Shown here piece by piece: positions 1 to 64,000 of a stretch of DNA of 64,000 bases. Under the pieces are notes generated by a model, which ran no database searches, had not been told where the DNA came from, and saw only the letters and a list, made by a program, of their open reading frames with translations. The position numbers and the translations under genes are program-made. How positions within the stretch are numbered: the stretch's first letter is position 1; the number at the start of each line of letters is the position of its first letter. Source of the DNA: Candidatus Moraniibacteriota bacterium. GTDB lineage: Bacteria; Patescibacteriota; Minisyncoccia; Moranbacterales; GWC2-37-73. The stretch lies in assembly GCA_036845785.1 (NCBI GenBank), contig DAIUDF010000002.1, forward strand, positions 4,552-68,551. Direction: 5' to 3'.

Positions 1-160
1 AACAAAACCCCCGTCTATAGGGGGAATAGCCTATCCTCGCGGAGACCCGCCATACGGACGGTGTTCGGCTACTGTTTGACTCTATTATAATGCATGCAAT
101 AATTTTGTCAATAGTTACTACAGAAGGAGTTACATTTTTCTTTCAGTTTTTTATGGTAGT

Positions 161-679
161 ATGATTATGAAAAATATTGAAGTAAAAGTTTGTATTAATA
201 GCTTTAATGATGTGATTCATAGATTGGAAAAAATAGGAGCTAAATATAAAGGGGAATTGCATCAAGTCGACAGGTATTATAATTGCAGAACCGGAAGATT
301 GAAATTGCGTGAGATTGATAAGAAAAATCTAGAGTTGATATTTTATTCAAGACCTGATAAAAAAAGTGCCAAAGTCTCTGATTATGAGATTTTGGAGGTT
401 CCAGAAAATTTAAAACAAAAAACCGAAAAAACCTTTAAAAAAGCTTTTGGCGAGAAAGTAATTGTAAAAAAAGATAGAAAATTGTGGATGTATAAAAATA
501 CAAGAATTCATTTAGATAAAGTTGCAAAACTTGGTTATTTTTTGGAATTGGAAACCTTGGTTAAAAAGAATATGAAGAAATCAAAAGAAGAATATAAAGA
601 AATTTTTTCTTTCTTAGATCTTGATAAATATAAAAAATATAAAAAATCCTACAGTGATATGCTGCTGGCAAAAATATAG
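161..679 (+). CDS. CYTH-domain protein (class IV adenylyl cyclase / thiamine-triphosphatase-like)
   Basis: N-terminal 'EVKV' beta-strand motif and R-x-R ... LxLK pattern typical of CYTH; 172 aa. Start could be 161 or 167. Confidence 0.5.
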   Translation: MIMKNIEVKVCINSFNDVIHRLEKIGAKYKGELHQVDRYYNCRTGRLKLREIDKKNLELIFYSRPDKKSAKVSDYEILEVPENLKQKTEKTFKKAFGEKVIVKKDRKLWMYKNTRIHLDKVAKLGYFLELETLVKKNMKKSKEEYKEIFSFLDLDKYKKYKKSYSDMLLAKI

Positions 680-808
680 CATATAGATGGTACTGGCTTC
701 TGACGCCGGCAAGGGAAGCAGGTTTATTGTGGAAGTGCCACTGAATGCAGGGGGTTAATTAATTTTGAATTTATAATTTAGAATTTCGAATGAATTTTTA
801 ATGAAAAA

Positions 809-1174
809 ATGACTGAAACAAAAAGCAAAAATAAATATGATCTAGAAGAAAGAACTTCTAAATTTGGAGAGAACACAATATTATTCTGCAGAAAAATACG
901 TCAAGATACGATTACTAAGCCATTAATTTCTCAGTTAGTACGTTCTGCTACAAGTGTCGGAGCAAATTATGTGGAAGCCAATGGCGCAAGTTCGAAAAAA
1001 GATTTTAAAAACAAAATACATATTTGCAAAAAGGAGGCTCAAGAAAGCAAGCACTGGTTTAATATGCTTGCAATTGCTTATCCTGAAAGCATAAATGACG
1101 CAGAAAGATTACAAAAAGAAACGCAAGAACTAATTTTGATTTTTGGAAAAATTATTTCAACATTAAGAAATTAG
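809..1174 (+). CDS. four-helix-bundle protein (23S rRNA intervening-sequence protein family, TIGR02436-like)
   Basis: Family-typical motifs 'SVGANYVEA', 'KKDF', 'ICKKEAQESKHW'; ~120 aa. Confidence 0.6.
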   Translation: MTETKSKNKYDLEERTSKFGENTILFCRKIRQDTITKPLISQLVRSATSVGANYVEANGASSKKDFKNKIHICKKEAQESKHWFNMLAIAYPESINDAERLQKETQELILIFGKIISTLRN

Positions 1175-1221
1175 GATTTTAATCAAAATTCAAAATTAGA
1201 AATTAAAAATTAAGCTCGAAA

Positions 1222-1250
1222 AGCAACCATAAGAAGGTTGTTTTTTGTTT
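1222..1250 (+). terminator. rho-independent terminator (CAACC-loop-GGTTG + T-run)
   Basis: 5-bp stem 1224-1228/1236-1240 followed by TTTTTTGTTTG, directly after the four-helix-bundle gene. Confidence 0.45.
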
Positions 1251-1332
1251 GTAAAAATAATGCTTTTCTTCAGGCGGTATTTATTGTACAATTAAGAAGT
1301 AGGGGATTAATTTTAATTGCGGAATAAAAAAT

Positions 1333-2496
1333 ATGCGGATTTTGTTTTTCAATCACCAATTTTTGCCATCAACCAATGAAGCAGACGATATCACGCATCG
1401 TCTTCTTTCTGAGTTTGCCAAAAATCCTGAGATCCATGCCGATCTCGTAACTTTTTCCATTGATGGAAAAGAGCGCGTTTTGAAGATGGGAGGGAACATA
1501 ACCATTCATGAAATTCCGAACAAAAACAAAAACAGCGATTCAAACAGCGGAATTTTGAAACAGGGCTGGCAGATGTATAAATATGCCAAAAAACTTGCAA
1601 AAATGAACAGCTATGACCTGATCCATTCTTTTTCTTTGGTTCCTTTCGGTTTTGCTTGCCGGCGCCTGGGAAAAAAAATAAATGTCCCATTCATAATTTC
1701 TCTTCGCGCTTCTGATGTTATTGCAAATCAAGCCAGACCGGGATTTTTGCACAATACTGTTGCCAAAAAAATAATAGAAGCTTGGGAAAGCGCCAGTTTT
1801 ATTGTTGCCAGCAGCCAGTGGCTGGCCAGCGTTGAGCTGAAAAGCAAGCCTTTGAGAAAAATAAGCATAATTTACAATGGCGTTGATACGAAATATTTTT
1901 CTCCTAATCCCGACAAAAAAAAGGCTGACGATGTGTTTACAGTTGTCTGTTCACTGCCTTTTGAATCGGAAAACGGCATTCGCTTTTTAATTCAAGCTTT
2001 TAATATCCTGATAAGGCGCTATGAAAATCTGCGTTTAGTCATAATGGGCGACGGACGGGAAAGAGCTTCTTTGGAACAACTGGCAATGGGATTGAATCTG
2101 GATAAAAAAGTTATTTTTACCGGAATAATTCCGCAAGAGAAAATGTTGGAATATTATCAGTCAGCCAGTATTTTTGTTTCACCTTCTCTAAGGGAAAATT
2201 TTGAGAAATCCATTGTTGAAGCTTTGGCTTGTGGCTTGCCGGTGGTCGCAACTGATGTTGGGGCAGCCAGAGAATTTGTGGAAGACACAGAGAATGGCTT
2301 TATTGTTGAACCAAGAAACTCATACCAGATGGCTGAAAATATTGAAAAATTTCTGCTGGATAGCAAATTGGCAGAAAAAATGGGGGAAAAGAGCAGGGAA
2401 TTTTCAGAAAAGATAGACTGGGAAAGGGTGGCTGGCAAATATTTTGATTTATACAAAAAAACAGCAGATGTTTCCAGAATCGAAAAAGAAGAATAG
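1333..2496 (+). CDS. glycosyltransferase family 4 (Glycos_transf_1)
   Basis: C-terminal E-x7-E motif 'EKSIVEALACGLPVVATDVGAAREFVEDTENGFIV'. N-terminus is paralogous to ORF 7562..8734. Confidence 0.75.
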   Translation: MRILFFNHQFLPSTNEADDITHRLLSEFAKNPEIHADLVTFSIDGKERVLKMGGNITIHEIPNKNKNSDSNSGILKQGWQMYKYAKKLAKMNSYDLIHSFSLVPFGFACRRLGKKINVPFIISLRASDVIANQARPGFLHNTVAKKIIEAWESASFIVASSQWLASVELKSKPLRKISIIYNGVDTKYFSPNPDKKKADDVFTVVCSLPFESENGIRFLIQAFNILIRRYENLRLVIMGDGRERASLEQLAMGLNLDKKVIFTGIIPQEKMLEYYQSASIFVSPSLRENFEKSIVEALACGLPVVATDVGAAREFVEDTENGFIVEPRNSYQMAENIEKFLLDSKLAEKMGEKSREFSEKIDWERVAGKYFDLYKKTADVSRIEKEE

Positions 2497-2682
2497 CAGG
2501 AAACATTTTTATATTTGAAATTACATCTTAAAACAGGAAAGATGGCCACTATTTGCCCCAAAACGACATTTCTTATATAATAAGAAAGGAGTTTTTTAGC
2601 CTAATTTTAACAAAAAATTCCTTAGGAAGCGAAATAATAATTAATCAAAAGTAAGCTTGGAGTCCTTAATAATAGGGGCCCA

Positions 2683-2710
2683 ATCTTATTTAACAGGGTC
2701 AATGGAAAAG
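2683..2710 (+). repeat. copy 1 of the 'AATCTTATTTAACAGGGTNAATGGAAAA' motif, overlapping the GT2 start codon
   Basis: Same motif as on the minus strand at 30294-30320 (one mismatch over 28 nt); core TTATTTAACAGGG also at 30346 and 30484. Confidence 0.7.
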
Positions 2711-3637
2711 CCCTATTTATCAGTGGTTGTTCCTCTTTATAATGAAGAAGGAAACGTCAAAGAGTTGCACAAGCAAATTTTAGCCGCTTGTCAGGCACTG
2801 GGAAAATCTTTTGAAATAGTGTTTGTTGATGACGGCTCAAGTGACGGAACTATTAAGGATTGCGAAAATCTTTCACCGCTAACCTTGGTAAAATTCAGAA
2901 AGAATTTTGGCCAAACTGCCGCTTTTGACGCCGGAATCAAGCAGGCCAAGGGAGAGATTATCATCACAATGGACGGCGATTTGCAAAATGACCCCAAGGA
3001 CATCGGTCTTTTGCTGGAAAAAATGAATGAAGGATTTGATGTGGTTTCCGGATGGAGATTTGAAAGAAAAGACACTTTTATGAAAAAGTTTTTTTCCAGA
3101 GGCGCCAATCTCCTCAGGAAATTTTTAGTGGAAGATAATATTCATGACAGCGGCTGCAGCTTGAAGGCTTACAAAAAAGAATGTTTTGAAAATGTCGATC
3201 TTTTCGGAGAAATGCACCGCTTTATGCCGGCCATTTTGCAGTTTGACGGATATAGGGTCGGAGAAGTTAAAGTTTCTCATCATCCGCGAATTCATGGCAA
3301 AACGAAATATAATTGGCGAAGAGCCATCAAGGGTTTTGTGGATATGATTTCTATTTGGTTTTGGAGGAAATATTCCAACAGGCCGCTCCATTTATTCGGA
3401 GCCACAGGCATTATTTTTTCGCTTGTCGGTTTTGCCATCCTTGCTTGGATGGGCGTGGAAAAGATATTTTTTGGAATGTCGATTGCGGAACGAAACTGGC
3501 CGTTGATCGGAGTATTTTTTGTGCTTGTTGGAATCCAACTTTTTGTGTTCGGACTTCTGGCTGACATTTTGCTCAAGATATATTACAAAAACCGAAACGC
3601 GATGAATTATAATATAAAAGAAACAATTAATCGATAG
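2702..3637 (+). CDS. GT2 polyprenyl-phosphate sugar transferase (GtrB/ArnC/DPM1-like, C-terminal TM helices)
   Basis: 'LSVVVPLYNEE', 'VFVDDGSSDGT', 'DGDLQND' motifs plus two C-terminal TM helices. The track ORF starts at a TTG (2657); the ATG at 2702 (MEKPYLSVVVP) is the likely start. Confidence 0.75.
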   Translation: MEKPYLSVVVPLYNEEGNVKELHKQILAACQALGKSFEIVFVDDGSSDGTIKDCENLSPLTLVKFRKNFGQTAAFDAGIKQAKGEIIITMDGDLQNDPKDIGLLLEKMNEGFDVVSGWRFERKDTFMKKFFSRGANLLRKFLVEDNIHDSGCSLKAYKKECFENVDLFGEMHRFMPAILQFDGYRVGEVKVSHHPRIHGKTKYNWRRAIKGFVDMISIWFWRKYSNRPLHLFGATGIIFSLVGFAILAWMGVEKIFFGMSIAERNWPLIGVFFVLVGIQLFVFGLLADILLKIYYKNRNAMNYNIKETINR

Positions 3638-3711
3638 CAAGTTCATAAAGCTCATAAAGTAAAATTTTTTAATGAACTCTATGAACTTTTGACTTGAAAA
3701 ACTAAAACTAT

Positions 3712-5040
3712 ATGAAGATTGCAGTCATTGGAACAGGTTATGTGGGTTCAGTTACCGGTGCATGTTTTGCCGAAATGGGCAATAATGTGGTTTGTGTCGA
3801 CAAAGATCAAAAAAAAGTGGATCAATTTGCCAGCGGCAAAGTTCCTTTGCATGAAAACGGCTTGGATGAAATTGTTGAACGCAACTTGAAGAATAAAAAC
3901 CTTTCCTTCACTACAAATTTGGAGGAAGCGATCAAGGAAAATGACATTATTTTTATTGCAGTTGGAACTCCTCCAAATGAAGATGGTAGTGCAGATCTCA
4001 GCCATGTTTTGGATGTTGCAAAATCAATCGGGCAAACAATGGACCACCCTTTGATTATCATTGACAAATCTACGGTTCCAGTCGGTACGGCTGAGTTAGT
4101 CAGGAAAACTATCTCTGGTGAACTTGAAAAGCGTGGCGAAAAAATCGAATTCAATGTTGTCAGCAATCCAGAATTTTTGGCGCAAGGAACAGCCGTCAAG
4201 GATTTTTTAGAGCCAAGCCGGATTGTTGTCGGATCAGATAATGCTGAAACCATAAAAATATTGCAGGATATGTATGCTCCGTTTACCCGCCGAGAGGGCA
4301 GGTTTTTTGCCATGGATCAAAAAACAGCTGAAATTGTTAAATATGCTTCCAATTGTTTCTTGGCGGCCAAAATTTCTGTCAATAATGAACTGGCAAACAT
4401 CTGCGCCAAGGCTGGGGCTGATTTTGACAATGTCCGCAAAGCCATGGGCGCAGATCCAAGAATCGGAGAACCTTTTATGTATGCCGGTCCTGGATTTGGA
4501 GGCTCATGCTTTCCAAAAGACGTAAAAGCTCTAATAAAAACTGCTAAAGATCTAGGATATGATGCTGAAATGTTCAGGCAAACATTAGTTACAAATGAAA
4601 AACAAAAATTCGTTTTGTCTCAAATGGTTATTGATAAATTTGGAGAAGATCTGAAAGGCAAAACATTCTCTGTTTGGGGGCTGGCTTTCAAGGCAGGCAC
4701 GGATGATATGCGCGAATCTTCAGCGCTGACAATCATTAACGAACTTATTAAGCACGGCGCTAAGATCCAGGCTTATGATCCGGAAGCTATGCATATGGCC
4801 AAGTGGCCGGAATATTTTGGCGATAATCCAAACATAACCTATCTTGAAGACAAATATAGCGTGCTAAAAGATGCCGATGCCTTGCTTGTTGTGACTGAAT
4901 GGAAAGATTTCAGGGCGCCTGATTTTGAAGAAATTAAAAAACTTTTGCATCGTCCCGTGATTTTTGACGGTCGTCTGCTTTATGATCCGAAAAAAATGAA
5001 AGAACTCGGGTTTGAGTATAAATCGATAGGAAGAGGGTAG
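3712..5040 (+). CDS. ugd: UDP-glucose 6-dehydrogenase
   Basis: N-terminal 'IAVIGTGYVGSVTGACFAEMG' Rossmann motif and the catalytic 'GFGGSCFPKD' signature of the UDP-glucose/GDP-mannose dehydrogenase family; 442 aa. Confidence 0.8.
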   Translation: MKIAVIGTGYVGSVTGACFAEMGNNVVCVDKDQKKVDQFASGKVPLHENGLDEIVERNLKNKNLSFTTNLEEAIKENDIIFIAVGTPPNEDGSADLSHVLDVAKSIGQTMDHPLIIIDKSTVPVGTAELVRKTISGELEKRGEKIEFNVVSNPEFLAQGTAVKDFLEPSRIVVGSDNAETIKILQDMYAPFTRREGRFFAMDQKTAEIVKYASNCFLAAKISVNNELANICAKAGADFDNVRKAMGADPRIGEPFMYAGPGFGGSCFPKDVKALIKTAKDLGYDAEMFRQTLVTNEKQKFVLSQMVIDKFGEDLKGKTFSVWGLAFKAGTDDMRESSALTIINELIKHGAKIQAYDPEAMHMAKWPEYFGDNPNITYLEDKYSVLKDADALLVVTEWKDFRAPDFEEIKKLLHRPVIFDGRLLYDPKKMKELGFEYKSIGRG

Positions 5041-5052
5041 GATTATGTAGCT

Positions 5053-5841
5053 ATGAGATATGTATTAATATTATTAATATCACTTTTTATTTTTGTCTTG
5101 GAATTTTCGTATTCACAAGCTTTTAGTTTGGGGATAATTACGGATATTCATGCTGGCGGTTCAAAAGATGTTGAAAGATCGGAGAAAAACATTATGTACC
5201 CAAGTCGATATTGCATCAATCTCGAGAGAATAAAAAAATCAGGGGTTGATTATATATTGTCTTTAGGGGATAACACTTTGAATGGGAAAGAATCAGAAGC
5301 CAAGAAGGCGCTAAAATGCATGAAGGGTTATGACGTTTTATGGGTGAAGGGAAACCATGACAAAGAAGTTGCCTGGCAATTTTTTAGAACTCCCAATTAT
5401 TACAGCAAGCAAATTGAAAATTGGAAGATAATAGTTTTGGATTCTTCAAAAATTGATCCCAGTAGTTCAGGCGGTTTTCGAGATGATCAGCTAGAATGGC
5501 TGAAAAAAGAGTTAAATGAAAATGATTCAAATGATATTGAAAATATATTTATAGCGATGCATCACAATGTTTTTGAAAAATTTGCCCTTTTTCCCAGTCC
5601 CGGATTCCTCAACATTCTTTTTCCTCAATTTTCCGAACCGATCCAGCTGGAACGGATAAATCTTGTATATAAAAAATTTATAGAAATAATAGAATCAAAC
5701 AATAAAGTCAGGTATGTCTATTCCGGGCACCTTCATTTGAATAATAGGTGTCTCCAGATGGGTAACATAGAATATTGTTCTGTTCCGTCTGTTTCTACGA
5801 TGAATTACGAAGGCTACTTCAAGGAGCTGTCATTAGAATAA
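5053..5841 (+). CDS. secreted calcineurin-like metallophosphoesterase
   Basis: Signal peptide, then 'DIHAGG', 'GDN', 'GNHD' and 'GHLH' metallophosphatase motifs. Confidence 0.65.
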   Translation: MRYVLILLISLFIFVLEFSYSQAFSLGIITDIHAGGSKDVERSEKNIMYPSRYCINLERIKKSGVDYILSLGDNTLNGKESEAKKALKCMKGYDVLWVKGNHDKEVAWQFFRTPNYYSKQIENWKIIVLDSSKIDPSSSGGFRDDQLEWLKKELNENDSNDIENIFIAMHHNVFEKFALFPSPGFLNILFPQFSEPIQLERINLVYKKFIEIIESNNKVRYVYSGHLHLNNRCLQMGNIEYCSVPSVSTMNYEGYFKELSLE

Positions 5842-5856
5842 ATAAAATAACATAAA

Positions 5857-7491
5857 ATGAAAAAATTTTTTGATAAAGTTAAAGAAAAAAAATTCTTCTG
5901 GTTTTTATTTGCTTGTATTTTAATACTAGGGATATTTCTAAGAACATATAATTTTCATGACTGGCTAAGATTCAGCATGGATCAATCGAGAGATGCCCTT
6001 ATAATAAGCAAAGCAATTAGTGGGGAAGAAAAGCTCCCCCTTTTGGGACCGCTTGCAGGAGGAACAGACTTTCACCTGGGTCCTGCCTATTATTATTTTT
6101 CCTATTTGTCCGCTAAGATTTTTGGAAACGAGCCTGACAAAATGGCGTTTCCCAGCCTGTTTTTTTCGATTCTTGCGATGCCTCTTCTGTTTGTCTTCTT
6201 GAGAGAATATTTTGACAGGAAAATTTCTCTCATTTTAATGGCAATCATGAGCATTTCGTATTTTTCCATTGTTTATTCAAGATTTTCTTCAAATCCGAAC
6301 ATTACACCATTTTTTGTTTTACTTTTGCTGTATACTTTTTTAAAGGTGCTCAATAGGAAAAAAGATAATGATTGGCTGTGGTTTTCTTTAATGGGAATGG
6401 CATTGGGAATTGGAATCCAGCTTCACACGACTCTTCTGGTTATTTTACCGTTTGCCACTCTAGCTGTCTTTGCTTACTTATTTAAGAAATACGGTGGGAA
6501 AATGATTAAAGGCTTTTTTGTTGTTCTGGCTTTTGCATTAATCCTTAATTCGGGGCAGATCGCCAATGAAATTAAAACAGATGGAGCAAACACCAAAGCT
6601 TTCTTTAAAGGCATTGAAAAAAAGAGCGGAGGAGAGTCTTTCACAAAGAGACTTCTCCTGATCTCATCTTGTCAAGCAAGGGCTAATTCAAATATAATCT
6701 CTTCCTTGCCTACAATTGAAAATTGCTCTAAGAATTACGATTTGTCAAAACCAGCCCCAAAAGAACAGCTGGGAGATATGATAAGCAGCAGATATCCAAG
6801 GAGGGCGGTTTTTTGGTCGGGAATAGTTTTTTCAATACTGTTTTCCTTGTTTGGGTATGCGTTGCTTGTTTTTTATTTTTTGAAAGAGAAGGAAGAAAAA
6901 GCTAAAAATTTTTTGGGAACCGTTCTGCTTTTCAATTCCATCTCGCTGGTTTTTCTTTTTCCTATAACCTTATATATTTCGATAAATTATTTCATATTTT
7001 TATTTTTCGTTCCCTTTGTTCTTCTCGGGCTTTTTTATAAGTTTCTGACAGAGAAATTTGGGAATCTAGGCAGGAATGTCTTTTTTGCCGTTATCTTTAT
7101 CCTGCTCTGCTCCTCTTTTATGGTGGACAGGAATGCTTATCGTAAATATGCGAATGGTCTTAATAATAATGTGGGCAACAGCGACCTGGAAGAAGTGGAA
7201 GAGATTTTTTCTTATATGCTGGAGAAATCATCAAAAAATCCGGTGCTGCTCAGCGGAAGGATAGGATATGTTGAAAGATTTTCAGAGCCACTTGTTTATT
7301 TCTTTTCGGTCTCAGGTAAAGAAATTTTAGAACTTAAGTCAAACAGCATAAGCAATCTGGAAGTTTCAGAAGTTTTTTATATACAAAAAAAAGGATCCGA
7401 AGACATAAAAAAAGATAAAATTGTTGACGGTTTTTCGGTGACCGACGGCAAAAGATTCAAGGCTGTGGACGTGTATTTCATAAAAAAATAA
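5857..7491 (+). CDS. GT-C fold membrane glycosyltransferase, ArnT/PMT-like (GT39/GT83 family), paralog A
   Basis: Multi-TM N-terminal half with the conserved loop 'RTYNFHDWLRFSMDQSRDA' and 'RFSSNPN'. Strongly paralogous to 11672, 13449 and 15176. Confidence 0.55.
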   Translation: MKKFFDKVKEKKFFWFLFACILILGIFLRTYNFHDWLRFSMDQSRDALIISKAISGEEKLPLLGPLAGGTDFHLGPAYYYFSYLSAKIFGNEPDKMAFPSLFFSILAMPLLFVFLREYFDRKISLILMAIMSISYFSIVYSRFSSNPNITPFFVLLLLYTFLKVLNRKKDNDWLWFSLMGMALGIGIQLHTTLLVILPFATLAVFAYLFKKYGGKMIKGFFVVLAFALILNSGQIANEIKTDGANTKAFFKGIEKKSGGESFTKRLLLISSCQARANSNIISSLPTIENCSKNYDLSKPAPKEQLGDMISSRYPRRAVFWSGIVFSILFSLFGYALLVFYFLKEKEEKAKNFLGTVLLFNSISLVFLFPITLYISINYFIFLFFVPFVLLGLFYKFLTEKFGNLGRNVFFAVIFILLCSSFMVDRNAYRKYANGLNNNVGNSDLEEVEEIFSYMLEKSSKNPVLLSGRIGYVERFSEPLVYFFSVSGKEILELKSNSISNLEVSEVFYIQKKGSEDIKKDKIVDGFSVTDGKRFKAVDVYFIKK

Positions 7492-7561
7492 CTTTTTGAT
7501 TTAATCATCCAAAAATGGTATAAATAATTCTATAAGTCTTTAATTTTTCTAAAACATCAAT

Positions 7562-8734
7562 ATGAAGATAATCTTTTTTAATTATGAATTTCCGCCACTG
7601 GGCGGTGGAGCTGGCAACGCTTCCTTCTATATGTTACGTGAATATACCAAGAATCCTGATATTCAGGTAGATTTCGTCACGTCTTCCATAGATGAAAAAC
7701 AGCATCTGGAAAAAATGGGCAGCAACATTGCAATTCACCGATTGCCAATTGGGAAAAATCCCGACAATATCCACTATCAATCCCAAAAAGAACTTTTGAA
7801 ATACACTTGGGAAGCTTATAAATTTTCAAAGAAGTTAGCTAAAGAAAATAAATATGATTTAACTCACTCTTTTTTTTCGGTGCCATGTGGCGTGATCTCA
7901 TTGCTTTTAAAAAGAAAATTCGGAATTCCTTATATTATATCGCTGCGAGGTTCGGACGTTCCGGGCTATAGTGAAAGATTCACGGCTTTATATAAAGTCA
8001 TTACTCCGATCATAAAAAAAATATGGAAAGAAGCTTATTTTGTGATAGCCAATAGCCAAGGTTTAGCTGAGCTTGCCCTGAAATCCAAGCCAGAAAAAGA
8101 AATCGGCATAATTCCCAACGGCATTGATACTAAAGAATTTTTTCCAGCTCCTGAAAAAAATGAGGCGGATAAGTTTACGATTATCTGTGTTTCACGCGTC
8201 ACCCCGCGCAAAGGAATACGTTTCTTAATTCAGGCTTTTAATATTTTGTCTAAACGCTATGATTATCTCCGCTTGATTATTGTCGGAGATGGAAATGAAC
8301 GTGCATCACTCGAAGATTTAGTGCAGACCTTGGGACTCAAAGAAAAAGTTTTATTTACAGGACCTGTTTTGCATGAAAAAGTTTTGGAATATTATCAAAA
8401 AGCCAATATTTTTGCTTTGCCATCAATGAACGAAGGTATGAGCAACACCATGTTGGAAGCCCTGGCTTGCGGTTTGCCCCTGATTGCAACTAATACAGGG
8501 GGGACAAAAGAATTGATTGAGGAGGGACAAAATGGCTTTATTGTAAAAATGAAAGAAGCTAATGATTTGGCGGAAAAAATTGAAAAATTCTTGTTGGACA
8601 AAAATTTGGAAGCCAGAATGGGTCAAGCTAGTCGGGAACTAGCAGAGAAACTCGATTGGTCGGTGGTAGCTAATGAATATTTTGCTTTATATCAAAAAAC
8701 AGTTAATTTGCCAAAGATAAAGCAAGGAGAATAA
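7562..8734 (+). CDS. glycosyltransferase family 4
   Basis: 'MLEALACGLPLIATNTGGTKELIEEGQNGFIV'; paralog of 1333..2496. Confidence 0.75.
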   Translation: MKIIFFNYEFPPLGGGAGNASFYMLREYTKNPDIQVDFVTSSIDEKQHLEKMGSNIAIHRLPIGKNPDNIHYQSQKELLKYTWEAYKFSKKLAKENKYDLTHSFFSVPCGVISLLLKRKFGIPYIISLRGSDVPGYSERFTALYKVITPIIKKIWKEAYFVIANSQGLAELALKSKPEKEIGIIPNGIDTKEFFPAPEKNEADKFTIICVSRVTPRKGIRFLIQAFNILSKRYDYLRLIIVGDGNERASLEDLVQTLGLKEKVLFTGPVLHEKVLEYYQKANIFALPSMNEGMSNTMLEALACGLPLIATNTGGTKELIEEGQNGFIVKMKEANDLAEKIEKFLLDKNLEARMGQASRELAEKLDWSVVANEYFALYQKTVNLPKIKQGE

Positions 8735-8740
8735 AATAAA

Positions 8741-9673
8741 ATGCTAAATATTAAAAAATGGCTTAAATTTATTTTGAAATTAATTGTCAGTCTGGCTTTT
8801 GTTGCTTGGCTTATTTTTAAGGTTGATTGGCAGGAAGTTCTTTTTTATTTTGAAAAAATTTCGCTTTGGCAAACTCTCTTGTATATAGCAGTGGTTATCC
8901 TGAGTATTACGGTGTCTTCTTATAAATGGAAAATTTTAGTCGAATTTAAAAAATTCAATGTGCCACTTGAAAAAGCTTTTCAATTGTATCTGGCCGGAAT
9001 TTTTATCAATAATTTCATGCCGTCTTTCATTGGCGGAGATACTTACAAAGCCTATCAGCTAGGTAAAGAAAAGAAAGAATATGTTTCAGCTGCTACTAGC
9101 GTTGTTATGGATAGAATAACCGGGCTTTTGGGAGCTATGTTACTCTCAGTTTTTTTTGCTCTTTTTAACTGGGGCGTTGTTTCAAAATACCAAGTTTTGA
9201 TTATTATTTTAGGTATAATAATTGCGTCTTTGGTGGCCGTAATTATTTTATTAATCGCAGCCAGGCTTTCTTTTTGGGAAAAAATTTCCAAATATATACC
9301 GGAAAAAGTGCTTAGAATCATTAGAGACTTGCTGCATTATGTGAGCGATAGAAAAATGATGTTCAAAATATTGGTTTTGTCGCTGATTTTTAACTTTATT
9401 GGTCTGGCGGTTGCCAACTATGTTTTGTTTTGGGGCTTGGGAATAGAAATTGATATGCTAAACTATTTGACAGTTATATTTTTAATCAGCATCGTTTCTT
9501 CAATTCCGATTAGCATAAATAACATAGGCATTAAAGAATGGGCCTACGTTACATTTTTTGGTTTTTTCGGAGTGGCTTCTTCGGGAGTGGTGGCGGTGGC
9601 ACTTCTTAGCCGGGTGATCCAAATGGTTATCAGTTTCGCAGCAGTTCCGTTTTATTTGAAAAACAAAAAATGA
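8741..9673 (+). CDS. flippase-like / lysylphosphatidylglycerol-synthase-TM-domain family membrane protein (TIGR00374-like)
   Basis: ~8 TM helices and a 'SFIGGDTYKAYQLGK' loop. Strong SD (AAGGAGA) before the ATG. Confidence 0.45.
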   Translation: MLNIKKWLKFILKLIVSLAFVAWLIFKVDWQEVLFYFEKISLWQTLLYIAVVILSITVSSYKWKILVEFKKFNVPLEKAFQLYLAGIFINNFMPSFIGGDTYKAYQLGKEKKEYVSAATSVVMDRITGLLGAMLLSVFFALFNWGVVSKYQVLIIILGIIIASLVAVIILLIAARLSFWEKISKYIPEKVLRIIRDLLHYVSDRKMMFKILVLSLIFNFIGLAVANYVLFWGLGIEIDMLNYLTVIFLISIVSSIPISINNIGIKEWAYVTFFGFFGVASSGVVAVALLSRVIQMVISFAAVPFYLKNKK

Positions 9674-9695
9674 CAATTTGCAAATTAAAAATTAA

Positions 9696-9722
9696 AAAAC
9701 GCTCTTACTCGGGCGTTTTTTG
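9696..9722. terminator. bidirectional hairpin terminator between convergent genes
   Basis: AACGCtC ... GgGCGTT stem with a T-run. Lies between 8741..9673(+) and 9743..11575(-). Confidence 0.4.
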
Positions 9723-9742
9723 TTAGAAATATTTTAAAGAAA

Positions 9743-11575
9743 TTATTTGTAAAGCATGTTCGCCGGAACTATTTTAACATAGTTTTCTTCTCGTCCGCCT
9801 ATGATAACTTTCTTTATATAGTTTTCGGTTAGATATGCTTCCTTAAGATCAATGATGCTGTCAACGCCTGGAGCAAGTTTAAATGTCTTGGATTTTCTTC
9901 CGGAAGAAGCAATGACATAGTCGAAATGATAGGATTTAAGATCCTTTTTGCTGTATCCAATTACACATTTTCCCACAAATTCTGCGCAGACAGCGCCTTT
10001 GTCCGACCATATAACAATACTCCTGGCATCGGGCAGGGAATTCAGATATCTGGCTGTTTCATAGCTTCCATCACCCATATCTTTGTAATTTAGGAGGTAT
10101 TTTTGAGGAAGAAGAGGAGAAGCGAAAGCAAAATAGAAAGGACGAATTGAAAAAATTCCAATCAGTGAAATTGTAAAAACTATAATAATCGCAAGAATTC
10201 GTGAAACATACTTTCTGATTTTTTCTAGAGAAATTATTTGTGATAACCCAATGGCACTAATTATAAGGGCCAGAGGATAGAGCGTAATTTGATATCGGAC
10301 AGTTGCCGCAACGTTATTAACCGAAGAAGCAAAATAATAGAAAAGGATAAAAATTGAAAAATATAAAATTATACAGGCTTCCAAATTGTAAGTAGCTTTT
10401 CTTCTCAGGTTTTTATACAGAGCAAAAATCAAAGCAATCAGAGCCAGAGGACATATTCCAAAAATCAAGCTGTATGTGTCAGCAAGAATTGCTCCAACGT
10501 AAGAATTGAAAATATTTGATGCGCCAATGCCTTTCGGAGAAGAAAGAATTGAAACAAAGTCAAAAGGTTTCATTCCTAGATATGTGTCCAATATCGCAAA
10601 AATTATCACAAAAAGAAAAATTGCCGAAACAATTTGGACAAAATAGTGCCTGTATCTGGAGAAAAAATTCAGGATAAATTGCATCACTTTATTTTTTAAA
10701 GCAAAAATATCAAAAACTATAAAGGCAAAAACGCCCACAAAAAGCGGCCAAGTTGTTTTAAATGCCTGGCTCAAGAAAGTTCCTTTTAAAAGCACATTAA
10801 AATTAACCCAAGTTGCTGGATAGAAGACAAAAAAGATGGCAACAGAAACACCAACTATTATCAGATAATTTATAAAAGATTTTTTAAGATATTTTTGAAG
10901 CGGGGGTTTTTCTTCAGAAAAAATGTATTCGAGAAATGGAAGCATAAAGAAAAAAATGTACAGAATATTTGCGACATACTTAGTAAGAAGCGCCAATCCC
11001 ATAAAAAATCCGCTCAAAATAAGATAGGATTTTTTTTCTTCTTTTTTGAAAACAAAATAGCTTAAAAGAGAGAGTGGCAGGAAAATCCATAGCAGTGAAT
11101 CAGGATTTATTATAAGGGAAACCCCAAAGATGATAGGAGAAAAACTAATGAGAATAAATCCAAAAAGAGCGATAGTATTTCCGAAAAGTTTCTTCAGAAA
11201 AAAATAAAAAACTAAAAGCATCATTGTGCAAAACAAGAAAATTGGCAAGCGAAAATAAAAATTTATAGCTCTTATATGCCCAAGTTGTTCATCTGTTTTT
11301 TGCTCATCACGCAGATATTTATATTGCATCGGATCGTATTTCAAAAGACCAAAGCCGGACAAAATTGCCACGGTTATCCCGGGTTTATCATTCACACTTG
11401 TAGATTTCCATTTATAATTTTTGACTGCATTCCAAAATTTTGAAGTTCTCCCATATGTCCAATAGGGCTCGTCTACAGCAGAATATATTCCCAATCTTGA
11501 AAAACCTAAAAATAAATTTATGGCTAAAATAAGAGCTATTATTATTGGTGCAACTATTTTTTTGAGCATGTTCAT
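9743..11575 (-). CDS. GT-C fold glycosyltransferase, ArnT/PMT_2-like (GT39/83) with a 'DE' motif
   Basis: 610 aa polytopic. The first extracytoplasmic loop carries 'VDEPYWTY', the DE motif of PMT/ArnT enzymes. Confidence 0.6.
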   Translation of the reverse strand: MNMLKKIVAPIIIALILAINLFLGFSRLGIYSAVDEPYWTYGRTSKFWNAVKNYKWKSTSVNDKPGITVAILSGFGLLKYDPMQYKYLRDEQKTDEQLGHIRAINFYFRLPIFLFCTMMLLVFYFFLKKLFGNTIALFGFILISFSPIIFGVSLIINPDSLLWIFLPLSLLSYFVFKKEEKKSYLILSGFFMGLALLTKYVANILYIFFFMLPFLEYIFSEEKPPLQKYLKKSFINYLIIVGVSVAIFFVFYPATWVNFNVLLKGTFLSQAFKTTWPLFVGVFAFIVFDIFALKNKVMQFILNFFSRYRHYFVQIVSAIFLFVIIFAILDTYLGMKPFDFVSILSSPKGIGASNIFNSYVGAILADTYSLIFGICPLALIALIFALYKNLRRKATYNLEACIILYFSIFILFYYFASSVNNVAATVRYQITLYPLALIISAIGLSQIISLEKIRKYVSRILAIIIVFTISLIGIFSIRPFYFAFASPLLPQKYLLNYKDMGDGSYETARYLNSLPDARSIVIWSDKGAVCAEFVGKCVIGYSKKDLKSYHFDYVIASSGRKSKTFKLAPGVDSIIDLKEAYLTENYIKKVIIGGREENYVKIVPANMLYK

Positions 11576-11639
11576 TTTATATTATTATGTGACAATTCTA
11601 ACATAATTTAAGCCTTTTTTACAAGCTATAAACATCTTT

Positions 11640-11671
11640 TACAAAAAGATTTTTTCTGCTATTATTTACTT
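11640..11671 (+). promoter_or_regulatory. putative sigma70 promoter for GT-C paralog B
   Basis: TTTACA - 16/17 bp - TATTAT immediately upstream of the ATG at 11672. Confidence 0.35.
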
Positions 11672-13405
11672 ATGATAAAGAGCACAAAAAAATGGACAGT
11701 GGTTGCCTTATTTATTGTTATTGTTGGGGCAATATTTGTTAGAACCTACAATTTCAATGACTGGCTCTATTTTAAGATGGATCAATCAAGAGATGCATTT
11801 TTAATCGACAACATAGCTGAGAATGGACCGGGGTATCTGCCTCTTTTAGGAGCTAGAGCCGGAGCAACTGAAGTAGAAAAAGGCTTTTTGCGACTGGGAC
11901 CTATTTTCTATTATTTTCAATATATTTCAACCCAGATCTTTCATTCAACTGAACCGGCTGTCATGGCTTATCCCGATTTATTTTTTTCGGTAGCGGCAAT
12001 TATTCTCTTATATTTTTTTGCCAGGCTTTATTTTTCTCGCAAATATTCACTGATGATTATGGCGATGTATGCTTTTTCGTTCATTATCATCCAATATTCG
12101 CGTTTTGCTTGGAATCCAAATTCGTTGCAGTTTTTTCTTCTGCTTAGCTTCTATGGGATGCTGAGATTTTTCAGGGAACAAAATGAGATAAAAAAATATC
12201 TTTGGCTCGGGCTTTGGATCTTGGGTATAGTGGTCGGTTCACAATTGCATTTTTTCGGTTTTTTTGGGCTAGTTGGAATTTCCGGACTCTTTACATTGTT
12301 TAAATTGGAAGTATGGAAAAAGGAAAAAATTTGTTCATATTTCAGAAAAAAAACAATTCTCGAATTTTCCAAATATGCAGTGTTAGCACTTCTTATTTTT
12401 GTAGTTCTTTACTCGCCAGTTATAATTAGTGATATAAAAGAAGGGGGACAAAATTCAAGAAATTTTGTTTCAGCTTTAAGTTCAAAAGCAGAAAAGAAGC
12501 CGTTTACTAAAAAAATTACAAAAAACATTTCTGAAAATCTCAATTATTATTGCCTTATCACAACCTCGCAATGCTATGGAGAAGAAAATAATAAGGAAAA
12601 ATTTGCCATGATAATCACAGCCATAATTATTTTAGGCGGAATTATGGTGATTGTGCGTGCTTTCAGGAAGGAGGGTGATCCGGATAGGAAAAATTTTTTG
12701 GCGCTTATGCTCATTTGGATGGTGGTCTATTTTATTCTGATGATTCCGGTTTCATTCCAACTCCGTCCAAGGTTTTTTATTGTGGTCTTTGCAGTCCCAT
12801 TTATTTTACTCGGAATTATTTATGAATATTTAGCGGAAAAAATTAATCACAAAAGAGCAATTCAAATCAGTGTTTTAATCTCTATTTTGATAATCGCATG
12901 GAATTCTTATGGAACATATGCTTGGTTTTCTGAGCAAGCAAATTCACAAAAAGAAACAACGGAAATAAAAAGATCTCTCATTTTGAAATCCAAAGATGGG
13001 GTTTTGCTTTGGCATCTCCAAAATGCTGCTGATTGGATGTATTCTCAGCATGAACAAGGAAAAACTCTTTACTATTACGTTAAACCCGAACATGTACGTC
13101 CGATTGACTACTTGCTTTTCGAAAAACGTGACCCGAATTTGGTTTATGAAACAATGCAAATAAATGAAGATCCAAATGCGCAGTATTTTGCTATCACTCC
13201 TGCAAAAAACGGAATTGACCCAGTAGTTAAAAAATTTAACGAAAATGACATTTATCTTGTTCAGCAGAAACAGTTCGGACAAATTTTAGTTTCAGAGATA
13301 AATGTTAGCAATAGAAAAGTGTCTGCAACTTTTAAGTTTAACCGTCCAAAAACCAAGACAGATAGACTTTTTTGGAAAGATGTCTTTGGTAATAATAAAG
13401 AATAA
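11672..13405 (+). CDS. GT-C fold ArnT/PMT-like glycosyltransferase, paralog B
   Basis: 'VRTYNFNDWLYFKMDQSRDAFLI' and 'RFAWNPN' conserved with A, C and D; divergent C-terminal soluble domain. Confidence 0.55.
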   Translation: MIKSTKKWTVVALFIVIVGAIFVRTYNFNDWLYFKMDQSRDAFLIDNIAENGPGYLPLLGARAGATEVEKGFLRLGPIFYYFQYISTQIFHSTEPAVMAYPDLFFSVAAIILLYFFARLYFSRKYSLMIMAMYAFSFIIIQYSRFAWNPNSLQFFLLLSFYGMLRFFREQNEIKKYLWLGLWILGIVVGSQLHFFGFFGLVGISGLFTLFKLEVWKKEKICSYFRKKTILEFSKYAVLALLIFVVLYSPVIISDIKEGGQNSRNFVSALSSKAEKKPFTKKITKNISENLNYYCLITTSQCYGEENNKEKFAMIITAIIILGGIMVIVRAFRKEGDPDRKNFLALMLIWMVVYFILMIPVSFQLRPRFFIVVFAVPFILLGIIYEYLAEKINHKRAIQISVLISILIIAWNSYGTYAWFSEQANSQKETTEIKRSLILKSKDGVLLWHLQNAADWMYSQHEQGKTLYYYVKPEHVRPIDYLLFEKRDPNLVYETMQINEDPNAQYFAITPAKNGIDPVVKKFNENDIYLVQQKQFGQILVSEINVSNRKVSATFKFNRPKTKTDRLFWKDVFGNNKE

Positions 13406-13448
13406 GATAGTAAACTTAAAAATATAACAGGAGAGGAATAGGAAAAAT

Positions 13449-15158
13449 ATGCATAAAAAAATCATAAATTATTTCAAATTAGTTCCTAGACATGTCTGGG
13501 TTTTGGTTTTTATTATTGCCGTAGGAATATTTTTCCGTACCTACAATTTTCATGATTGGCTCCATTTTAAAGGCGACTCTTTTCGCGATGCAATTCTTGT
13601 TTCTCATTCCATCATAGACGGGCCAGCATTTCTTCCGCTTTTGGGTCCTCGTGCAGGAGGGACACAACTTCATCTTGGACCCATATTTTATTATTTCCAA
13701 TATATCTCAGGAACAATTTTTCAAAGCACCAGCCCTGTTGTGCTGGCTTTTCCGGATCTGTTCCTGTCTATTATGGCAATTCCTCTTTTCTTTTTAATGT
13801 TGCGAAGATATTTTTCTAAAAAAATTTCTTTGATTCTTACCGCCATGCTGGCAACTTGTTATATGGCTGTAGAATATGGAAGATTTGCCTGGAATCCAAA
13901 TTCAACCCCATTTTTTACGATATTATTTTTATATTCCTTGCTTAAGGCTTATGATTCTGAAAACAATCGTCAATATGCCTGGTTGGCAATTTCAGGGGGT
14001 GCACTAGCTATAGCCTCACAGCTTCATTTTAGCGCTTTCCTGGGTCTTCCAATTATATTTATCTTATTTGTTATTCTTAATTGGAAAAAATCTAAAAAAA
14101 TTATATTTTCCTGGAGATCTTTGCTGATATTTTTTGGAACCATCTTTGTCTTTTATATCCCGGTGATTATTTTTGAAGTTGTAACTCACGGAAAAAATAC
14201 ATTCTTGTTTTTCGATGCAGTCAATGGAAAGAGTTCAAACAGGGGATTGTGGAAAAATATAGTTCAAGAAACAAAAATGTTTTCAAAATATTTCTTATGG
14301 ATCGGGGCCGGAGTTTTTGAGGGCAAATGGTGGCAGGAGCTAGCAAGTAAATTTCTTGTTTTTGCCGGAATAGCCGCAAATCTTTTTCTTTTTAAGAAAG
14401 AAACAGATGAAAAGAAAAAAAGATTTCTTTTGCTGACTTTTATTTTTATGCTTGTCTATTTAGTCTTATATTTTCTTTTGGCTTTTGAAATAGAAAAATC
14501 TCGCTTCTTTCTTCCTTTAATAATCATGCCTTTTATTTTGGTAGGCTATCTTGCTTTACTTGCGGGCAAAACAAAATTTAAAAAAACATCCAATTTTTTT
14601 ATCGGAATTTTTATTATAGCGCTTATTTTTGGAAACGCTAGGTCAATAATGACTTGGTTTTCAGAAATGAAAGAATCAGAAACCGAGAGAGAGACTTCTT
14701 ATAAAGTATTGACAGAAAAGGATAAAAGTTTCTGGTGGACATGGGGGCGTTTCGAAAAAGCTGCAGACTATATGGATGAAAGTTGCCAAAAAAATGCCGT
14801 TTTCTTTTTGATGTCTAAAAAAACAAAAGACTATGACCATTCAATCGAGTATGCTTTGATTCAGAGAAACAGGAATCTCGCCATAGAATTGAAAGACAAA
14901 TTTAAAGAAAAATATGAAAATTATGATAGATGCTATTTTTATATTTCACTTGCAAAGGAAATATTACCTGATTTTGTCCAGCAGAAAAAGCATGACGAGC
15001 CTTTTTTTCTAGGAGACATGAAAATCACTCAGTGGTATCCAGAAAATGCGCTGCTGTCAGTTTCTCCGGCAAACAAAGATCCAGAAGAGCGAGATTCACT
15101 TGAAAAAATTATAGCATCCAAATATCCACGCTTGCAGTGGGGAGATTTATTTCAATAA
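13449..15158 (+). CDS. GT-C fold ArnT/PMT-like glycosyltransferase, paralog C
   Basis: 'FRTYNFHDWLHFKGDSFRDAILV', 'RFAWNPN'; divergent C-terminus. Confidence 0.55.
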   Translation: MHKKIINYFKLVPRHVWVLVFIIAVGIFFRTYNFHDWLHFKGDSFRDAILVSHSIIDGPAFLPLLGPRAGGTQLHLGPIFYYFQYISGTIFQSTSPVVLAFPDLFLSIMAIPLFFLMLRRYFSKKISLILTAMLATCYMAVEYGRFAWNPNSTPFFTILFLYSLLKAYDSENNRQYAWLAISGGALAIASQLHFSAFLGLPIIFILFVILNWKKSKKIIFSWRSLLIFFGTIFVFYIPVIIFEVVTHGKNTFLFFDAVNGKSSNRGLWKNIVQETKMFSKYFLWIGAGVFEGKWWQELASKFLVFAGIAANLFLFKKETDEKKKRFLLLTFIFMLVYLVLYFLLAFEIEKSRFFLPLIIMPFILVGYLALLAGKTKFKKTSNFFIGIFIIALIFGNARSIMTWFSEMKESETERETSYKVLTEKDKSFWWTWGRFEKAADYMDESCQKNAVFFLMSKKTKDYDHSIEYALIQRNRNLAIELKDKFKEKYENYDRCYFYISLAKEILPDFVQQKKHDEPFFLGDMKITQWYPENALLSVSPANKDPEERDSLEKIIASKYPRLQWGDLFQ

Positions 15159-15175
15159 TTATTAATACATAAAGC

Positions 15176-16825
15176 ATGTCTCTGAAAGATTTTCTAAAAA
15201 AAAGAGAACCTCAGATATTTGCAATAGCATTTGCCTTAATTTTGTTGCTGGGTATTTTTCTGAGGACCTACAACCATCATGATTGGCTCAGGTTTAATGC
15301 CGATCAGTCTAGGGATGCTCTGCTTGTGAATAATTTTCTTGAAGGAAAAATAGATTTGCCACTTTTAGGGCCAAAGGCCGGAGGAACATTTTTTAGTCTT
15401 GGGCCGATGTTCTATTATCTCCAAATTGCGTCAGCAAAAATATTCGGGACAACTCCTGACAAAATAGCGTATCCTGATCTTTTGTTTTCAATATTGGCAA
15501 TTCCTTTGCTGTATTTTTTAATGAGGATATATTTCAATAGATACGTTTCTTTTTCTTTAACAGGGCTTTTTAGTGTTTCAATGTTTGTGGTGCAATATTC
15601 TCGTTTTGCTTGGAATCCGAATGCCAGCCCATTTTTTGTTTTTCTTTTTCTATATTCACTCTTGATGCTGGCAAGCCTGGAAACAAAAAAGAAAATGTTT
15701 TGGGCATCTGTCGCAGGGATAGCTTTTGGAGCAGGGGTCCAACTCCATACGTTGCTGCTTATAATTATGCCGGCTATCGCAGTTTTATTTCTTGGATATT
15801 TTTGGAAAAAAAAGCTGATTTCAATAAAAAATTGCATTGCAATTTTTCTTATTGCTCTTGCGCTTAATACTCCGCAAATAATAAGTGAAATAAAAACAGA
15901 AGGACAGAATGTGCGCACATTTTTTGCAGGAACAATCAAGAAAACAGACGGGAAAGAGACTGTTTTAGAAAACCTTGCAAGTGATGCGGCATGCCAGATA
16001 CAGGCAAATTCATACATTATTTCTTCCTACGGCAACAGTGATAATTGCGGTGTGGATGTTATTTCAAGTTCTCTTAAAAAAGTAAAACATTTCGATAAAA
16101 AATTTTTGATAATCCTGGAACTTTTGCTTGGCACAATTTTTTCAATTGGAGGATTTTTGCTGTGGGGAAGAGCAGTTAAAAAAGAAAAAAATCAAGATAA
16201 AAAAATATTCCTTGTTTTACTGGGGACATATTTGTTAGCGGTTTTTGTTTTGCTTATACCGCTTGCTAATGAAATTTCACTCAGATTTTATCTTGCTTTA
16301 GAATTTGTTCCATTTATGCTTCTTGGCTTTTGGATTGTGGCAATCATCGAATGGACAAAAGAAAAATACAGAAAACATGTTGTTGTATTTCTAATCGTGG
16401 TGCTTCTCTTTTTGGCAGGCTGTAATATTTTTTCTGTGCAGGAATCTTTTGCAGCAGTTTCTGTTGAAGAAAAAATGGAAGATGCTGAATCTTTTATAAC
16501 ACTAGGAGAAACAGAGTTTATTTCCCGATATATTATTTCTCATTCAGGAGCGCAAAAAACAGTCTATGTTGAAGGGAAACAAATATATCTTTTTAAGTAT
16601 CTAAAGTCTATTGAATATTTCACAAGCCAAAGCGGAGTCAGCGTTAGACAAAAGTTAAAAGAAGAAGCTATTCCAGAAGGCGCAACTATTTTTATAATCG
16701 ATGACGCAAAATGGAAAGGAAATCTTAAAAAATCAATGCAAGAAACATACGAATCTTATGATGTAGAAGCATATGGACGCTTTTCGATAGCGATGATGCA
16801 GAAGAAAGAAATTATCAAAAATTAA
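15176..16825 (+). CDS. GT-C fold ArnT/PMT-like glycosyltransferase, paralog D
   Basis: 'LRTYNHHDWLRFNADQSRDALLV', 'RFAWNPN'. Shares an extra Cys-containing segment with paralog A. Confidence 0.55.
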   Translation: MSLKDFLKKREPQIFAIAFALILLLGIFLRTYNHHDWLRFNADQSRDALLVNNFLEGKIDLPLLGPKAGGTFFSLGPMFYYLQIASAKIFGTTPDKIAYPDLLFSILAIPLLYFLMRIYFNRYVSFSLTGLFSVSMFVVQYSRFAWNPNASPFFVFLFLYSLLMLASLETKKKMFWASVAGIAFGAGVQLHTLLLIIMPAIAVLFLGYFWKKKLISIKNCIAIFLIALALNTPQIISEIKTEGQNVRTFFAGTIKKTDGKETVLENLASDAACQIQANSYIISSYGNSDNCGVDVISSSLKKVKHFDKKFLIILELLLGTIFSIGGFLLWGRAVKKEKNQDKKIFLVLLGTYLLAVFVLLIPLANEISLRFYLALEFVPFMLLGFWIVAIIEWTKEKYRKHVVVFLIVVLLFLAGCNIFSVQESFAAVSVEEKMEDAESFITLGETEFISRYIISHSGAQKTVYVEGKQIYLFKYLKSIEYFTSQSGVSVRQKLKEEAIPEGATIFIIDDAKWKGNLKKSMQETYESYDVEAYGRFSIAMMQKKEIIKN

Positions 16826-16839
16826 TATTTTTTACATAA

Positions 16840-16866
16840 TAAAAACGCTCCGTAGGAGCGTTTTAA
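16840..16866. terminator. bidirectional terminator
   Basis: Perfect 8-bp stem AACGCTCC/GGAGCGTT with loop gta, flanked by A-run and T-run, between convergent genes. Confidence 0.55.
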
Positions 16867-16884
16867 AATATTTCTCAGAACTTT

Positions 16885-18414
16885 TTATGCTGCTGGTTCG
16901 TTGCCGGAAAGTTCTTCCTGAATTTCAACTTTCCTTTTCTTTTTAGCAATTATATGTTTGATATATTCCAGATCGTTCTTAGTGATTTCGCCCAAAACAT
17001 ATAAGATTAGCAGATATCCGGCAAATAGTATTACTGACCAAGCTATGAAAATAAATTCTCCTTTGGAAAAAAAGAGTGAAGCAGTAAACATCAGTCCGCC
17101 GGAAAAAATTATTTTCAGCAGGCTTTTAAGTTCGAGAATAACTCCGAAATCGCGTCTGACGTAGTGCAGGATTGCCAGCATAACCACAAAAGAAGTGATT
17201 GTGGTGGCGATTGCCGAACCGGCAATGCCATATTTATTGATCAGAATATAATTCAGAATTGTGTTGACAATGACTCCGAAAATGGAAATAAACATTGGAA
17301 TCTTGGTTTTGCCGGCGCCGTTCAAAACAAAACTCATGACATAAAAAATTGTCAGAAAACCGACGCCGTAGGCTAGAATTGACATCGGGAAAGCGGCGGC
17401 TAAATATTTGTGTCCGTAAAAAATTTGGATAATCGGTTCGGCAAATTGCGACATCAAAATTACCGAGGGCACCAGCAGGATCGTCATCAGCCGCATTGAT
17501 TGGCTGATAATTTTGTTGGTTTCGTCATGATTTTTTTCCGCCGTAGTTTTGGAAACGACAGGCAGCAGCATGATGGTCAGGGCGTAGAAAATATAGTAGG
17601 GAATGCGGCCGACAGTCAAAGCGCCATTATAGACTCCGGTTAAATAATCGTCATGCAAAATACCTTTGACCAAATATAAATCGATGCTGATTAAAAGTTC
17701 ATAAGCCAGAAAAAACAGGATAATCTGCCAGGCGTAGTTTATGAGTTTTTTGGTCTCAAATTGGCTCTCAAGGGCCAAATTTTGCGTTTTGGCGGCTTTT
17801 TTAAGCTCCTTGGTGTACTTGAGCTGGTCAAGCGCAAAAGCGATTAAAAAGACCAGAAATGCGGCCAAGGCATAACCCACGATCGAGCCTGGAACACGGA
17901 AAGCATAGGCCAGGCCGACAATGGCCGCTACCTTGAAAACAGAGCGCAGTGTCTTTAAAACTGACTGGACATTGAATTTGTGGAGGCCGGTGTAGAAAGA
18001 AAAGTAGAATGAGGCCATGGCAAAAGCCGGAATGATCAAAGTTGAAATTCTGAAAAGGGGAGTGAGACTTGGGTCGCCCAAAACATGGGAGATGAGAGGG
18101 GCTGAAAGAAAAAATATAATTGTAATTGCACCGATTAAAATCGTTTGCAAAACAATTGTTTTCTTTTTGATGGCCAGCACCAAGCGCGGGTTGGCTTCAA
18201 AAATCTCGCTGATATATTTGGCCATGGCGGTTGGGATGCCGTTGCCGATGAGAATGATGACCATGGTAGTCAAGGTCACAACTAGGCCATATCTGCCGTA
18301 ATCGGCAGGACCCAAAATCCTGCCCACCAAAGAGTGGATTACATAGCCGGAAAGATTGAAAATTATTTCCGAAACGACGAGCCAAAAAGTTGATCTAGCT
18401 AGGTTGGTTGACAT
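16885..18414 (-). CDS. polysaccharide biosynthesis / oligosaccharide flippase (Wzx, MOP superfamily)
   Basis: 509 aa with ~14 TM helices and the typical Polysacc_synt N-terminus 'ARSTFWLVVSEIIFNLSGYVIHSLVGRILGPADYG'. Confidence 0.6.
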   Translation of the reverse strand: MSTNLARSTFWLVVSEIIFNLSGYVIHSLVGRILGPADYGRYGLVVTLTTMVIILIGNGIPTAMAKYISEIFEANPRLVLAIKKKTIVLQTILIGAITIIFFLSAPLISHVLGDPSLTPLFRISTLIIPAFAMASFYFSFYTGLHKFNVQSVLKTLRSVFKVAAIVGLAYAFRVPGSIVGYALAAFLVFLIAFALDQLKYTKELKKAAKTQNLALESQFETKKLINYAWQIILFFLAYELLISIDLYLVKGILHDDYLTGVYNGALTVGRIPYYIFYALTIMLLPVVSKTTAEKNHDETNKIISQSMRLMTILLVPSVILMSQFAEPIIQIFYGHKYLAAAFPMSILAYGVGFLTIFYVMSFVLNGAGKTKIPMFISIFGVIVNTILNYILINKYGIAGSAIATTITSFVVMLAILHYVRRDFGVILELKSLLKIIFSGGLMFTASLFFSKGEFIFIAWSVILFAGYLLILYVLGEITKNDLEYIKHIIAKKKRKVEIQEELSGNEPAA

Positions 18415-18478
18415 AAATTAAATGACATGCTATTATTTTAAATTAAAAATCAAAAATAAAAAATGGGGAGGGAATTTG

Positions 18479-18811
18479 ATGAATACTTTTTTAGTTCTTT
18501 TAAAAATTGTAGGAGTGGTTGGTCCGATTTTGTTTTCTGTTTTAATAGCTTACAAAATTGTAGTAACCATGGGCACATTTTGTCAAGAAAGTTGCGGTTA
18601 CTTTAGCTTGGTATCAGTTGTGGCGGGCATAATGTATGCCGAACAGCTTTTATTGGTGGCTAAGCTAATGGAGAAACCTTTCTATGCTGGCGGACTTTTG
18701 TGCGGAATGATTATTTCAGTGACAATTTTTGCATGGCTAATGCATGCTTTGCTGAAAGATAATTTTTCCAGCGGACTTCATTTGTTATCTTTACGTGGAT
18801 TGATAATATAA
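18479..18811 (+). CDS. small multi-TM membrane protein (hypothetical)
   Basis: GGGGAGGG SD before the ATG at 18479. The track ORF from 18422 abuts the divergent neighbour and is less likely. Confidence 0.4.
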   Translation: MNTFLVLLKIVGVVGPILFSVLIAYKIVVTMGTFCQESCGYFSLVSVVAGIMYAEQLLLVAKLMEKPFYAGGLLCGMIISVTIFAWLMHALLKDNFSSGLHLLSLRGLII

Positions 18812-18843
18812 AAAAATTTAAAGGATAAAGGAGGAAAATATTT

Positions 18844-19176
18844 ATGTCGTTGTTTAAAAACATGAATCTGGAAAAGAGGAAGCTTCTTTTGGAAATTGCC
18901 AAAGAAGCAGAGGAAGAAACCCGCGAGCTTTTAGCGCATTTTAATAGCAAGGAACTCAGAGAAAGATGCCCTGACAGTACTGAAAGATTGAAAGCAAGCT
19001 GTCCCGAAAAGTTTATGGGAGGACCCATTTTTACAATGCGTTCCGCTCTCAAACTCAGAAAGGATGTCCTCACGGTTATTTTAAGAGGCTTTCTTAATGG
19101 AAAACACGACGATGAGGCTAAATTGCTGGATGAAAAATTATGCGCAGGAGTGAGAGGGCTTCTTGCCAGTCATTGA
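18844..19176 (+). CDS. hypothetical protein
   Basis: AAGGAGG SD 8 nt upstream; 110 aa; no recognisable domain. Confidence 0.4.
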   Translation: MSLFKNMNLEKRKLLLEIAKEAEEETRELLAHFNSKELRERCPDSTERLKASCPEKFMGGPIFTMRSALKLRKDVLTVILRGFLNGKHDDEAKLLDEKLCAGVRGLLASH

Positions 19177-19184
19177 TTTTTTAG

Positions 19185-19235
19185 CAAAATTCGCAAAAAC
19201 GCTTTCGGGTTTATAAAACCGGAAGCGCTTTTTTC
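19185..19235. terminator. bidirectional hairpin terminator overlapping the 3' end of 19211..19813
   Basis: GCGCTTTCGGGTTT ... AACCGGAAGCGC imperfect stem with T-runs on both sides. Confidence 0.35.
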
Positions 19236-19813
19236 ATTTCCTCAAAAATTTCTTCTTTATTTCTATTACCGTCAATGATTTTTAAATTCCAAACTGATGC
19301 CGCAGTGTCGTAGAGTTCTTTTTTCTTTTGCAAATAGGCAAGACCCTGATCAGGCTTTCTTTCTCTTCGCATAATAACTTCCGGATCAGCCTGAAGATAG
19401 GCAGCAACATCCGGCAAGGGTATTTTTTTTATCATGTCGCTATTGATAGATGACTTTCGGAAATTATCGGTTTTGCCTTGCAAATAAAGTAAATTTATCA
19501 GGTTATCATAAAAATATCTGTCGCTGATGAGATATTCAAAGCCATCTCTCTCTAATTTTTTTAAAAGCTTCTTGAATCTTAACAGATCGATGGGCAAAAA
19601 AATTCCTCGCAAAAATATCTGAAAAGAGTTTGCTTTCGTGACGCTCTTAGCCATTCCGCTTTTATTTTTTTTAAAAATCCGGTTAGCTAAACCGAAATGA
19701 ACAGCATGAAAATAAAAAACTTTCTTGCTCTGCGATTCAAGGTAATCTATAAGAAGTTTTATCTGGGTTGATTTTCCGGATCCATCCAGGCCGGAAATGG
19801 TAATGATTTTCAT
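19211..19813 (-). CDS. thymidylate-kinase-like P-loop nucleotide kinase
   Basis: P-loop 'ISGLDGSGKSTQ' and a 'DRY' motif (LISDRYFYD) as in dTMP kinases, but no REPGG motif, so possibly a divergent Tmk or another (d)NMP/substrate kinase. Confidence 0.45.
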   Translation of the reverse strand: MKIITISGLDGSGKSTQIKLLIDYLESQSKKVFYFHAVHFGLANRIFKKNKSGMAKSVTKANSFQIFLRGIFLPIDLLRFKKLLKKLERDGFEYLISDRYFYDNLINLLYLQGKTDNFRKSSINSDMIKKIPLPDVAAYLQADPEVIMRRERKPDQGLAYLQKKKELYDTAASVWNLKIIDGNRNKEEIFEEMKKALPVL

Positions 19814-19818
19814 ATAAA

Positions 19819-20910
19819 TTATTTTTTTACATTGATAGTCGTATACTTTCCATTCGTCAGATAATTTAAATTGACATCCACTCTGCCTTCTTTGACATTA
19901 ATAATGCCAAAAGCTCCTGGGTATTTTGGATTTTTATAAACTCCGGGGAGAGAAAAATATTGAACCCCGTCATCCTTTTCATAGTAAAGATTCTCGATGT
20001 GTCCGCTAAAAACGGCTAAAACATCATGTTTAGCAAAGATTTTTCTAAGTTCATCGGCATTGTCAAGAAAATTGAATTTTGATTCAAAACCAACATCTAG
20101 AAGGGGGGTATGGTGAATAAAAATGATAGTTTTTTTCTTTGTGTTTTTTAATTCTTTTTCTAGCCATCTGAGTTCTTCACTTGAAACATGACCGCGAGTA
20201 TAACCGTTTCCGTTAGTCACATTTTTATCTTTAGATGTGAAGTTGCTGTCTAAAATTATTATTTTATAATTCCTTAATTCGAATGATTTTCTGAGATAAT
20301 TTATGCCTAAAGCATTTTGCCATTGTTGTTTTGTAACCGAACGCAAATCATGGTTGCCTAAAACCCAATATTTTTGTATTTTTGATAAATTAAAAATATT
20401 TTTAACCAATTGCAGTTGTTTCAGGCCCGTATTGGCCGGTATTTTTGTTCCTTCAATAACATCGCCGTTTATTAAGATGAAATCAGGGACAATTTCATTA
20501 TTCATTTTTTTAACAAAATGATAAATTCTATTTGTAAACGGCCCAGCAAGCGTATTGGTTGAAGAGCCGTTAAATACATGCAGATCGGTAATAAAACCAA
20601 TCGCTAATTCGTCAGAACTTCTTGCAATGGGAACATAGTCGGGCAACTGGGAAGACAAATCCGTCTCATTTTCATCTGTCTTTGCGTCGGTTTTTGTTTC
20701 CTCAGTTTCTTCTTGCGCGGCAAGTTCTTCCATATCATTTTCAAGAATCTTAGACGCTTTCGCTGTCATATTTTCTGCTACTGGATTATAAGTAGCGCTT
20801 TTTTGCAAAGCATCAATATAACTTCTCATGTTTAAAAAAACAAAAAAAGCCATAAACGCAATTGCTATAAAAAAAATAGACAAATAAATAAGATTATTTT
20901 TTTTCTGCAT
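19819..20910 (-). CDS. membrane-anchored calcineurin-like metallophosphoesterase
   Basis: N-terminal TM anchor and acidic linker, then 'DLHVFNGS', 'GDVIEG', 'GNHD', 'GHIEN' metallophosphatase motifs. 5-nt gaps to both neighbours indicate an operon. Confidence 0.6.
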   Translation of the reverse strand: MQKKNNLIYLSIFFIAIAFMAFFVFLNMRSYIDALQKSATYNPVAENMTAKASKILENDMEELAAQEETEETKTDAKTDENETDLSSQLPDYVPIARSSDELAIGFITDLHVFNGSSTNTLAGPFTNRIYHFVKKMNNEIVPDFILINGDVIEGTKIPANTGLKQLQLVKNIFNLSKIQKYWVLGNHDLRSVTKQQWQNALGINYLRKSFELRNYKIIILDSNFTSKDKNVTNGNGYTRGHVSSEELRWLEKELKNTKKKTIIFIHHTPLLDVGFESKFNFLDNADELRKIFAKHDVLAVFSGHIENLYYEKDDGVQYFSLPGVYKNPKYPGAFGIINVKEGRVDVNLNYLTNGKYTTINVKK

Positions 20911-20915
20911 ATTTA

Positions 20916-23546
20916 TTAGTACATCAAAACCGCGACCGGTTCCATTTTGGCCACAACATTGATTATATTGTTTTCTTCCAAACCGCTTATAACTTTTTCT
21001 ACATCTTTATAATACGAACTATCCTGCAAAATCACGCCTTTGGAGGCAGCGTTATATAATTTCACCTTGCTTTGCTGCATTTTTTGGAAGAGTTCTTTTT
21101 TGTTCTTGGCGGCATTTTCTTGGTGGTGTTTGCGGCGTCCGGTGCCATGCGGAGCTGAAAAAAATGTTGATTCATTGTTGTCCGTGCCAACACCGATGTA
21201 GGCAGCAGTGCTCATGGAAGAGGGAATAAAGACCGGTTCGCCGGTTTCTTTGAAAAGCGGATGATCTTGCATGCGGGCGGGTCCGAAGGCGCGCACACTG
21301 CCGTTCCGGTGCACCCACACATTCTGGCCGAAATGATTTTCTTTTTCGATAGAAATATGGGTTGTGTCATACAGAAGATCAAGTTCGACTTGCTTACCGA
21401 AAACTTTTTCCAAAGCATTGTCTAAATGATGGGTTATAACAATTCTGTTGGCAAACCCAAAATTGGCAGCAGCACGATGTGCGTTCCAAAACATCCGTCC
21501 TTCCATAGAATCATCTTCGTAACCGAAAAATTCCTCCTTGTTTTTATAAGCTTCAATTTTTTTGGCCAAGCGCTGATAAACTTTTTTCATCTGGCTGCCG
21601 AAAAAAGTGGTGCCGATTTTCAAAACAATCTGCTGGCTCAGGTGTTCTTTCTTTTTGGGGGTGTACATATAGGAAGCATATTGGCCCATTAGGCCGCTGC
21701 CGGTGTGGATCAAAAAAACATACTGGCCGGTTTTGAGGCCGAATTTTTCAGCAATTTCCGGATTTTTAATTTCCGATATTTTCATGAGATCCAGAAAATG
21801 ATTGCCGGCTGCGCCTAAAATTCCCAGGCGGTAGCTGCCAATTTTTATGAAAAGTTCCGGCACAGAATCCAGAATGTCGCGGCAGCCAGCTGCTTCATCC
21901 CGGAAAAAATTTCCATTGGCAAAAGCGTTTGTAATTTCGTTTTTTGTGCGGATCTTGAAATGATCTAGCAAAGGAGCAGCGCCCGCAAAACATATATTCA
22001 AGGCTGTGCGGTAGGGCACCGGAGTGCCTATGTATTTTTTAGTCGGAACGACTTTAACTAATTCCTGAAAAAGCCGGTCAATACTTTCTGAAGTAACTTC
22101 ATTGTCAAACAAATTAGTTTTGACAAGCCTCATGCCGCAGTTGGGAGCAGTGTCGTTGATTTGCGGCAAGAAAAATTTTTCAGTTGCGACCACGCTGCCG
22201 GTGGGAACTTTGCGTCCTTTTTTGGAATGGACATCGCTCATTTCGGCGACGTGATGGAAAAGGCGCTGGTCTCCCGCCAAGGATTCAATTTCAGAAAGCG
22301 TTTTATCACTGGGCAACAAATCATCAGAAACATGCAAAACGGCCGGAATTTTCATTTTTTCGGTTCGGAGTTCTTTTTTATTGGCGCTCAGGGAATTGAG
22401 TTTATAGGCGGATTCCATAATATTATCTTTCAAAAATTTGTTATAAATATTTTTGTATTGTTCGGCCACATTTTTAATGTCAAAATTGTTCTGCACGAAC
22501 TCGCGGGCGTTTTTGCCAAGGGCAGTTCTTTTTTCCGGATTACTATAGAGATCTAAAATAGCTTCATTTAATTTTTGCACGCTGCCTTTTTCGATTCTAA
22601 CAGAGTTTTCTTCTTTTGCGAACTCCCGAAGAAGCGGCAAATCGGAAATGATGACCGGTTTTTCACAAGCCATAGCTTCAATGACAGCCAAGGGCACATC
22701 AAATTTTCCCTGCATGTTTTTGACCGGAAAAATGCTGATGTCAGCCATATTGTAAAGTTCAAAGACATCATAGAGCCCGTCATCATGAAAGGCTACACGA
22801 TTTAACAGATTATTTTGTTTGAAAATTTCAAAAACTTCTTTTTTCTTGGCTGCATCTTTCTTGTTTTTTATTCTGACAGCCAGAGAAAGCTTGGCTTCCG
22901 GAATCAACTTGGCAATTTCCAGAAAACTTTGCACCACAGTATCCATGGCATCGTTCCGGATATACTCGCCGGTGAAATTGATGATAAAATCACGGGGAGC
23001 AAAAGAATATTTTTGAAGATACTCCGGATTTTTGCCGGTGTTTTTATAAATATCAAGGTCGATGCCGGGATAGATCCTTTCCACATTGCGAAAACCCATT
23101 GCCAGCAGCTTTTTTTTGGTGTAATCGGAATAGGTTATAAGCATGTCTCCAAAAAGCATTTTCTTGATTTCGGCTTCGGAAAAAAGGTCTTCTCGCAAAG
23201 TGGCGATTGTTTGGATTGTATGAAAACGGTCTTTTTTATTTTTAATGAAATTTTTAACCAGGAATGAATTTTGCTTGGTCGGCGTGAAGAGAAAATGCAA
23301 AATGTTGAATTCTTTTTTGAAAGTTCTAAGTTTCAATATTAGCCGGACTTTTTGCCACCAGGAAAAATCGCTTTGAGTATAAATCGGTTTTTGAAGGACA
23401 GAGTCTGGCATATAGGAAAGTTCGCCTTTGGTTAAGAGGCCGATTTTAAAATCAGAAATATTTTTAGCCAGAAAAAAGGCAAAGTTTTTCGAGCCTTCAT
23501 CCCAAGGGGGAGTGATAGGGCGAGTAACAAGTAGGATTTTCTTCAT
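20916..23546 (-). CDS. fusion protein: N-terminal GT4 glycosyltransferase domain + C-terminal RtcB-like RNA-ligase domain
   Basis: Residues ~1-400 are GT4 ('FDVPLAVIEAMACEKPVIISD'). Residues ~400-886 carry RtcB hallmarks in order: 'MSDVHSKKG..PTGSV', 'NCGMRL', 'HTGSGLMGQ', 'FGFANR', 'HRNGS', 'IPSSMSTAAY', 'HGTGRR'. Single uninterrupted 886-aa frame. The track start at 23576 is TTG; the ATG at 23546 is likely. Confidence 0.55.
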   Translation of the reverse strand: MKKILLVTRPITPPWDEGSKNFAFFLAKNISDFKIGLLTKGELSYMPDSVLQKPIYTQSDFSWWQKVRLILKLRTFKKEFNILHFLFTPTKQNSFLVKNFIKNKKDRFHTIQTIATLREDLFSEAEIKKMLFGDMLITYSDYTKKKLLAMGFRNVERIYPGIDLDIYKNTGKNPEYLQKYSFAPRDFIINFTGEYIRNDAMDTVVQSFLEIAKLIPEAKLSLAVRIKNKKDAAKKKEVFEIFKQNNLLNRVAFHDDGLYDVFELYNMADISIFPVKNMQGKFDVPLAVIEAMACEKPVIISDLPLLREFAKEENSVRIEKGSVQKLNEAILDLYSNPEKRTALGKNAREFVQNNFDIKNVAEQYKNIYNKFLKDNIMESAYKLNSLSANKKELRTEKMKIPAVLHVSDDLLPSDKTLSEIESLAGDQRLFHHVAEMSDVHSKKGRKVPTGSVVATEKFFLPQINDTAPNCGMRLVKTNLFDNEVTSESIDRLFQELVKVVPTKKYIGTPVPYRTALNICFAGAAPLLDHFKIRTKNEITNAFANGNFFRDEAAGCRDILDSVPELFIKIGSYRLGILGAAGNHFLDLMKISEIKNPEIAEKFGLKTGQYVFLIHTGSGLMGQYASYMYTPKKKEHLSQQIVLKIGTTFFGSQMKKVYQRLAKKIEAYKNKEEFFGYEDDSMEGRMFWNAHRAAANFGFANRIVITHHLDNALEKVFGKQVELDLLYDTTHISIEKENHFGQNVWVHRNGSVRAFGPARMQDHPLFKETGEPVFIPSSMSTAAYIGVGTDNNESTFFSAPHGTGRRKHHQENAAKNKKELFQKMQQSKVKLYNAASKGVILQDSSYYKDVEKVISGLEENNIINVVAKMEPVAVLMY

Positions 23547-23682
23547 AATATTCAGAAAATAATTTTTAATTTCCAATTTTTAATTTTTAATCAATTTCCA
23601 ATGTTTTAGTTTAAAAATCAAATTGCTGGCGTGCTTTTTTTGGCTTATATTAGGTATTATTTATGATTTTATGTTTAAAGCA

Positions 23683-23711
23683 TTGACAAATTTTTTTAGA
23701 TATGCTACAAT
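23683..23711 (+). promoter_or_regulatory. perfect-consensus sigma70 promoter (TTGACA-17 bp-TACAAT) with no downstream ORF
   Basis: TTGACA 23683-23688, 17-bp spacer, TACAAT 23706-23711. Confidence 0.6.
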
Positions 23712-23717
23712 ATACAC

Positions 23718-23890
23718 TTGAAAGTGATGGTGTGTGTTCTTTAAAAGAGTTTAAGGATTTTTTCTCACACCACAAAAATATAAAGGTGGTCTACCGAAGA
23801 ATGCGGGAGTAGCGTGTTGGATACAGCATAACACGTGAAGCATGTCAAAGGAGATTAGAAAAATCCCACATCATCATTTTCTTTTTTATT
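23718..23890 (+). ncRNA. candidate small structured RNA (~170 nt; 6S-like or unknown)
   Basis: No ORF on either strand. The 5' segment GAAAGUGAUGGUGUG pairs (two G-U wobbles) with the 3' segment CACAUCAUCAUUUUC, which is immediately followed by a U-run. Internal hairpins are also present. Confidence 0.35.
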
Positions 23891-23891
23891 T

Positions 23892-23966
23892 AGGCGCTTA
23901 TACTCGAATCTCTTGTGTCCCAGAGTGGACATATATAAAGAGTAATAGAGGAAGCGCCTTTTTTCT
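23892..23966 (+). terminator. second hairpin + T-run (AGGCGCTT ... AAGCGCCT, TTTTTTCTTTT)
   Basis: Perfect 8-bp closing stem enclosing a GUGUCC/GGACAU inner stem; T-run on the + strand only. Confidence 0.45.
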
Positions 23967-24004
23967 TTTATGAAAAAACTTTTTTTATATTAATTCTATA
24001 AAAT

Positions 24005-24367
24005 TTACAAATTCTTATATATCTCTTTTTTATTATCGCCGGCAGTTACTGTTATGGTAATTTTTCTATCGGAGAAATCCACAGTATCTTTTGGAACAGG
24101 AACGGTTTTTGTCTCACCCGATGGAACAGACAAATTGCTTTCTATGACTACTTTTTTATCAATCAATATTTCATAACGGAAATCGGAATTTTTACTGTGA
24201 TTTTCAACGGCAAAGTCCAGTGAATCGCTTTTGGGATCAGTAAAATACAGCATCCAGACATTGCTGTTGTCGAGGTTGGTATTTCTGGATTCAACAATAG
24301 TCAAAAAAACAAAACTTAGAAATAAAAAGAATATTGTTGAGAAAATTATTAATTTATCGGTTTTCAT
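24005..24367 (-). CDS. small exported or membrane-anchored hypothetical protein
   Basis: N-terminal hydrophobic segment; 120 aa. Confidence 0.4.
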   Translation of the reverse strand: MKTDKLIIFSTIFFLFLSFVFLTIVESRNTNLDNSNVWMLYFTDPKSDSLDFAVENHSKNSDFRYEILIDKKVVIESNLSVPSGETKTVPVPKDTVDFSDRKITITVTAGDNKKEIYKNL

Positions 24368-24477
24368 TTTTCTTCAGATTTATGAAATTATAAATGTCCC
24401 CACTAATTTACCAATCAAGTACTAATATACTAATGCTGGCAATAATTTTATTTGCATATTAGTAAAATTATTAATAA

Positions 24478-26400
24478 TTAGCTGGACTTATAAAATACTC
24501 CAACTTCGTCTCCTGCATAAATCTGCCAGAAATTGCCAAGTCTTTGGAACTGTGAGCTGTCGATTTTTGGATTGAGCATAATAAAATTTGTCTTTGTTCC
24601 TGTAAAACATTTTTGAGCTTCCGGGCTGCTGGGGAGTGAAATCATCTTATTTGTGCATTGCTCGCGCGGCTTGGTTTCATCCTCGTAGCGTTTGAAATAA
24701 CCCCGAGAGAGCGGATAGTTATAGCCGCGCATAAAGAACAATTTTATCCAGGAATCTCCGGAAAGATAGTTGTGATCCTTGAGAACAATATCGCTCTCGG
24801 ACAAATGCTGAGCCAAATATTTTGAAGCCGCATAGGTTTGAATGGATTTTCCGGCACTGCTGTCAAAGTCGAGCGACTGCGAATTGTCACGCAATCCGTC
24901 CGCCGCAATGAAAATCATGAATGTAAAAAATAAAAGCAAGACGAAGAACGGTTTTATATAATTTTTATTTCTTTCTTCAGCTTTCAATAGAGCAAAGAGG
25001 CGGACAAGCGCATAGGCTGCCACAATAGCAACGGGGAAAACCACATAGCTGGCAATTCTGGTTGAGGGAATGTCAATAAAAAGCAAATCTGGTTTTAGTG
25101 ACATTAAAACCAGGATACCCAGCCATCCCAACAAAAACGCCTGATTGTATTTTCCGATTTTGCGCGCAAAGAAAAGCAAAATAAATCCTAAAAAGGCAAA
25201 AGCAAAGCGGGCTTCTCCGGCAGTGGTTTTGAGCTGCGTCAATGTAATGCCGGCGCGGGAAGCTTTGCTGGGCGTGCCGACGGCCGTATCAATAGCCGAT
25301 GAATTAAGATAAGTCGGAACGCATATAAAAAATATGAAAGCCGCGCCCAGAATTATAATTGAAATTACTGAAGGAGAAAGAAACATTTTCAGCCACTCCT
25401 TCGCTTCGAATTTTATGGTTCGGAAATTTAAAACAATAAAAAATATGAGAGCAAAGATAGCTGCGAAAATAAACACAAAAGTGCTGAGATGATGCGTGTA
25501 GACGAGTCCTAGGGTTGTGAAAATAGCCAAAGAAAGCAAATACGCTTTCTTTTTTGAGAAGGCTTTGATGTAAAAAAGCATGGCTAATGGAATAAAAAGA
25601 TTGCCAATAGCGTTGCCGATAACGCCGCCGCTCACGAATTTTGCCTGCGGGGAAGCCAAAGCATAGAGCGGTCCAATAAGGAAAAGAGCCATGATAGCAA
25701 TCATGTCTTGGCGCTTTGCTCCCCCAAAAATTTCACGAGTTAAAATAAAAATTGCTAAAATCGACATTATTTGAATAAGAAAAAGGACTAATGATGGAAA
25801 TGAAGAAATAAAATCCTGACCAGAAATAAGAGCAATAGCAGCAAAGATTAAGTGTTCTCCAATTATGAAATCGGCAATTGGCGCAGGACTTTCAATTGTA
25901 TAGTCACTGCCGATGTCAGCTTTTTCGTAGACAGGCAAATGGCCGGTGGTTGTGATTACTTTTGACCAATACATATGATGTCCAAGGTCAGTCGAAGTTG
26001 GCGGAATTGTATCCTGAAAGTAGATAGTTTTAATAAAAATTGTCAGAAAAAGCAGAATTAATACCAAAACGACTGATTTTTTGGAAAATTCTTCCTGTTG
26101 GGGCTCTGCCTGAATTTTTTCTTTGGATTTAAAGTAAAAATAGATTGCAGAACAAATTAAGGAAAAAATGATTATGGCTGCCAAAATTGACAAAGAAGTT
26201 ATTTTAATTCCGGTTTTACCCAGAATTATTATCAAAAAATCAGAAACAACTATGCTCAATCCGAGGGATATTATAAAAATCTCCAAAGCAGAAAAATGAT
26301 TTTTCCTTCTCGTCGCCAAAAGCAGAAAATAACCGGGAACAAAAAGAACCAGTGCAATGGCGATGTAAAATAATAGTTGTGATGTTATGAATTGAAACAT
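24478..26400 (-). CDS. large polytopic membrane protein, putative GT-C-like glycosyltransferase
   Basis: 640 aa with >12 TM helices, extracytoplasmic loops and a C-terminal soluble domain. In an operon with the GtrB-like GT2 and a GT4. Confidence 0.35.
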   Translation of the reverse strand: MFQFITSQLLFYIAIALVLFVPGYFLLLATRRKNHFSALEIFIISLGLSIVVSDFLIIILGKTGIKITSLSILAAIIIFSLICSAIYFYFKSKEKIQAEPQQEEFSKKSVVLVLILLFLTIFIKTIYFQDTIPPTSTDLGHHMYWSKVITTTGHLPVYEKADIGSDYTIESPAPIADFIIGEHLIFAAIALISGQDFISSFPSLVLFLIQIMSILAIFILTREIFGGAKRQDMIAIMALFLIGPLYALASPQAKFVSGGVIGNAIGNLFIPLAMLFYIKAFSKKKAYLLSLAIFTTLGLVYTHHLSTFVFIFAAIFALIFFIVLNFRTIKFEAKEWLKMFLSPSVISIIILGAAFIFFICVPTYLNSSAIDTAVGTPSKASRAGITLTQLKTTAGEARFAFAFLGFILLFFARKIGKYNQAFLLGWLGILVLMSLKPDLLFIDIPSTRIASYVVFPVAIVAAYALVRLFALLKAEERNKNYIKPFFVLLLFFTFMIFIAADGLRDNSQSLDFDSSAGKSIQTYAASKYLAQHLSESDIVLKDHNYLSGDSWIKLFFMRGYNYPLSRGYFKRYEDETKPREQCTNKMISLPSSPEAQKCFTGTKTNFIMLNPKIDSSQFQRLGNFWQIYAGDEVGVFYKSS

Positions 26401-26475
26401 AATTTATTATTTTTTAAATTTCCAATTTCCAATGACAAATGTCAAATCAAATCCAAAATCCAAATGACAAAAGAT

Positions 26476-27600
26476 TTATTTCGAATTCGATATTTGGCCT
26501 TTATTTGACATTGGGAATTTGTCATTTGTCATTACAGCTTTTATTTCTTCCAAATATCTTTGCGAAATATGTTCCCAACTGTAATTGTCAATTATGAATT
26601 GGCGTGTTTTTTCTCCAAAAATTTCCCGTGGACTGCCTACTGCAAAAAGTTCGTTTATTTTTGAAACATATGCATTAGCATTACCGGATTCAACCAAGAA
26701 ACCATTTTGCCCGTCCTTGATTGCGTCTTTTAGCCCTTCCAGAGATGAAGCCAAGACAGGCAAACGGCAAGCACCGGCCTCAATGACAGAAATTCCAAAG
26801 CCCTCCATATCTCCGGGAATTTTGATATTCGGCTGGACAAAAAGATCAGCCGTATTAAGTAGAGCATTTCTGACTGAATCAGTGATATAGCCAAGCACGT
26901 GCACCCGGCTGTATAAATTATTTTTTTTGATCATATCAAAAATATTCTGTTTGTCCGGACCATCTCCGGCGATTATATAGATAAAATCGCTGTCCAATTT
27001 TGGCATGACATTATCAATAAACCAGGCCACACCTTTTCTTTTGGCCAAGCGTCCGGAAGTGAGCAGAATTTTTTTGCCAGCCACTGTTTGTTTGATGATT
27101 TTTTCCAGATTTTCACGGCAAGAATCAACCAGATGTTTTTCAGTATCAACGCCATTGGGAATAAAAACAATCTTATTTTCCGAAATTCCTTTTTCTTTGG
27201 CAGTTTTTATGGTCTCATTGCCAACAGCAATAAATTTGTCAATTTTTTTCATAAAAATTCCTACCCATATTTTTTGATAGATAGGATTTTTCCAAGTCAG
27301 ATCCAAACCGTGAGCAATTGCTACAACTGGTTTTTTGCTGCCAAAAAGTTTTAGCCTCCAGGCGACATTAGCCAAGATGCAACTGCCCAAAACAACCACA
27401 TCATATTTTCGAGACGATAAAACAGCGCGGATAGTGGTGTACGCCAAAAAAAATGGAATCAGCCATCTTTTTTTGTTAGCGATCAATTTCACTTCCGTTT
27501 GTTTAGAAAGCCACGTTGAAAGCTCAAAATTGTGCGTTTCAACCCCGCCCACAATTGGTGGAAATGTGTGGGAAATAAACAAAATTCTTGGTTTGTCCAT
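26476..27600 (-). CDS. glycosyltransferase family 4
   Basis: 'ISVIEAGACRLPVLASSLEGLKDAIKDGQNGFLV' and the N-terminal 'ILFISHTFPPIVGGVE'. Confidence 0.7.
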   Translation of the reverse strand: MDKPRILFISHTFPPIVGGVETHNFELSTWLSKQTEVKLIANKKRWLIPFFLAYTTIRAVLSSRKYDVVVLGSCILANVAWRLKLFGSKKPVVAIAHGLDLTWKNPIYQKIWVGIFMKKIDKFIAVGNETIKTAKEKGISENKIVFIPNGVDTEKHLVDSCRENLEKIIKQTVAGKKILLTSGRLAKRKGVAWFIDNVMPKLDSDFIYIIAGDGPDKQNIFDMIKKNNLYSRVHVLGYITDSVRNALLNTADLFVQPNIKIPGDMEGFGISVIEAGACRLPVLASSLEGLKDAIKDGQNGFLVESGNANAYVSKINELFAVGSPREIFGEKTRQFIIDNYSWEHISQRYLEEIKAVMTNDKFPMSNKGQISNSK

Positions 27601-27679
27601 GCCTAAATTATAACTTATTATTAGATTTATTTCAAGAAAAAAGCCGCCAGAAAATTGGCGGCTTAAAACGTGTATAAAA

Positions 27680-28633
27680 CTATTTCTTGTATTTTTCCAC
27701 TTTGAAAAGATACATTTGTTCCTCGGTCAGTTTGCGGTTGGATTTGATCATATCGGCTATGAGGGCAAAAATAGCCAGCTGGATGCCGAAGAAAATGCTG
27801 ATGGAAGAAAATATTATGTAATTTTGGTATGGCCTGATTTTAAAATCCTGAAAATAATGGAAAGCAAAAATGCTCATTCCAATAAGGCCGATAAATATAA
27901 AAAACAATCCCGGCCAGCCGAAAAACTTAAGCGGACGGACATCGCGAATAGCTTTCAAAATTATCTTGAATGAATTGCCGACAAATTTCCAGATTGATTT
28001 GGTAATTTTAGCTTCTCGATTGTCAAAATAAAAAATCGTGATTGGCATCCAAACCAATTTCAGATCTTTTCCGATTGCATCAATAATGGTTTCCTGCGTG
28101 TAGGTAAAATGCGTGTTGACCAGATTGAGCCTGAGCATGGTTTCCCGATTATGTGCCCTGAATCCACAAGTCAGATCATTTGTTTCATGTCCCAGAAAAA
28201 ATCCGATAACATTGGCAGCAAATTTATTGAGACTTTTTCTAATCCAGGGAATATTTTTAGCTTTAATTTCTCCGAACCTATTGCCAATAACCATATCTGC
28301 TTTTCCTTCCAGAATAGGCTTCAAAAGTTTTGGTATTTCATTGGCGTCAAATTGTCCGTCAGCGTCAATATTGACCATGATATCTGCGCCATTTTCCAGC
28401 GAATTTTCAATAGCTCTTTTGAAGGAATAAGCTAAACGCCGGTTAGGCTTGTAGGAAACTATCAAGTCAGCACCGGCTTCTTTGGCTTTTTCTGCGGTTT
28501 TGTCTGTTGAGCCGTCATCGACAACCTGAATAAGCACTTCATCAATGCCTGCAAATTGGCGGGGGATTTTTTTTATTGTTTCGGCTATTATTTTTTCTTC
28601 GTTATAAGCCGGAATGTTGACGATTAATTTCAT
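27680..28633 (-). CDS. GT2 polyprenyl-phosphate sugar transferase (GtrB/DPM1-like, C-terminal TM helices)
   Basis: 'MKLIVNIPAYNEE', 'VVDDGSTDKT', 'DADGQFD', two C-terminal TM helices. The ATG at 28633 is preferred over the track start at 28693. Confidence 0.7.
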   Translation of the reverse strand: MKLIVNIPAYNEEKIIAETIKKIPRQFAGIDEVLIQVVDDGSTDKTAEKAKEAGADLIVSYKPNRRLAYSFKRAIENSLENGADIMVNIDADGQFDANEIPKLLKPILEGKADMVIGNRFGEIKAKNIPWIRKSLNKFAANVIGFFLGHETNDLTCGFRAHNRETMLRLNLVNTHFTYTQETIIDAIGKDLKLVWMPITIFYFDNREAKITKSIWKFVGNSFKIILKAIRDVRPLKFFGWPGLFFIFIGLIGMSIFAFHYFQDFKIRPYQNYIIFSSISIFFGIQLAIFALIADMIKSNRKLTEEQMYLFKVEKYKK

Positions 28634-28637
28634 ATTG

Positions 28638-28868
28638 CTACTGTTTTTTAATAATAAGTTTTGGATCCAAGCAGTTGAAATCACACTTGGCATTTTTGGT
28701 TCCTTGTTCTATTAGTTCTTTGGAACATTGGTTGAGTCTTTCCTGGCAAGCCGCTTTGCTTTCATTGAAATAATTCATATTAACCTCATAGCCAAAATAT
28801 TGCAAGACAAAAAATCCAACCACAGCAATGCCCACAAGCCAAACAATAAATTTTATGAGATGAAACAT
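28638..28868 (-). CDS. small single-TM protein with a 4-Cys C-terminal segment
   Basis: 76 aa. Its stop lies 4 nt before the GT2 ATG (translational coupling). Contains 'CQERLNQC...CDFNC'. Confidence 0.4.
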   Translation of the reverse strand: MFHLIKFIVWLVGIAVVGFFVLQYFGYEVNMNYFNESKAACQERLNQCSKELIEQGTKNAKCDFNCLDPKLIIKKQ

Positions 28869-29013
28869 AAATTTTTTGAAATTCGAAATTCGAATCTCGA
28901 AATTCTAAACAAATTATAATTTTTAAAATTATAAATTCAAAATGTTTCGAATTTTTGTCATTTGAATTTTGATATTGTTTAGGATTTCGGATTTTGTGCT
29001 TCGAATTTTTATT

Positions 29014-30294
29014 CTAGTGTCCTATTCCTTTATACAGTATACCATGTTTTTCTATTTCTTCCTTATTGAGCGCGTTCATGCCATCGACAAGCACTTTGAT
29101 GCCGTGTTTCTTGAAGAGGACCGGATCAGTTTCCAAAAATTCTTTGTGGTTGGTGGCTAAAATCAATGCGTCTGATTTTTCCAATAGTTCTTCTAGGGTT
29201 GCCACAGTTGAATGTTCTTTGGTGTACGGATCAAAAACAAGAACATTAGCCTCGTGGCGCTTCAAATGCTTAATTATTTTAATTACCGGTGATTCGCGAA
29301 GATCAGCAATGTTAGCCTTGTATGAAATTCCCAAAATTCCAATGTTTGTTCCATTGAGCGGCATTTTAACTTTATTGAGAGCGTCCTGCAAAATTTCCAC
29401 CGTATATTCCGGCATAGAATTATTGACTTTGCGGGCAATTTTCAAAAATTCATGGTCAAAACCGGAAGCTTTGGCTCTTTCAATGAGATAATATGGGTCA
29501 ACCGGGATGCAGTGTCCGCCCACTCCGCGGCTTGGCCAATGGGGCATGAAAGCAAAGGGTTTGGTTGAAGCACCTTTGATCACATCTACAATATCAATAT
29601 CCAGTATATCAAAAGATTTTGCCAGTTCATTCACAAAAGCCAGGTTTACATCGCGGAAGGAATTTTCCATGATTTTGACGGCTTCAGCTTCGCGGATGGA
29701 TTTCATCGGCATAATTTGTCCGTCAATAACTTTTTCATAAAATTCTACGGCTTGATCCAAGCCCTTCTTTGTGAAAGAACCGACAACGCGGGGAATGTTA
29801 GTGACATTCCATTTTGGATCGCCAGGATTGATTCTTTCCGGGCAATGCGCCAACTCATAATCTTTGCCAATTTCATAGCCGGCTTCATCAAACATTGGTT
29901 TAATGACTTCTTCACAAACACCGGGGTTGATGGTGGATTCAATGATAATTAATTGTCCGGGTTTTAGATTTTTCACAATCGCTTCGTTGGCAACTTTTAC
30001 CGGCGCGAGATCGGGAAAATAATTTTCATCAATCGGAGTCGGTACGCACATAATGACAATGTCGCATTTCTTGATTATAGACGGATCATCGGTAGCGGTA
30101 ATTTTTACTTTTGGCAGGTTTTCATTCAGAAATTCTTCATTAATGGTGGTTTTTCCGGCATTAATCAGGTCATTTTTTTTGGTGTCGTTTTCGAGTCCAT
30201 AAACTTCATAGCCCTTGAGGGCGCATTGAACAGCCAGTGGAAGACCGACATAACCCAAGCCGATGATGCAGACTTTTTTAGATTTGTTTTCCAT
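29014..30294 (-). CDS. nucleotide-sugar dehydrogenase (UDP-N-acetyl-mannosamine/glucosamine 6-dehydrogenase family)
   Basis: 'VCIIGLGYVGLPLAV' Rossmann motif and the catalytic Cys region 'GVGGHCIPVDP'; 426 aa. Confidence 0.7.
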   Translation of the reverse strand: MENKSKKVCIIGLGYVGLPLAVQCALKGYEVYGLENDTKKNDLINAGKTTINEEFLNENLPKVKITATDDPSIIKKCDIVIMCVPTPIDENYFPDLAPVKVANEAIVKNLKPGQLIIIESTINPGVCEEVIKPMFDEAGYEIGKDYELAHCPERINPGDPKWNVTNIPRVVGSFTKKGLDQAVEFYEKVIDGQIMPMKSIREAEAVKIMENSFRDVNLAFVNELAKSFDILDIDIVDVIKGASTKPFAFMPHWPSRGVGGHCIPVDPYYLIERAKASGFDHEFLKIARKVNNSMPEYTVEILQDALNKVKMPLNGTNIGILGISYKANIADLRESPVIKIIKHLKRHEANVLVFDPYTKEHSTVATLEELLEKSDALILATNHKEFLETDPVLFKKHGIKVLVDGMNALNKEEIEKHGILYKGIGH

Positions 30295-30295
30295 T

Positions 30296-30500
30296 TACCC
30301 TGTTAAATAAGATTTGTTACTCTTTAGGCTTAAATCTTTTTAGTTATTTAACAGGGTGAATCCCGTTAAATAAGATTTGTGCCTCTCCTTTAGGAACAAC
30401 TTATTTTTAATTAATTTTTCTAAATTTACTCGCCCCGTCATTTTAGTAATAAAATCTTAATTTTAATTTCTCAGAAATTAAAATTATTTAACAGGGTGAA
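30296..30500. repeat. cluster of four copies of the TTATTTAACAGGG core motif in both orientations
   Basis: Copies at 30298-30320 (-), 30343-30360 (+), 30362-30385 (-, variant AACGGG) and 30481-30499 (+). Also a 15-16 nt direct repeat TTAAATAAGATTTGT at 30303 and 30366. Confidence 0.7.
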
Positions 30501-30602
30501 TATTGTTGTTTATAAATTACCTTTCATATAATAAAGCATTTTTAAAGTTTATACAAGATTAAGAGATTGTGTCCTTTTCGTTTTGGCTGAAATGGGATAT
30601 AA

Positions 30603-31787
30603 TTGTCATATATGCGAATCGGAATTAATGCGTCGTTTGCGCGCAAACAAAATACGGGGATAGGGCAGGTAACTGCTAACTTTTTAAAAAAGTTAGCAGA
30701 ATTTTCAATTTCCAATTCTCAATTTTCAAACAATAAGAATAAATACTTTATATATCTGGAGGAAAAGTTGCCGAAGGGCTTTAAATTGCCGAAAAATTTC
30801 AAACAAAGAGTTTTTTTGCCAAAATATAAACGTGATGATATTTTTCGTGCAATTTGGTGGCAAAAATTTCTCTTGCCAAAAAAAGTTCAAGACGACAAAT
30901 GTGATGTTTTTTTAAGCATGTTTCAATGTGCAACCGTTATGCCAAAGAACATAAAGCATTTAATGATTGTGCATGATATTATTCTCAACATTTTTCCTAA
31001 ATATTTGAATAATTGGAGAAAAAAATATTTTTGGAGTCTAAGTAAAAAAGCTATTAGAAAAGCGGACAAGATTATTGCGGTTTCACATCGGACAGAAAAA
31101 GACTTGATTCAACATCTAGGCATCGATGCTGCCAAAATAAGCGTGGCTTATATCGATGTTGATGAAATTTATAAAAAAGAAATTTCAGAAGAAGAAAGCC
31201 AGCGTGTGCTGAAAAAATACAAATTAAAACCGGGATATATTTTAGCTGGTGGGGGATTGGAAGTGCGTAAAAACATCGAAGGCGCACTCAAGGCGTATAA
31301 AATATTGCAAGATAAATATGGTCAATCCGGTTGGGTGCCACCGCTCGTTGTTTATGGCAAATTGATGCCGGAGCTCAAGCCTTTGGTGACAGACGCGGAA
31401 AAAGTGGCGGAAGAATTGGAAATCAAAAAGCAGGTAAAATTTTTGGGTTGTGTTTCGCAAGCAGATTTGCCCTATCTCTATCGCAATGCCAGTGTGTTTG
31501 TTTATCCTTCTCTCTACGAAGGTTTTGGCATGCCGATTCTGGAAGCTATGAATCAAGGCACGCCGGTCGTGACGTCTAAAGTTTCTTCACTACCGGAAGT
31601 GGGGAGTGACGCAGTTTTATATTGCGATCCGGAAAGACCGGAAGATATCGCGATGGTGGTTAAGAATATTTTAAATAACAATCATTTGAAAGCCGCACTT
31701 TCTATGAAAGGTAGGGAAAGAGCCACGCATTTCTCGTGGGAGAAGTTTGTGGGGAAAGTAATTAATATACTGAAAGATATAAATTAA
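30603..31787 (+). CDS. glycosyltransferase family 4
   Basis: 'YPSLYEGFGMPILEAMNQGTPVVTS'; paralog of 33998..35149. Confidence 0.75.
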   Translation: MSYMRIGINASFARKQNTGIGQVTANFLKKLAEFSISNSQFSNNKNKYFIYLEEKLPKGFKLPKNFKQRVFLPKYKRDDIFRAIWWQKFLLPKKVQDDKCDVFLSMFQCATVMPKNIKHLMIVHDIILNIFPKYLNNWRKKYFWSLSKKAIRKADKIIAVSHRTEKDLIQHLGIDAAKISVAYIDVDEIYKKEISEEESQRVLKKYKLKPGYILAGGGLEVRKNIEGALKAYKILQDKYGQSGWVPPLVVYGKLMPELKPLVTDAEKVAEELEIKKQVKFLGCVSQADLPYLYRNASVFVYPSLYEGFGMPILEAMNQGTPVVTSKVSSLPEVGSDAVLYCDPERPEDIAMVVKNILNNNHLKAALSMKGRERATHFSWEKFVGKVINILKDIN

Positions 31788-31811
31788 TATGGAAGGAGAT
31801 TAAAAATAAAA

Positions 31812-31857
31812 ACGCCCATACTGTATTACTTAACAATCAAGTAATAAAATAGGGCGT
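31812..31857. terminator. bidirectional terminator (nested hairpin)
   Basis: Outer stem ACGCCC/GGGCGT enclosing the perfect 8-bp palindrome TATTACTT-aacaatc-AAGTAATA; between convergent genes. Confidence 0.5.
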
Positions 31858-31872
31858 CTGGTGACTGGTAAA

Positions 31873-32226
31873 TTATTTTTTGGAAAGATTTATAATTGTC
31901 GCTAACATACTTACTTGAAAGACTGTTGCCGCTGTACTGATTTTGGGTATTTCTTCCCTCATTTTTTCTAGTTTTGTTGTAGTTAAAACTTTTTCTTCCA
32001 GTGAAATAATATTAGCAGCAGACATGTGATCAATTAGAAAACACAAAGTTAATACAATATTACAAACAATTTTTTGATCAAAAGGAGTAAGATTACCAAA
32101 TATTGATGTAAATTGTTCCATTAAATTAATAATCAGCCCCAGAAGATTCTTTTCTCCGCTGGTTTGCTTCAGCTCATCTAAAAGAGTAATGATAGCAAAA
32201 CCCCCCATCGAATTCAGATTGTTCAT
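31873..32226 (-). CDS. hypothetical protein
   Basis: 117 aa; no recognisable domain. Confidence 0.35.
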   Translation of the reverse strand: MNNLNSMGGFAIITLLDELKQTSGEKNLLGLIINLMEQFTSIFGNLTPFDQKIVCNIVLTLCFLIDHMSAANIISLEEKVLTTTKLEKMREEIPKISTAATVFQVSMLATIINLSKK

Positions 32227-32284
32227 TTTTAAAGTACCATCCTTTCTTTTTATTTTTTATTGTGTAAAATTTGTTTAATAGGTT

Positions 32285-33970
32285 ATGTTAGAATATTTTC
32301 AACAATTTGTCAATAGTTTGCAAGGTAAAACGACCAAAATTTACCTTATTTTAGCCAATATAATTCTGGTCATTTTTGCTATTTGGTTTTCCAATATCGG
32401 ACTTTTGCCATTTGTGAACTTCAGTGATTTTTTGATTTTTGCCGGTCTGGTTTTGCTTTTGGCTATCTATCGTCCGGGCTGGGCATTTGTGCTTTTTGTC
32501 GGATCTTTAGTTTTGGAAAATGTAAATTTGGCGCCGAAAATTTTAGGTTTTGCCCTCCGCCCCTATCAATTTCTGGCGTTGGCTTTGGTCATAGCTTTAG
32601 TTGTCAGAGGAGTGAGCAAGCGCTTGCCATTGCCGCCCAAAGAATTTTTTCCCAAATTCAAATGGTTTGACACATTGCCAATCATTTTTGCCGCAAGCGG
32701 ATTTTTGAGCAGTTTGATTTCACATGCCGGTTTCAAACAGGCAATTGTGGCTTTGTCTTTTGTAGTTCTCTATTTTCTCGCTAGAATTTATGTGCAAAAC
32801 ATGAATGATCTCAAGCGCATTCTGCCGTTCTTTCTGAGCAGTGGAATCATAGTTGCGCTATACGGAATATTGCAAAACATTCTTTTCATAAATGGAAGAA
32901 ATTCTTTTGAAGTCATGCCAGGAAGGCCGAATGCAACATTCTCGGAACCAGACTGGATGGGGATATATCTTGTTTTTTTACTTGCGGTTATATATACGAT
33001 TATATATAAAATTAGTATCGCAATAACCAATGACCAAGAAACAAATTCCAAACAAATTCCAATATACAATATACAAAATACAAAATTGGGTTATAAATTT
33101 TTTGATCGTTTAAAATTTGGTGATTGGATATTGTTTGTTTCTTGTTTCTTGTTTCTTGTGATTTCTTACATTACTCTAATTTTAACAGTAAGTCGCAGTG
33201 CGTGGCTGGGAGCGGTTTTTGTGACGATTGGATTTTTAAAGATTATGTTGACCAACGGTTCTTGGAAAATGTCGCAATGGGATTGGAAAAAATTCGTGTG
33301 CTCATTGGGAAGTATTGTTGCGGTTGTAATTATTAGCATAGGAATTGTGTATGTTTTCAATCTTTCACGCTTCCAAATTTTTAATCGAGCTGCCAGCACC
33401 GGAGGGCTCCAAAAAATCACCATTGCTTGCGAAGAGAATACATATAAAAAAGACTTGGCTCCTGATAAAATAAATAATGTTTCAGAATTGGAACAATATG
33501 GCTGTCGGCATATTAATTTGGAAGAAATTGAAAAGGAAAAAGCTGCGGGATTTGCAATAAAAGAAATTTATCGCAATGATCCAAATGTAAATATCCGAGC
33601 GGAAATATACAAGAAATCTTGGGAACAAATCAAGGCTCATCCAATTTTCGGAATCGGGTGGGGAAGCATCAGCCGAATCTTAGGCACTGATGAACGTGGG
33701 GCAGGGCTTAATGCCAGCAACATATTTCTGGAAACATGGCTGGGATCAGGATTAATTGGAATTTTATCTTTTATAATCTTATTGGTATATATTTTTGCCA
33801 AAAGCGTGAAAATATTTTTGAGTAAAAGTATAATTGACAAATCAGTTGCAGTCTTTATTCTTTTAGGATGGACAGCTATCATAATTCCAAATCTTTTTAA
33901 TTCGGGAATATTTTTAGGATTTTTATGGGTATATTTGGCAGCAACTCTCGGGTTAATGGAAGAAGTTTAA
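32285..33970 (+). CDS. O-antigen ligase / polymerase family membrane protein (Wzy_C-like)
   Basis: Multi-TM, with the 'VSRSAWLGAVFV' motif typical of the O-antigen ligase domain and an inserted soluble domain. Confidence 0.5.
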   Translation: MLEYFQQFVNSLQGKTTKIYLILANIILVIFAIWFSNIGLLPFVNFSDFLIFAGLVLLLAIYRPGWAFVLFVGSLVLENVNLAPKILGFALRPYQFLALALVIALVVRGVSKRLPLPPKEFFPKFKWFDTLPIIFAASGFLSSLISHAGFKQAIVALSFVVLYFLARIYVQNMNDLKRILPFFLSSGIIVALYGILQNILFINGRNSFEVMPGRPNATFSEPDWMGIYLVFLLAVIYTIIYKISIAITNDQETNSKQIPIYNIQNTKLGYKFFDRLKFGDWILFVSCFLFLVISYITLILTVSRSAWLGAVFVTIGFLKIMLTNGSWKMSQWDWKKFVCSLGSIVAVVIISIGIVYVFNLSRFQIFNRAASTGGLQKITIACEENTYKKDLAPDKINNVSELEQYGCRHINLEEIEKEKAAGFAIKEIYRNDPNVNIRAEIYKKSWEQIKAHPIFGIGWGSISRILGTDERGAGLNASNIFLETWLGSGLIGILSFIILLVYIFAKSVKIFLSKSIIDKSVAVFILLGWTAIIIPNLFNSGIFLGFLWVYLAATLGLMEEV

Positions 33971-33997
33971 AGGCTGAAACAATCATCTTTCAATCTT

Positions 33998-35149
33998 ATG
34001 CGTATAGGCATCGATATCAGATTAATCGGTAAAAAAAGAACCGGCGATGAAGCGGTTGTTTTTAATCTGGTCAAAAATTTGGCTAAAATTGACCAGACTA
34101 ATGAATATTTCCTATTCACCGATGTTGTTGATGAAGAACAGTTGAATGTAATATCAACACAAATTGATATATCAGATAAAAACAATTTCAAAATAATTTC
34201 TTTGCCGAACAGAAATAAATTTACTTGGAATTTTTGGACATTGCCGAAATATCTTCGCCGAAATCCAGTGGACGTTTTCCACACGCAATATATTACGCCC
34301 TGGTTCGTGCCAAAAATCATTAAGATTGTGACGATTGTTCACGACATTTCTTTTAATTCTTTTCCGCAGCTCATCAAATTTTCCGATTTATTTTTCCTGA
34401 AAACCTTGATTCCGCTGAGCCTCAGGAGAGCTAACAAAATCATCGGCGTTTCACAATTTACCCGCAATGAAATAATAAAATTTTACAAGATTAAGCCGGA
34501 AAAAGTTGATTACATTTATGATTCAGTTAGTGATGATTTCCTGAATTCGCAATCCGGGGAAGAAATTCCAGAAACTAAAAAAGAAGAAATCAGAAAAAAA
34601 TACAATCTGCCGGAAAAATTTATTTTATACATGGGAACTTTGCAACCGAGAAAAAACATCCCGCAGCTTGTTGAAGCTTATGCGGCGGTTGAAAATAAAC
34701 TTGGCGGAATTAAACTGGTTATTTGCGGAAATCGCCAAGCGCATAATTTTGACAGGAAGATCGACAAGGCAATTGCGAAAAATAAACTGGAAGAAAACGT
34801 GATTTTCCCAGGATTTATTGAAGAAGAAGACAAAAAAACCATTTTTCAGATGGCTTACGCTTTCGTGTTCCCATCGCTCTATGAGGGATTCGGAATCCCG
34901 GTTTTGGAAGCCATGAGCCAAAAAGTTCCGGTTTTAGCTTCAGACATCCCCAGTTTGAAAGAAATCGCCCAGGATGGCGCATTATATTTTGATGCAACAT
35001 CCATTGCTGATTTTTCGCAGAAGTTGTATGATGTTTGTGTTAATGATAGCCTCAGAGCAGAGCTGATCCAATCAGGCGTGGCAAGAATCGGCTTTTTTTC
35101 TTGGAAAAATTCAGCCCAAAAGATGCTTGCAATTTATCAGGAATTGTAG
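33998..35149 (+). CDS. glycosyltransferase family 4
   Basis: 'FPSLYEGFGIPVLEAMSQKVPVLASD'. Confidence 0.75.
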   Translation: MRIGIDIRLIGKKRTGDEAVVFNLVKNLAKIDQTNEYFLFTDVVDEEQLNVISTQIDISDKNNFKIISLPNRNKFTWNFWTLPKYLRRNPVDVFHTQYITPWFVPKIIKIVTIVHDISFNSFPQLIKFSDLFFLKTLIPLSLRRANKIIGVSQFTRNEIIKFYKIKPEKVDYIYDSVSDDFLNSQSGEEIPETKKEEIRKKYNLPEKFILYMGTLQPRKNIPQLVEAYAAVENKLGGIKLVICGNRQAHNFDRKIDKAIAKNKLEENVIFPGFIEEEDKKTIFQMAYAFVFPSLYEGFGIPVLEAMSQKVPVLASDIPSLKEIAQDGALYFDATSIADFSQKLYDVCVNDSLRAELIQSGVARIGFFSWKNSAQKMLAIYQEL

Positions 35150-35195
35150 CATAATCATAAAGACTGTTTTTAATTAATAATAAATAAATTAATAA

Positions 35196-36416
35196 ATGTT
35201 TATGGAAAGTTACCAGCGGGATTCAAAAAGTCCTATTGTGCAAAAAAAGAAAAGAAGATGGCTGGTGCCATTTTTGGTTATTGTGGCAATAATTTTGGGT
35301 ATTGCAGGCTTTTTTGCCTGGAAAGCCGGTTTTACTTTGAGTAAGATTTCAACTGAAGGAGGAAGCGGATTATTGCAGAGCTTAACCCGCGTTATTCCGG
35401 GAGTTGAAAACAAGGTAAAAGGCGAAGAAGCAGGCCGCATTAATATTGCTCTTTTGGGAATGCGCGGCGAAAACATTCCTGGCGGAGGAACATTGGCGGA
35501 TACCATCATGGTTCTCAGCATTGAGCCTCAGGCCAACAGGGCGGCGCTTGTTTCGGTGCCTAGAGATTTGTGGGTGAAAAATCCGGGAAGCGAAACTTAC
35601 AGCAAAATAAACGCAGTCCATGCTTATGGTGAAGAAAACGGAAAACAGCAGGGACTTTCACAAATGGAAAAAGTTTTAGAAGATGTTTTAGGTATGCCGA
35701 TTCATTATGCCGTAAAAATTGACTTCAAGGGATTCAAGGAACTGATTGATGTAATCGGCGGTGTTCAAATCACGCTGGACAAGCCTTTTGAGGAAGGCGT
35801 GCAATTTAATAAACCCCATGTTTGCGATTCCTTTTTCACTGTTCCAACAGGAGAATATGAAAATAAAACAGTAAAATATTTCAGTGAATTTTCACGTACT
35901 TATAAAACACGGGTGGTTGAAAGTTATCCTTTATGCACGGCGCCACCTGATACATTAGAATGTGGAGGAAACTTCAAGCTAGCTGCTGGTACACAAACCT
36001 TGAATGGCAATCAAGCTTTGTGTTTTGCACGTTCTCGTGAGACATCCAGTGACTTCGAAAGAGCCAAGCGCCAGCAGATAATTATTCAGAAAATCCAGGA
36101 AAAAATTATAAGTCTTGGCACAATGAGCGATTTTGGCAAAGTGAATGCCATGCTAGACACTTTGGGCAATAATGTTAAAACTGATTTACAAGCTTGGGAA
36201 ATGAAAAGATTGTATGATTTGTATAAAGGTATGCAGAATATTCAGGTGACCAGACGCGTCCTTGAAGCTTCAGAAGAAGGATTGCTTTATTTTCCGGAAA
36301 CAACCCCGGAAAAAGGTTCAATTTTATCCCCAATCGGAGATAATTATGACAAAATAAGGGAAATGTTTAAAAATATCTTCACGTTGCCAGAACAATCTGA
36401 TATTAACCCAAAATAA
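35196..36416 (+). CDS. LCP family (LytR-CpsA-Psr) cell-envelope glycopolymer phosphotransferase
   Basis: N-terminal TM anchor, then 'INIALLGMRGEN', 'DTIMVLSI', 'VSVPRD', 'CFARSRE' LCP motifs. Confidence 0.7.
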   Translation: MFMESYQRDSKSPIVQKKKRRWLVPFLVIVAIILGIAGFFAWKAGFTLSKISTEGGSGLLQSLTRVIPGVENKVKGEEAGRINIALLGMRGENIPGGGTLADTIMVLSIEPQANRAALVSVPRDLWVKNPGSETYSKINAVHAYGEENGKQQGLSQMEKVLEDVLGMPIHYAVKIDFKGFKELIDVIGGVQITLDKPFEEGVQFNKPHVCDSFFTVPTGEYENKTVKYFSEFSRTYKTRVVESYPLCTAPPDTLECGGNFKLAAGTQTLNGNQALCFARSRETSSDFERAKRQQIIIQKIQEKIISLGTMSDFGKVNAMLDTLGNNVKTDLQAWEMKRLYDLYKGMQNIQVTRRVLEASEEGLLYFPETTPEKGSILSPIGDNYDKIREMFKNIFTLPEQSDINPK

Positions 36417-36438
36417 GTAAAAATTATTTTCTTTTTCA

Positions 36439-37248
36439 ATGGAACTTTCTATAATCGTTACGAATTATAAGAATTCAGAGCTTTTGAAATTGTGCCTGAA
36501 TTCAATAAAAAAAAGCACGATCAATGTCGCGTATGAGTTAATTGTTACTGATAGCGAAACACAGGAAGATATGGAAATGATGATGCGGGAAGAGTATAGC
36601 GATGTAAAATTTTTTCCGGACAAGAAAAACATAGGTTTCATGGCTTGTGCAGAAAAAGGAATTAAATATAGTAAAGGGGATTATATCTTAATTTTAAATG
36701 GCGACCTTATAGTTGAGCCGGATTCTATTCAAAAAATGCTGGAATTTTTAAAAAGCGATCCTCTAATCGGAATGGTTGGTCCTAAGCTTTTGAATTTTAA
36801 CGGAACGTTGCAATATTCATGTTTTAGATTTTATAAACCACAGACCATAGTTTATCGCAGGACATTTTTAGGTCGCTTATCATTTGCCAAAAAACATCTG
36901 GATCGGTTTCAAATGAAGGATTATGATCACGCTTCGCCAAAAGAAGTTGATTGGCTGATGGGAAGCGCGCTGATGATTTCTCGCAAAGCTTTGGAAAAAG
37001 TTGGTTTCATGGACAAGCAATATTTCATGTATATGGAGGATGTTGATTGGTGCAGGAGATTTTGGGAAAATGAATATAAAGTTATGTATTATCCGCTGGT
37101 AATGATGCATCATTATCATGGCAGAGGCAGCGCCAAGGGTGGAGTCATCAGGTCACTTATTTCTAGCCGTCTAACTTGGATTCATATTTTCAGTGCTATA
37201 AAATATTTCAAAAAATTCTGGGGAAAAGCTGTTCCGGAACATAATTAA
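36439..37248 (+). CDS. glycosyltransferase family 2
   Basis: 'LSIIVTNYKNSELL' and a DxD-type 'ILNGDLIVE'. Confidence 0.65.
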   Translation: MELSIIVTNYKNSELLKLCLNSIKKSTINVAYELIVTDSETQEDMEMMMREEYSDVKFFPDKKNIGFMACAEKGIKYSKGDYILILNGDLIVEPDSIQKMLEFLKSDPLIGMVGPKLLNFNGTLQYSCFRFYKPQTIVYRRTFLGRLSFAKKHLDRFQMKDYDHASPKEVDWLMGSALMISRKALEKVGFMDKQYFMYMEDVDWCRRFWENEYKVMYYPLVMMHHYHGRGSAKGGVIRSLISSRLTWIHIFSAIKYFKKFWGKAVPEHN

Positions 37249-37269
37249 AAAACTTAATTTAAAAATGAT

Positions 37270-38568
37270 ATGCAGGAAGAAGGCAGTGAAATCCAAGAGA
37301 AAACCGGATTGAATGATGAAAATAATTCTTTCAAAAAAAAGCTTGTCAGCAACTATTTGAAATTGGTGATGCTGGTTGTTTTTTGTGCACTTTTTTTCTG
37401 GATAGGTTTTGAAAAAGGAAAAGAAAACCAGATTTCTCAGCCGGCAGTAGAAATGCAGGAAGCTGTTTTTAAAAACAAGGAAAAAACCAATGAAAAAAGC
37501 ATTGATTTCTCCTTGTTTTGGGACGCCTGGGATTTGGTAAAAAATAAATATATCGATTCGGACAAGCTTGATGCCAATGATCTTTTCTACGGGGCGATAA
37601 AAGGCATGATGCAAGCAACAGGAGACCCTTATACAAATTTCTTCACTGCTGAAGAAAATAAAAAATTCAACGAAGACATCACCGGTGTTTTTGAAGGAAT
37701 TGGAGCTGAATTGGGAATTAAAAATGAGATTCTTACGGTAATTGCTCCGTTGCCGGGAACCCCGGCAGAAAAAGCCGGACTTCGCAGCGGAGACAAGATT
37801 ATAAAAATTAATGGCAAAATGGCAGCGGAAATGAGCATTGAAGAAGCGATTGATAATATCCGGGGACCAAAAGGAACTTCGGTGGTGCTGACGATTTTCC
37901 GAAACGGAGACCAGGATACCCGTGATGTGACAATTGAAAAAGACAAAATAAACGTGAAAAGCGTGACTTTGGAATGGAAAGAGGGGAATGTTGCATATAT
38001 AAACATAACTCGTTTTGGCGAAGATACCAGCAATTTGTTTTCTGATATTATCAATTCTGTCAAGGAAAAAAATGCAGCCGGAATAATCCTGGATCTGCGC
38101 AATAACCCGGGCGGATATTTAGGAACATCTATTGATGTTGCCAGTCGCTTGTTACCTAAAGGAAAAATTGTGGTTATTGAAGAAACGGGCGATAAAAGCC
38201 GCAAAAATATGGAAACTTATGGCGGTGATATTGCCAGCGGCATTGAAACGGTAGTTTTGATCAATGAAGGAAGTGCGAGCGCTTCGGAAATTGTGGCAGG
38301 CGCTCTCAGAGATAATCGTGAAAATGTCACGCTTGTCGGGGAAAAATCTTTCGGCAAAGGGTCTGTTCAGGAATTTATTGAAATGCCCAGGGGAACAGCG
38401 GCTAAAATAACAGTTGCCAGGTGGCTGACTCCCAAAGGTGTTCAGATAAATGAGCAGGGAATCAGTCCGGATAAAGAAGTAAAAAATACTTTAGATGATT
38501 ACAATAATAACAAGGATCCGCAACTAGATGCAGCGTTGGAAATATTGAAGGAAAAAATTAAAAAATAA
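37270..38568 (+). CDS. ctpA: carboxyl-terminal processing protease (S41, with PDZ domain)
   Basis: PDZ 'GTPAEKAGLRSGDKIIKINGK' and S41 'GIILDLRNNPGGYL' / 'LINEGSASASE'. Confidence 0.8.
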   Translation: MQEEGSEIQEKTGLNDENNSFKKKLVSNYLKLVMLVVFCALFFWIGFEKGKENQISQPAVEMQEAVFKNKEKTNEKSIDFSLFWDAWDLVKNKYIDSDKLDANDLFYGAIKGMMQATGDPYTNFFTAEENKKFNEDITGVFEGIGAELGIKNEILTVIAPLPGTPAEKAGLRSGDKIIKINGKMAAEMSIEEAIDNIRGPKGTSVVLTIFRNGDQDTRDVTIEKDKINVKSVTLEWKEGNVAYINITRFGEDTSNLFSDIINSVKEKNAAGIILDLRNNPGGYLGTSIDVASRLLPKGKIVVIEETGDKSRKNMETYGGDIASGIETVVLINEGSASASEIVAGALRDNRENVTLVGEKSFGKGSVQEFIEMPRGTAAKITVARWLTPKGVQINEQGISPDKEVKNTLDDYNNNKDPQLDAALEILKEKIKK

Positions 38569-38612
38569 ACCAAAATTTATACATTTGCTTGCCAATTTTT
38601 TGTAGAAAACAA

Positions 38613-38645
38613 AAACCGCCATTTTTTTGAAACGCGGTTTTTTTG
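38613..38645. terminator. bidirectional terminator
   Basis: AAACCGC ... GCGGTTT 7-bp stem with T-run between convergent genes. Confidence 0.45.
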
Positions 38646-38650
38646 TAAAA

Positions 38651-39478
38651 TTATTTTGTCAGCTGATATCCATTTTCTTCCCATTTTGGCATAGCGCCCT
38701 TAAGGACAAAGGGCGAAACCAGTAGCATATCATACATTTGGACAGAAGCTTGAAATTCCTGAAGCTCGCTGATTCCGACTACCACAACTCTTTTTTCAGT
38801 TATTTCTTTGCGTCTTTTTTCAACTTCTAAAAAGGGGATGTTAATAGCTCCCGGAATGTGATTCTTGGAATATTCTTCCTGAGTCCGGACATCAATGATA
38901 AATGTCGGAACGCCTTCTTTAATGGCATTGCTCAAATCCTTACTTTCAACATAAGAAACCTTCAACTGGTCTTCAAAAGAATTAGGGTTGCCATAAGTGA
39001 CAGAGACGCCAACTGTTTGTTTCCACCCATTCATGCCGTCAGCCAAAACCAAAAAATTTTCAAAATTTTCTTTTTTAAGCTGGTCTACGGCTTTTTTAAT
39101 ATTTTCATCTTCTGCACTTTCAGCAACAACAACCACTTGTTTATTGATATCTATTTTATTTTTCAAAGGGAACTCTTCGGGAGTTATGTTTACTGCGTCT
39201 GCAATATGTTCAGTGGCGTATGTTTCAAACGGCCGTATGTCCAAAAGCACAGGCAACTCATTTTCCTTGGCTAAAAGAATTTTCTTATACAAATCTTTGG
39301 CGTTTATAGTTTTATATTCCAAGCCATTTTCTTCTTTAACGAGCGAAACATCGTCTTGTTCTTTGAAAAGATTGCTGCGGAAAAGGGTAATCACAATAAC
39401 GACCATAATCAGAACAAAACCAATCATAATGGCTATCTGATCTTTTTTGTCTTTTGTTTTTTGAATTTTATCGTCCAT
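38651..39478 (-). CDS. membrane-anchored tandem rhodanese-domain protein
   Basis: TM anchor, then two rhodanese-like modules ('LLDIRPFETYATEHIADAVNI', 'FIIDVRTQEEYSKNHIPGAINI'). Confidence 0.55.
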   Translation of the reverse strand: MDDKIQKTKDKKDQIAIMIGFVLIMVVIVITLFRSNLFKEQDDVSLVKEENGLEYKTINAKDLYKKILLAKENELPVLLDIRPFETYATEHIADAVNITPEEFPLKNKIDINKQVVVVAESAEDENIKKAVDQLKKENFENFLVLADGMNGWKQTVGVSVTYGNPNSFEDQLKVSYVESKDLSNAIKEGVPTFIIDVRTQEEYSKNHIPGAINIPFLEVEKRRKEITEKRVVVVGISELQEFQASVQMYDMLLVSPFVLKGAMPKWEENGYQLTK

Positions 39479-39504
39479 TTTTTTAGTATTTTGAAAATTA
39501 AACT

Positions 39505-40473
39505 TTATACTAAAACACTACCAATAAAATCAGCATGGCCGTTGATAAATTCCCTTACATTTATAGGCATTTTTCCTTCCTGTTGGATTTCTTTCAGAAT
39601 TATTATTCCATTTCCGGTTTGCACTCCGATTTCATCAGCAATTTCAAAAACTTCTCCCTCAATGTGTTTTTGCTGAGGATTAATGCTTTGTTTTTCTATG
39701 GAAACTAATTTCAGTCGGAGTCTCTCATTGTCTTTTTTCCAATAGCAAAATATTCCCGGCCAGGGAGCAAGCGCGCGATAGCGGTTATGGATATCTTCCG
39801 AATCATCCGTCCAATTTACATATCCGTCATTGCGTTCAATGAGCTGACACATTGTAGCTTTTGAATTATCCTGGGGTTGTGGCTGGATTTTTCTTTCAAT
39901 CCAAAGCGGAATTGTTTCCAAAAGCATTTCAGCTCCGACTTCTGAAAGCTTATTAAGAAGAGCGAGATTGTCGTCTCCAGGTTCAATTAAAACGGTTTTT
40001 TGAGCTAAAATATCTCCAGTATCAATACCTTTGTCCATCAACATAATGGTGATTCCGGTTTCCTTTTCTCCATTTATAAGAGCATTTTGAATCGGTGATG
40101 GCCCGCGATATTTCGGAAGTAGGGAAGCGTGTACGTTGATGCAGCCAAAACCCGGAATGTTCAGGACTGCTGGCGAAAGGATTTTCCCATAAGCAGCTAC
40201 AATAATCAAATCCGCTTTCAAATCCTTGATTTGTTCAACAGCTGCTTCATCTATTTTTTCAGGCTGAAAAACAGGAATATTTTTTTCTTGGGCTATTTTT
40301 TTAACCAAGGGTTCGCTAATTTCTTGTTTGCGGCCTATTTTTTTATCTGGTTTGGTAAAAACTCCCACAATATTATATTTTTTTTCTATAAGCGCTTTTA
40401 AGACGACTGCAGATAATTCAGATGTTCCCATAAAAACAATCGGGATTTTTATTTGTTTTTCTTCTTTAAACAT
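39505..40473 (-). CDS. fmt: methionyl-tRNA formyltransferase
   Basis: 'INVHASLLPKYRGPSPIQ' formyltransferase signature; 322 aa. Sits immediately upstream of def (def-fmt pair). Confidence 0.85.
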   Translation of the reverse strand: MFKEEKQIKIPIVFMGTSELSAVVLKALIEKKYNIVGVFTKPDKKIGRKQEISEPLVKKIAQEKNIPVFQPEKIDEAAVEQIKDLKADLIIVAAYGKILSPAVLNIPGFGCINVHASLLPKYRGPSPIQNALINGEKETGITIMLMDKGIDTGDILAQKTVLIEPGDDNLALLNKLSEVGAEMLLETIPLWIERKIQPQPQDNSKATMCQLIERNDGYVNWTDDSEDIHNRYRALAPWPGIFCYWKKDNERLRLKLVSIEKQSINPQQKHIEGEVFEIADEIGVQTGNGIIILKEIQQEGKMPINVREFINGHADFIGSVLV

Positions 40474-40492
40474 AAATAATTATTTTATTTGA

Positions 40493-40960
40493 TTATCTAT
40501 TTAATATTTTTTGCAGTTTTTTTGTTTTTGAGATAAAAAGGATTCCGTCAAGATGGTCAATCTCATGTTGCATTGCTCTGGCTAAGAGTCCCTGCGTCTT
40601 CACTTTTGCTGGCTGACCTTTTTCATCAGTATATCTGACTTGCACTTCACTGTAACGGGAAACAGGGTAGAATTCACCAGGAAAACTGAGACAACCCTCA
40701 TCACAAACCTCCTTTTGTCTGGATTTGGCAGTAATTTTCGGATTAATCAAGATATAGCGAATATCTTCCAATTCAATAATGCAAAGCCGGACACTGACGC
40801 CAACTTGCGGTGCAGCTAAACCCACGCCATTTTTATTAGCGTGCAAAGTTTCAGTCATGTTTTCTATAAGTTCCTGAACCTCTTTATTCAAGGGATCTTT
40901 GATTTTGGCTGCTTTCTGCGACAAAACCGGATCAGGATATTTTCTGATTTTGAGTTTCAT
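40493..40960 (-). CDS. def: peptide deformylase
   Basis: 'GLAAPQVG', 'EGCLSFPG', 'HEIDHLDG' motifs. Confidence 0.85.
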   Translation of the reverse strand: MKLKIRKYPDPVLSQKAAKIKDPLNKEVQELIENMTETLHANKNGVGLAAPQVGVSVRLCIIELEDIRYILINPKITAKSRQKEVCDEGCLSFPGEFYPVSRYSEVQVRYTDEKGQPAKVKTQGLLARAMQHEIDHLDGILFISKTKKLQKILNR

Positions 40961-41017
40961 AATTATCTTAATTTTAGCACAAAAAACGTTTTTCTGTACA
41001 GTTTTTAATGTTAAATT

Positions 41018-41311
41018 TCAATTTTTATTGATAATCTTGAAAAAATAGCGCCATTTTTCACCGCTCTTGCAAAGTTCCTTAGTGTCATTCAGGGCTTTTT
41101 CCACGATAGTTTTGTTATATTTTTTGCACATTTGGAAGACAGAACTGCGCTTATTGTTTGGTATACTTAATTCACTTATAATTTTTAGCGCCAAATCTTG
41201 CCATTCATAAGCCGGCGGTTTTTTGGCTATCCGAGTATTTAATATATCTTTGAATGATTTGGGCTGCATATATTTATGTTTTAATTGTAGCAGGTTAGAG
41301 TTTACGCGCAA
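41018..41311 (-). CDS. hypothetical protein
   Basis: 97 aa, basic, no recognisable domain. The start may be the internal ATG (MQPKSF). Confidence 0.3.
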   Translation of the reverse strand: MRVNSNLLQLKHKYMQPKSFKDILNTRIAKKPPAYEWQDLALKIISELSIPNNKRSSVFQMCKKYNKTIVEKALNDTKELCKSGEKWRYFFKIINKN

Positions 41312-41375
41312 ATTGTAATTATAATAAAAAAATGTTATCCTAACTCTATAAAAAGGCTTTTAATGGGAAAATATT

Positions 41376-41915
41376 ATGCAAAAAAAGAAGATATTTATTG
41401 AAATAGCTGTCCCGCAACAGATTAAAAAGCGGATAATGCAAAAGATTGCTCCTTGGGCTGATTTACCAATCAAGTGGGTCAAAGAAGAAAGTCTTCATAT
41501 AACCGTGTCTTTTGTTGGCTATGTCGATGAGAGCGTTGTGCCTGACATTTGTTTCAAGGTTAAAGAAACTGTGGCTAAAATTGAATCTTTTGAAATTACT
41601 TTTGATCGCATCGGGCTTGCTCCGGATGCTGAAAATCCAAAATCAATTGCTCTCATTGGAAAACCATTGAAAGAGTTGGGAGAATTGAATGAGAAAATTG
41701 AAGAAGCGTTAGATATGTATCCGCAAAAACATAAACAATTCTCTCCACATGTGACTTTGGGTAGAATCAAAAAACTAAAATGGGATGAACTTTCCAAGAA
41801 ACCGCTTATTGAAGAAAAATGCAATATTGGCATGACAGCGGAAGCGGTTTTGGTGATGGAAAGCCGTGGCGGAGAAGGATCATATTCTGTTTTGGAACAA
41901 TGCAACTTAGTTTAG
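41376..41915 (+). CDS. thpR: RNA 2',3'-cyclic phosphodiesterase / 2'-5' RNA ligase (2H phosphoesterase)
   Basis: Two H-x-T/S-x motifs, 'HITVSF' and 'HVTLGR'; 179 aa. Confidence 0.7.
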   Translation: MQKKKIFIEIAVPQQIKKRIMQKIAPWADLPIKWVKEESLHITVSFVGYVDESVVPDICFKVKETVAKIESFEITFDRIGLAPDAENPKSIALIGKPLKELGELNEKIEEALDMYPQKHKQFSPHVTLGRIKKLKWDELSKKPLIEEKCNIGMTAEAVLVMESRGGEGSYSVLEQCNLV

Positions 41916-41935
41916 TTTGCTAGAATTTATATTTT

Positions 41936-42637
41936 ATGGAAATACTTGGCGTACGAATCGATAATTTTTCCAAACAAGAGATTCTGAAAAAAATAGAATC
42001 CTTTTTAGCTGATGGCAAATTTCATCAGATTGCGACAGTTAACGCGGAGTTTATTTTGCAAGCCCAAAAAGATAATGATTTTAAAAATATTTTGAATACT
42101 TGTGATTTGAATGTAGCGGATACAATCAGCATCCGATATGCGTTTTTGCGTTACGGAAAATGGTTGAAAGCCAGAATTGCCGGCGCAGATCTCATGCATG
42201 AAATTTTAAAAATTGCCAATGAAAAAAAATTTTCTGTTTTTCTAGCCGTCAGCAAAAACGGTTTGAGTTCCTACGAAGAAATAAAAAATAAGTTATCGCA
42301 AATATACCCAAATGTAAATTTTTCTGGTGCTGATATTGATAATCAAAATTTTTCTTCATACCAAATGCCATATGCCATATGCCAGATACTATTTTGCAAC
42401 TTCGGCGCCCCGCGTCAAGAAAAGTTTATTAATTGCGTAAAAAATGATATACTGGGAGTGGCCATGGGAATTGGCGGTTCTTTTGATTATATAACAGGAA
42501 AAATTAAAAGAGCGCCCAAAATAATGCGCTATTTTGGCTTAGAGTGGCTTTGGAGGCTGATTTTGCAGCCAAAAAGATGGAAAAGGATCTGGAATGCTGT
42601 AATTATTTTTCCAATTAGAATAATTTTTAATAAATAA
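41936..42637 (+). CDS. WecB/TagA/CpsF family glycosyltransferase (GT26)
   Basis: 'ILGVRIDNFSKQEIL', 'HQIATVNAEFI', C-terminal 'RAPKIMRYFGLEWLWRLILQPKRWKR'. Confidence 0.8.
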   Translation: MEILGVRIDNFSKQEILKKIESFLADGKFHQIATVNAEFILQAQKDNDFKNILNTCDLNVADTISIRYAFLRYGKWLKARIAGADLMHEILKIANEKKFSVFLAVSKNGLSSYEEIKNKLSQIYPNVNFSGADIDNQNFSSYQMPYAICQILFCNFGAPRQEKFINCVKNDILGVAMGIGGSFDYITGKIKRAPKIMRYFGLEWLWRLILQPKRWKRIWNAVIIFPIRIIFNK

Positions 42638-42695
42638 ATTTACCCTGCCAAATTTCGCCAAAGGCGGAACAACAGAGTTAAATTCAACAAGACAT

Positions 42696-43100
42696 ATGAC
42701 ATCTAAAACAAAATTAATAAAAACAGTCTATCTTTATCTGATAGCGGCAGTCAGCTTGATTTTTGTAGCCGTAGGAATCGGAAGAATTTTGAATACAGGA
42801 ATGAAATATTATCTTTTTCCGGAAGCTGAGAAAAAAAGTTATTATGAGTGCAATAATCAACCCCCAGTAGCTGCAGTTATTTCCAAGGAAGGGGCTACAA
42901 CAGAACAAAAAGTCCAGATAGACGAACTGCTGGCTGACTATCAGAACTGGAAAGAAAATCAAACTGGCGACAAATGTATAGTCCCGGCTAGACAAAACAA
43001 CATCGTAGATGCGATGACTATGGTTATAATTGCCGTTCCGATTTGCTGGATTCACTGGATGTTTATTCGCAGAAGCAAAAAAGAAGAGAATGAAGAATAA
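42696..43100 (+). CDS. hypothetical membrane protein
   Basis: Two TM segments; 134 aa. Confidence 0.35.
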   Translation: MTSKTKLIKTVYLYLIAAVSLIFVAVGIGRILNTGMKYYLFPEAEKKSYYECNNQPPVAAVISKEGATTEQKVQIDELLADYQNWKENQTGDKCIVPARQNNIVDAMTMVIIAVPICWIHWMFIRRSKKEENEE

Positions 43101-43188
43101 TTTTTTATGATTATATTGATAATTATCATTGCTGTGGTTTTATTCATTGCGGGAGCAGTTTGGGTAATTTCTAGCAAAGATTAAAATT

Positions 43189-44712
43189 ATGGAAAAAGTC
43201 AGAGTCAGATTTGCGCCATCACCGACAGGCTATTTGCATGTAGGCGGACTTCGTACCGCTCTTTATGATTATTTGTTTGCCCAAAAAAATGGAGGGACTT
43301 TTATTTTGAAAATTGAGGATACAGATCAAAAAAGATATGTCGATGGTGCAGTTGAAAATTTGATAAAGTCTTTAGGCTGGGCTGGATTAGAATGGGATGA
43401 GGGAGTTTTTACAAAGACAGACAAGAAGTCTATAAAATCAAAAACATATGCAGATATTTCGGAAGTTGGCAAATATGGTCCATATGTGCAATCTGAAAAA
43501 CTGGATATTTACAAAAAATATGCTGAGCAACTAGTTAAAGATGGCCATGCCTATTATTGTTTTTGCACCTCGGAATGTCTTGAAAAAATGCGCAAAGAGC
43601 AAGCAGCTCAAAAGCAAGCCCCCATGTATGACAAGCGTTGCCAGAAGCTTTCTGAAGAAGAAACTGAAAAAAGAATTAAACAGGGAGAAAAATATGTTAT
43701 CCGACAAAAAATAGATGCCGAAGGTTTTACCGAATACGAGGATCTGGTTCGCGGAAAAGTAAAATTCGAAAATAAACTGCTCGACGATCAGGTACTGATG
43801 AAATCAGACGGCTATCCGACATATCACCTGGCCAGTGTTGTTGATGACCATGAAATGGGCATAACCCATGTCATTCGTGGAGAAGAGTGGCTTCCAAGCC
43901 TTCCGAAACACATCTTGCTCTATAGGAATTTTGGCTGGAAACCGCCGCAATTTGCACATCTTCCGCTTTTAATAAATCCTGACAAAACCAAGCTTTCCAA
44001 ACGCCAAGGCGATGTGTCAGTGGAGGACTATATTAAAAAAGGCTATTTGAAAGAAGCCATTATTAATTTCGTGGCTCTTTTAGGCTGGAATCCTGGCGAG
44101 GGAAGTACTCAGGAAATATTTTCTCTGGAAGAGTTGATAGAAAAATTTGATTTTGCCCATGTGCACAAAGCGGGCGCTGTTTTTGATCTCAAGAAATTAG
44201 ACTGGCTGAATGCCCAGTATATCAAAAAAATGAGCCCAGAAGATATATATCAAAATGCATTAATATATTTAGAACAGAAAGAATTTTACAAAACCTGGAG
44301 CAAGGAGCATGCAACGGGGGAGAGGGAAGAGTTTGTCAAGAAAGTTTTGACGATTGAAAAAGAACGGCTGACAAAATTTTCCGATGTCGGCGAAGAAAAT
44401 AAATTTTTCTTTCAGGATGTTTCTTGTGAAAAAGAATTACTGCGCTGGAAAAAAAATACTGACGAAGAGACGAAAAAATCATTAGAAATAGCCAGCAAAG
44501 TGTTGACCGAAATTGCTGAGGCAGATTGGGAACTTAAAAATCTGGAAAATAAATTATTGGAAGCCGCGGGGGAAAAACGAGGAGATTTGCTGTGGCCGCT
44601 TAGAGCTGCTCTTACAGGACTTCAAAAATCGCCATCGCCATTCGAAGTGGCTTGGGTTTTGGGCAAAAAAGAATCACTAAAACGCATTGAAAAAGCTTTG
44701 GAATTGTTATAA
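43189..44712 (+). CDS. gltX: glutamyl-tRNA synthetase
   Basis: 'RFAPSPTGYLHVGGLRTAL' HIGH region and 'KLSKR' KMSKS motif. Confidence 0.9.
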   Translation: MEKVRVRFAPSPTGYLHVGGLRTALYDYLFAQKNGGTFILKIEDTDQKRYVDGAVENLIKSLGWAGLEWDEGVFTKTDKKSIKSKTYADISEVGKYGPYVQSEKLDIYKKYAEQLVKDGHAYYCFCTSECLEKMRKEQAAQKQAPMYDKRCQKLSEEETEKRIKQGEKYVIRQKIDAEGFTEYEDLVRGKVKFENKLLDDQVLMKSDGYPTYHLASVVDDHEMGITHVIRGEEWLPSLPKHILLYRNFGWKPPQFAHLPLLINPDKTKLSKRQGDVSVEDYIKKGYLKEAIINFVALLGWNPGEGSTQEIFSLEELIEKFDFAHVHKAGAVFDLKKLDWLNAQYIKKMSPEDIYQNALIYLEQKEFYKTWSKEHATGEREEFVKKVLTIEKERLTKFSDVGEENKFFFQDVSCEKELLRWKKNTDEETKKSLEIASKVLTEIAEADWELKNLENKLLEAAGEKRGDLLWPLRAALTGLQKSPSPFEVAWVLGKKESLKRIEKALELL

Positions 44713-44721
44713 TTTCAAAAA

Positions 44722-46053
44722 ATGAATATAAAAAGAAAAAACAATTTATTCTCAAATAAGATTAAATTTACAATGAGCATGGCAATATTCCTTGCGCTGT
44801 TTTTGGTTTTTTATGAAGTCAAGGCTGACAGCATAAGTGATCTTTATGAAACTTCGCTTTCCGATAAGGACCAGGAAAAATATGAGGAATTGGCAAAAAA
44901 AGCTGAGATTTACAGGCAAATAATTGAAATTAAAGAAAAGCAAGGTGAAACTTTGGAAAACCAGCTTTCCATAACCAATTCAAATATTGAAGAATTGCAA
45001 ACTCAGATCGACATAACTTCGCGCCAACTCACTGACTTGAATGAAAAAATTATCAGCCTGGAAAAACAAATAAAAGAAAGAAATAGTTTATTGAATTCTC
45101 AAAGAAAATTGCTGGCCGAGATTGTTCAAACTTATTATGAAACAAACAAGGCAGGCCTATTGGCTGCGTATCTTTCGGGTGAAAATATTGCATCATTCAT
45201 AGTAAAAAAAGACAGGATAGCGCAGACTGGCGATAAGATAAATGAATTGGTTAAATCAATTGCAAAAACAAGGGATGACTTGAAAGCACAAAGCGCTGAT
45301 TTGGATTCCAGGAAGAGCGATCTTGTTAAAAAGAATCAAGAATTAGCAGATCAGAATAGCAATCTAGAAACTGTTAAAAGGCAGCGGCAGAAATTATTGG
45401 TGGAAACTCAAGGTGATGAAGAACGCTACCGAAGCTTGCTTGCAAAAGTTGAAGCCCAGAAACAGGAACTTTTGGATATAGACCAATTTTTTGCTGCCAG
45501 TGGGCTAAGCGCTGATTCCTATCCCAAACCGGATTCAAAATATTTTGCTTCAACAGATTGGTTTTATTATCAATGGGATAAACGATGGGGAGATGAAAAT
45601 ATCGGAAATACGAGAACAAAAATGAAAAGCTATGGCTGTGCAGTTACCGCTGTTTCCATGGTTTTCACAAAAGAAGGGATTTCCATGACACCAGGAAAAC
45701 TTGCCAATGAGCCTATTTTTTCCGGAGACCTGATAAATTGGTATGATGCGAAAGATTGGGAAAAAAACTGGCCTGTTCCTGATTCCAAATACGGTTATGC
45801 ACATGGCAATATAAACTGGTCGTCTGTTGATAGTGAGCTTAAAAAAGGCAATCCGGTTATTGTTTATATAAAAAGAACAAAAGGCGGCGGACACTACGTT
45901 GTTATTCATAATAAAGATTCAAAAGGGAAGTATGTGGTTCATGATCCCTATTTTGGGGCTAATATATTTCTAGAGACATCACAAGCGCTAGTAGGTGCTT
46001 TAGGTTCATCCAGTGCAACCAGAGTTGACCAAATGGTGGTTTATAAAAAATAA
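44722..46053 (+). CDS. coiled-coil protein with a C-terminal peptidase C39-like (papain-fold) domain
   Basis: N-terminal TM, long coiled coil (EnvC-like), C-terminal 'YGCAVTAVSMV' ... 'GGGHYVVI' Cys/His pair. Confidence 0.45.
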   Translation: MNIKRKNNLFSNKIKFTMSMAIFLALFLVFYEVKADSISDLYETSLSDKDQEKYEELAKKAEIYRQIIEIKEKQGETLENQLSITNSNIEELQTQIDITSRQLTDLNEKIISLEKQIKERNSLLNSQRKLLAEIVQTYYETNKAGLLAAYLSGENIASFIVKKDRIAQTGDKINELVKSIAKTRDDLKAQSADLDSRKSDLVKKNQELADQNSNLETVKRQRQKLLVETQGDEERYRSLLAKVEAQKQELLDIDQFFAASGLSADSYPKPDSKYFASTDWFYYQWDKRWGDENIGNTRTKMKSYGCAVTAVSMVFTKEGISMTPGKLANEPIFSGDLINWYDAKDWEKNWPVPDSKYGYAHGNINWSSVDSELKKGNPVIVYIKRTKGGGHYVVIHNKDSKGKYVVHDPYFGANIFLETSQALVGALGSSSATRVDQMVVYKK

Positions 46054-46750
46054 TATAAAATTTTCTATCGCAGGGGTTGTGCGACATTAGGCAGGTTTCT
46101 GTTTTTTTAAAAAAGGAAACTAAAAATCAAGAATCAAATTGCCCGAACCAACCATTTTTCAACTCTTCAGAAGCGGGATATTTAAAAATATAAATTCAGT
46201 GAAATTGCATAAATTCAAGTCTTTACAGATTTGAATTTTTTGTTTGAAAATTTTTCTTTTTTTAAAAAAATTTTTTAAATTCATTTTTTTATTTTTTATT
46301 CAATTATTTTTTTAAAAAATATCCTGAGCTGAGAGTCGGAATGATTTGAGGGGTTTCGGGGATAGGTAGATGTATGCTGAGGTCGGTTCATTTTTGCCAT
46401 AAGTCAAAATAGGGCATCTTTTTAGCAAATGAATGCTTTCAGGGATACATAGATGTATCTGGTTTGGGGAAAATTTGGGGCAAAAACTTCGGAAAAATTT
46501 TTTAATTTTTATTTATATATAAATTCAAAAATGAAATGCATTTTTTAAAAGATAGAACCGGAAAACTGAAATGAAAAAATAGAGGGATCTCAAACAAATG
46601 AGAATATGGGTTAAAAGTATTTAAAAGGGCCAAGAGGGTTTTAATAAGGCTGTATTTTAAATATAACGTCGCAAAAGATATATTGTGCGACATTATATCT
46701 ATAGAAAAAGAGCTACTTACCTACTAAAGCAAATAACTCTCTTTATTTTT
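46054..46750. other. 700-bp non-coding AT-rich island with internal and flanking direct repeats
   Basis: No credible ORF. The 13-bp direct repeat TTGTGCGACATTA sits at 46077 and 46683. Two ~22-nt imperfect repeats GGGATAsnTAGATGTATsCTG at 46352 and 46441. An extreme AT tract lies at 46240-46320. Confidence 0.5.
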
Positions 46751-47164
46751 TTACAACTCCATTTTAAAAACGCCTGTTTCGTAAATTTTAAATCCCATGC
46801 TTAGATATAATTTTCTGGCTGCTTCTCTTTTGGGATTGCTGGTAAGATTTATTCTGCGGGCTTTTTTATTTTTGGCTATGGCTATTAATTTTTCTGTTAT
46901 TTTTCTGCCATGTCCCTCCCCTCTCCGGGTAGAATCAACAATTACATCTTCTATTCTTGCCACGCATCCTTCGCAAGGGACTTGATGGATTATTAATGAT
47001 CCAAATCCGATCACCTGCCTTTTTTCTTCAAGAACAATGCAATTGCAGCCAGCATCTTTGATAAGTGTTTTTATATTAATCCTAGTTTCTTTTCCGGTAA
47101 GCTGAGACAAAAGATCTTCAACTTTTTTCTTGTCCTGATGTTTTAATTTTCTTAATTTTGCCAT
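46751..47164 (-). CDS. GNAT family N-acetyltransferase
   Basis: 'RRGEGHGRKI' acetyl-CoA binding motif; 137 aa. Confidence 0.6.
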   Translation of the reverse strand: MAKLRKLKHQDKKKVEDLLSQLTGKETRINIKTLIKDAGCNCIVLEEKRQVIGFGSLIIHQVPCEGCVARIEDVIVDSTRRGEGHGRKITEKLIAIAKNKKARRINLTSNPKREAARKLYLSMGFKIYETGVFKMEL

Positions 47165-47168
47165 TTTT

Positions 47169-47567
47169 TTATTTTAATAAATTATTTTTTTCTTTTTTAT
47201 AATTTTCAATAGCTTTACGCAAGGCGTCAGCGGCCAGATTGCTGCAGTGCATTTTGATGCTTGGCAGTCCGCCGAGTTCATCAGCGACCATTTTGTTGGT
47301 GATTTTCAAGGCTTCGTCCAAAGTTCTGCCTTTGGCCATATCAGTCGCTATTGATGATGTGGCGATAGCGGCGCCGCAGCCCAAGGTCTCAAACTTGATA
47401 TCCTCAATGATTTCTTCTTTTTGATTATTTTGGCCAACCTTGATATACATGCGCATGATGTCGCCGCATCTTGGATTGCCAACCAAACCAACACCGTCGG
47501 GATTTTTGATTTCGCCTTGGTTGTGGGGTTTAGTAAAATGTTCGATAACTTTTTTATTGTATTGCAT
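47169..47567 (-). CDS. NifU/IscU/SufU-like Fe-S cluster scaffold
   Basis: Three conserved Cys ('NPRCGD', 'LGCGAA', 'MHCSNL'). Confidence 0.75.
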   Translation of the reverse strand: MQYNKKVIEHFTKPHNQGEIKNPDGVGLVGNPRCGDIMRMYIKVGQNNQKEEIIEDIKFETLGCGAAIATSSIATDMAKGRTLDEALKITNKMVADELGGLPSIKMHCSNLAADALRKAIENYKKEKNNLLK

Positions 47568-47614
47568 AAATGTGATTAGATTTTTTGAATATTTATTATT
47601 TATTGGTATAGAAT

Positions 47615-48838
47615 TTATTTGAATTCTGAAAGCACATTACCTGAAATTTTTCTAAGGCGTTCGACTATTTCTTTGAGTTTTTTTATAAGAACGTTGATTT
47701 CTCCTTTAGTTGTATTTTTTCCCAGTGTAATTCTAAGGCTGCCATGGGCTTGTTCGTGCTTCAAGCCTAAAGACAAGAGAACATGCGAAGGTTCCAGTGT
47801 TCCGGAAGAACAAGCGCTGCCAGTTGAAGCAGCAATGCCTTCCATATCCAAAGAAAGAACAAGACCCTCCCCTTCCACATTATCAAAACGAAAATTAGCG
47901 TTGTTGGGTGAACGTTTTTCAGCTGATCCATTCAAATATGAATTGGGAATTTCTTCCAACACTTTTTTGATTAAATAATCCCTGAGTGCTTGTATTTTTT
48001 TGCTGATTTTCGGCTGCTGGTCATTGTTGATTGCTGAAATTGCTTCAGCCAAGCCGACGATTCCTGGCACGTTGTGAGTGCCGGCACGCAAACTAAATTC
48101 CTGTTCCCCGCCTTCCTGAATGCGTTTTATGGGTGTTCCTTTGCGGATATATAAAAGTCCGACGCCTTTTGGCCCGTAAATTTTATGTCCCGACATGGAC
48201 AATAGGTCAACAGCTAATTTGTTGACATTGCAATCGAAATAATTGACTGCTTGAGTGGCATCAGTATGAAAAAATATGCGGGTCAGATTCTTTTTAGCCC
48301 TTTCCGCATTTATTTTTTTAAGCATTTTTCCGATTTCTTCAATCGGCTGCACGGTTCCAATTTCATTATTAACATACATGACAGAAACAAGGATTGTGTT
48401 CGGTTGAATATTTTTTTCAATATCCTGGATTGAAATTATGCCTTCTTTGTCGGGAGCTATGTAGGAAACCTGTGCCCAACGGTCCTTCTCGACTGTTTTA
48501 CAGGCATTTAGCACGCAGTGATGTTCCAATTTAGTGGTAATTATATGTGGTCTCTCATTGTTTTTGTGAGCAACCGAATAATAGGCGCGAATGATTCCGT
48601 TGATAGTCAGATTATTGCTTTCTGTAGCGCCAGAAGTAAAAATTATTTCTGATGGGGATGCGCCGAAAAAGTCCGCAATTCTGGCGCGGGCATTGTCCAC
48701 TGCTTCCACAGCTTCTTGGCCAAAACTGTGCACTGACATCGGATTGCCAAACTTTTCTGAAAAATATGGAAGCATAGTTTTCAAAACTTTTGGTTCAAGC
48801 GGAGTTGTAGCGGCATGATCTAAATAAATTTTACTCAT
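47615..48838 (-). CDS. cysteine desulfurase (NifS/IscS family)
   Basis: 'YLDHAATTP', PLP-Lys 'SGHKIYGPKG', active-site 'SAC/SSGSAC'. Confidence 0.85.
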   Translation of the reverse strand: MSKIYLDHAATTPLEPKVLKTMLPYFSEKFGNPMSVHSFGQEAVEAVDNARARIADFFGASPSEIIFTSGATESNNLTINGIIRAYYSVAHKNNERPHIITTKLEHHCVLNACKTVEKDRWAQVSYIAPDKEGIISIQDIEKNIQPNTILVSVMYVNNEIGTVQPIEEIGKMLKKINAERAKKNLTRIFFHTDATQAVNYFDCNVNKLAVDLLSMSGHKIYGPKGVGLLYIRKGTPIKRIQEGGEQEFSLRAGTHNVPGIVGLAEAISAINNDQQPKISKKIQALRDYLIKKVLEEIPNSYLNGSAEKRSPNNANFRFDNVEGEGLVLSLDMEGIAASTGSACSSGTLEPSHVLLSLGLKHEQAHGSLRITLGKNTTKGEINVLIKKLKEIVERLRKISGNVLSEFK

Positions 48839-48843
48839 AAAAA

Positions 48844-49233
48844 TTATTTTATTAAATCACTTAATTTTATTGAATATAAGGTTTTTTTGATCTGCATTCC
48901 CAATTTATTCCACACTATGCTGGACGGGCAACTATGTTCAGCGGCGCAGAATTTTCCCACGCAACGCATCGGCGAAATGTCACCTTCCAGAATTTCAATG
49001 ATTTCACCCACAGGAATTTTTTTCGGATCGCGGGCAAGGATATAGCCGCCCGTTTTCCCCTTGGCGCTGTCCAATATGCCCTGATCTTTCAGTGTGCCCA
49101 ATAGACGCTCCAGATATTTTTGAGAAACATCTTCTTCGGCTGCAATTTTTTTGGCAGTTTTTTGTTTTGGAAAAACTCTCGCCAAATTAATCGCTGCTTT
49201 AAGTCCATATTCAGCTTTGGTTGAAAATCGCAT
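48844..49233 (-). CDS. Rrf2-family transcriptional regulator (IscR-like)
   Basis: 'MRFSTKAEYGLKAAINLA' wHTH and three Cys in the C-terminal half. Head of the Fe-S operon. Confidence 0.6.
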   Translation of the reverse strand: MRFSTKAEYGLKAAINLARVFPKQKTAKKIAAEEDVSQKYLERLLGTLKDQGILDSAKGKTGGYILARDPKKIPVGEIIEILEGDISPMRCVGKFCAAEHSCPSSIVWNKLGMQIKKTLYSIKLSDLIK

Positions 49234-49527
49234 CCGGTAGTAGAAATTCGAAAGGGCTTTGCCCAAAAGAATTTTATAATAATTGATGATTAACTAGATA
49301 AATTTTATTGCATGATAGATAATAAAATATGCCCATACATTCGAATTTTCACTACCGGATTAATACCTACCAATTTAGTATGCTTTCATATTAATGCCTT
49401 TGCCAAAAAGTGTCAAGGTTTTCAAAGTGATTGACTTTTTTCTAAAACATTGTAGACTGTTTTGAGGTTCCTAAGAGGTTTATAAAAATAAATCAACGTT
49501 TTAATTCAACGAGAAAGGAGTTTCGTT

Positions 49528-49926
49528 ATGGCAGATAGTTTTTTGGAAAATTCAGCAGAGGAAAGATTGTTAAGAGCAGTAAATCGTAAAATGTCAGAGA
49601 AACTTTCATTAACACTCTCTATACAAACAAAGGAAGATGCACGTATATTGAGAGGCGTAGTTGGCCCAACGGATGCGACGCGGGGCGCAACGATTCACTT
49701 TATCGCTGATCCCAGGCTGTTTCGGGTGAAGTTTGTTTTCGCAAAAAATATAAAAAATGTTTGCGAAAAACGCGAAATTGTTTGGCATAATTGCCACAAG
49801 TTTCTCGTTTCTAAAAGAGAAATGATAGATGGCAGAATTGAATACTTGGCTCAAGATATTGTGGAAGAAGTTGCTATTCTTTTGCAAGAATTTGTTAAAG
49901 TTGACATTAGTAAAAGCCAAGGTTAA
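49528..49926 (+). CDS. hypothetical protein
   Basis: AGGAG SD; 132 aa; no recognisable domain. TTGACT-16-TAGACT promoter upstream (~49432-49460). Confidence 0.4.
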   Translation: MADSFLENSAEERLLRAVNRKMSEKLSLTLSIQTKEDARILRGVVGPTDATRGATIHFIADPRLFRVKFVFAKNIKNVCEKREIVWHNCHKFLVSKREMIDGRIEYLAQDIVEEVAILLQEFVKVDISKSQG

Positions 49927-50054
49927 GCAAAAAAATTACTTTAATTTATAAAAGGGGCTGTTGCATTGACGCAGCCTCTTTTTGCTTGTCTTTTCCATAT
50001 TAATTTATTATATATATGCATACTTGATACAAAATACCCGATACATTATACTAT

Positions 50055-51191
50055 TTGTATATGCGTATTTCCTACTCAGCACTGGATACATACCAGAATT
50101 GCTCGCTGAAATATAAATTTCAAAATATCGACAAAATCAAAGAGCCCAAATCCAAGGAGGCGGTTTTTGGCACGCTGATTCACAGCACGCTTAAATTTAT
50201 CCACACTCCTTCCCTGCTCCAGCCCAAATTGGAAGAAGCTTTGGACTATTTTTCCAAAAATTGGAACGCAGATGTTTTTGAAAATGAAATGGAAGAACGT
50301 GCGGCTTTTTCCCAAGGTGTGCAAATAATCCAAAATTATTACAAAAAAAACGATCCTGTGGCTGCTAGTATTGTTGATTTGGAAAGCCGTTTTGCAATTG
50401 AAATTGCCGATCCGCAAGAATCAGCCACCCATATTATTTCCGGGATAATTGACCGCATCGACAAAACCGAAGACGGCTATGAAATTATTGATTATAAAAC
50501 AACCAAAAAAATGCCGTCCCAGGAAAAAGTGGACAATGATTTGCAGCTTTCGGTCTATCTTAACGCTTTCCTCTCGCGCTATCCGAAAGAAGCGGCAAAT
50601 TTGGATAAAATTACGGTCAGCCTCTATTATCTCAAACATGGTGTCAAACTAAGTTCTACCCGCACCAAGAAACAACTGGAAAACGCCAAAAAGATATTTT
50701 TAGATGTGGTTGCAGCAATTGAAGCAGAAAAATTCGAACCGAACGTGACGCCGCTTTGCGACTGGTGCGGCTATCAGAAATTTTGTCCGATGTGGAAGCA
50801 TAAATTCAAGGAACAAAGAAAAATTGACACAGAAGAAGTCAGCGGCGCCATTGAAGAATATATCAATCTGAAATCAGCAGTTAATTCAACCAAAACTAGA
50901 ATCATGGAACTCCAGGAAAAAATTATGGACTATATGGAGCAAGAAGGCGTGGAGCGGGTTTTCAGTGATGGAGGAATTGTGGCGCAATCAGTCAGGAAAA
51001 CTTTTAAATACGACGAAAAAAAGCTCCGTAAAATTTTGGAGCCTCTGGATAAATGGGAAGCAGTTTTGAAAGTGGATGGCATTGCTCTCAAAAGTATTTT
51101 GGCTGTTCTTCCCTCGCCTGCTAAGAAAGAAATTGAAAACGCTAAAGTTTTAGACAAAGAAACCAAAAGTTTGACAGTCAAGAAAAAATAA
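50055..51191 (+). CDS. Cas4-like PD-(D/E)xK nuclease with a 4-Cys Fe-S cluster and a C-terminal coiled-coil extension
   Basis: 'YSALDTYQNCSLKY' (N-terminal Cys), 'GTLIH', 'DRID...YEIIDYKT' (D..E-x-K), 'QLSVYL', C-terminal 'CDWCGYQKFC'. Confidence 0.6.
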   Translation: MYMRISYSALDTYQNCSLKYKFQNIDKIKEPKSKEAVFGTLIHSTLKFIHTPSLLQPKLEEALDYFSKNWNADVFENEMEERAAFSQGVQIIQNYYKKNDPVAASIVDLESRFAIEIADPQESATHIISGIIDRIDKTEDGYEIIDYKTTKKMPSQEKVDNDLQLSVYLNAFLSRYPKEAANLDKITVSLYYLKHGVKLSSTRTKKQLENAKKIFLDVVAAIEAEKFEPNVTPLCDWCGYQKFCPMWKHKFKEQRKIDTEEVSGAIEEYINLKSAVNSTKTRIMELQEKIMDYMEQEGVERVFSDGGIVAQSVRKTFKYDEKKLRKILEPLDKWEAVLKVDGIALKSILAVLPSPAKKEIENAKVLDKETKSLTVKKK

Positions 51192-51242
51192 ATTAATATA
51201 CAAAATTCTTTAAAAACAAAATATTTTAAGAGGAGGTTTACT

Positions 51243-51446
51243 ATGCGAATCATTATAGATATAGATGGAAAAGGAGCGACAGTTAGCGAAGAAGTTGAGT
51301 TTACAAGCAGGACCACAATATATGAAGGAAAAGAAAATATTGAAGCCTATGAGAAAGATCGTGATGGAAAAATAGTACTAAAATCACGTAAAGCAGTTAT
51401 TGAAAAAGTGGAACATCTTTTAAAAAATACACTTCTTGCAAAATGA
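51243..51446 (+). CDS. small hypothetical protein (67 aa)
   Basis: Strong SD AAGAGGAGG 7 nt upstream. Confidence 0.4.
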   Translation: MRIIIDIDGKGATVSEEVEFTSRTTIYEGKENIEAYEKDRDGKIVLKSRKAVIEKVEHLLKNTLLAK

Positions 51447-51453
51447 TTAGGAT

Positions 51454-51490
51454 ACTTTGAAAATTAAAAAAGTCGGACATTATTTAATGT
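51454..51490. terminator. bidirectional terminator
   Basis: AAAAGUCGGACA-loop-UGUUCGGCUUUU stem (with G-U pairs) between convergent genes. Confidence 0.4.
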
Positions 51491-51497
51491 TCGGCTT

Positions 51498-52205
51498 TTA
51501 AAATTTCACAAATTTTTTCCAGCGGTCGTACAATTCTTTTGTGGCGATCAAATCCCCGGCGTTATATTTGGCAATTTCCATAAATTTCTTTTCTTTGAAA
51601 AGCCCGCCGACGTCATCGCCTGTGACACCGCCAGCTTTGGGACTTTCAATGCCAAAAGCGCGTGACCAAAGATGCAAATTGCCTTTTCTTCGGACTGATC
51701 CATAGAAAGTAAACTGGTCCAAAAGATCAATATGTCTGGCATTTTTCGGCTGGCTGGAAAGGTAGCGGTTGGCCATTAGGTTTTTGGAGGGCTTGATTTT
51801 GTGGATGGCGCTTCTCACCATAAGGAATGGCACGTCAAAGGCGCGCCCATTAAAACTGACAAATTCGTCATATTTTTGCGCCAGATTCCAGAACTGTTGT
51901 AACATTTCTTTTTCTCTTAAAACCCTGAATTTCATATTGTCTTCTTCAGAATCTCCAATTTTTTCGTCTTGCGATTCAAAATAGACCGCGCCTTTGTCTT
52001 TTTCCGTGTCATAAACTCCGATGGCCACAATTTGTCCGGTTAGCGGAGAAAAACCCAAACCGTTTTTTAGGTCAGCCAAAGATTTTTCATATTCCTCCTT
52101 GGTATCCGCTTCTTTTTTGATCCAACGCGTCAGCACTGCCTTGGTCGTTTTGTCTAAGGCGTCAAAATCTTCGCCGATTGTTTCAATGTCAAAAACTAAT
52201 GCCAT
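51498..52205 (-). CDS. 3'-5' exonuclease of the RNase H-like fold (PolB-exonuclease-like, COG3298-type)
   Basis: Exo I 'FDIETIG', Exo II 'SFNGRAFDVPFL', Exo III 'YNAGDLIATKELY'. Confidence 0.55.
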   Translation of the reverse strand: MALVFDIETIGEDFDALDKTTKAVLTRWIKKEADTKEEYEKSLADLKNGLGFSPLTGQIVAIGVYDTEKDKGAVYFESQDEKIGDSEEDNMKFRVLREKEMLQQFWNLAQKYDEFVSFNGRAFDVPFLMVRSAIHKIKPSKNLMANRYLSSQPKNARHIDLLDQFTFYGSVRRKGNLHLWSRAFGIESPKAGGVTGDDVGGLFKEKKFMEIAKYNAGDLIATKELYDRWKKFVKF

Positions 52206-52220
52206 AGTTTAAAATCATTT

Positions 52221-54044
52221 TTACTGGTTATCTTTAGAGGTTGTCTTGAAAAGCTTTAAGCCCTTTGACTCTAAATACTCTAAAAAATTCTTTGCTGCAT
52301 TTTCTGAATCATCGTATGATTTTGCCATATAAATTTCTGAAAAATCAGATGGGATACTTTCCGTTTTCTGAAAAACTGCAGGTTGTCCAAGATATAATCC
52401 AAGTTGTGCGGGCGCATAAGGCTTTATGTGTTCAATAATTTTTTGCAATGTTGCGCCAGTACGTACATCGTCTTCTACTACCAAAACTTTTTTATTTTTC
52501 AATACAGATAAATCATCAAATGAAGTAAGGGTACGAGTTTCATTTTCTTTGCTTTCAGGGATATTAATTGCTAATGTTGGTAATCCTAAATCAATAAAAT
52601 ACGGCTCATATGCGAAGCCTTCTGGACCAACTATAAGAGCTACATCAAATTCTTTTTTTACTGCCTCACGAGCGGCTTCAAAAGCAGTCAATGGATAACT
52701 TGGAATGTGGATATTTTCTACGCCTCTTTTTTCGGATTCTTCTTGGGCCTGTTTTTCATAACGCGCTTCAATCAACTCCCTTTCGAAATTATTGGGTAGT
52801 GGCCGTGTATTAGAAAGCATTTTTTTAAAATTATCCATTACTCTTGGAAAATCATATAAATTACTTTCAGGAAGGTTTGAGTCATCCTGGGGGTTTACCT
52901 TTGAATAATTGCTGTGTTCTTTAAATATTGAGTTTGTTCTTAATAGAATATGCTCACGAATCCGTGAAACACCCGGTAAATACGGATTAAGCGAATCAAA
53001 CATCTTAAGTTGCTCCGATATGAATTTTTCTAATGCTTTAGAAAGATCTGGGTATCGCTCTTTTATTCTTTGAGCCTCATTCATAAATAACTGTTCAACT
53101 TTTCGACGACGTCCATACAATGTATCTAATTTTTCATGAGCTTCAATATAAACATCCCCTGCTTTTTGCATTGGTGCATTATTGGGACAAAAAATTTTAA
53201 GTTCTTTTGGTAAATTCTCTGTGTGCGTATATACACCGCCCGATTCAATAGTATTGTGTGTAAAATATATGCCGACACTAGCCGGTTTAAATTTCGAAAG
53301 CATTTTAATAGTTTTTCGTACAGAAGCACCTGTTAAAGCATCTTTGTCAAAAAGCAACACTCGCTTGCCTTCAAAATCTTTTTTTGAAACATTGTCTACC
53401 CATTTTCCTCTTGATATTTTTCTGTTATGTGCAGAAATATCTACGGTCTTAGTTGGCATGTCCCATAAATTTGCAATAGCGCCTTGATATAATCCACCTC
53501 GTGCAATAGGAACAGCAATATCATATTGTTTTGCCAGATTATGAATAGCTATAATATCAACTCCTTCATTAATCATGCCTGTTGCTATTGGTGTTCCATT
53601 TTTATTTAAAAATTTTTTTACATAATCAAATAAAGGATATATTAAAGGTTCCATCGGCTTTGCATAGCCATTATTTTTAAATAGTGTCTCGTTATTATTT
53701 AGTAAATTACGAATACTCTCATGATCTTCAAGATTAAGAAGTGCTACCGGTAAATTATAAGCACTTGTTACTGGTTGCTCAAGAAGAAGCTGATCTGCTA
53801 TTTTTCGCATCATATTAAAATCTTGTAATACTTCAGAAATATCCAATGCTCTAGTTTTATTTTTTTCAATTTCTAAAAAATAATAACCAAGTTCTGCAAG
53901 ACGCTCTCGTTCTTGAAATGATAAATTGTCTGCCTTACCAGAAGCATGAGATAATAACTTATGATATTCATCATTATTATGTCTCTTTTGGTATTCACTA
54001 ATTTCAGGTTTTTGATCTGAGTTATTGCCTGGTTTTTCAAACAT
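52221..54044 (-). CDS. protein with two type I phosphoribosyltransferase (PRTase) domains
   Basis: Two PRPP-binding loops: 'VLLFDKDALTGASV' (degenerate) and 'VLVVEDDVRTGATL' (canonical); 607 aa with long linkers. Confidence 0.5.
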   Translation of the reverse strand: MFEKPGNNSDQKPEISEYQKRHNNDEYHKLLSHASGKADNLSFQERERLAELGYYFLEIEKNKTRALDISEVLQDFNMMRKIADQLLLEQPVTSAYNLPVALLNLEDHESIRNLLNNNETLFKNNGYAKPMEPLIYPLFDYVKKFLNKNGTPIATGMINEGVDIIAIHNLAKQYDIAVPIARGGLYQGAIANLWDMPTKTVDISAHNRKISRGKWVDNVSKKDFEGKRVLLFDKDALTGASVRKTIKMLSKFKPASVGIYFTHNTIESGGVYTHTENLPKELKIFCPNNAPMQKAGDVYIEAHEKLDTLYGRRRKVEQLFMNEAQRIKERYPDLSKALEKFISEQLKMFDSLNPYLPGVSRIREHILLRTNSIFKEHSNYSKVNPQDDSNLPESNLYDFPRVMDNFKKMLSNTRPLPNNFERELIEARYEKQAQEESEKRGVENIHIPSYPLTAFEAAREAVKKEFDVALIVGPEGFAYEPYFIDLGLPTLAINIPESKENETRTLTSFDDLSVLKNKKVLVVEDDVRTGATLQKIIEHIKPYAPAQLGLYLGQPAVFQKTESIPSDFSEIYMAKSYDDSENAAKNFLEYLESKGLKLFKTTSKDNQ

Positions 54045-54095
54045 AAATTTTTTATAGTTTGTTTATATACCATTATTATAATTGATTCAACAATA

Positions 54096-54599
54096 TTGTC
54101 TATTTGGGTTGCCTATTTTCCAATAAAAAGTTATCCTATACCTATGACAATAACTTGGCAGAAGATCAAAAAAACTTTAAAGCATTTTTTTACTCTTGAA
54201 GATACGCCGCATAATATTGCGGCTGGTTTTGCTCTGGGGATTTTTTTGGGCATTATTCCGGGCGGAGGTCCTTTGACGACCTTAGTGATTGCGACTTTTT
54301 TTAATTGGAACCGGGCTTCGGCAACTATCGGCGTTCTGGCCAGCAATTTGTGGACCACTTTGCTTATTTTGCCAATGGCCGCGACTATTGGTGGTTTTCT
54401 TTTTAACGCAACCCCTACCTATCTAATGCGAGAATTTAACAGTACTTTTGATTTGGGCATCAAGTATTTTTTCAGTGAGATTGTTTTCTTCGACTTAGCC
54501 CTGCCTCTCTATGTCGGTTTTATTATTATCGGCGGAATCATTGCTTTTCTTTCTTATCTTTTTTTCTATCTTTTGTTGAAATATAAAAAACTTTCTTAA
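54096..54599 (+). CDS. DUF2062-family membrane protein
   Basis: 'HNIAAGFALGIFLGIIPGGG' motif. The start may be the ATG at 54144. Confidence 0.5.
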   Translation: MSIWVAYFPIKSYPIPMTITWQKIKKTLKHFFTLEDTPHNIAAGFALGIFLGIIPGGGPLTTLVIATFFNWNRASATIGVLASNLWTTLLILPMAATIGGFLFNATPTYLMREFNSTFDLGIKYFFSEIVFFDLALPLYVGFIIIGGIIAFLSYLFFYLLLKYKKLS

Positions 54600-54616
54600 C
54601 TTTTCTTTTTATGTAA

Positions 54617-54642
54617 AAACAACCAAAAATGGTTGTTTTTAT
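54617..54642. terminator. bidirectional terminator
   Basis: AAAAACAACCA-aaaa-TGGTTGTTTTT perfect hairpin between convergent genes. Confidence 0.6.
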
Positions 54643-54671
54643 ACATAATACATTATACTAAATACTTGCTA

Positions 54672-55367
54672 CTACTTAATGGTTGTTCCAATAAACTTTT
54701 TTCCATCCAGATATTTTTGAAAATTCGCCAGTTTTTTGCCATTCAAAATTGCCACTTCAATTTCTTCTTTGGCAGCTACTTTGGAAGCGACCGGATCAAA
54801 TGGCACATTGGAACCCGGATCCCATTTGTCGCCGACAATTTTCTGGAATTCCGGCCAGGAAATTTCTTTGATTTTTTTGGCATCTTTGAATTTTCTGGGA
54901 TCTTTGCTGTAGACATAATCGATATTGGAAAGATTGGCTACTTTTTTCACTTCAAAATGTTTAGCTAAAAGAATTGAAATATAGTCAGTTGAATTTCCGG
55001 GACGATAGCCGGCCGCCACTAGTATGGATTCTTTGGTTTTTAGAAAACTTTCCAAATCGTACGGGTTTGTATTGATTATAGGATGCGCGTAATCTCTAAA
55101 AACGGTCCTGATAAGATGAGCATTTAACCTGGAGGAATGTATGCCGATCCAATCCACATCATCGCTTTCAAGTTTGGTAACTTTCTTAGCAGCTGCCTGA
55201 TATTTTCTGCATGTTTTTCCGCCGCCGGTCACAATAATAAAACGACAGCCTTTTTTGATTTCCGTTTCAATTATTTTTTTAAATTGTTTAAGAAATTTCC
55301 AGTCAATTTCTTCCGGCACAATCAGAGAACCGCCCAGTGAAATCACGATCATTTTTTTATTCATCAT
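54672..55367 (-). CDS. pyrH: UMP kinase, archaeal-type
   Basis: 'ISLGGSL', 'IVTGGG', 'SRLNAHL', 'GNSTD', 'KDP' motifs and a length (231 aa) typical of archaeal UMP kinases, not the bacterial ~240-aa 'KLSGE' type. Confidence 0.6.
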   Translation of the reverse strand: MMNKKMIVISLGGSLIVPEEIDWKFLKQFKKIIETEIKKGCRFIIVTGGGKTCRKYQAAAKKVTKLESDDVDWIGIHSSRLNAHLIRTVFRDYAHPIINTNPYDLESFLKTKESILVAAGYRPGNSTDYISILLAKHFEVKKVANLSNIDYVYSKDPRKFKDAKKIKEISWPEFQKIVGDKWDPGSNVPFDPVASKVAAKEEIEVAILNGKKLANFQKYLDGKKFIGTTIK

Positions 55368-55464
55368 GTTATATTTTTTACCAGTTTTATCTATTATACT
55401 ATTTTCGAAAAGCTATGGCAACAGAATTTGTTGATTTTTTTGTTTGTTCTGTTAGTATTGGGAC

Positions 55465-55625
55465 ATATAAACAACTAGTTTTGCAGAGGAGATGAACACT
55501 TCTCACCGGGGAGTTTCCTAAATCGTCCTTTCGCCTCGGAACAAGTTAGGAAATTTGTCTCTGCAAGCTTTTTGTTACCCTAAGGGAGCCGTCGAAATCC
55601 GATGCGCTCCCGCTTTTATTTTTAT
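55465..55625 (+). ncRNA. candidate structured small RNA in the pyrH-upstream intergenic region
   Basis: Closing stem TTGCAGAG/CTCTGCAA, inner 10-bp stem AGUUUCCUAA/UUAGGAAAUU, then GGGAGC-loop-GCTCCC + TTTTATTTTT terminator. Weak TTGATT-16-TAGTAT promoter at 55431-55458. Confidence 0.25.
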
Positions 55626-55646
55626 TAATAGAATTTATACAAAATA

Positions 55647-56057
55647 CTAGTTCGTGCATTTGCTTTCTGTTCTTCCCTGCCCAATCGCTTCTTCGGCAGT
55701 TTTGAAACAGACTACATTTTCTGGCTTGATGCGTTTGGCATAGGAGCAGGTCGGCGGATAGAATTTATTGGAATTTTTGCTGCCAACAAAAGCACAACTT
55801 GCCATATTAGTCGAAACTGAAATATTGCTGCCCAAGACCTGTTTTTGCGTCTGAAGCGTTTCCTGAGCCTCAATTTCGGCCGTTTTGGCTTCTAGTGGTA
55901 TGTTTGCAGGCTTCTCGATAATAAGCGGTTCCTGCCGCCATTTTTGGCCTTGGAGAACCCCAAACCCGAAAGAAATGGCTGAAATAAGGCAAAAAGCGAC
56001 AATTAGCACCATTTTCTGCTCATTTTTGAGGAAAAAATCTTTGATTTTAGTTAGCAT
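55647..56057 (-). CDS. membrane-anchored hypothetical protein with a Cys-rich C-terminal domain
   Basis: TM anchor; C-terminal 'CAFVGSKNSNKFY..C..C....C'. Confidence 0.4.
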   Translation of the reverse strand: MLTKIKDFFLKNEQKMVLIVAFCLISAISFGFGVLQGQKWRQEPLIIEKPANIPLEAKTAEIEAQETLQTQKQVLGSNISVSTNMASCAFVGSKNSNKFYPPTCSYAKRIKPENVVCFKTAEEAIGQGRTESKCTN

Positions 56058-56063
56058 ATTGCG

Positions 56064-56138
56064 GTTGATCCCGCACTAACTTTAAACTTACTTACTAATT
56101 AGCGCTTCGCGCTTGTTTAAAGTTAGTGCGGGATTGAC
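56064..56138. repeat. palindromic repeat element, copy 1 (21-24 bp arms, 27-nt loop)
   Basis: GTTGATCCCGCACTAACTTTAAAC ... GTTTAAAGTTAGTGCGGGATTGAC. Related copy at 60841-60918. Confidence 0.7.
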
Positions 56139-56161
56139 ATATTCTATAAATTTTATATAAT
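56134..56161 (+). promoter_or_regulatory. rpmA promoter; the -35 TTGACA lies in the right arm of the palindromic element
   Basis: TTGACA 56134-56139, 16-bp spacer, TATAAT 56156-56161. Confidence 0.5.
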
Positions 56162-56315
56162 AAATTCTGTATAAGCTGACAAAAATATTTATATCCCGAT
56201 CAGATTTGCGCTGATCACGCCATTGGACATTTGTATTTATAAGCTTATATATCAAGGACTATTTTTTAAATTATAATACAAATAAGGAAAAATTTGAATT
56301 GAGTTATTAAGTATT

Positions 56316-56354
56316 TTTCACTTTTAACTTTTCACTTTTAACTTTTCATTTTTT
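56316..56354 (+). repeat. tandem 14-nt repeat (CACTTTTAACTTTT x2 + partial) forming the rpmA leader
   Basis: Direct repeats end at the rpmA ATG. No Shine-Dalgarno. Confidence 0.6.
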
Positions 56355-56813
56355 ATGGCACATCGTAAAGCAGGTGGATCTACTCAACTGGGTCGCGATT
56401 CCCGCGCCCAAAGGTTAGGAGTTAAAATTTTTGGAAATCAGAAAGTCAAAACCGGCAATATTATTGTCCGCCAACGCGGCACTAAATTCCATGCCGGTGC
56501 CAATGTCAAACGCTGCAATGATGACACTTTAATGGCAATGGTTGACGGCACAGTTAAATTTTTGACCAAAAAAGTCAGAAACTACACTGGCCAATTGGTT
56601 GTTCGCCAATTCGTAAGCGTGATTAAATCTGAAAAACCGGTAGAAATCAAATTCAAGAAAACCGGAGCCAAAAAAGCCGGTAAGAAGCTCAGAGTTAATC
56701 TTAAGACCAGAAAAGCCGGCAAGAAAAAAGGACCAAGAAAAGTCGGTGGCAAAGTTATCATTAACCGCAAGACCAGAAAACATCTCATGGCTGGCAAAGG
56801 AGTAATTAGGTAA
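56355..56813 (+). CDS. rpmA: 50S ribosomal protein L27 with a ~60-aa lysine-rich C-terminal extension
   Basis: '[24 protein letters not shown]...[10 protein letters not shown]' is canonical L27; 152 aa versus the usual ~85-95. Confidence 0.85.
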
Positions 56814-56856
56814 AATAGCTTTTAGCTTAATTAGCTTTATTAGCTTCTTAAATGAC

Positions 56857-56892
56857 ATAAAAAAGAAACCTCGCGAAAGGTTTCTTTTTTAT
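56857..56892. terminator. hairpin terminator GAAACCT-cgcgaa-AGGTTTC
   Basis: 7-bp stem flanked by AAAAA and TTTTTT. Near-identical to the hairpin at 57292-57327. Confidence 0.6.
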
Positions 56893-56914
56893 ATTTAATT
56901 ACCATACATTACAT

Positions 56915-56943
56915 TTGACAAAAAATAACTTTAATGCTATTAT
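56915..56943 (+). promoter_or_regulatory. near-consensus sigma70 promoter (TTGACA-17-TATTAT)
   Basis: TTGACA 56915-56920, 17-bp spacer, TATTAT 56938-56943. Confidence 0.55.
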
Positions 56944-56989
56944 ATTACGTTATTTTAGAAATTTGACAATCAAAAAAGAAAGGAGAAAA

Positions 56990-57151
56990 ATGATGAAAAA
57001 TTTGAACTTAGCAGATGTGGCAGGAATTGCTCTTTCATGGATTGGTGCCGGAATTATTGCATATATCGCAAAAGACGGAGTTGTTGCTGTTGTATGTGTT
57101 GCGGCTGCCTACTATCTTTCTAAATGGATTATACTGAAGGAAGAAAGTTGA
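56990..57151 (+). CDS. 53-aa hydrophobic Gly/Ala-rich peptide (bacteriocin-like or type-I-toxin-like)
   Basis: AAGGAG SD 5 nt upstream; 'MMKNLNLADVAG|IALSWIGAGIIAYIAKDGVVAVVCVAAAYYLSKWIILKEES'. Confidence 0.45.
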   Translation: MMKNLNLADVAGIALSWIGAGIIAYIAKDGVVAVVCVAAAYYLSKWIILKEES

Positions 57152-57182
57152 CAAATCTCAGTGCTGAAACATCATCTAGACA

Positions 57183-57222
57183 GGCTTCGTGAATATCACG
57201 GGGCCTTTTCTTTTTAGTAAAA
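57183..57222 (+). terminator. rho-independent terminator of the peptide gene
   Basis: GGCUUCGUGA-auau-UCACGGGGCC 10-bp stem (two G-U pairs) + UUUUCUUUUU. Confidence 0.55.
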
Positions 57223-57291
57223 AACAATAATACTACGTATTTTGTTTATATGTGAAATATTTTTATGAATCATGTAAAAATTAATTTGTAA

Positions 57292-57327
57292 AAAAGAAAC
57301 CTTTCGTGAGGTTTCTTTTTTTATATC
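57292..57327 (-). terminator. hairpin terminator GAAACCT-ttcgtg-AGGTTTC (terminates the Nudix gene)
   Basis: Same stem as 56857-56892 with a different loop; A/T runs on both sides. Confidence 0.55.
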
Positions 57328-57854
57328 CTGTTTTTTAAATATGTAATAGTTTCTATAAACCCTGCTTTTTTCTGAGCCCAAGACGATGAATTTTTTTGCA
57401 TTGAATTTGCAATCTCATTTTCAGTCATCCATTTTATCTCCTGTACTTCCCCGTCATTGAATTTTAATATGTTATTATTTTCTAGAAAATTATAATAAAA
57501 AACATGGCAGAACTCTCGGTTATTGCCACCATCATATTTTTTTATTTCTCCTTTTATTAAGCATTCTGATTTTAGTTCTATTCCTACTTCTTCTTTTATT
57601 TCACGAGCTGTTGCTTCTTCTATATTTTTTCCGGCATCAACATGTCCTCCAAAGCGCGTATCCCACTTATTAGGATCAAGATCTTTAAATGCTGATCTTA
57701 AATGCACAAGAATTTCAATGGCATTATTTTTTACTCTATAAAAATATATATGCACAGTTCTGTGCCACAATCCTTTTTCATGCACAACACTCCGCAGTTC
57801 TTTTTCTCCGGTCGGATTGCCATTTTCATCGACAATGTCTAAATATTCTTCCAT
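57321..57854 (-). CDS. Nudix hydrolase
   Basis: Nudix box 'GGHVDAGKNIEEATAREIKEEVGIEL'. Confidence 0.7.
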   Translation of the reverse strand: MEEYLDIVDENGNPTGEKELRSVVHEKGLWHRTVHIYFYRVKNNAIEILVHLRSAFKDLDPNKWDTRFGGHVDAGKNIEEATAREIKEEVGIELKSECLIKGEIKKYDGGNNREFCHVFYYNFLENNNILKFNDGEVQEIKWMTENEIANSMQKNSSSWAQKKAGFIETITYLKNRI

Positions 57855-57857
57855 AAA

Positions 57858-59501
57858 CTAAGAAGCTTGAGACCTATTTTTCGCCGCTTTTATAAATTCA
57901 AAGAAAAGCGGGTGTGATTTGAGCGGTGTGGATTTGAATTCTGGGTGGAATTGTGTGCCCAAAAAGAAAGGATGAACGGATTTTGGCAGTTCCGCAATTT
58001 CCATAAGTTTTCTGTCTGGCGATTCACCGGAAAATACCAACCCGGCTTTTTCCAATTTTTCAATATATTCAGGATTTACTTCCCAGCGATGGCGGTGCCG
58101 TTCGGAAATTTTATCTCCGCCGTAAGCTTCATGGGCTATTGTTCCCTTTTTGAGAATTGCCGGATAAGCTCCCAATCTCATTGTAGCGCCGTAATTTTTA
58201 TCTTCCAGGTTTTTCTTCTGTTCTGGCATGATGTCAATGACCGGATTTTTGGTTTCGCGATCAATTTCCGTAGTGTTGGCATCTTTGAGTCCCAAAACAT
58301 TTCTGGCGAATTCGATAGTTAAAATTTGCATGCCGTAGCATAATCCGAAATATGGAATTTTATTTTCCCGGCAAAATTCAACAGCTTTGATTTTACCTTC
58401 CACTCCCCGACTGCCAAAACCGCCTGGCACCAAAATGCCGTCATATTCAGCAAGAGTTTTGATTTTTTCCGGTTCTTTTTCAAAAATTTCACTGTTTATC
58501 CAATCCAGTTCTGTTTTGACATGATTCTTGAATCCGGCATGCTTGATAGCTTCAATCACACTGATGTAAGCATCGCTCAAAACAAAATCTCCAGTACCAA
58601 AATACTTTCCGACAATTCCAATTTTAACTTTTTCTTTGGATAATTCAATATTTTCCAGAAGATTTTCCCATTCTTTCAAATCTGATTTTTCGGATTTTAA
58701 TCCTAATTTTTCCAGAATAATTTTTCCAATATTTCCGCGCTCAAAATTATGCGGTACTTTATATAATGAATCGACATCTGGCGCGCTGATGATGCATTCT
58801 TCAGCTACATTGCAGAAAAGTGAGATTTTCTCTTTGCGTTTTTGATCAATTGGCGATTCGCTGCGGGCAATAATTATGTCTGGCTGGACGCCGGCGCTGT
58901 TAACTGTGCGCACAGCATGCTGGGTTGGCTTGGTTTTCATTTCTCCGGAAGCATGCGGAACCGGCAAATAGCTGACCATAACTGAAAGCACATCGTGCGG
59001 ATGCTTAATTTTCATAAGACGAATAGCTTCCAAGAACAAAATGTTTTCATATTCTCCAACTGTACCGCCGATTTCCACAATCGTTATGTCAGCTTTATTT
59101 TTGGTGGCCGCCCGCTTGATGCGATCAATGACTTCCAGTGGAATGTGTGGCACAACTTGGACACACTTGCCTTCATATTCCAAATTGCGTTCCCGGTGAA
59201 TCACAGATTCATAGACCCGGCCGGTAGTCATATAGTTATCGCGGGAAAGCGTGATCCCTATGAAGCGTTCATAATTACCCATGTCCTGATCGGTTTCATC
59301 TCCATCATCCAAAACAAACACTTCGCCGTGTTCTGTCGGGTTCATGGTGCCGGCATCAACATTAACATAAGGATCAATTTTAATGGCAGTGACATTGAAG
59401 CCGTATCCCTTAAGAATGGCTCCGATGGAAGCTGTTGTGATTCCTTTGCCTACTCCGCTCATAACTCCTCCCATGACGAAAATGTATTTTTTATCTGCCA
59501 T
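57858..59501 (-). CDS. pyrG: CTP synthase
   Basis: 'KYIFVMGGVMSGVGKGITTASIG' and a glutaminase domain with the catalytic 'GLCYGMQ' Cys motif. Confidence 0.9.
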   Translation of the reverse strand: MADKKYIFVMGGVMSGVGKGITTASIGAILKGYGFNVTAIKIDPYVNVDAGTMNPTEHGEVFVLDDGDETDQDMGNYERFIGITLSRDNYMTTGRVYESVIHRERNLEYEGKCVQVVPHIPLEVIDRIKRAATKNKADITIVEIGGTVGEYENILFLEAIRLMKIKHPHDVLSVMVSYLPVPHASGEMKTKPTQHAVRTVNSAGVQPDIIIARSESPIDQKRKEKISLFCNVAEECIISAPDVDSLYKVPHNFERGNIGKIILEKLGLKSEKSDLKEWENLLENIELSKEKVKIGIVGKYFGTGDFVLSDAYISVIEAIKHAGFKNHVKTELDWINSEIFEKEPEKIKTLAEYDGILVPGGFGSRGVEGKIKAVEFCRENKIPYFGLCYGMQILTIEFARNVLGLKDANTTEIDRETKNPVIDIMPEQKKNLEDKNYGATMRLGAYPAILKKGTIAHEAYGGDKISERHRHRWEVNPEYIEKLEKAGLVFSGESPDRKLMEIAELPKSVHPFFLGTQFHPEFKSTPLKSHPLFFEFIKAAKNRSQAS

Positions 59502-59616
59502 ATTTTTTGTCCCCTGAAAATTAGTTGGTTATATTTTTATATGCAAAAAGCCGCTTTGTTGCGACCCCTTTTAAATCAGAAGAAACTTCTCCTTTACAAT
59601 CATTATAAAGTATTTT

Positions 59617-60057
59617 CTAAATCTCTTCAAGTGCTATTATTATCTCGGTTTTAATGCCGAAATCAAAGTTTATTTCAATGCGTTTTTCGCCCAACTCTTT
59701 CAGGTGTTCTGCGTGGATTGATTTTTCCGTAACATCATATCCGCCCTTTTTAATTTCAGCTGCAATTTCTTTGGCTGTGATTGATCCGAAAAGCTTTCCG
59801 TCTTTGGCGCGGGTTTTTATGATAAATTTTTTGCCGCGAAGATCCTTAGCCATCTTTTGTATTTTTTGTTTTTCGTTTTTCAATTGCTCGGATTTTATTT
59901 CCTCGTCTTTTTTAACCTGGGCTACAATTTCCGGTGTTGCCGCAGCGGCTAATTTTTTGGCCAGCAAAAAATTGCGGGCATATCCGTCCGGAACGTTTTT
60001 TATCTGTCCCTTTTTTCCGACATTTTTTACGTCTTGGAGAAGTATTATTTCCATCAT
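59617..60057 (-). CDS. rplI: 50S ribosomal protein L9
   Basis: '[31 protein letters not shown]'. Confidence 0.85.
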
Positions 60058-60100
60058 TTTTTATTACCGTTTTCCAGTTTAACAGCTGCCGGCAATAAAA

Positions 60101-60793
60101 TCAAGCATCAAGAAGGCTTTTTTTTCGTCCGTTGATAAACATGAATATGAAAAGCGCCTGAGAAGCCAAAATCCTGAGCATTTCCAGATCTTCTATTTTT
60201 TGTCCCGGGGTCTTCTTTTTTATTATTATGCAAGCTTCTATATCATCTATATATTTTGGAGAAGTTATGACAAAAAAATCATCTGATTCCATGAATTGAG
60301 CGCTTCGCTCGATTTTTTTGTAGGAAAAACTGAATGCTTCGCTGGGAATACTTTTAATTTCTTTCAAAACTTCTTTGGTTCTGAAATTGGTAAAACGCAA
60401 AACAAAATTATCAGACTTGGCTATAACACCAATGGCTTGCATAGCTGAATTGTATATTTCTTTTTGTTCCTTAGTGGTTACGTGCAGGCTTTCCGGATAG
60501 CTGAGAGTTATTTTTTCCAGAATATCCAGTTTCCGGTTGACTTCGCCTATGTATGAATACGAATGGGTCAAATCCTTGCTTATTGTGTTCACTTTGCGCT
60601 GAATATCGGTTTTCTCCGCTATGTTTTTTTTCAATTTTTTTTCCTGAAAAAGAAAAGCCATAAAACCCAAAGAACCCAGAATGAGAATGGTAAATTCTTG
60701 GGTTTGGGCTTTGTCAAAGATATAGAAGCCGTGATGGATTGCGGTGGGGACAAAAACTATTAAAGTGAAGATTACCAAATATAACCAATACAT
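60101..60793 (-). CDS. hypothetical membrane protein
   Basis: Two N-terminal TM helices and a soluble C-terminal domain; 230 aa. Confidence 0.35.
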   Translation of the reverse strand: MYWLYLVIFTLIVFVPTAIHHGFYIFDKAQTQEFTILILGSLGFMAFLFQEKKLKKNIAEKTDIQRKVNTISKDLTHSYSYIGEVNRKLDILEKITLSYPESLHVTTKEQKEIYNSAMQAIGVIAKSDNFVLRFTNFRTKEVLKEIKSIPSEAFSFSYKKIERSAQFMESDDFFVITSPKYIDDIEACIIIKKKTPGQKIEDLEMLRILASQALFIFMFINGRKKSLLDA

Positions 60794-60840
60794 AGGCTAT
60801 TTTTAAAAAGGGCTTCTATTGTTTCACGGAATTTGAGATT

Positions 60841-60918
60841 TGTCAACCCTGCACTGACTTTTTTTTGGCTTTGCTAATTGGCGTTTTGCGCTTATAAAAA
60901 GTTAGTGCGGGGTCAACC
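60841..60918. repeat. palindromic repeat element, copy 2 (imperfect arms)
   Basis: TGTCAACCCTGCACTGACTTTTTT ... GCGCTTATAAAAAGTTAGTGCGGGGTCAACCC. Shares the ~30-nt block GCGyTTyGCGCTT..AAAGTTAGTGCGGG with copy 1. Confidence 0.6.
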
Positions 60919-60928
60919 CATACCTATA

Positions 60929-60953
60929 AAAATCCCGCCTTTTGAGCGGGATT
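60929..60953 (-). terminator. galU terminator
   Basis: AAATCCCGC-cttttga-GCGGGATTT 9-bp stem followed by a T-run on the minus strand. Confidence 0.55.
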
Positions 60954-60958
60954 TAAAT

Positions 60959-61825
60959 TTATTTGCAATGTAGCTTTTTTATATAATCATTTAAATCTTC
61001 TTTCAGATCATTCCTTTCCGAAGCGTATGCAAATGTTGCTTTAAGATAATTTAACGGATCGCCCGTGGTCAGCCATTCGCCATCTTCTATTTTTTTAGCC
61101 ATAAATTTCCCACCGTTTTTTACATATGTTTTTATAGCATCAACAACCCAAAGTTCATTGCCTTTTCCTAAAGCGGTTTTTTTGAGAATATTTATAAAAT
61201 CTTGATTGAGAATCATTCTTCCGAAGTCAGCCATGCATGAGGGAGCTTCTTCTATGGAAGGTTTTTCAACAATGTCTTCAATTTCCATTGTGCCTTCTTT
61301 CAATTTGACTATTCCATAACGATTTAAAACTTCTTTTGGCATTTCCTGCACCCCGATCATAAGATTCCCGTTTTTTTCAAAGTCTTCCACCATTTGTTTT
61401 GTAAAAGAAACTTTTGATTTTACAAGATCATCACCCCAAACAAAAACAAACGGTTCGTCGTCAACAAGACTGGCTGCTGACAAAATCGGAGTACCATTGC
61501 CGTAAGGCCCCTTTTGTCGTACGTATATAAAATTTGCCATTTCAGCAATGTTGCTTATTTTTTCAGCCAGTTCATTTTTCCCATTTTTTCTAAGGTCGTC
61601 TTCTAGGGCTTGGCTATGATCAAAATGGTCTTCAAGCGGTTTTTTGTCCCATCTTGTTACAAAAATAATATCTTCTATCCCAGCCTCCACAAGTTCTTCT
61701 ACCACTAATTGAATAATGGGTTTATCGACAATCGGCAGCATTTCTTTAGGCATGGATTTGGTCGCCGGAAGCAATCTGGTTCCGCTGCCAGCCACAGCAA
61801 CCACAGCTTTTTTTATTTTCGTCAT
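60959..61825 (-). CDS. galU: UTP--glucose-1-phosphate uridylyltransferase
   Basis: 'KAVVAVAGSGTRLLPATKSMPKEMLPIVDKPIIQ'. Confidence 0.8.
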   Translation of the reverse strand: MTKIKKAVVAVAGSGTRLLPATKSMPKEMLPIVDKPIIQLVVEELVEAGIEDIIFVTRWDKKPLEDHFDHSQALEDDLRKNGKNELAEKISNIAEMANFIYVRQKGPYGNGTPILSAASLVDDEPFVFVWGDDLVKSKVSFTKQMVEDFEKNGNLMIGVQEMPKEVLNRYGIVKLKEGTMEIEDIVEKPSIEEAPSCMADFGRMILNQDFINILKKTALGKGNELWVVDAIKTYVKNGGKFMAKKIEDGEWLTTGDPLNYLKATFAYASERNDLKEDLNDYIKKLHCK

Positions 61826-61848
61826 AATTGTTTTAATTAATTATTTAT

Positions 61849-62646
61849 TTATAATAATTTTTTCTTAGCTATAACTTTGAGTTCTTCGTTGAATTCTTCA
61901 ATAGCCTGGTTGATAATGGGATCGAATTTTTTGTATATTTCTTTATTTTTGACAATATTCCCGGCTTCCAAAAGAGAATCGAATGTTCCGGCATCCAACC
62001 ATTCCCCTTCTATTTTTTTAACAGACAATTCTCCCGCTTCAAGATATTTTTTATTGATGTCGGTTATTTCGATTTCGCCCCTGTCTGACGGGGCTAAATT
62101 TTTAGCAATCTCAATAACCATTCTGTCATAAACATATAGCCCAGTTATAGCATAATCACTGACAAATTCTTTAGGTTTTTCTACAACCTGTACGGCTTTG
62201 CCATTTTCATCAAATTTTACGACCCCGAATCTTTCCGGATCAGAAACTTTTTTGGCAAAAACCACTGCACCGGATTTGAAATTTCTAATTTTTTCGCTAA
62301 GATCATCTTCGAATATATTGTCTCCCAAAACCATAGCCACATCTTCATTATTTATAAATTTTTCGCCCACAATGAAAGCGTCCGCTAGCCCTCTGGGCGT
62401 TTTTTGCACCTCAAAAAAGATATTAATGCCGTGATTCTTGAAAATAGAGCCTAAAAGATTCAGAAATTGGCCGCTGTGTTCCGGCGCTACTATTATTAAA
62501 ATATCCTTAATTCCGGCTTTAACCAAAGTGTTGAGCGGATAGAAAATCATCTGCCGGTCATATATCGGCAAAAGTTGTTTTGATGTTGTCGCGGTCAGCG
62601 GAAAAAGTCTTGTGGCTGTTCCCCCTGATAAAATTATCCCCTTCAT
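61849..62646 (-). CDS. rmlA: glucose-1-phosphate thymidylyltransferase
   Basis: 'KGIILSGGTATRLFPLTATTSKQLLPIYDRQMIFYPL', 'GLADAFI', 'GDNIF', 'YAITGLY' closely parallel RmlA. Confidence 0.75.
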   Translation of the reverse strand: MKGIILSGGTATRLFPLTATTSKQLLPIYDRQMIFYPLNTLVKAGIKDILIIVAPEHSGQFLNLLGSIFKNHGINIFFEVQKTPRGLADAFIVGEKFINNEDVAMVLGDNIFEDDLSEKIRNFKSGAVVFAKKVSDPERFGVVKFDENGKAVQVVEKPKEFVSDYAITGLYVYDRMVIEIAKNLAPSDRGEIEITDINKKYLEAGELSVKKIEGEWLDAGTFDSLLEAGNIVKNKEIYKKFDPIINQAIEEFNEELKVIAKKKLL

Positions 62647-62726
62647 AATTTTGTATCAAGTATTATGTAGCATGTATCATGTATACAATGCATTTATACA
62701 TTATACAGGATTCATTATACATTCTA

Positions 62727-63968
62727 CTATTTTGTGTATATTGGAAACTTCTTACATAATTTAATTACTTCCTGGTGTAATTTTTTTAATAATTTCTCAT
62801 TCTTATGATTTTCAATCGCTTCTTTGATCCATTTGGAAATTATTTTTATTTCTTTTTCTTTCATTCCGCGCGTAGTCACCGCTGGAACACCGATGCGGAC
62901 TCCGCTTGGATCAAACGGGCTTCTTGGATCATCCGGAATCATATTTTTATTTAGAGTGATGCCGATTTTATCCAAAGCTTCTTCGGCTTCTTTGCCGGTC
63001 ACGCCCTTGGAACCGAAAACATCCACCAAAACCATATGGTTGTCTGTGCCGCCGAACATAAGTTTAAACCCGTGCTTTTTTAATTCTGTTTCTAAAACTT
63101 TAGCATTTTTTATTATTTGCCTAGCGTATTTTTTGAAAGAGGGTTTCAAAGCTTCGCCGAAAGCCACGGCTTTAGCGGCAATATTATTTTCATGCGGACC
63201 TCCCTGAAATCCCGGGAAAGCCGCTTTGTCGATCGCTTTGGCAAATTCTTTCTTGCACATAATCATGCCGCCTCTGGGGCCCCTGAGAGTTTTGTGCGTA
63301 GTTGTCGTCACAATGTCAAAATATGGAACCGGATTTGGCAAAGCTTTGCCGGCAATCAGTCCGGCGATGTGCGCTACATCAAACATGGAAATCGCTCCGA
63401 CTTTTTTGGCAATTTGTTGGAATTTTTTATAATCCAGCTGCCTGGTGTAGGCTGAAAATCCTGCTAAAATTATTTTTGGCTTATGTTTCAATGCCATTTT
63501 TTCCAATTCTTTGTAATCAATTTTTCCAGACTTGTCTGTTTTATATCTGACGAAATTGTAAACTTGAGCTGAAAGCGTGACCGGATGTCCGTGCGTCAGA
63601 TGTCCGCCATGCGAAAGATCCATGCCGAGAACTGTGTCGCCAGGTTTGAGAACTGCGCTATAAGCAATCATATTGGCTGGTGCACCAGAAAGCGGTTGCA
63701 CATTCACATGCTCAGCGCCAAAAAGTTTTTTAGCTCTTTCAATGGCCAGATTCTCAACAACATCAGTGTATGTTTGTCCGCCATAATATCGGTGTCCCGG
63801 ATATCCTTCAGAATATTTATTAGTAAAAACTGATCCCAGTGCTTCGAGAACTGCCTCAGAAACATAATTTTCGCTAGCAATGAGTTCCATGCCTTCCTGC
63901 TGGCGCTTAAGCTCGCCAAGCGTAGCCTTATAAACCTTCGAATCTTGTTTTTTGAGAATATTTTTCAT
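62727..63968 (-). CDS. glyA: serine hydroxymethyltransferase
   Basis: PLP-Lys region 'VTTTTHKTLRGPRGGMI', N-terminal 'ELIASENYVS'. Confidence 0.9.
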   Translation of the reverse strand: MKNILKKQDSKVYKATLGELKRQQEGMELIASENYVSEAVLEALGSVFTNKYSEGYPGHRYYGGQTYTDVVENLAIERAKKLFGAEHVNVQPLSGAPANMIAYSAVLKPGDTVLGMDLSHGGHLTHGHPVTLSAQVYNFVRYKTDKSGKIDYKELEKMALKHKPKIILAGFSAYTRQLDYKKFQQIAKKVGAISMFDVAHIAGLIAGKALPNPVPYFDIVTTTTHKTLRGPRGGMIMCKKEFAKAIDKAAFPGFQGGPHENNIAAKAVAFGEALKPSFKKYARQIIKNAKVLETELKKHGFKLMFGGTDNHMVLVDVFGSKGVTGKEAEEALDKIGITLNKNMIPDDPRSPFDPSGVRIGVPAVTTRGMKEKEIKIISKWIKEAIENHKNEKLLKKLHQEVIKLCKKFPIYTK

Positions 63969-64000
63969 AGTGGATGCTTATTAGTAATTAGTAAAGAATT

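Follow-up and report, generated by a model that had tools for sequence, protein, structure and literature searches.

An independently transcribed non-coding RNA is probably encoded in the spacer between two co-oriented genes of Candidatus Moranbacteria, an uncultured group of the Patescibacteria (Candidate Phyla Radiation, CPR). The window, by which we mean the whole stretch of 64,000 nt that was analysed, holds this RNA on the strand opposite to genes that are normally contiguous. The RNA gene has a promoter and a terminator of its own, both antisense-strand-specific. These two signals, together with strand and position, are conserved among related genomes, and the sequence of the RNA changes almost freely. 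From these sequence features the locus is best filed as a previously unannotated, lineage-restricted sRNA of the cis-antisense type, with a familiar mechanism and a presumed function. Members of the CPR have tiny genomes and few recognisable transcription factors. To our knowledge almost nothing is known of regulatory RNAs in this radiation, and a literature search returned nothing relevant on CPR sRNAs, 6S RNA, or RtcB in Moranbacteria.

The spacer is flanked by two genes on the minus strand. The upstream gene of this sense operon is p120 (24005-24367, -), which encodes a membrane-anchored protein of 120 aa and is convergent with the RNA. The downstream gene (20916-23546, -) encodes a GT4 glycosyltransferase (GT) joined to RtcB and is divergent from the RNA promoter. 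Both parts of the latter are recognised by Pfam (RtcB, E 4.6e-72; Glycos_transf_1, E 1.3e-16), and an alignment of the junction shows that they were fused in frame by stop loss in this species. The relatives of the RtcB part are stand-alone RtcB proteins of 498 aa from Candidatus Moranbacteria and Patescibacteria.

The neighbourhoods of relatives were drawn from contigs, from a scan of species-representative genomes (80 loci) and from a metagenome scan (22 loci). The conserved order is a DUF6541 membrane protein, p120, GT4, RtcB, Metallophos and/or Tmk, and then a flippase; the DUF6541-p120-GT-RtcB part of it is kept in about 100 Moranbacteria loci. In the window the array is on the minus strand and the candidate RNA on the plus strand, wholly inside the p120-GT spacer. 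The RNA had been placed between two glycosylation operons when the sequence was read alone, but it lies inside one conserved array that includes RtcB, and in half of the relatives the two genes on either side of the RNA locus adjoin directly or overlap. Promoter-like sites on the minus strand are found upstream of p120 (24414-24387) and inside its 3' end (24060-24032). From 24004 to 23547 the consensus scan detected no promoter-like or terminator-like site on that strand, so sense transcription should reach GT-RtcB.

The promoter of the RNA consists of a -35 hexamer, TTGACA (23683-23688, +), recognised both by reading the sequence and by a consensus scan, and an extended -10 element, TGC followed by TACAAT (23703-23711, +). 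The 17-nt spacer ends in the TGC; the TG is at 23703-23704 and the TACAAT at 23706-23711. The sequence-only reading had described the consensus -35, the 17-bp spacer and the near-consensus -10 at these coordinates, and the TG adds to them. With the TG the promoter scores 11/12 in the consensus scan. This ranks it among the best promoters in the window but does not make it the single best, as had been claimed, because the sites at 18408 (+) and 56915 (+) share the TTGACA-17-TGn design and the score of 11/12, and two sites match 12/12 but with a 16-nt spacer (111, -; 56134, +). The sister promoters at 18408 and 56915 drive genes with a clear Shine-Dalgarno sequence whose products are small membrane proteins, and they illustrate how coding units are built in this organism. 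Shine-Dalgarno usage in the host is clear in general (AAAGGAG / GGGGAGGG). The TGC-TAnnnT arrangement is also present in seven relatives (L010, L024, L028, L037, L043, L064 and L072).

Upstream of the promoter is a conserved block (23641-23659, no strand assigned) that could be aligned across about 20 lineages. Its consensus in the relatives is a 14-bp palindrome, GGCTTATATAAGCC, followed by AATA. The copy in the window, TGGCTTATATTAGGTATTA, is degenerate; the block occurs once there, against 0.01 occurrences expected by chance. In most of the aligned lineages it is located 3-5 nt from the GT start codon, and TATAAG/TATATA-like hexamers are found inside the palindrome beside that start. Candidate roles for the block are an operator, or a promoter or leader element of the GT gene.

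Transcription would begin at about 23716-23720 (+) and would yield an RNA with two domains. Domain 1 (23718-23891, +) is predicted to be multibranched, with a closing stem and a U-run. The stem pairs GAAAGUGAUGGUGUG (23720-23734) with CACAUCAUCAUUUUC (23867-23881) over 15 bp, two of which are G.U, and the first U-run is at 23877-23891. A minimum free energy (MFE) of -46.6 kcal/mol was obtained for 23718-23895 (z -3.5), and 1 of 200 dinucleotide shuffles folded as well. The 15-bp terminal stem that had been noticed before the U-run is the closing helix of this MFE fold. By the MFE-based terminator criterion the 15-bp helix followed by TTTTTTAT is found in the window on the RNA strand only, and the U-run may be a first terminator.

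Domain 2 (23892-23969, +) is an intrinsic terminator hairpin with a T-run at 23960-23969. Its stem, AGGCGCUU/AAGCGCCU, pairs 23892-23899 with 23952-23959 and is followed by T6, which bears out the second hairpin and T-run terminator reported previously. The whole unit of 253 nt folds at -73.7 kcal/mol (z -4.6), a value reached by 0 of 200 shuffles; its z in the comparison across orthologous RNAs is -6.0. A transcript of about 250 nt is likely to end at the domain 2 hairpin, and the intrinsic terminators together would give RNAs of about 170 and 250 nt. The base of the terminator hairpin, GGCGC...GCGCC-T5-6-CTTT, is common to the window and two relatives (L006 and L010). On the minus strand both hairpins are followed by A-rich sequence, and the domain 2 hairpin is for this reason not a terminator there. 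The RNA of the window reaches -77.9 kcal/mol with 8 G.U pairs, against -63.4 kcal/mol with 2 G.U pairs for its reverse complement. With a GC content of 0.376 the RNA body stands out from the spacer sequence that precedes it, at 0.205. Taken together, the untranscribed parts of this spacer in the window have 21% and 8% GC, and the body is coding-like at 37%. The absence of coding sequence downstream of the promoter, noted earlier, holds for the RNA strand. The longest ORFs there are of 26 and 43 aa and lack a Shine-Dalgarno sequence, and the longer one (23842-23973) spans both terminators.

Searches with Rfam 15 at the gathering score gave no match to an RNA of any kind in the whole 64-kb window. 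At E<=10 the 471-nt region 23540-24010 gave only chance-level similarity to STnc370, ctRNA_pT181 and BsrC. Twenty-two related loci (13 + 9) produced no Rfam match and no recurring family, and ARAGORN detected no tRNA or tmRNA in the window or in 21 module-bearing loci. The sequence-only reading had left the choice between a 6S-like RNA and an undescribed sRNA. The former is rejected because there is no model match, the fold is multibranched and no architecture is conserved. The 6S model (RF00013) has no covariance-model match in the window, in 23540-24010 at E<=10 or in the 22 related loci. Folding does not return the rod with a central bubble that is typical of 6S RNA: the MFE and centroid folds show a multibranched domain with the terminator hairpin set apart from it. 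The orthologous RNAs of relatives vary in length from 85 to 435 nt and have no shared sequence or structure. SRP RNA, tmRNA and RNase P RNA, the other families proposed for a covariance-model search, are without a covariance-model or ARAGORN match. The description that stands is that of an undescribed sRNA, a structured, non-coding unit that runs from promoter to terminator and matches no Rfam family in the searches above.

Several other identities were considered and rejected. A Y RNA was sought through its partner protein, and no TROVE/Ro60 domain was found by Pfam among 8 neighbouring proteins (18.4-27.6 kb), nor a TROVE/Ro60 gene among the called genes of the related loci L002-L011. The tRNA-like module of YrlA was detected neither by ARAGORN, in the window and 21 loci, nor by Rfam; UCGAAUC (23904-23910) resembles a T-loop but lacks a matching T-stem. 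A riboswitch or T-box leader has no Rfam match, and the next sequence on the plus strand is the 3' end of a convergent gene. The GGUGGUCUACCG motif in the RNA recalls a T-box sequence, with no downstream gene and no model match. A retron ncRNA (msr-msd) would be accompanied by a reverse-transcriptase gene; there is none here, and the neighbours are p120 and GT-RtcB. The 15-bp terminal inverted repeats of domain 1 might suggest a MITE or other repeat, yet no second copy is present in the window. A phage or mobile origin found no match in viral contigs or phage genomes.

The same spacer was compared across Moranbacteria at 81 distinct p120-GT junctions. In 40 of them the spacer is shorter than 60 nt, often with a 4-nt overlap of the genes, so p120 and GT should be co-transcribed and translationally coupled. 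A long spacer with a consensus promoter directed away from GT is present at 23 junctions (24 with L012). A further 17 junctions hold different sequence, among it a PF05635 gene (L003/L004/L013) or palindromic repeats; MITE-like palindromes occur in the spacers of L044, L048, L043, L015 and L021. The module is thus made up of a consensus promoter that points away from GT, a structured RNA of 85-435 nt without an ORF, and a terminator. Its absence from 40 of the 81 junctions shows that it is dispensable. It recurs at the equivalent site of 23-24 other lineages, each time on this strand, which is more than would be expected by chance.

The two signals of the module are strongly asymmetric between strands. 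In 10,958 nt of spacers, 19 spacers carry the strict pattern TTGACA-16..18-TAnnnT on the RNA strand and none carries it on the operon strand. By the MFE-based criterion, 17 of the 22 RNA strands have a helix with a U-run after it, usually at the 3' end and adjoining the p120 stop codon, against 2 of 22 operon strands. Every RNA of the module folds strongly (z on the forward strand -1.7 to -9.5), and z is more negative on the forward than on the reverse strand in 16 of 21. Among these 21 RNAs there is no ORF led by a Shine-Dalgarno sequence and no shared peptide, and nine have no ORF of at least 20 aa. In L096, L097 and L027 the GT start codon abuts the -35 of the sRNA (CAT-A-TTGACA). A GT promoter of its own would have no space downstream of the RNA gene, and the GT mRNA would have to cross the sRNA gene in these three lineages. 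In L046 a similar divergent promoter beside GT drives a gene for a 99-aa protein, and the promoter position may be older than the RNA.

Conservation of the RNA body is of a different order. The 701-nt region is 100% identical in nine independent assemblies, and the 534 nt covered by a tenth are also identical; the ten contigs encode an identical 120-aa protein. The sequence is therefore genuine, but the assemblies contain no variation from which covariation could be read. Public metagenome samples with the host organism include SRR5007225 and JGI 3300010429, 3300025871 and 3300009782, its genome also occurs in GCA_022710305.1, and the best metagenome match to the GT in a search for closer relatives has 77% identity. 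Searches of 91 loci with blastn and nhmmer matched only the promoter-proximal part (query 1-90, approximately 23640-23730), and the match to L010/L011 reaches approximately 23800 (nhmmer E 5e-5). The closest loci by RtcB, L012 (92%) and L002 (88%), have an RNA that looks different. It shares the two-domain layout of the window together with the short motifs AGGUG..UACCGARG and UAGAAAAAUC. The contigs of P0004 and P0005 are too short upstream for the RNA to be compared. Global pairwise alignments of RNA bodies were not significant (z <=1.4), and RNAalifold on the window, L002, L010 and L006 returned 0 consensus pairs; for these reasons no covariance model was built. Conservation in related spacers, which the sequence-only reading had named as a test, is therefore found for promoter, terminator, strand and position and not for the RNA body or for covariation. 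An RNA with a conserved fold is contradicted by the unalignable bodies and by the RNAalifold result.

Evidence for purifying selection on the RNA itself is mixed and comes from two pairs of related sequences. In L096/L097 (86% genome identity) identical blocks of the RNA alternate with hairpins that have been replaced outright, and no part of the locus is less conserved than the 5' half of the RNA. In L105/L107 (80% genome identity) the RNA is the best-conserved segment, with 95-97% identity vs 79% in the flanks. The locus is best viewed as a testable sRNA gene that is defined by promoter, terminator, strand and position rather than by sequence. Screens based on conservation or covariation would miss such RNAs.

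We tentatively propose, from the arrangement of the locus, that the RNA acts in cis as an antisense sRNA on read-through from p120 into GT-RtcB, in the manner of GadY. Both the expression of the sRNA and the read-through on the sense strand are inferred. The RNA would be transcribed from the near-consensus sigma-70 promoter TTGACA-17-TGnTACAAT and ended by the intrinsic terminators. Transcription from the p120 promoter, which meets no terminator of its own strand in the spacer, would read on towards GT-RtcB. The convergent sRNA promoter could then collide with this transcription (transcriptional interference), and the sRNA, perfectly complementary to the read-through transcript over about 250 nt, could form a duplex that is processed. 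Interference, duplex-directed processing or both would uncouple GT-RtcB from the upstream genes or tune its expression relative to them. A function of this type depends on promoter, terminator, strand and position, so these four would be kept as the body drifts. Unalignable bodies without a consensus fold are what is expected if the sequence is irrelevant. Cis-antisense action is the simplest function that has those conserved features.

Some observations sit less easily with cis-antisense action. The strong structure of every RNA (z about -5) and the identity of the L105/L107 RNAs relative to their flanks need another explanation if sequence is irrelevant, such as selection for stability or for structure-specific partners. 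The missing module in 40 of the 81 relatives and the promoter in L046 that serves a protein gene are counted against the model. If the palindromic block were a GT promoter that gives an mRNA with a short leader, which it could be, only read-through from p120 would overlap the sRNA. The module is an antisense unit that splits an otherwise tightly coupled envelope-glycosylation/RtcB operon in approximately 30% of Moranbacteria. Split and unsplit operons thereby provide a natural comparison for the tuning of operon expression. The practical value of the finding is modest.

The sRNA might instead act in trans by base pairing, with its location in the spacer incidental, although we regard this as unlikely. 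A U/C-rich 5' stretch and C-rich loops would pair with ribosome-binding sites of the AAAGGAG type, which the organism does use (AAAGGAG / GGGGAGGG). The proposed seed, GUUCUUUA, is at 23738-23745, and YUCUUUR / CCUUU variants of it are found in about 10 lineages. RsaE-like sRNAs of Firmicutes pair with purine-rich ribosome-binding sites of mRNAs in this way. GTTCTTT is present in 6 of 20 RNAs; this enrichment is marginal and post hoc, since the best k-mer in shuffles reaches about 5 and a strict regular expression matched only three loci. The first 25 nt or so contain GTTCTTT or a close variant in the window, L028, L045, L059 and L064, and L029, L096, L099, L037 and L043 have related forms. 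In the window, however, the MFE fold pairs the motif, which lies 20 nt from the 5' end, and no seed is kept across all lineages. A strong promoter, a structured body and a Rho-independent terminator are the classical design of a trans-acting sRNA, and the conservation of the L105/L107 RNA above its flanks also agrees with such a role. The strict retention of position and strand in one spacer is not something that a trans-acting RNA requires. A second account that we doubt to a similar degree dispenses with the RNA product altogether. The promoter and terminator would act as an insulator, the outward transcript would be a terminated by-product, and the spacer would be an insertion hotspot for hairpin-rich DNA. 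The conserved part would then be the divergent control region of GT-RtcB, a palindromic operator plus a promoter. This account fits the upstream block and promoter, which are far better conserved than the RNA, and the RNA bodies, which are fully replaced between species and mosaic even at 86% genome identity (L096/L097). It also fits the absence of covariation (RNAalifold), the L046 promoter that serves a protein gene, and the other insertions in the spacer, namely the PF05635 gene and the MITE-like palindromes in the lineages listed above. A by-product, however, needs neither a consensus -35 with an optimal 17-nt spacer and an extended -10 nor a strand-specific terminator that is dedicated to it and kept in 17 of 22 lineages. 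The transcribed part is far above the surrounding spacer in GC and folding energy, it is the best-conserved segment of the alignment in L105/L107, and it is not a repeated element in the 64-kb window.

The proximity of RtcB raises further possibilities. The RNA could be a protein-binding RNA tied to RtcB, either a scaffold similar to Y RNA/YrlA or an RNA that serves as substrate or decoy and is cut and rejoined at its paired 5' and 3' ends. RtcB is encoded in the adjacent divergent transcription unit and is invariably linked to the locus, and a long 5'/3' closing stem is a hallmark of Y RNAs. We nonetheless consider such a tie improbable: the searches described above gave no Rfam match, no tRNA-like module (ARAGORN) and no TROVE/Ro60 domain in the 8 proteins scanned around the locus, the RNA and RtcB have a glycosyltransferase gene of about 1.1 kb between them, every locus has RtcB and only about 30% have the RNA, and no fold is conserved. 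A more specific form, in which the RNA is coupled to GT4-RtcB as substrate, guide or decoy and its paired ends are cut and religated, or modified in another way, by an RNA-repair or RNA-modification system specific to Moranbacteria, appears very improbable. If it were true, the hypervariable body would reflect an arms race or lineage-specific partners. Least credible of all is a small-protein gene such as the 43-aa ORF. The plus strand does contain the two short ORFs, and promoters of the same type drive small membrane-protein genes at 18408 and 56915. Those genes have the Shine-Dalgarno sequence that the ORFs lack, the 43-aa ORF crosses both terminators, an ORF of at least 20 aa is missing from nine of the 21 orthologous RNAs, and no peptide is common to the lineages.

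Among known systems the proposed cis-antisense RNA most resembles GadY of Escherichia coli, a cis-antisense sRNA in the gadX-gadW intergenic region that uncouples gadX and gadW. Both RNAs are encoded in antisense within the spacer that separates two co-oriented genes, which in Moranbacteria would be co-transcribed. Each has a promoter and a Rho-independent terminator of its own and is fully complementary to the polycistronic transcript, a predicted one in Moranbacteria. The function of the Moranbacteria RNA would likewise be expected from duplex formation and processing rather than from a conserved fold. The two have no sequence relationship, however, and the Moranbacteria RNA has 2-3 times the length and far more structure. 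Its module is found in only about 30% of related genomes, and its flanks are devoted to envelope glycosylation and an RNA ligase.

Likeness to other RNAs is more partial. With 6S RNA (ssrS, RF00013) the locus shares a strong sigma-70 promoter, the lack of coding sequence, paired ends and a length of about 170-250 nt in the window; it differs in the lack of a model match, in being multibranched rather than a rod with a bubble, and in the 85-435 nt of its orthologous RNAs. The bacterial Y RNAs are also structured RNAs with a long terminal stem beside an operon that contains RtcB, and in Salmonella the YrlA and YrlB genes are part of the rsr-rtcBA operon. The Moranbacteria locus, in contrast, has no nearby Ro60/Rsr gene, no tRNA-like domain and no conserved Ro-binding helix; its RNA is on the opposite strand, with a glycosyltransferase gene between it and RtcB. 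In the polysaccharide utilisation loci of Bacteroides there are cis-antisense sRNAs (e.g. DonS) that are defined by position and promoter. These too are locus-specific antisense sRNAs in glycan-related operons without shared sequence, although they belong to another phylum, accompany other genes and overlap the 5' end of susC-like genes.

The gene for a GT4 glycosyltransferase (GT) adjoins that for the RNA ligase RtcB in nearly all of the approximately 100 Moranbacteria loci examined, and this adjacency persists down to about 50% RtcB identity. The gap between the two genes is usually within about 100 nt and is merely 3-10 nt in the closest relatives. The pair thus joins a sugar-transferring enzyme to one that ligates RNA. 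In the window both proteins are encoded by a single 876-aa reading frame (20916-23546, minus strand) with the junction near 22400-22420. A TTG is present at the codon where the GT of relatives has its TAA stop, and the 4-codon spacer between GT and RtcB (KDNI) is in frame; the long frame is therefore a stop-loss fusion. It is also found on contigs of several independent assemblies, on one of which it carries both Pfam domains, GT and RtcB.

The spacer between GT and p120, the minus-strand gene of a 120-aa protein (24005..24367), differs in content among close relatives. In L003 (2388-2753), L004 (144-509) and L013 (3335-3700), orthologous loci whose RtcB is 88% identical, the RNA module (promoter, structured RNA and terminator of the predicted sRNA) is replaced by a 121-aa PF05635 gene in the orientation of the p120-GT-RtcB operon. 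PF05635 corresponds to the 23S rRNA intervening-sequence protein or Avd-like four-helix bundle. The presence of this gene in place of the RNA module indicates that the p120-GT spacer is an insertion hotspot. Palindromic repeats, with units that read TTGTCATTCC...GGAATGACAA or CGCTCGCTGCGAAATGAA...TTCATTTCGC, occur in the spacers of other Moranbacteria (L044, 3706-3832; L048, 3693-3837; the 3' part of the spacer in L043; L015, L021 and L088) and look like MITE/REP-like elements.

Window 23641-23659 and its orthologous counterparts in approximately 20 loci form a conserved block, whose consensus is the palindrome GGCTTATATAAGCC(AATA). The block is upstream of both the GT start codon, which in most loci is 3-5 nt downstream, and the sRNA -35, which is about 25 nt away. 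It could serve as an operator for some regulator, as a GT promoter of the leaderless type or as a hairpin in the 5'-UTR. Another inverted repeat, CAATAGCT...AGCTATTG, overlaps the -35 in several loci. In the window, AT-rich direct repeats AATTTCCAATnTTTTA (23560-23612), which read as two copies of UUGGAAAUU on the GT strand, separate the conserved block from the GT start codon. L003, L013 and L024 have similar UUAGAAAUU repeats, and two Logan contigs of a single run end within this repeat region.

No tRNA, tmRNA or Rfam family at the gathering score was found in window 1-64000. The longest spacer between ORFs of at least 90 aa, in a crude ORF-based map of the window, is 46054-46750 (697 nt, 28% GC). 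Promoters of the same design as that of the sRNA are found elsewhere. On the plus strand at 56915-57151 and 18408-18811, two TTGACA-17-TGC-TATTAT promoters each drive a small gene that has a clear Shine-Dalgarno sequence. One of these genes (~55 aa), judged hydrophobic by eye, may encode a membrane protein; a hairpin/T-run lies downstream of it, at about 57190-57215. In the relative L046, where p120 is not beside GT, the GT start has a TTGACA-17-TGC-TATAAT promoter close by. Rather than a short RNA, this promoter drives a leader of about 100 nt and the gene of a 99-aa acidic protein (2804-3246).

Follow-up and report, generated by a model that had tools for sequence, protein, structure and literature searches.

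Background

The closest described systems are MITEs with their parent insertion sequences, such as Correia/CREE of Neisseria and ERIC/RU of enterobacteria, and the REP/REPIN sequences with their RAYT enzymes. Like MITEs, the elements described here end in inverted repeats, are found many times over between genes, range in size from a parent with a coding region down to short derivatives without one, are probably co-transcribed with their neighbours and are present or absent between close relatives. Three of the features by which insertion sequences and MITEs are recognised were found: terminal inverted repeats, copies at unrelated loci of one and of different genomes, and presence/absence at orthologous sites. 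The differences lie in the protein, which is an 84-aa GIY-YIG nuclease and not a DDE, HUH or serine/tyrosine transposase; in its ORF, which sits inside a folded junction and has its last codons in common with the right repeat; in the target, where no clear duplication is seen; and in the 12-bp arm, which is identical across several phyla according to the record titles. REP/RAYT systems likewise comprise dispersed extragenic palindromes and a small nuclease gene flanked by inverted palindromes, and in both cases the copies without an ORF are presumed to be mobilised in trans. However, RAYT belongs to the HUH/Y1 enzymes and a REP is a plain GC-rich hairpin specific to one species, whereas here we find a GIY-YIG protein, a three-way junction and an arm common to distant lineages; the flanked gene does not encode an HUH/Y1 (IS200/IS605-like) transposase.

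The inverted terminal repeats of AAV, a parvovirus, are T-shaped hairpins and are recognised and nicked by a dedicated nuclease, the HUH protein Rep. They too are built of a long closing stem around two small palindromes, forming a three-way junction. The likeness is one of shape only, the AAV nuclease belonging to the HUH family and its repeats forming the ends of a linear viral genome instead of a chromosomal insertion. We know of no GIY-YIG nuclease acting as a transposase. The nearest proteins, those of UPF0213 (PDB 1zg2, 1ywl), share with the protein found here the Pfam GIY-YIG domain, sequence and fold matches and the conserved residues, but the subfamily carried by the elements adds a lysine/arginine-rich tail, predicted to be disordered, whose codons double as the stems P3 and P1 of the element. 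No mobile-element role for UPF0213 is described in a survey of GIY-YIG proteins (PMC1564403), and our literature searches found no published description of the element itself.

A motif repeated in the window

The window, that is, the whole stretch of 64,000 nucleotides of Candidatus Moraniibacteriota DNA analysed here, contains two copies of a 28-nt stretch, AATCTTATTTAACAGGGT[C/A]AATGGAAAA, at 2682-2709 (+) and 30314-30287 (-), identical at 27 of 28 positions. The ATG of the first copy is the start of a real GT2 gene (PF00535) and that of the second the start of a gene of the UDP-glucose/GDP-mannose-dehydrogenase family. The core TTATTTAACAGGG is repeated exactly at 30344-30356 (+) and 30484-30496 (+) and, with 2 mismatches, at 30361-30373 (-). 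A direct repeat, GTTAAATAAGATTTGT, links 30299-30323 to 30362-30386, inverted pairs are also found, and the motif is itself partly palindromic (ATTTA-N6-TAAAT). An earlier note on this DNA had described a near-identical motif at the starts of two sugar genes, recurrence of its core around 30343-30499 with a variant on the minus strand, and inverted pairs together with a direct repeat; all of this is borne out by sequence search. It had also considered that the motif might be a compositional artefact, against which stands its copy number: an 18-mer allowing up to 3 mismatches matches the window 4 times against 0.18 expected (a count reached in 0 of 100 shuffles), and a 13-mer allowing up to 2 mismatches matches 10 times against 3.3 expected.

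The motif most probably represents the inverted-repeat ends of small, palindromic insertion elements that form a family. There are 3-4 copies in the window (Table 1), all of them ORF-less and decayed, and no intact nuclease gene of the family.

Table 1. Element copies and associated features in the window (positions are those of the window)
Feature	Position	Strand	Basis
Isolated right repeat AATCTTATTTAACAGGGTCA, slightly decayed (truncated right end)	2682..2701	+	Sequence; orthologue comparison
Whole insertion in the dehydrogenase 5'UTR: tandem ORF-less elements E1 (~141 nt) and E2 (69 nt)	30293..30501	-	Comparison with L122
E2 right inverted repeat CAAATCTTATTTAACAGGGTAAAT	30293..30316	-	Sequence; empty site in L122
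E2 left inverted repeat ATTCACCCTGTTAAATAA, adjoining the E1 end head-to-tail	30344..30361	-	Sequence
E1 degenerate right repeat CAAATCTTATTTAACGGGA, end of the C-terminus relic	30379-30361	-	Sequence
Relic of the GIY-YIG C-terminus, translation KLFLKERHKSYLTG	30361..30402	-	tblastn, E = 0.73, not significant alone
E1 P2 hairpin AATTTTAATTTCT-GA-GAAATTAAAATT	30459..30485	-	Inverted repeat, fold, comparison with long and short elements
E1 left inverted repeat (IR-L), ATTCACCCTGTTAAATAA in the dehydrogenase sense	30484..30501	-	Sequence
Dehydrogenase promoter candidate (-35 TTGTAT, -10 TATTAT), 5' of the insertion	30528..30555	-	Conserved block
Probable decayed mini copy, ATTTACCCTGCCAAAT-TTCGCCAAAGGCGGAA-CAACAGAGTTAAAT	42638..42685	+	R1 match and sequence

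Anatomy and distribution of the element family

The core, ACCCTGTTAAAT/ATTTAACAGGGT, forms the invariant 12-bp closing stem (P1) of a palindromic three-way junction. In the reading direction of the downstream gene, an element consists of ATT(C/T)-ACCCTGTTAAAT (the 5' arm of P1), the P2 hairpin with AATT...AATT at its base, the P3 stem and ATTTAACAGGGT-(A/G)AAT (the 3' arm of P1). The fold predicted for single-stranded DNA, extruded DNA or RNA is a perfect three-way junction. While the sequence of P1 does not change, those of P2 and P3 vary with their pairing kept: over 14 mini copies 95.8% of cells are paired and 11 pairs show compensatory changes, a number reached in 0 of 500 shuffles and to be compared with 2-5 in slid controls, and P1 was never varied by compensatory change. 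The stems are perfect, without conserved bulges. Several loops read GCGAAGC, which is an unusually stable DNA mini-hairpin.

Scanning the genome collection with the 18-mer gave at least 118 loci. For nearly every match listed an inverted partner lies 20-50, 120-150 or about 270-290 nt away, and 116 copies among the matches listed have paired terminal inverted repeats, ATT(C/T)ACCCTGTTAAAT ... ATTTAACAGGGT(A/G)AAT. The elements fall into three size classes, of about 46-65 nt, about 130-155 nt and about 285 nt, and also occur in tandem arrays. The record titles of these loci (at least 118) name Patescibacteria and several other phyla, and at least 3 loci each come from DNVR01, JAHJJO01, JAGMCL01 and JAUXGF01. 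Several loci titled as non-Patescibacteria are low in G+C, as candidate-phyla-radiation genomes are.

In about half of the 130-290-nt copies the ATG of a gene lies 2-9 nt 3' of the right arm, and an ATG within 6 nt was counted at 20 of 103 right arms against 3 of 103 left arms; a sub-family (L039, L074, L103) has the gene start adjoining the opposite end of the element. Elements and flanking genes are co-directional about 3:1. Elsewhere than in the window, the genes found 3' of elements encode L19, L16, S3, L24, TyrRS, ArgRS, IleRS, IF2, FolD, HrcA, AtpF, FBA, DnaG and others, and in L031 and L055 element copies adjoin 23S rRNA genes.

The GIY-YIG nuclease gene of the long elements

The long form, of about 285 nt, contains a stand-alone ORF of 84-86 aa of the Slx1/UPF0213 type, so that full-length copies with the same ends as the ORF-less ones encode a GIY-YIG nuclease. 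The ORF matches Pfam GIY-YIG (PF01541) with an E-value of 4.7e-15 and the PDB sequences 1zg2 and 1ywl with E-values of 1.4e-4 and 1.6e-3. The best fold matches are UPF0213 BH0048 (1zg2) and Slx1 (7cq3), with a TM of 0.67 and an rmsd of 2.0; owing to the small size of the domain, Foldseek gives them weak E-values, from 1.9e-3 upwards. The Y..Y, YxG, R...H and E residues are conserved: among the best 120 homologues, the motif Y.Y..(F/Y)xG.T.NL..R...H is present in 104 and YYE in 115. The ORF thus encodes a GIY-YIG domain with the motif residues and the corresponding fold. The flanked gene matched Pfam GIY-YIG and, weakly, T5orf172, and no Y1 transposase family; NCBIfam has no model for the protein.

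The ORF runs through the junction: the P2 loop contains its N-terminus, its codons NLKLRFE form the 3' side of P2 and the 5' side of P3, and its codons LKSYLTG-stop form the 3' sides of P3 and P1, the last of them (KSYLTG-stop) being the right arm. The C-terminal tail of 14 residues (GKMFIKNRLKSYLTG) is the lysine/arginine-rich, predicted disordered segment whose codons double as the P3 and P1 arms. Homologues form 6400 clusters; among the 120 best, KSYLTG is the C-terminal sequence of 107. Two homologues picked without reference to the motif both have IR-L about 20 nt before their ATG and IR-R at their stop. Across 9 diverged genes the right arm uses a single codon each for Leu, Lys, Tyr, Leu and Gly, whereas in the remainder of these genes 3-6 codons are used at invariant Leu positions and 2-3 at invariant Gly positions. 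The shorter members (130-155 and 46-65 nt) keep the junction and have lost or replaced the coding loops, and recognisable ORF fragments are left in them.

Such fragments can be followed in the tandem insertion of the window. The IR-L of E1 matches, in sequence and position, the IR-L found about 20 nt 5' of intact GIY-YIG ORFs (L037, L016, L202, L212). To the 3' side of its P2 hairpin, TTAAGATTTT is a relic of the GIY-YIG codons N-L-K-L-R-F, and the translation KLFLKERHKSYLTG is read as a relic because it stands at the element position where most of the best homologues end in KSYLTG. E2 is matched by the covariance model R1 at 30293-30361 with 43.8 bits and an E-value of 2.6e-9. In its right repeat the former stop of the GIY-YIG ORF is seen as TAA at 30297-30295, and the host ATG of the dehydrogenase (30294-30292) stands directly next to it. 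Tandem junctions like that between E1 and E2 are also found in L020, L025, L033 and L094. At the GT2 site, where the host ATG at 2702 follows directly 3' of the right repeat, a mutation has turned the stop codon into TCA, and the left repeat is gone. The copy near 42.6 kb, matched by R1 at 42638-42697 (-) with 19.9 bits and an E-value of 0.007, is probably a relic of an element; it is flanked by a gene for a WecG/TagA-type glycosyltransferase and by a DUF5671 gene, the ATG of the latter lying 10 nt 3' of the copy.

Occupied and empty orthologous sites

The earlier note had suggested that orthologous gene starts be aligned; in close relatives the ATG is kept and the motif is not. In L122, whose dehydrogenase has 94% protein identity, the alignment runs to about 30503 and resumes at the dehydrogenase ATG, the window being about 200 nt longer. 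None of the 30 closest related loci inspected has the motif 5' of the dehydrogenase orthologue, and a covariance model run over 340 kb around all 80 related dehydrogenase loci detected no element. Likewise, the motif is absent 5' of the GT2 orthologues L222-L229 (85-94% identity), while in L116 this position before the GT2 orthologue is occupied by a complete element of 132 nt. In L063 it is the GIY-YIG ORF of an element that is interrupted, by a nested mini copy.

Since the empty sites carry the same ATG, the start codon is host sequence. The first two codons (ATGGAA), which had been counted as part of the motif, are host coding sequence in chance agreement, because orthologues without the motif begin identically (ATGGAAAAC for the dehydrogenase, ATGGAGAAA for GT2). 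The proposal of a small repeat bringing its own ribosome-binding site and start codon therefore stands as regards the repeat, which is the end of an insertion element, and falls as regards the ATG; as to the binding site, a Shine-Dalgarno-like sequence precedes only 7 of the 52 window genes.

Insertion is established by these comparisons; mobilisation would be the work of the nuclease. The junctions show short microhomologies and no clear duplication: the sole candidate for a target-site duplication, AT...AT, is self-complementary and fits duplication or extension of the inverted repeat equally well, the L063 junction has none, and the three filled/empty comparisons reveal no consistent one. 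When identical GIY-YIG proteins were compared across contexts, the surroundings of one never changed and those of the other differed only on the downstream side, which does not demonstrate recent transposition.

At the dehydrogenase, the tandem pair is inserted between a putative promoter and the ATG. The promoter candidate is a block, CTTGTA..N..TG(C/T)TTTA(A/C/T)TAT, kept in five aligned loci, and it is probably the dehydrogenase promoter. A consensus promoter scan of the region did not list this block and gave a site count not above that of shuffles.

Alternative explanations

Among the alternatives, the one that survives best, though we consider it unlikely, is that the element is a structured leader acting at the RNA level, co-opted or selected to control how the downstream gene is translated or its mRNA processed. 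P1 would sequester the nucleotides up to the start, and release would come from translation of the nuclease ORF or from a double-strand- or tRNA-type RNase. The dehydrogenase leader does fold far better than shuffles (-54 kcal/mol, z = -6.2) and is paired up to the AUG; the co-orientation of elements with flanking genes, the right arm adjoining the ATG in many of the longer copies, and the putative host promoter 5' of the insertion, from which the element is probably transcribed, all agree with such a role. However, close relatives have the same genes without the element, which is thus not needed, and in the stems G-U pairs do not outnumber A-C pairs (5 against 9). The GCGAAGC loops also speak against a selected RNA, as does Rfam 15, which at the gathering threshold gave no match other than rRNA and tRNA in the window and 20 element-bearing loci; relaxed thresholds produced weak, chance-like matches in the window and element-bearing loci (best E-value 0.11). 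Control of this kind would moreover be a consequence of insertion, compatible with mobility.

It is improbable that the palindromes are sites for a host Xer/dif-module or integron attC-type recombinase, with the GIY-YIG gene as mere cargo. The attC core has the consensus RYYYAAC/GTTRRRY, which fits the ATTTAAC/GTTAAAT held in P1, and TGTTAAAT occurs unchanged within the XerD arm of E. coli dif; microhomologies at the junctions without clear duplication would also suit such a recombinase. Yet the order of the cores is reversed, GTTAAAT coming first and ATTTAAC last in each element, the size of 46-65 nt with a perfect three-way junction is unlike attC architecture, and the 6-8-bp central region that separates the two 11-bp arms of dif is missing. 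The combination of features that marks integron attC sites (the order R''...R', a length of 55-140 nt, extrahelical bases, an array beside an integrase) was not found. No recombinase or integrase gene was seen among the roughly 40 window genes scanned, and an ORF built into the stems is hard to explain as cargo.

An equally improbable reading makes the GIY-YIG gene a free-standing homing endonuclease, spread only between alleles by double-strand-break repair, and the short palindromes unrelated, terminator-like hairpins. GIY-YIG homing endonucleases are a well-known class, and rRNA genes of candidate-phyla-radiation bacteria are reported to contain non-intron insertions with GIY-YIG ORFs (PMC11270868). 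Homing between alleles, however, does not yield the pattern seen, in which ORF-less copies with the same invariant 12-bp arms and junction stand at many non-homologous sites and in tandem; the ORF fragments recognisable in the short forms also tie them to the nuclease gene.

Least probable is the operator or shared leader for a glycan-biosynthesis regulon proposed in the earlier note, at which a transcription factor or RNA-binding regulator would co-regulate the genes. What had suggested it, namely several copies of a partly palindromic motif in a divergent intergenic region and before two sugar-related genes, loses its force: the two sugar-gene neighbours carry no weight because almost all window genes are glycan-related. 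The motif is not conserved 5' of the orthologous dehydrogenase and GT2 genes, and it is not enriched before functionally related genes, the same end standing elsewhere before ribosomal-protein, tRNA-synthetase, IF2, FolD, HrcA and ATP-synthase genes. Next to the motif sites, no gene for a regulator was observed.

Further candidates were rejected. What looked like the alternative hairpins of a riboswitch or attenuator (segments D', C, B' and A; 1:2/3:4 versus 2:3) is simply two tandem palindromes, missing from orthologues; the likeness to the rRNA antitermination boxA (TTTAACA, with copies by 23S rRNA genes) concerns a motif present in both orientations as hairpin arms; phage-type (T3-like) promoters, sigma-70 -35 and leaderless -10 boxes are matched only in part, with a consensus scan not above shuffles; the spacing is too irregular for a CRISPR array; phage carriage is contradicted by a search of 2.9 million viral contigs, in which the 5 exact motif matches all lie inside coding sequence without an inverted partner; and for an invertible promoter (phase variation) no recombinase was found, the inverted repeats being the ends of separate tandem elements.

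Proposed mechanism and significance

Returning to the insertion-element reading, we propose that the GIY-YIG protein, whose fold comes nearest to that of the structure-specific nuclease Slx1, would recognise P1 and the junction, cut there, and mobilise its own gene as well as ORF-less copies in trans. Insertions would survive chiefly just 5' of start codons. There the element would be co-transcribed with the host gene, the nuclease stop adjoining the host ATG (TAA-ATG), so that host translation could go on by termination-reinitiation. The window copies would then be passengers and not a designed control element, although their structured leader may affect dehydrogenase expression. In its widest form, which we advance tentatively as a possibility, the proposal is that the 84-aa protein is the transposase of an unrecognised class of prokaryotic mobile elements. 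The protein may recognise the invariant 12-bp stem and the three-way junction that the flanks of its gene form in folded single-stranded or extruded DNA, cut there, and move itself and a great many ORF-less mini-palindromes. The elements would settle immediately 5' of housekeeping start codons, in candidate-phyla-radiation bacteria as well as in other phyla reached by horizontal transfer.

For the window, the motif says nothing on glycan regulation, and the match over the first two codons is a coincidence of host sequence. For annotators, the element is one that recurs at gene starts and can mislead start-codon calling and motif discovery. That it inserts at essential genes, right at their start codons and in genomes mostly without Shine-Dalgarno sequences, raises the question of how translation starts there, and the design, with the codons of an ORF serving also as the cis-acting stems of its own element, is unusually compact. 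More widely, the family may be of interest in that it links stand-alone GIY-YIG (UPF0213/Slx1-like) proteins to a repeated palindromic element, making a selfish function for them testable, and it may explain the GIY-YIG-bearing non-intron insertions in the rRNA genes of candidate-phyla-radiation bacteria.

Motif copies in the window

The two copies described in the earlier note, AATCTTATTTAACAGGGT(C/A)AATGGAAAA at 2682-2709 (+) and 30314-30287 (-), were found as given, and both adjoining ATGs are true gene starts, of a family-2 glycosyltransferase (GT2) and of a UDP-glucose/GDP-mannose dehydrogenase family protein, respectively. The exact core occurs again at 30344 (+) and 30484 (+) with a variant at 30361 (-), and the direct and inverted repeats noted there were all recovered. 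With up to 3 mismatches allowed, the 18-mer gave 4 matches in the window (G+C content 33-41%) for 0.18 expected. By their names, close homologues of the window's GT2 indicate Candidatus Moranbacteria, within Patescibacteria.

These copies belong to small palindromic elements, closed by a stem P1 whose two arms form the left and right inverted repeats, and enclosing inner stems P2 and P3. In the minus-strand sense, the dehydrogenase intergenic region holds two such elements in tandem, E1 and E2, whose four arms are the four cores previously seen as clustered. The interior of E1 after the relic TTAAGATTTT still translates to KLFLKERHKSYLTG, a tblastn match which alone is not significant (E = 0.73). 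The former stop codon TAA of E2 (30297-30295) is followed immediately by the host ATG. With the insertion, the dehydrogenase leader is strongly folded (-54 kcal/mol, z -6.2). In locus L116, the GT2 orthologue carries a complete 132-nt element at the position of the lone arm of the window. No intact GIY-YIG gene was found in the 64-kb window, and its copies are classified as ordinary in kind, namely relics of a mobile repeat.

Element copies and other features of the window
Feature	Position	Strand	Description
GT2 right-arm remnant	2682-2701	+	sole surviving arm; stop codon mutated to TCA
E1	30501-30361	-	left repeat, P2 hairpin, ORF relics, degenerate right repeat at end
E1 P2 hairpin	within 30501-30361	-	AATTTTAATTTCT-GA-GAAATTAAAATT, then relic TTAAGATTTT
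E2	30361-30293	-	69 nt: left repeat, short interior, perfect right repeat
Probable decayed mini copy	42638-42685		found by covariance model; next ATG 10 nt downstream
Palindrome	26425-26518	-	element-like frame, different stem: ATTC-CCAATGTCAAAT-AA ... ATTTGTCATTGG-AAAT; covers GT4 gene 3' end and DUF6541 gene leader
Arm-like sequence	2527-2548	+	ATCTTAAAACAGGAAAGATGG, just past upstream GT4 stop; loose likeness to right arm and ATG
Dehydrogenase family paralogue	3712-5040	+	no insertion
Dehydrogenase family paralogue	29014-30294	-	insertion
'23S rRNA intervening sequence protein' gene	809-1174	+	bAvd-like four-helix bundle
886-codon ORF	20916-23576	-	TTG start; N-terminal GT4 glycosyltransferase and C-terminal RtcB RNA-ligase domain

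The palindrome with a different stem, which the covariance model scores at 22.7 bits (E 0.0012), could belong to a diverged sister family or have arisen by chance; the short repeats around it, of the TTTGG/ATTTGTCA type, resemble the TTTGGAATTTGG-like flanks of elements in Desulfobacterales-titled loci. The arm-like sequence past the upstream GT4 stop may be what remains of a far older copy, or chance. Unless the mechanical ORF call merged two genes, the 886-codon ORF is an unusual fusion. The '23S rRNA intervening sequence protein' gene is another small variable gene of these loci: a 94% relative of the GT2 locus (L222 1740-2117) has a gene of the same family between GT2 and the second dehydrogenase, an interval in which the window lacks one.

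Insertion polymorphism at orthologous sites

The elements are present or absent at orthologous sites. Same-strain contigs are identical over both the dehydrogenase and GT2 regions. Alignment of orthologous gene starts, the check that had been proposed, found the motif upstream of none of the 30 closest (94% to about 60% identity) among 80 dehydrogenase relatives, and a covariance model run over 340 kb around all 80 loci detected no element. L122, the closest relative, can be aligned to the window across the start of the divergent glycosyltransferase, a promoter-like block that is conserved (-35 CTTGTA, -10 TA(C/T)TAT) and the first part of the leader; past it, L122 goes straight into ATGGAAAACAAATCT, and at that exact point the window has about 200 nt more. 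Likewise, the motif is missing from GT2 orthologues (85-94% identity) that have both the TATAAT promoter block and the ATG in common with the window. Since element-free orthologues keep the same ATG, the ATG and subsequent codons of both genes are host sequence, and the first codons formerly counted with the motif do not belong to it; that they agree between the two genes is a coincidence of A-rich N-terminal codons.

In locus L063 (5375-5407), a 33-nt mini copy splits an otherwise conserved full-length GIY-YIG ORF between codons TAT and GAA, so that the family also inserts into its own members. No target-site duplication was established for the elements: this junction has none, and the outer AT...AT, being self-complementary, is indistinguishable from a longer inverted repeat.

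Anatomy and covariation

The element is repeated and palindromic, with an invariant stem and covarying hairpins, and every size class follows one plan in the ORF sense: P1 5' arm (ATT(C/T)-ACCCTGTTAAAT), hairpin P2 with base AATT...AATT, stem P3, P1 3' arm (ATTTAACAGGGT-(A/G)AAT). The fold is a perfect three-way junction with zero unpaired bases at the junction. In the full-length element, the P2 loop is the N-terminal third of the ORF, codons K-N-L-K-L-R-F-E form P2-3' and P3-5', the P3 loop is the middle of the ORF, and codons L-K-S-Y-L-T-G form P3-3' and P1-3'. The size series runs from a coding form to non-coding forms: ORF pieces are still recognisable in 130-155-nt copies (KNRLKSYLTG in L073, IGLFLQKNRIKSYLTG in L116), and the P2 and P3 hairpins of 46-65-nt copies are unrelated and often GC-rich.

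Among 14 mini copies, standard pairs made up 95.8% of pair cells and compensatory double changes occurred at 11 pairs, values matched by 0 of 500 shuffles; sliding the partner by 1-3 columns left 2-5 compensatory pairs. P1 did not vary through compensatory change. The covariance model built from mini copies favoured the sense over the antisense strand by about 40 bits, which makes the order of P2 before P3 a real asymmetry. In nine diverged ORFs, the right-arm Leu, Lys, Tyr, Leu and Gly use one codon each; at invariant positions in the rest of these genes, Leu is encoded by 3-6 different codons and Gly by 2-3. The arms are therefore under constraint at the nucleic-acid level as well as at the protein level. 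G-T pairs in the stems were not commoner than A-C pairs (5 versus 9). The loop GCGAAGC, an exceptionally stable DNA mini-hairpin, ends inner hairpins of many mini copies (L004, L008, L012, L046, L067, L072, L093, L108, L112, L114) and hints at a function as folded DNA. Together, the pair counts and these loops are weak hints that the structure is important at the DNA level. No Rfam family matched the window or the element-bearing loci at the gathering threshold.

The GIY-YIG protein

Long copies contain an intact ORF of 84-86 codons (Pfam GIY-YIG, E 4.7e-15), whose end, L-K-S-Y-L-T-G-stop, is the right-hand motif copy CTCAAATCTTATTTAACAGGGTAA. At a 90% identity cut-off the protein family forms 6400 clusters, many of which share 80-90% identity, and KSYLTG is the C-terminal end in 107 of the best 120. 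Two members chosen blind to the motif both had the left repeat about 20 nt upstream of the ATG and the right repeat at the stop. The sequence matches both solved UPF0213 proteins, and the structure model (mean pLDDT 79) lies nearest to UPF0213 BH0048 and the Slx1 nuclease domain (TM 0.67, rmsd 2.0 Å, 28% identity), followed by I-TevI and UvrC; Foldseek gave weak E-values (none below 1.9e-3), which is to be expected with a domain of only 70 residues. Disorder is predicted for the C-terminal 14 residues, the stretch encoded by P3-3' and P1-3'. Slx1 cleaves branched DNA in a structure-specific manner. Passages of a 2006 superfamily survey describe prokaryotic Slx1-like proteins as minimal stand-alone domains and define no role for them (PMC1564403).

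Distribution and neighbouring genes

An exact-match scan with TTATTTAACAGGGTNAAT, one genome per species, gave at least 118 loci. By record title, the matches listed are mostly from Patescibacteria, with others from Desulfobacterales, WOR-3, Cloacimonadota, Calditrichota, Omnitrophota and Bacteroidales; several loci titled 'Gammaproteobacteria', 'Bdellovibrionales' or 'Udaeobacter' may be mislabelled, given their 26-40% G+C. Among these matches, flanks group into recurring families and nearly every match is paired with an inverted copy at a distance of 20-50, 120-150 or about 270-290 nt, yielding 116 pairs, most in three size classes. Head-to-tail arrays like E1-E2 are common at other loci (L020, L025, L033, L094). 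A GIY-YIG protein is listed among genes predicted to have been transferred from Patescibacteria to other bacteria (PMC12455944). The viral contigs searched did not carry the element.

Some mini elements lie by rRNA genes or apparent tRNA genes: just after 23S rRNA (L055 6468-6523), just before it (L031 1197-1254), and in a spacer with flanks tRNA-gene-like by eye (L084 4860-4967). These may connect with the unexplained GIY-YIG-bearing insertions reported in rRNA genes of candidate-phyla-radiation bacteria (PMC11270868).

The element is placed in 5'UTRs beside start codons. Among the matches listed, a gene ATG lies 2-9 nt past the right arm in about half of 130-290-nt copies, and within 6 nt of the right arm in 20/103 versus the left arm in 3/103; element and neighbour are co-directional at about 3:1. 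Twenty genes starting within 9 nt of the motif in other genomes, among the matches listed, encode ribosomal proteins L19, L16, S3 and L24, Tyr-, Arg- and Ile-tRNA synthetases, IF2, FolD, HrcA, ATP synthase subunit b, fructose-bisphosphate aldolase, primase, CofD, a methyltransferase, a solute-binding protein, UPF0047 and one protein without Pfam match; only 2 of the 20 are glycan-related. The motif had been proposed as a possible operator or leader of a glycan regulon, and glycan genes are abundant throughout the window. Its absence upstream of the dehydrogenase and GT2 orthologues inspected and the mostly non-glycan genes downstream elsewhere speak strongly against this reading, and no link between motif and glycans was found. 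A ready-made ribosome-binding site had also been proposed; the AGGG of the motif is unlikely to act as one because a Shine-Dalgarno-like sequence lies within 20 nt of the ATG in only 7 of the 52 long ORFs of the window (start coordinates approximate). The start regions of these ORFs are A/T-rich.

In one locus the element directly precedes a CIRCE heat-shock operator (L039 3931-3980; TTAGCACTC-N9-GAGTGCTAA) and in another a mini element lies 8 nt upstream of hrcA (L042 2698-3492). Insertions thus also sit in regulated leaders.

Proposed mechanism

We infer that the GIY-YIG protein is directed to P1 and the junction by recognising them, and that its cutting there would mobilise its own gene and ORF-less copies. 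Insertions would persist at sites that allow co-transcription and place the nuclease stop against the host ATG, an arrangement in which ribosomes could reinitiate. The window copies would be decayed passengers, whose presence makes the leader of the dehydrogenase mRNA fold strongly. A full-text literature search, of incomplete coverage, found no prior description of the element. The family appears to be a new form of MITE/REP-like system, one that relies on a GIY-YIG nuclease and a three-way junction.

Follow-up and report, generated by a model that had tools for sequence, protein, structure and literature searches.

The described systems closest to the locus analysed here are of several kinds. 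These include phage morons, described by Hendrix and colleagues as autonomous promoter-gene-terminator units placed between two genes that neighbour each other in related genomes, and the type I toxin-antitoxin peptides, such as Hok, Fst/Ldr, TisB, Ibs and BsrG. They also include the pdif modules of Acinetobacter and the Xer-dependent IMEX elements, in which short gene modules are associated with palindromic sites that have a 6-bp spacer and are often inverted. In chloroplast non-coding DNA, minute inversions of hairpin loops (e.g. Kelchner and Wendel) arise recurrently and independently of phylogeny. Additionally, small membrane proteins comprise the proteolipids Pmp3/YqaE (PF01679), with two transmembrane (TM) segments, and regulators such as AcrZ, MgtS and KdpF. 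The locus compared with them here lies in a stretch of 64,000 nucleotides from Candidatus Moraniibacteriota, referred to as the window. It is probably best explained as a self-contained gene of a two-helix membrane-protein family, gained at a terminator shared by rpmA and a Nudix hydrolase gene and encoding a non-lethal accessory product.

The ancestral left neighbour of this cassette is rpmA (56355-56813, forward strand), which encodes ribosomal protein L27 carrying a long, Lys-rich extension at its C-terminus (Pfam Ribosomal_L27, E=2.3e-30), and its ancestral right neighbour is the Nudix hydrolase gene (57321-57854, reverse strand; Pfam NUDIX, E=1.3e-15). Both genes are convergent in every relative examined, and the pyrG-Nudix/rpmA arrangement is kept around Nudix orthologues of 63-97% identity. 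The surroundings are of housekeeping character (rpmA, Nudix, pyrG, rplI and pyrH-like genes), and an Rfam scan of the whole window at gathering thresholds returned no matches. A Nudix gene also adjoins the peptide gene in one other member of the peptide family (L007), but the two are not orthologues of each other. A TAG-rich block of TAGCTT repeats (56813-56850), which follows the rpmA stop, belongs to the ancestral flank. The cluster TAGCTT-N1-6-TAGCT occurs once in the window, and the block was rejected as a part of its insert because it is also found in the cassette-free lineage L032 and in L033, which carries another insert.

Between these two genes lies a complete monocistronic unit. Its promoter (56915-56943, forward strand) is of the sigma-70 type, with TTGACA at 56915-56920 and TATTAT at 56938-56943 separated by 17 nt, a TG extended -10 and 11 of 12 consensus positions. 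A Shine-Dalgarno (SD) sequence, AAGGAG (56980-56985, forward strand), precedes two candidate start codons, by 4 nt for the ATG at 56990 and by 7 nt for that at 56993. The 53-codon reading frame (56990-57151, forward strand) is followed by an intrinsic terminator of its own (57182-57215, forward strand), which is unidirectional and consists of a hairpin at 57182-57206, with an 11-bp stem containing 6 GC pairs, and the T-run TTTCTTTTT (fold -16.9 kcal/mol, z -4.85). The remainder of the insert is an AT-rich spacer (57216-57288) without detectable feature. No homology to other loci of the peptide family was found for this spacer or for the rest of the non-coding DNA of the insert. The near-consensus promoter and the strong SD sequence suggest that expression may be strong and constitutive. 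The first-pass annotation had described the same promoter, ribosome-binding site, 53-aa frame, terminator and pair of flanking hairpins, all of which are present in the window.

Two hairpins flank the unit. Hairpin 1 (56857-56892) has a 15-bp stem and the 6-nt loop CGCGAA, and hairpin 2 has a 13-bp stem and the loop TTCGTG. The earlier coordinates hold for hairpin 1, whereas those given for hairpin 2 (57292-57327) are shifted by some 3-5 nt from its measured position, 57289-57322, where it overlaps the Nudix stop codon (57321-57323). As RNA, hairpin 1 folds with -15.9 kcal/mol in the rpmA sense and -19.2 kcal/mol in the opposite sense, and hairpin 2 with -13.7 kcal/mol in the Nudix sense and -15.2 kcal/mol in the opposite sense. 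For both hairpins and on both strands, z ranges from -4.9 to -6.9 and none of 200 shuffles folds as well. The hairpin AAAAAAGAAACCT-N6-AGGTTTCTTTTTT has only two copies in the 64 kb, and the pattern AAGAAACCT-N3-10-AGGTTTCTT is found exactly twice in the window versus never in 100 shuffles. The loops had been called different, and their sequences do differ, but, apart from a single mismatch, each is the reverse complement of the other. Over 33 nt, the copies accordingly share 97% identity when aligned as an inverted repeat, versus 88% as a direct repeat, and together they form the best inverted repeat of the whole window. Since they differ by just one loop base and one T, a recent duplication is implied.

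The comparison with relatives assigns different histories to the two copies. Hairpin 2 is the resident bidirectional terminator in its ancestral orientation, and the sequence to its right aligns colinearly with that of the empty sites in relatives. It combines a stable stem-loop that folds on both strands with an A-tract upstream and a T-tract downstream, and in L030, L032, L035 and L038 this terminator occurs once, between the stop codons of rpmA and the Nudix gene. Hairpin 1, which is listed by a terminator scan, is an extra copy whose loop is flipped relative to the ancestral orientation: it matches the ancestral loop TTTGCG at 5 of 6 positions only when reverse-complemented. This copy now terminates rpmA. 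As the empty site of L038 likewise carries a single hairpin with flipped loop, the flip need not stem from the insertion mechanism, and its value as a signature of that mechanism is weakened. Similar flips are those of chloroplast hairpin loops, although here the DNA is bacterial and the flip in the window comes together with a duplication of the entire hairpin.

In four lineages (L030/31, L032, L035 and L038), the gap between rpmA and the Nudix gene measures 50-75 bp and holds one hairpin copy. In a fifth (L033/34), an unrelated 216-aa ORF occupies the same site between two hairpin copies, which are direct repeats there versus inverted repeats in the window. Across all 38 loci compared, the hairpin is found only at this interval, once if the site is empty and twice if it is occupied. 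When 431 bp are virtually excised, the window again aligns with L030, L032 and the excised L033. These comparisons establish, at the level of sequence, that the ancestral locus consisted of convergent rpmA and Nudix genes sharing one bidirectional intrinsic terminator, a 13-bp palindrome of A-tract and T-tract whose loop measures 6 nt. Because four relatives retain such a single-hairpin site, the cassette is read as a 431-bp gain at the resident terminator. The gained segment (56859-57289, forward strand, with boundaries that can slide inside the hairpin repeat) comprises one hairpin copy and some 398 bp of new DNA. Judged by PyrG identity, L035, whose site is empty, falls outside the group formed by the window, L030, L032 and L033, so that a gain in the lineage of the window is the parsimonious reading. 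The direction of change is thus judged by parsimony over five lineages whose gene trees disagree, the identity matrices of Nudix and PyrG being different. The earlier proposal of an insertion that duplicated the resident terminator is borne out by these empty sites and by the restored colinearity, and the suggested inspection of the homologous interval confirms that the cassette is absent from all four lineages. The counter-evidence that had been envisaged, the same peptide at the same position in relatives, was not encountered, and homologues of the peptide lie instead at unrelated positions.

The peptide itself belongs to a rare, unannotated and undescribed family. A single-sequence homology search gave only 2 matches, and an exhaustive profile search was needed to reveal the family, which comprises 40 representatives, or 67 clusters among 5.8 billion sequences. 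No Pfam family covers the peptide, the sole match being DUF7470 at E=0.31, and no NCBIfam family matches it at E<=10. PADLOC and PHROGs returned nothing, and neither a sequence search of the PDB nor Foldseek searches of the PDB and BFVD gave a significant match. No relative of the peptide or of the cassette was found in phage, plasmid and viral collections, literature searches yielded nothing relevant, and none of the homologues of the peptide is characterised. AlphaFold (AF2) predicts a two-helix hairpin, with helices at residues 7-27 and 30-49 (pLDDT 90.7). The family shares the conserved motif AAYYLSKWIILK. In the alignment, W17 never varies, and D9, Y41 and K45 hardly do. In addition, 13 clusters consist of tandemly fused copies, about 110 aa in length and joined by a very short linker. 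Between the peptide gene and its homologues, pN is 0.18-0.25 versus a saturated pS of 0.67-0.69, and the family is conserved across phyla. Judged by these patterns, the peptide represents a real protein family. In the close pair L012/L025, pN/pS is about 1.2, and constraint on the protein is therefore weak or mostly compositional at short range.

Members of the family are usually monocistronic and reside in unrelated, often accessory contexts, with neighbours such as MazEF and a DNA methyltransferase, an rve transposase, a phage portal gene and tRNA genes. Of 16 family loci, 11 have, 27-72 nt upstream, a promoter comparable to that of the window, and 13 have a terminator-like hairpin with a T-run downstream, mostly at 29-58 nt from the stop codon. 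A search for a conserved partner gene in these contexts found none. The family gene is autonomous and accessory. Flanking repeats were rejected as a family trait, since they rise above shuffled controls only in the window and, weakly, in L007. In comparison with phage morons, the cassette is likewise self-contained, lies between genes that are adjacent in relatives, from whose junction it is absent, and encodes a small accessory protein, one relative of which is found beside a phage portal gene. Unlike morons, it is not located in a phage or prophage but in a housekeeping region of the chromosome, and the resident terminator hairpin was duplicated.

The alternative that survives best concerns the product, which might be a membrane-depolarising toxin of 53 aa, controlled as in type I toxin-antitoxin systems by an antisense RNA from 57152-57290. 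The peptide is indeed shorter than 60 aa and hydrophobic, and its gene is solo, patchy in distribution, variable in context and often found in accessory surroundings. A promoter-like TTCACA-18-TATTAT is present on the minus strand (57256-57227). In the pair L012/L025, pS of the peptide gene is 0.084 versus 0.27-0.63 in flanking genes, a value that could reflect constraint at the RNA level. The toxin-like reading of the first pass therefore stands as far as size and hydrophobicity go, but neither toxin homology nor an inhibitory mRNA fold nor an antisense signal above chance accompanies them. Although known toxin families are included in Pfam and NCBIfam, none of them matches. The fold of the mRNA (z -1.17) leaves the SD sequence unpaired in the centroid and offers no structure that would block translation, the antisense stretch is unstructured (z -1.35), and the match of the antisense promoter at 10 of 12 positions is within chance, with 11 promoter-like sites versus 8.6 expected. 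Moreover, the terminator of the peptide gene is not bidirectional, unlike those of typical 3'-overlapping pairs, and the promoter and SD sequence point to high constitutive expression. Finally, type I peptides form one helix, whereas this family has two, as well as fused-dimer variants and conservation across phyla. A type I system is, for these reasons, unlikely here.

A second group of alternatives concerns the site. The hairpin might be a recombination site as well as a terminator, and the cassette a mobile or invertible module taken up by a site-specific recombinase. The 13-6-13 geometry resembles that of lox or dif sites, two unrelated inserts are found at the same hairpin in different lineages with complete copies flanking each, in inverted orientation in the window and direct orientation in L033, and the L007 homologue likewise lies between inverted repeats of 16-24 nt, 429-452 nt apart. 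The pdif and IMEX modules are similarly bounded by palindromes with a 6-bp spacer, often in inverted orientation. However, the same geometry is expected of a terminator, and the arms pair as perfect A-tract/T-tract complements, which an RNA terminator needs. By eye, the hairpin bears no resemblance to dif sites but has the form of a canonical bidirectional terminator, and in every lineage it is located where two convergent genes have their 3' ends. Within about 10 kb of the cassette there is no gene of a recombinase or of another mobile element, no link to a recombinase is evident, and, unlike in pdif and IMEX elements, only one site is seen, the hairpin having no further copy in the 64 kb. 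Of the 16 family loci, 14 lack flanking repeats, loop flipping also affects the empty site of L038, and in seven independent assemblies the cassette is 100% identical and in a single orientation. This reading is accordingly very unlikely. A broader possibility, in which the 13-6-13 palindrome would be a hot spot for the capture of unrelated self-contained genes, with duplication of the site and with the loop in either orientation, is also rather improbable. If true, the site would be, in bacteria of the candidate phyla radiation (CPR), a counterpart of pdif modules or integron cassettes that is based on a terminator. The small membrane-protein family would then be typical mobile cargo, and the known cargo would be the 53-aa protein and the 216-aa ORF of L033.

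Alternatively, the cassette could be ancestral at the site and have been lost from the empty relatives by recombination between the two hairpins. A precise deletion between them would yield identical empty sites: deletion between the 13-bp arms leaves exactly one hairpin, as is seen, and the single hairpin of L038 has a flipped loop like that of hairpin 1. The gene trees, being mutually inconsistent, leave room for such a history. Nevertheless, at least two or three independent precise losses would be needed versus one gain, the near-identity of the hairpin copies points to a recent duplication, and family members elsewhere occupy unrelated contexts, all of which gives this scenario little probability.

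Other classes of mobile element fit poorly. A transposon or MITE is not indicated, as the flanking repeats are resident sequence, being present in empty sites, as the 64 kb contain the cassette only once and the hairpin only twice, and as the neighbours are housekeeping genes. An invertible DNA switch (inverton) is not supported, the seven assemblies showing one orientation and no recombinase being called nearby. The weakest reading, a bacteriocin-like precursor of class II whose short leader would end in Ala-Gly, as first proposed, draws on a loose L-x-x-x-D-V-x-G pattern at the N-terminus and on the Gly- and Ala-rich hydrophobic core, but it is effectively refuted and has become extremely improbable, since a GG motif is missing, the 'AG' is not conserved and position 12 can be G, V, A, M or S within the family, no leader or bacteriocin model of NCBIfam or Pfam matches even at E<=10, no C39-ABC transporter or immunity gene is found in about 17 distinct contexts, tandem fusions retain the supposed leader inside the chain, and the predicted helix 7-27 runs unbroken through the proposed cleavage site.

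The preferred reading thus remains the gain of an autonomous gene for a membrane protein at the shared terminator. The hairpin may have been duplicated by break repair at the extruded palindrome or, alternatively, by Campbell-type integration of a circle bearing one hairpin copy, and the flip of hairpin 1 would be a loop inversion of the kind also seen elsewhere for the same palindrome. With a full hairpin copy on each side, rpmA ends at hairpin 1 and the Nudix gene at hairpin 2, and the cassette is therefore insulated from both neighbours. The product is predicted to be a helical hairpin inserted in the membrane, its two termini on the same side. There it would act as a dimer or oligomer packed via small-residue motifs, with its conserved YYLSKWIILK end at the membrane interface. 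It most likely modulates a larger membrane protein or the bilayer as an accessory protein, with possible roles in immunity, exclusion or stress. Similar to Pmp3/YqaE and the small regulators, it has about 50-55 aa, forms a helical hairpin and likely acts within the membrane via proteins or lipid, but it differs from them in lacking any sequence or profile similarity and any conserved partner gene. The peptide is most likely an oligomeric, non-lethal accessory membrane protein, and is probably neither a secreted bacteriocin nor a classical type I toxin.

The event is a clean but fairly ordinary gene gain, and current understanding is not overturned by it. It offers a before-and-after view of a streamlined genome of the Patescibacteria (CPR) gaining one gene at a shared bidirectional terminator, in which copying of the terminator keeps all three transcription units insulated. 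The use of the same site twice by unrelated cargo hints that such palindromes may be insertion hot spots. From the perspective of the family, an unannotated group of two-helix membrane proteins of about 50 aa, which moves between lineages, is now defined and represents a tractable small-protein target.

Between rpmA (56355-56813, + strand; Pfam Ribosomal_L27, E=2.3e-30) and the Nudix gene (57321-57854, - strand; Pfam NUDIX, E=1.3e-15), every part of the small-peptide unit described in the first-pass annotation was found in the sequence. These include a TTGACA-17-TATTAT promoter (56915-56943; 11/12 match, with a TG-extended -10), an AAGGAG RBS (56980-56985) upstream of the ATG at 56990, an ORF (56990-57151) with the product MMKNLNLADVAGIALSWIGAGIIAYIAKDGVVAVVCVAAAYYLSKWIILKEES, and the cassette's own terminator (57182-57206; an 11-bp stem followed by a T-run, -16.9 kcal/mol). 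The unit is bracketed by two copies of the hairpin AAAAAAGAAACCT-N6-AGGTTTCTTTTTT, hairpin 1 on the rpmA side (56857-56892) and hairpin 2 on the Nudix side (57289-57322). The 64 kb contain exactly two matches to this pattern, 100 shuffles contain none, and the pair forms the strongest inverted repeat of the window. The copies had been described as the same hairpin with different loops; the two copies stand, but the loops, CGCGAA and TTCGTG, are more than different, being reverse complements except for one base, so that over 33 nt the copies match better as an inverted repeat (97% identity) than as a direct repeat (only 88%). On either strand, both hairpins give stable folds (-13.7 to -19.2 kcal/mol, z -4.9 to -6.9), as expected of a terminator serving convergent genes, and it is this hairpin that serves as the resident bidirectional terminator of the rpmA/Nudix interval.

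The exact locus (541 nt) is present in six further assemblies, two of them NCBI MAGs, but these copies, which are 100% identical, carry no comparative information. Comparison loci were gathered by a Nudix-protein search, after which the contigs of the closest relatives were fetched. The interval is empty, with a single hairpin, in L030/L031 (Nudix identity 88%; 75 bp; loop TTTGCG in rpmA sense), L032 (70%; 70 bp; TTTGCG), L035/L036 (66%; TTCATG) and L038 (65%; site at L038:1100-1140, CACAAA). Across all 38 loci the hairpin is confined to the rpmA/Nudix interval, in one copy where this is empty and in two where it is occupied, and after in silico excision of 431 bp (56859-57289) the window and the empty sites are colinear across both flanks. 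The earlier proposal of an insertion that duplicated the resident terminator is thereby supported, and the check that it suggested, on the interval in relatives, shows cassette-free sites. By PyrG, L030, L032 and L033 are 93-95% identical to one another and 89-91% identical to the window, while the lowest identities (86-89%) are those of the empty L035, an order under which a single gain in the window's lineage is parsimonious. As the Nudix and L27 identity matrices group the lineages differently, this is parsimony and not proof.

The same site has received a second cargo. In L033/L034 (Nudix identity 63%), a 216-aa ORF unrelated to the cassette lies between Nudix and rpmA (L033:4537-5326), bracketed by two complete direct hairpin copies whose loops read TTTGTG and TTTGCG. 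Pfam and PHROGs yield no match for this ORF, and PADLOC only a marginal one, to Cmr1 (E=0.02); it has its own TGgTATAAT-type promoter. Duplication of the palindrome with each of two unrelated cargos suggests that the hairpin is an insertion hot spot. In rpmA sense, the loop reads TTYRYG in six of the eight hairpin copies and is flipped in window hairpin 1 (CGCGAA) and in the only L038 copy (CACAAA, TTTGTG in reverse complement). Because the L038 site is unoccupied, loop inversion is a recurrent property of the perfect palindrome, occurring without any insertion, and need not be an insertion footprint. Two routes of duplication are compatible with the data. A break at the extruded palindrome may have been repaired, in which case the opened side of the hairpin-capped end would decide whether the loop of the copy is kept or flipped; alternatively, a circle bearing one hairpin copy may have undergone Campbell-type integration, for which the palindromic arms would permit either orientation. 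Repeated cargo capture at the palindrome could be the one element beyond the ordinary, and a dedicated recombination system acting there is improbable.

The cassette ORF encodes a genuine protein, whose family is undescribed, new to databases and familiar in kind. A single-sequence homology search with the 53 aa returned two clusters only; an exhaustive profile search of 1.84 billion representatives yielded 40 at E<=1e-3 and 13 at E<=1e-10, and one of 5.8 billion sequences gave 67 clusters, every one unnamed or "hypothetical", with GNAT, on one fusion protein, as their sole precomputed Pfam domain. For the peptide itself, nothing significant was found in NCBIfam, PADLOC, PHROGs, PDB sequences, Foldseek comparisons with PDB and BFVD, or Pfam (best match DUF7470, E=0.31). 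The family consensus is L..D...IA..W.GA....Y..KD..VA.I...AAYYLSKWIILK, with W17 invariant and near-invariance at D9, Y41 and K45, and AlphaFold2 on the family alignment predicts helices at 7-27 and 30-49 (pLDDT 90.7). Against homologues of 58-73% identity, pN of the gene is 0.18-0.25, far under a saturated pS of 0.67-0.69. In a close pair (L012:4998-5153 and L025:5001-5156) pS is 0.084 and pN/pS ~1.2, with conservative replacements (F/L, A/V, R/K), against a pS of 0.27-0.63 and ratios of 0.13-0.14 in the flanking genes; RNA-level constraint, recent exchange and relaxed protein constraint are possible causes of this pattern. Thirteen clusters (P0003, P0004, P0043-P0053; L018:365-700, L019:189-524, L020:3995-4327) are tandem fusions of 102-116 aa, in which two diverged copies, the N-half ending in AYYLAKWVILKGEN and the C-half in AAYYLSKWIIRKE, are joined by a linker of few residues. 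Such a fusion requires that the termini share one membrane side and suggests that the single-copy peptide functions in dimeric or oligomeric form.

No conserved neighbour gene was found across the family loci. Family genes lie next to an ABC-F ATPase and a non-orthologous Nudix gene (L007), a divergently upstream GNAT acetyltransferase and peptidase U32 (L012, L025), tRNA-Ala (L014), the ribosomal protein S9 operon (L026), a phosphoribosyltransferase and an NMO-family gene on an un-CPR-like contig (L027, L028), a phage portal gene (L013; phrog_113, E=1.5e-31), MazE/MazF and a D12 DNA methyltransferase (L023), an rve-family transposase (L015) or peptide deformylase (L016). In L022:689-1138 (P0021) a GNAT acetyltransferase carries the homologue as a C-terminal fusion; this, with the GNAT neighbour in L012 and L025, may reflect a weak functional link, or else an artefact of assembly or deletion. 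The self-contained unit is a family trait, given that promoter matches of at least 9/12 precede the gene in 11 of 16 loci (mostly 27-72 nt 5' of the start) and a terminator-like hairpin with a T-run follows the stop in 13 of 16 (most 29-58 nt away). Flanking repeats are not such a trait, exceeding controls among family loci only in the window (score 30 vs a null maximum of 12) and, weakly, in L007 (13 vs 10). The non-coding parts of the insert match no other family locus, and nothing similar to peptide or cassette was found in viral-contig, phage and plasmid collections.

Regarding function, the first pass had offered two readings. A type I toxin membrane peptide would fit the size and hydrophobicity of the product and nothing else: the cassette mRNA shows no unusual degree of structure (z -1.17), the SD is free in its centroid fold, the proposed antisense region is unstructured (z -1.35), the one minus-strand promoter-like match, at 57256-57227 (10/12), is within chance (11 promoter-like sites found vs 8.6 expected), and the peptide gene's terminator is unidirectional, which leaves a toxin or holin-like peptide unlikely. 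A class II bacteriocin with a short leader is rejected, since there is no GG leader, the "AG" is unconserved in the family, Pfam and NCBIfam profile models do not match, none of the family contexts examined has a linked exporter or immunity gene, and the supposed leader lies within helix 1 of the AlphaFold2 model and, in the fusion proteins, inside the chain.

The surroundings of rpmA present further features. Its promoter (TTGACA-16-TATAAT, 12/12, 56134-56161) is followed by a leader of ~190 nt with a tandem TTTCACTTTTAAC repeat (56316-56351) directly ahead of the start codon. The 152-aa L27 carries a Lys-rich C-terminal extension of ~70 aa, with an internal 61-nt direct repeat (56654-56714 / 56720-56780, 70% identical), and the extension is kept in relatives, likewise of 152 aa. 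After rpmA, a TAG-rich TAGCTT block (56813-56850), ancestral in the window, can be aligned to L007:5786-5820, on the immediate left of the L007 cassette; with two gaps, 31 of the 35 aligned bases agree (score 18 vs a null maximum of 13.5). Both blocks are TAG-rich, with TAGs in all three frames of the L007 copy, and an inverted copy of the block right of that cassette (L007:6243-6273) overlaps the stop of the non-orthologous Nudix gene; the likeness may reflect a target common to both or convergence, either of low-complexity sequence or of a multi-frame stop block. Elsewhere, a long hairpin in two copies (56070-56128 and 60848-60913), with ~18-bp arms CCCGCACTAACTTTAAAC/GTTTAAAGTTAGTGCGGG and the conserved loop TRCTAATTRGCG.TT.GCGCTT, lies just 5' of the starts of two minus-strand hypothetical genes (55647-56057; 60101-60793). 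It has no Rfam match at gathering threshold and could act as a cis-regulatory element or leader RNA common to both genes.

The outcome at the shared terminator is the gain of an autonomous monocistronic gene, with three transcription units that now each have their own hairpin. Judging from its signals, the cassette gene is probably strongly expressed. Its product would be an oligomerising two-TM helical hairpin that serves as an accessory factor within the membrane, with a partner-modulating, exclusion/immunity or stress role, and the gene would spread horizontally. This is moron-like gene gain of textbook quality, resembling that of phage morons but located in a CPR chromosome and not in a phage.
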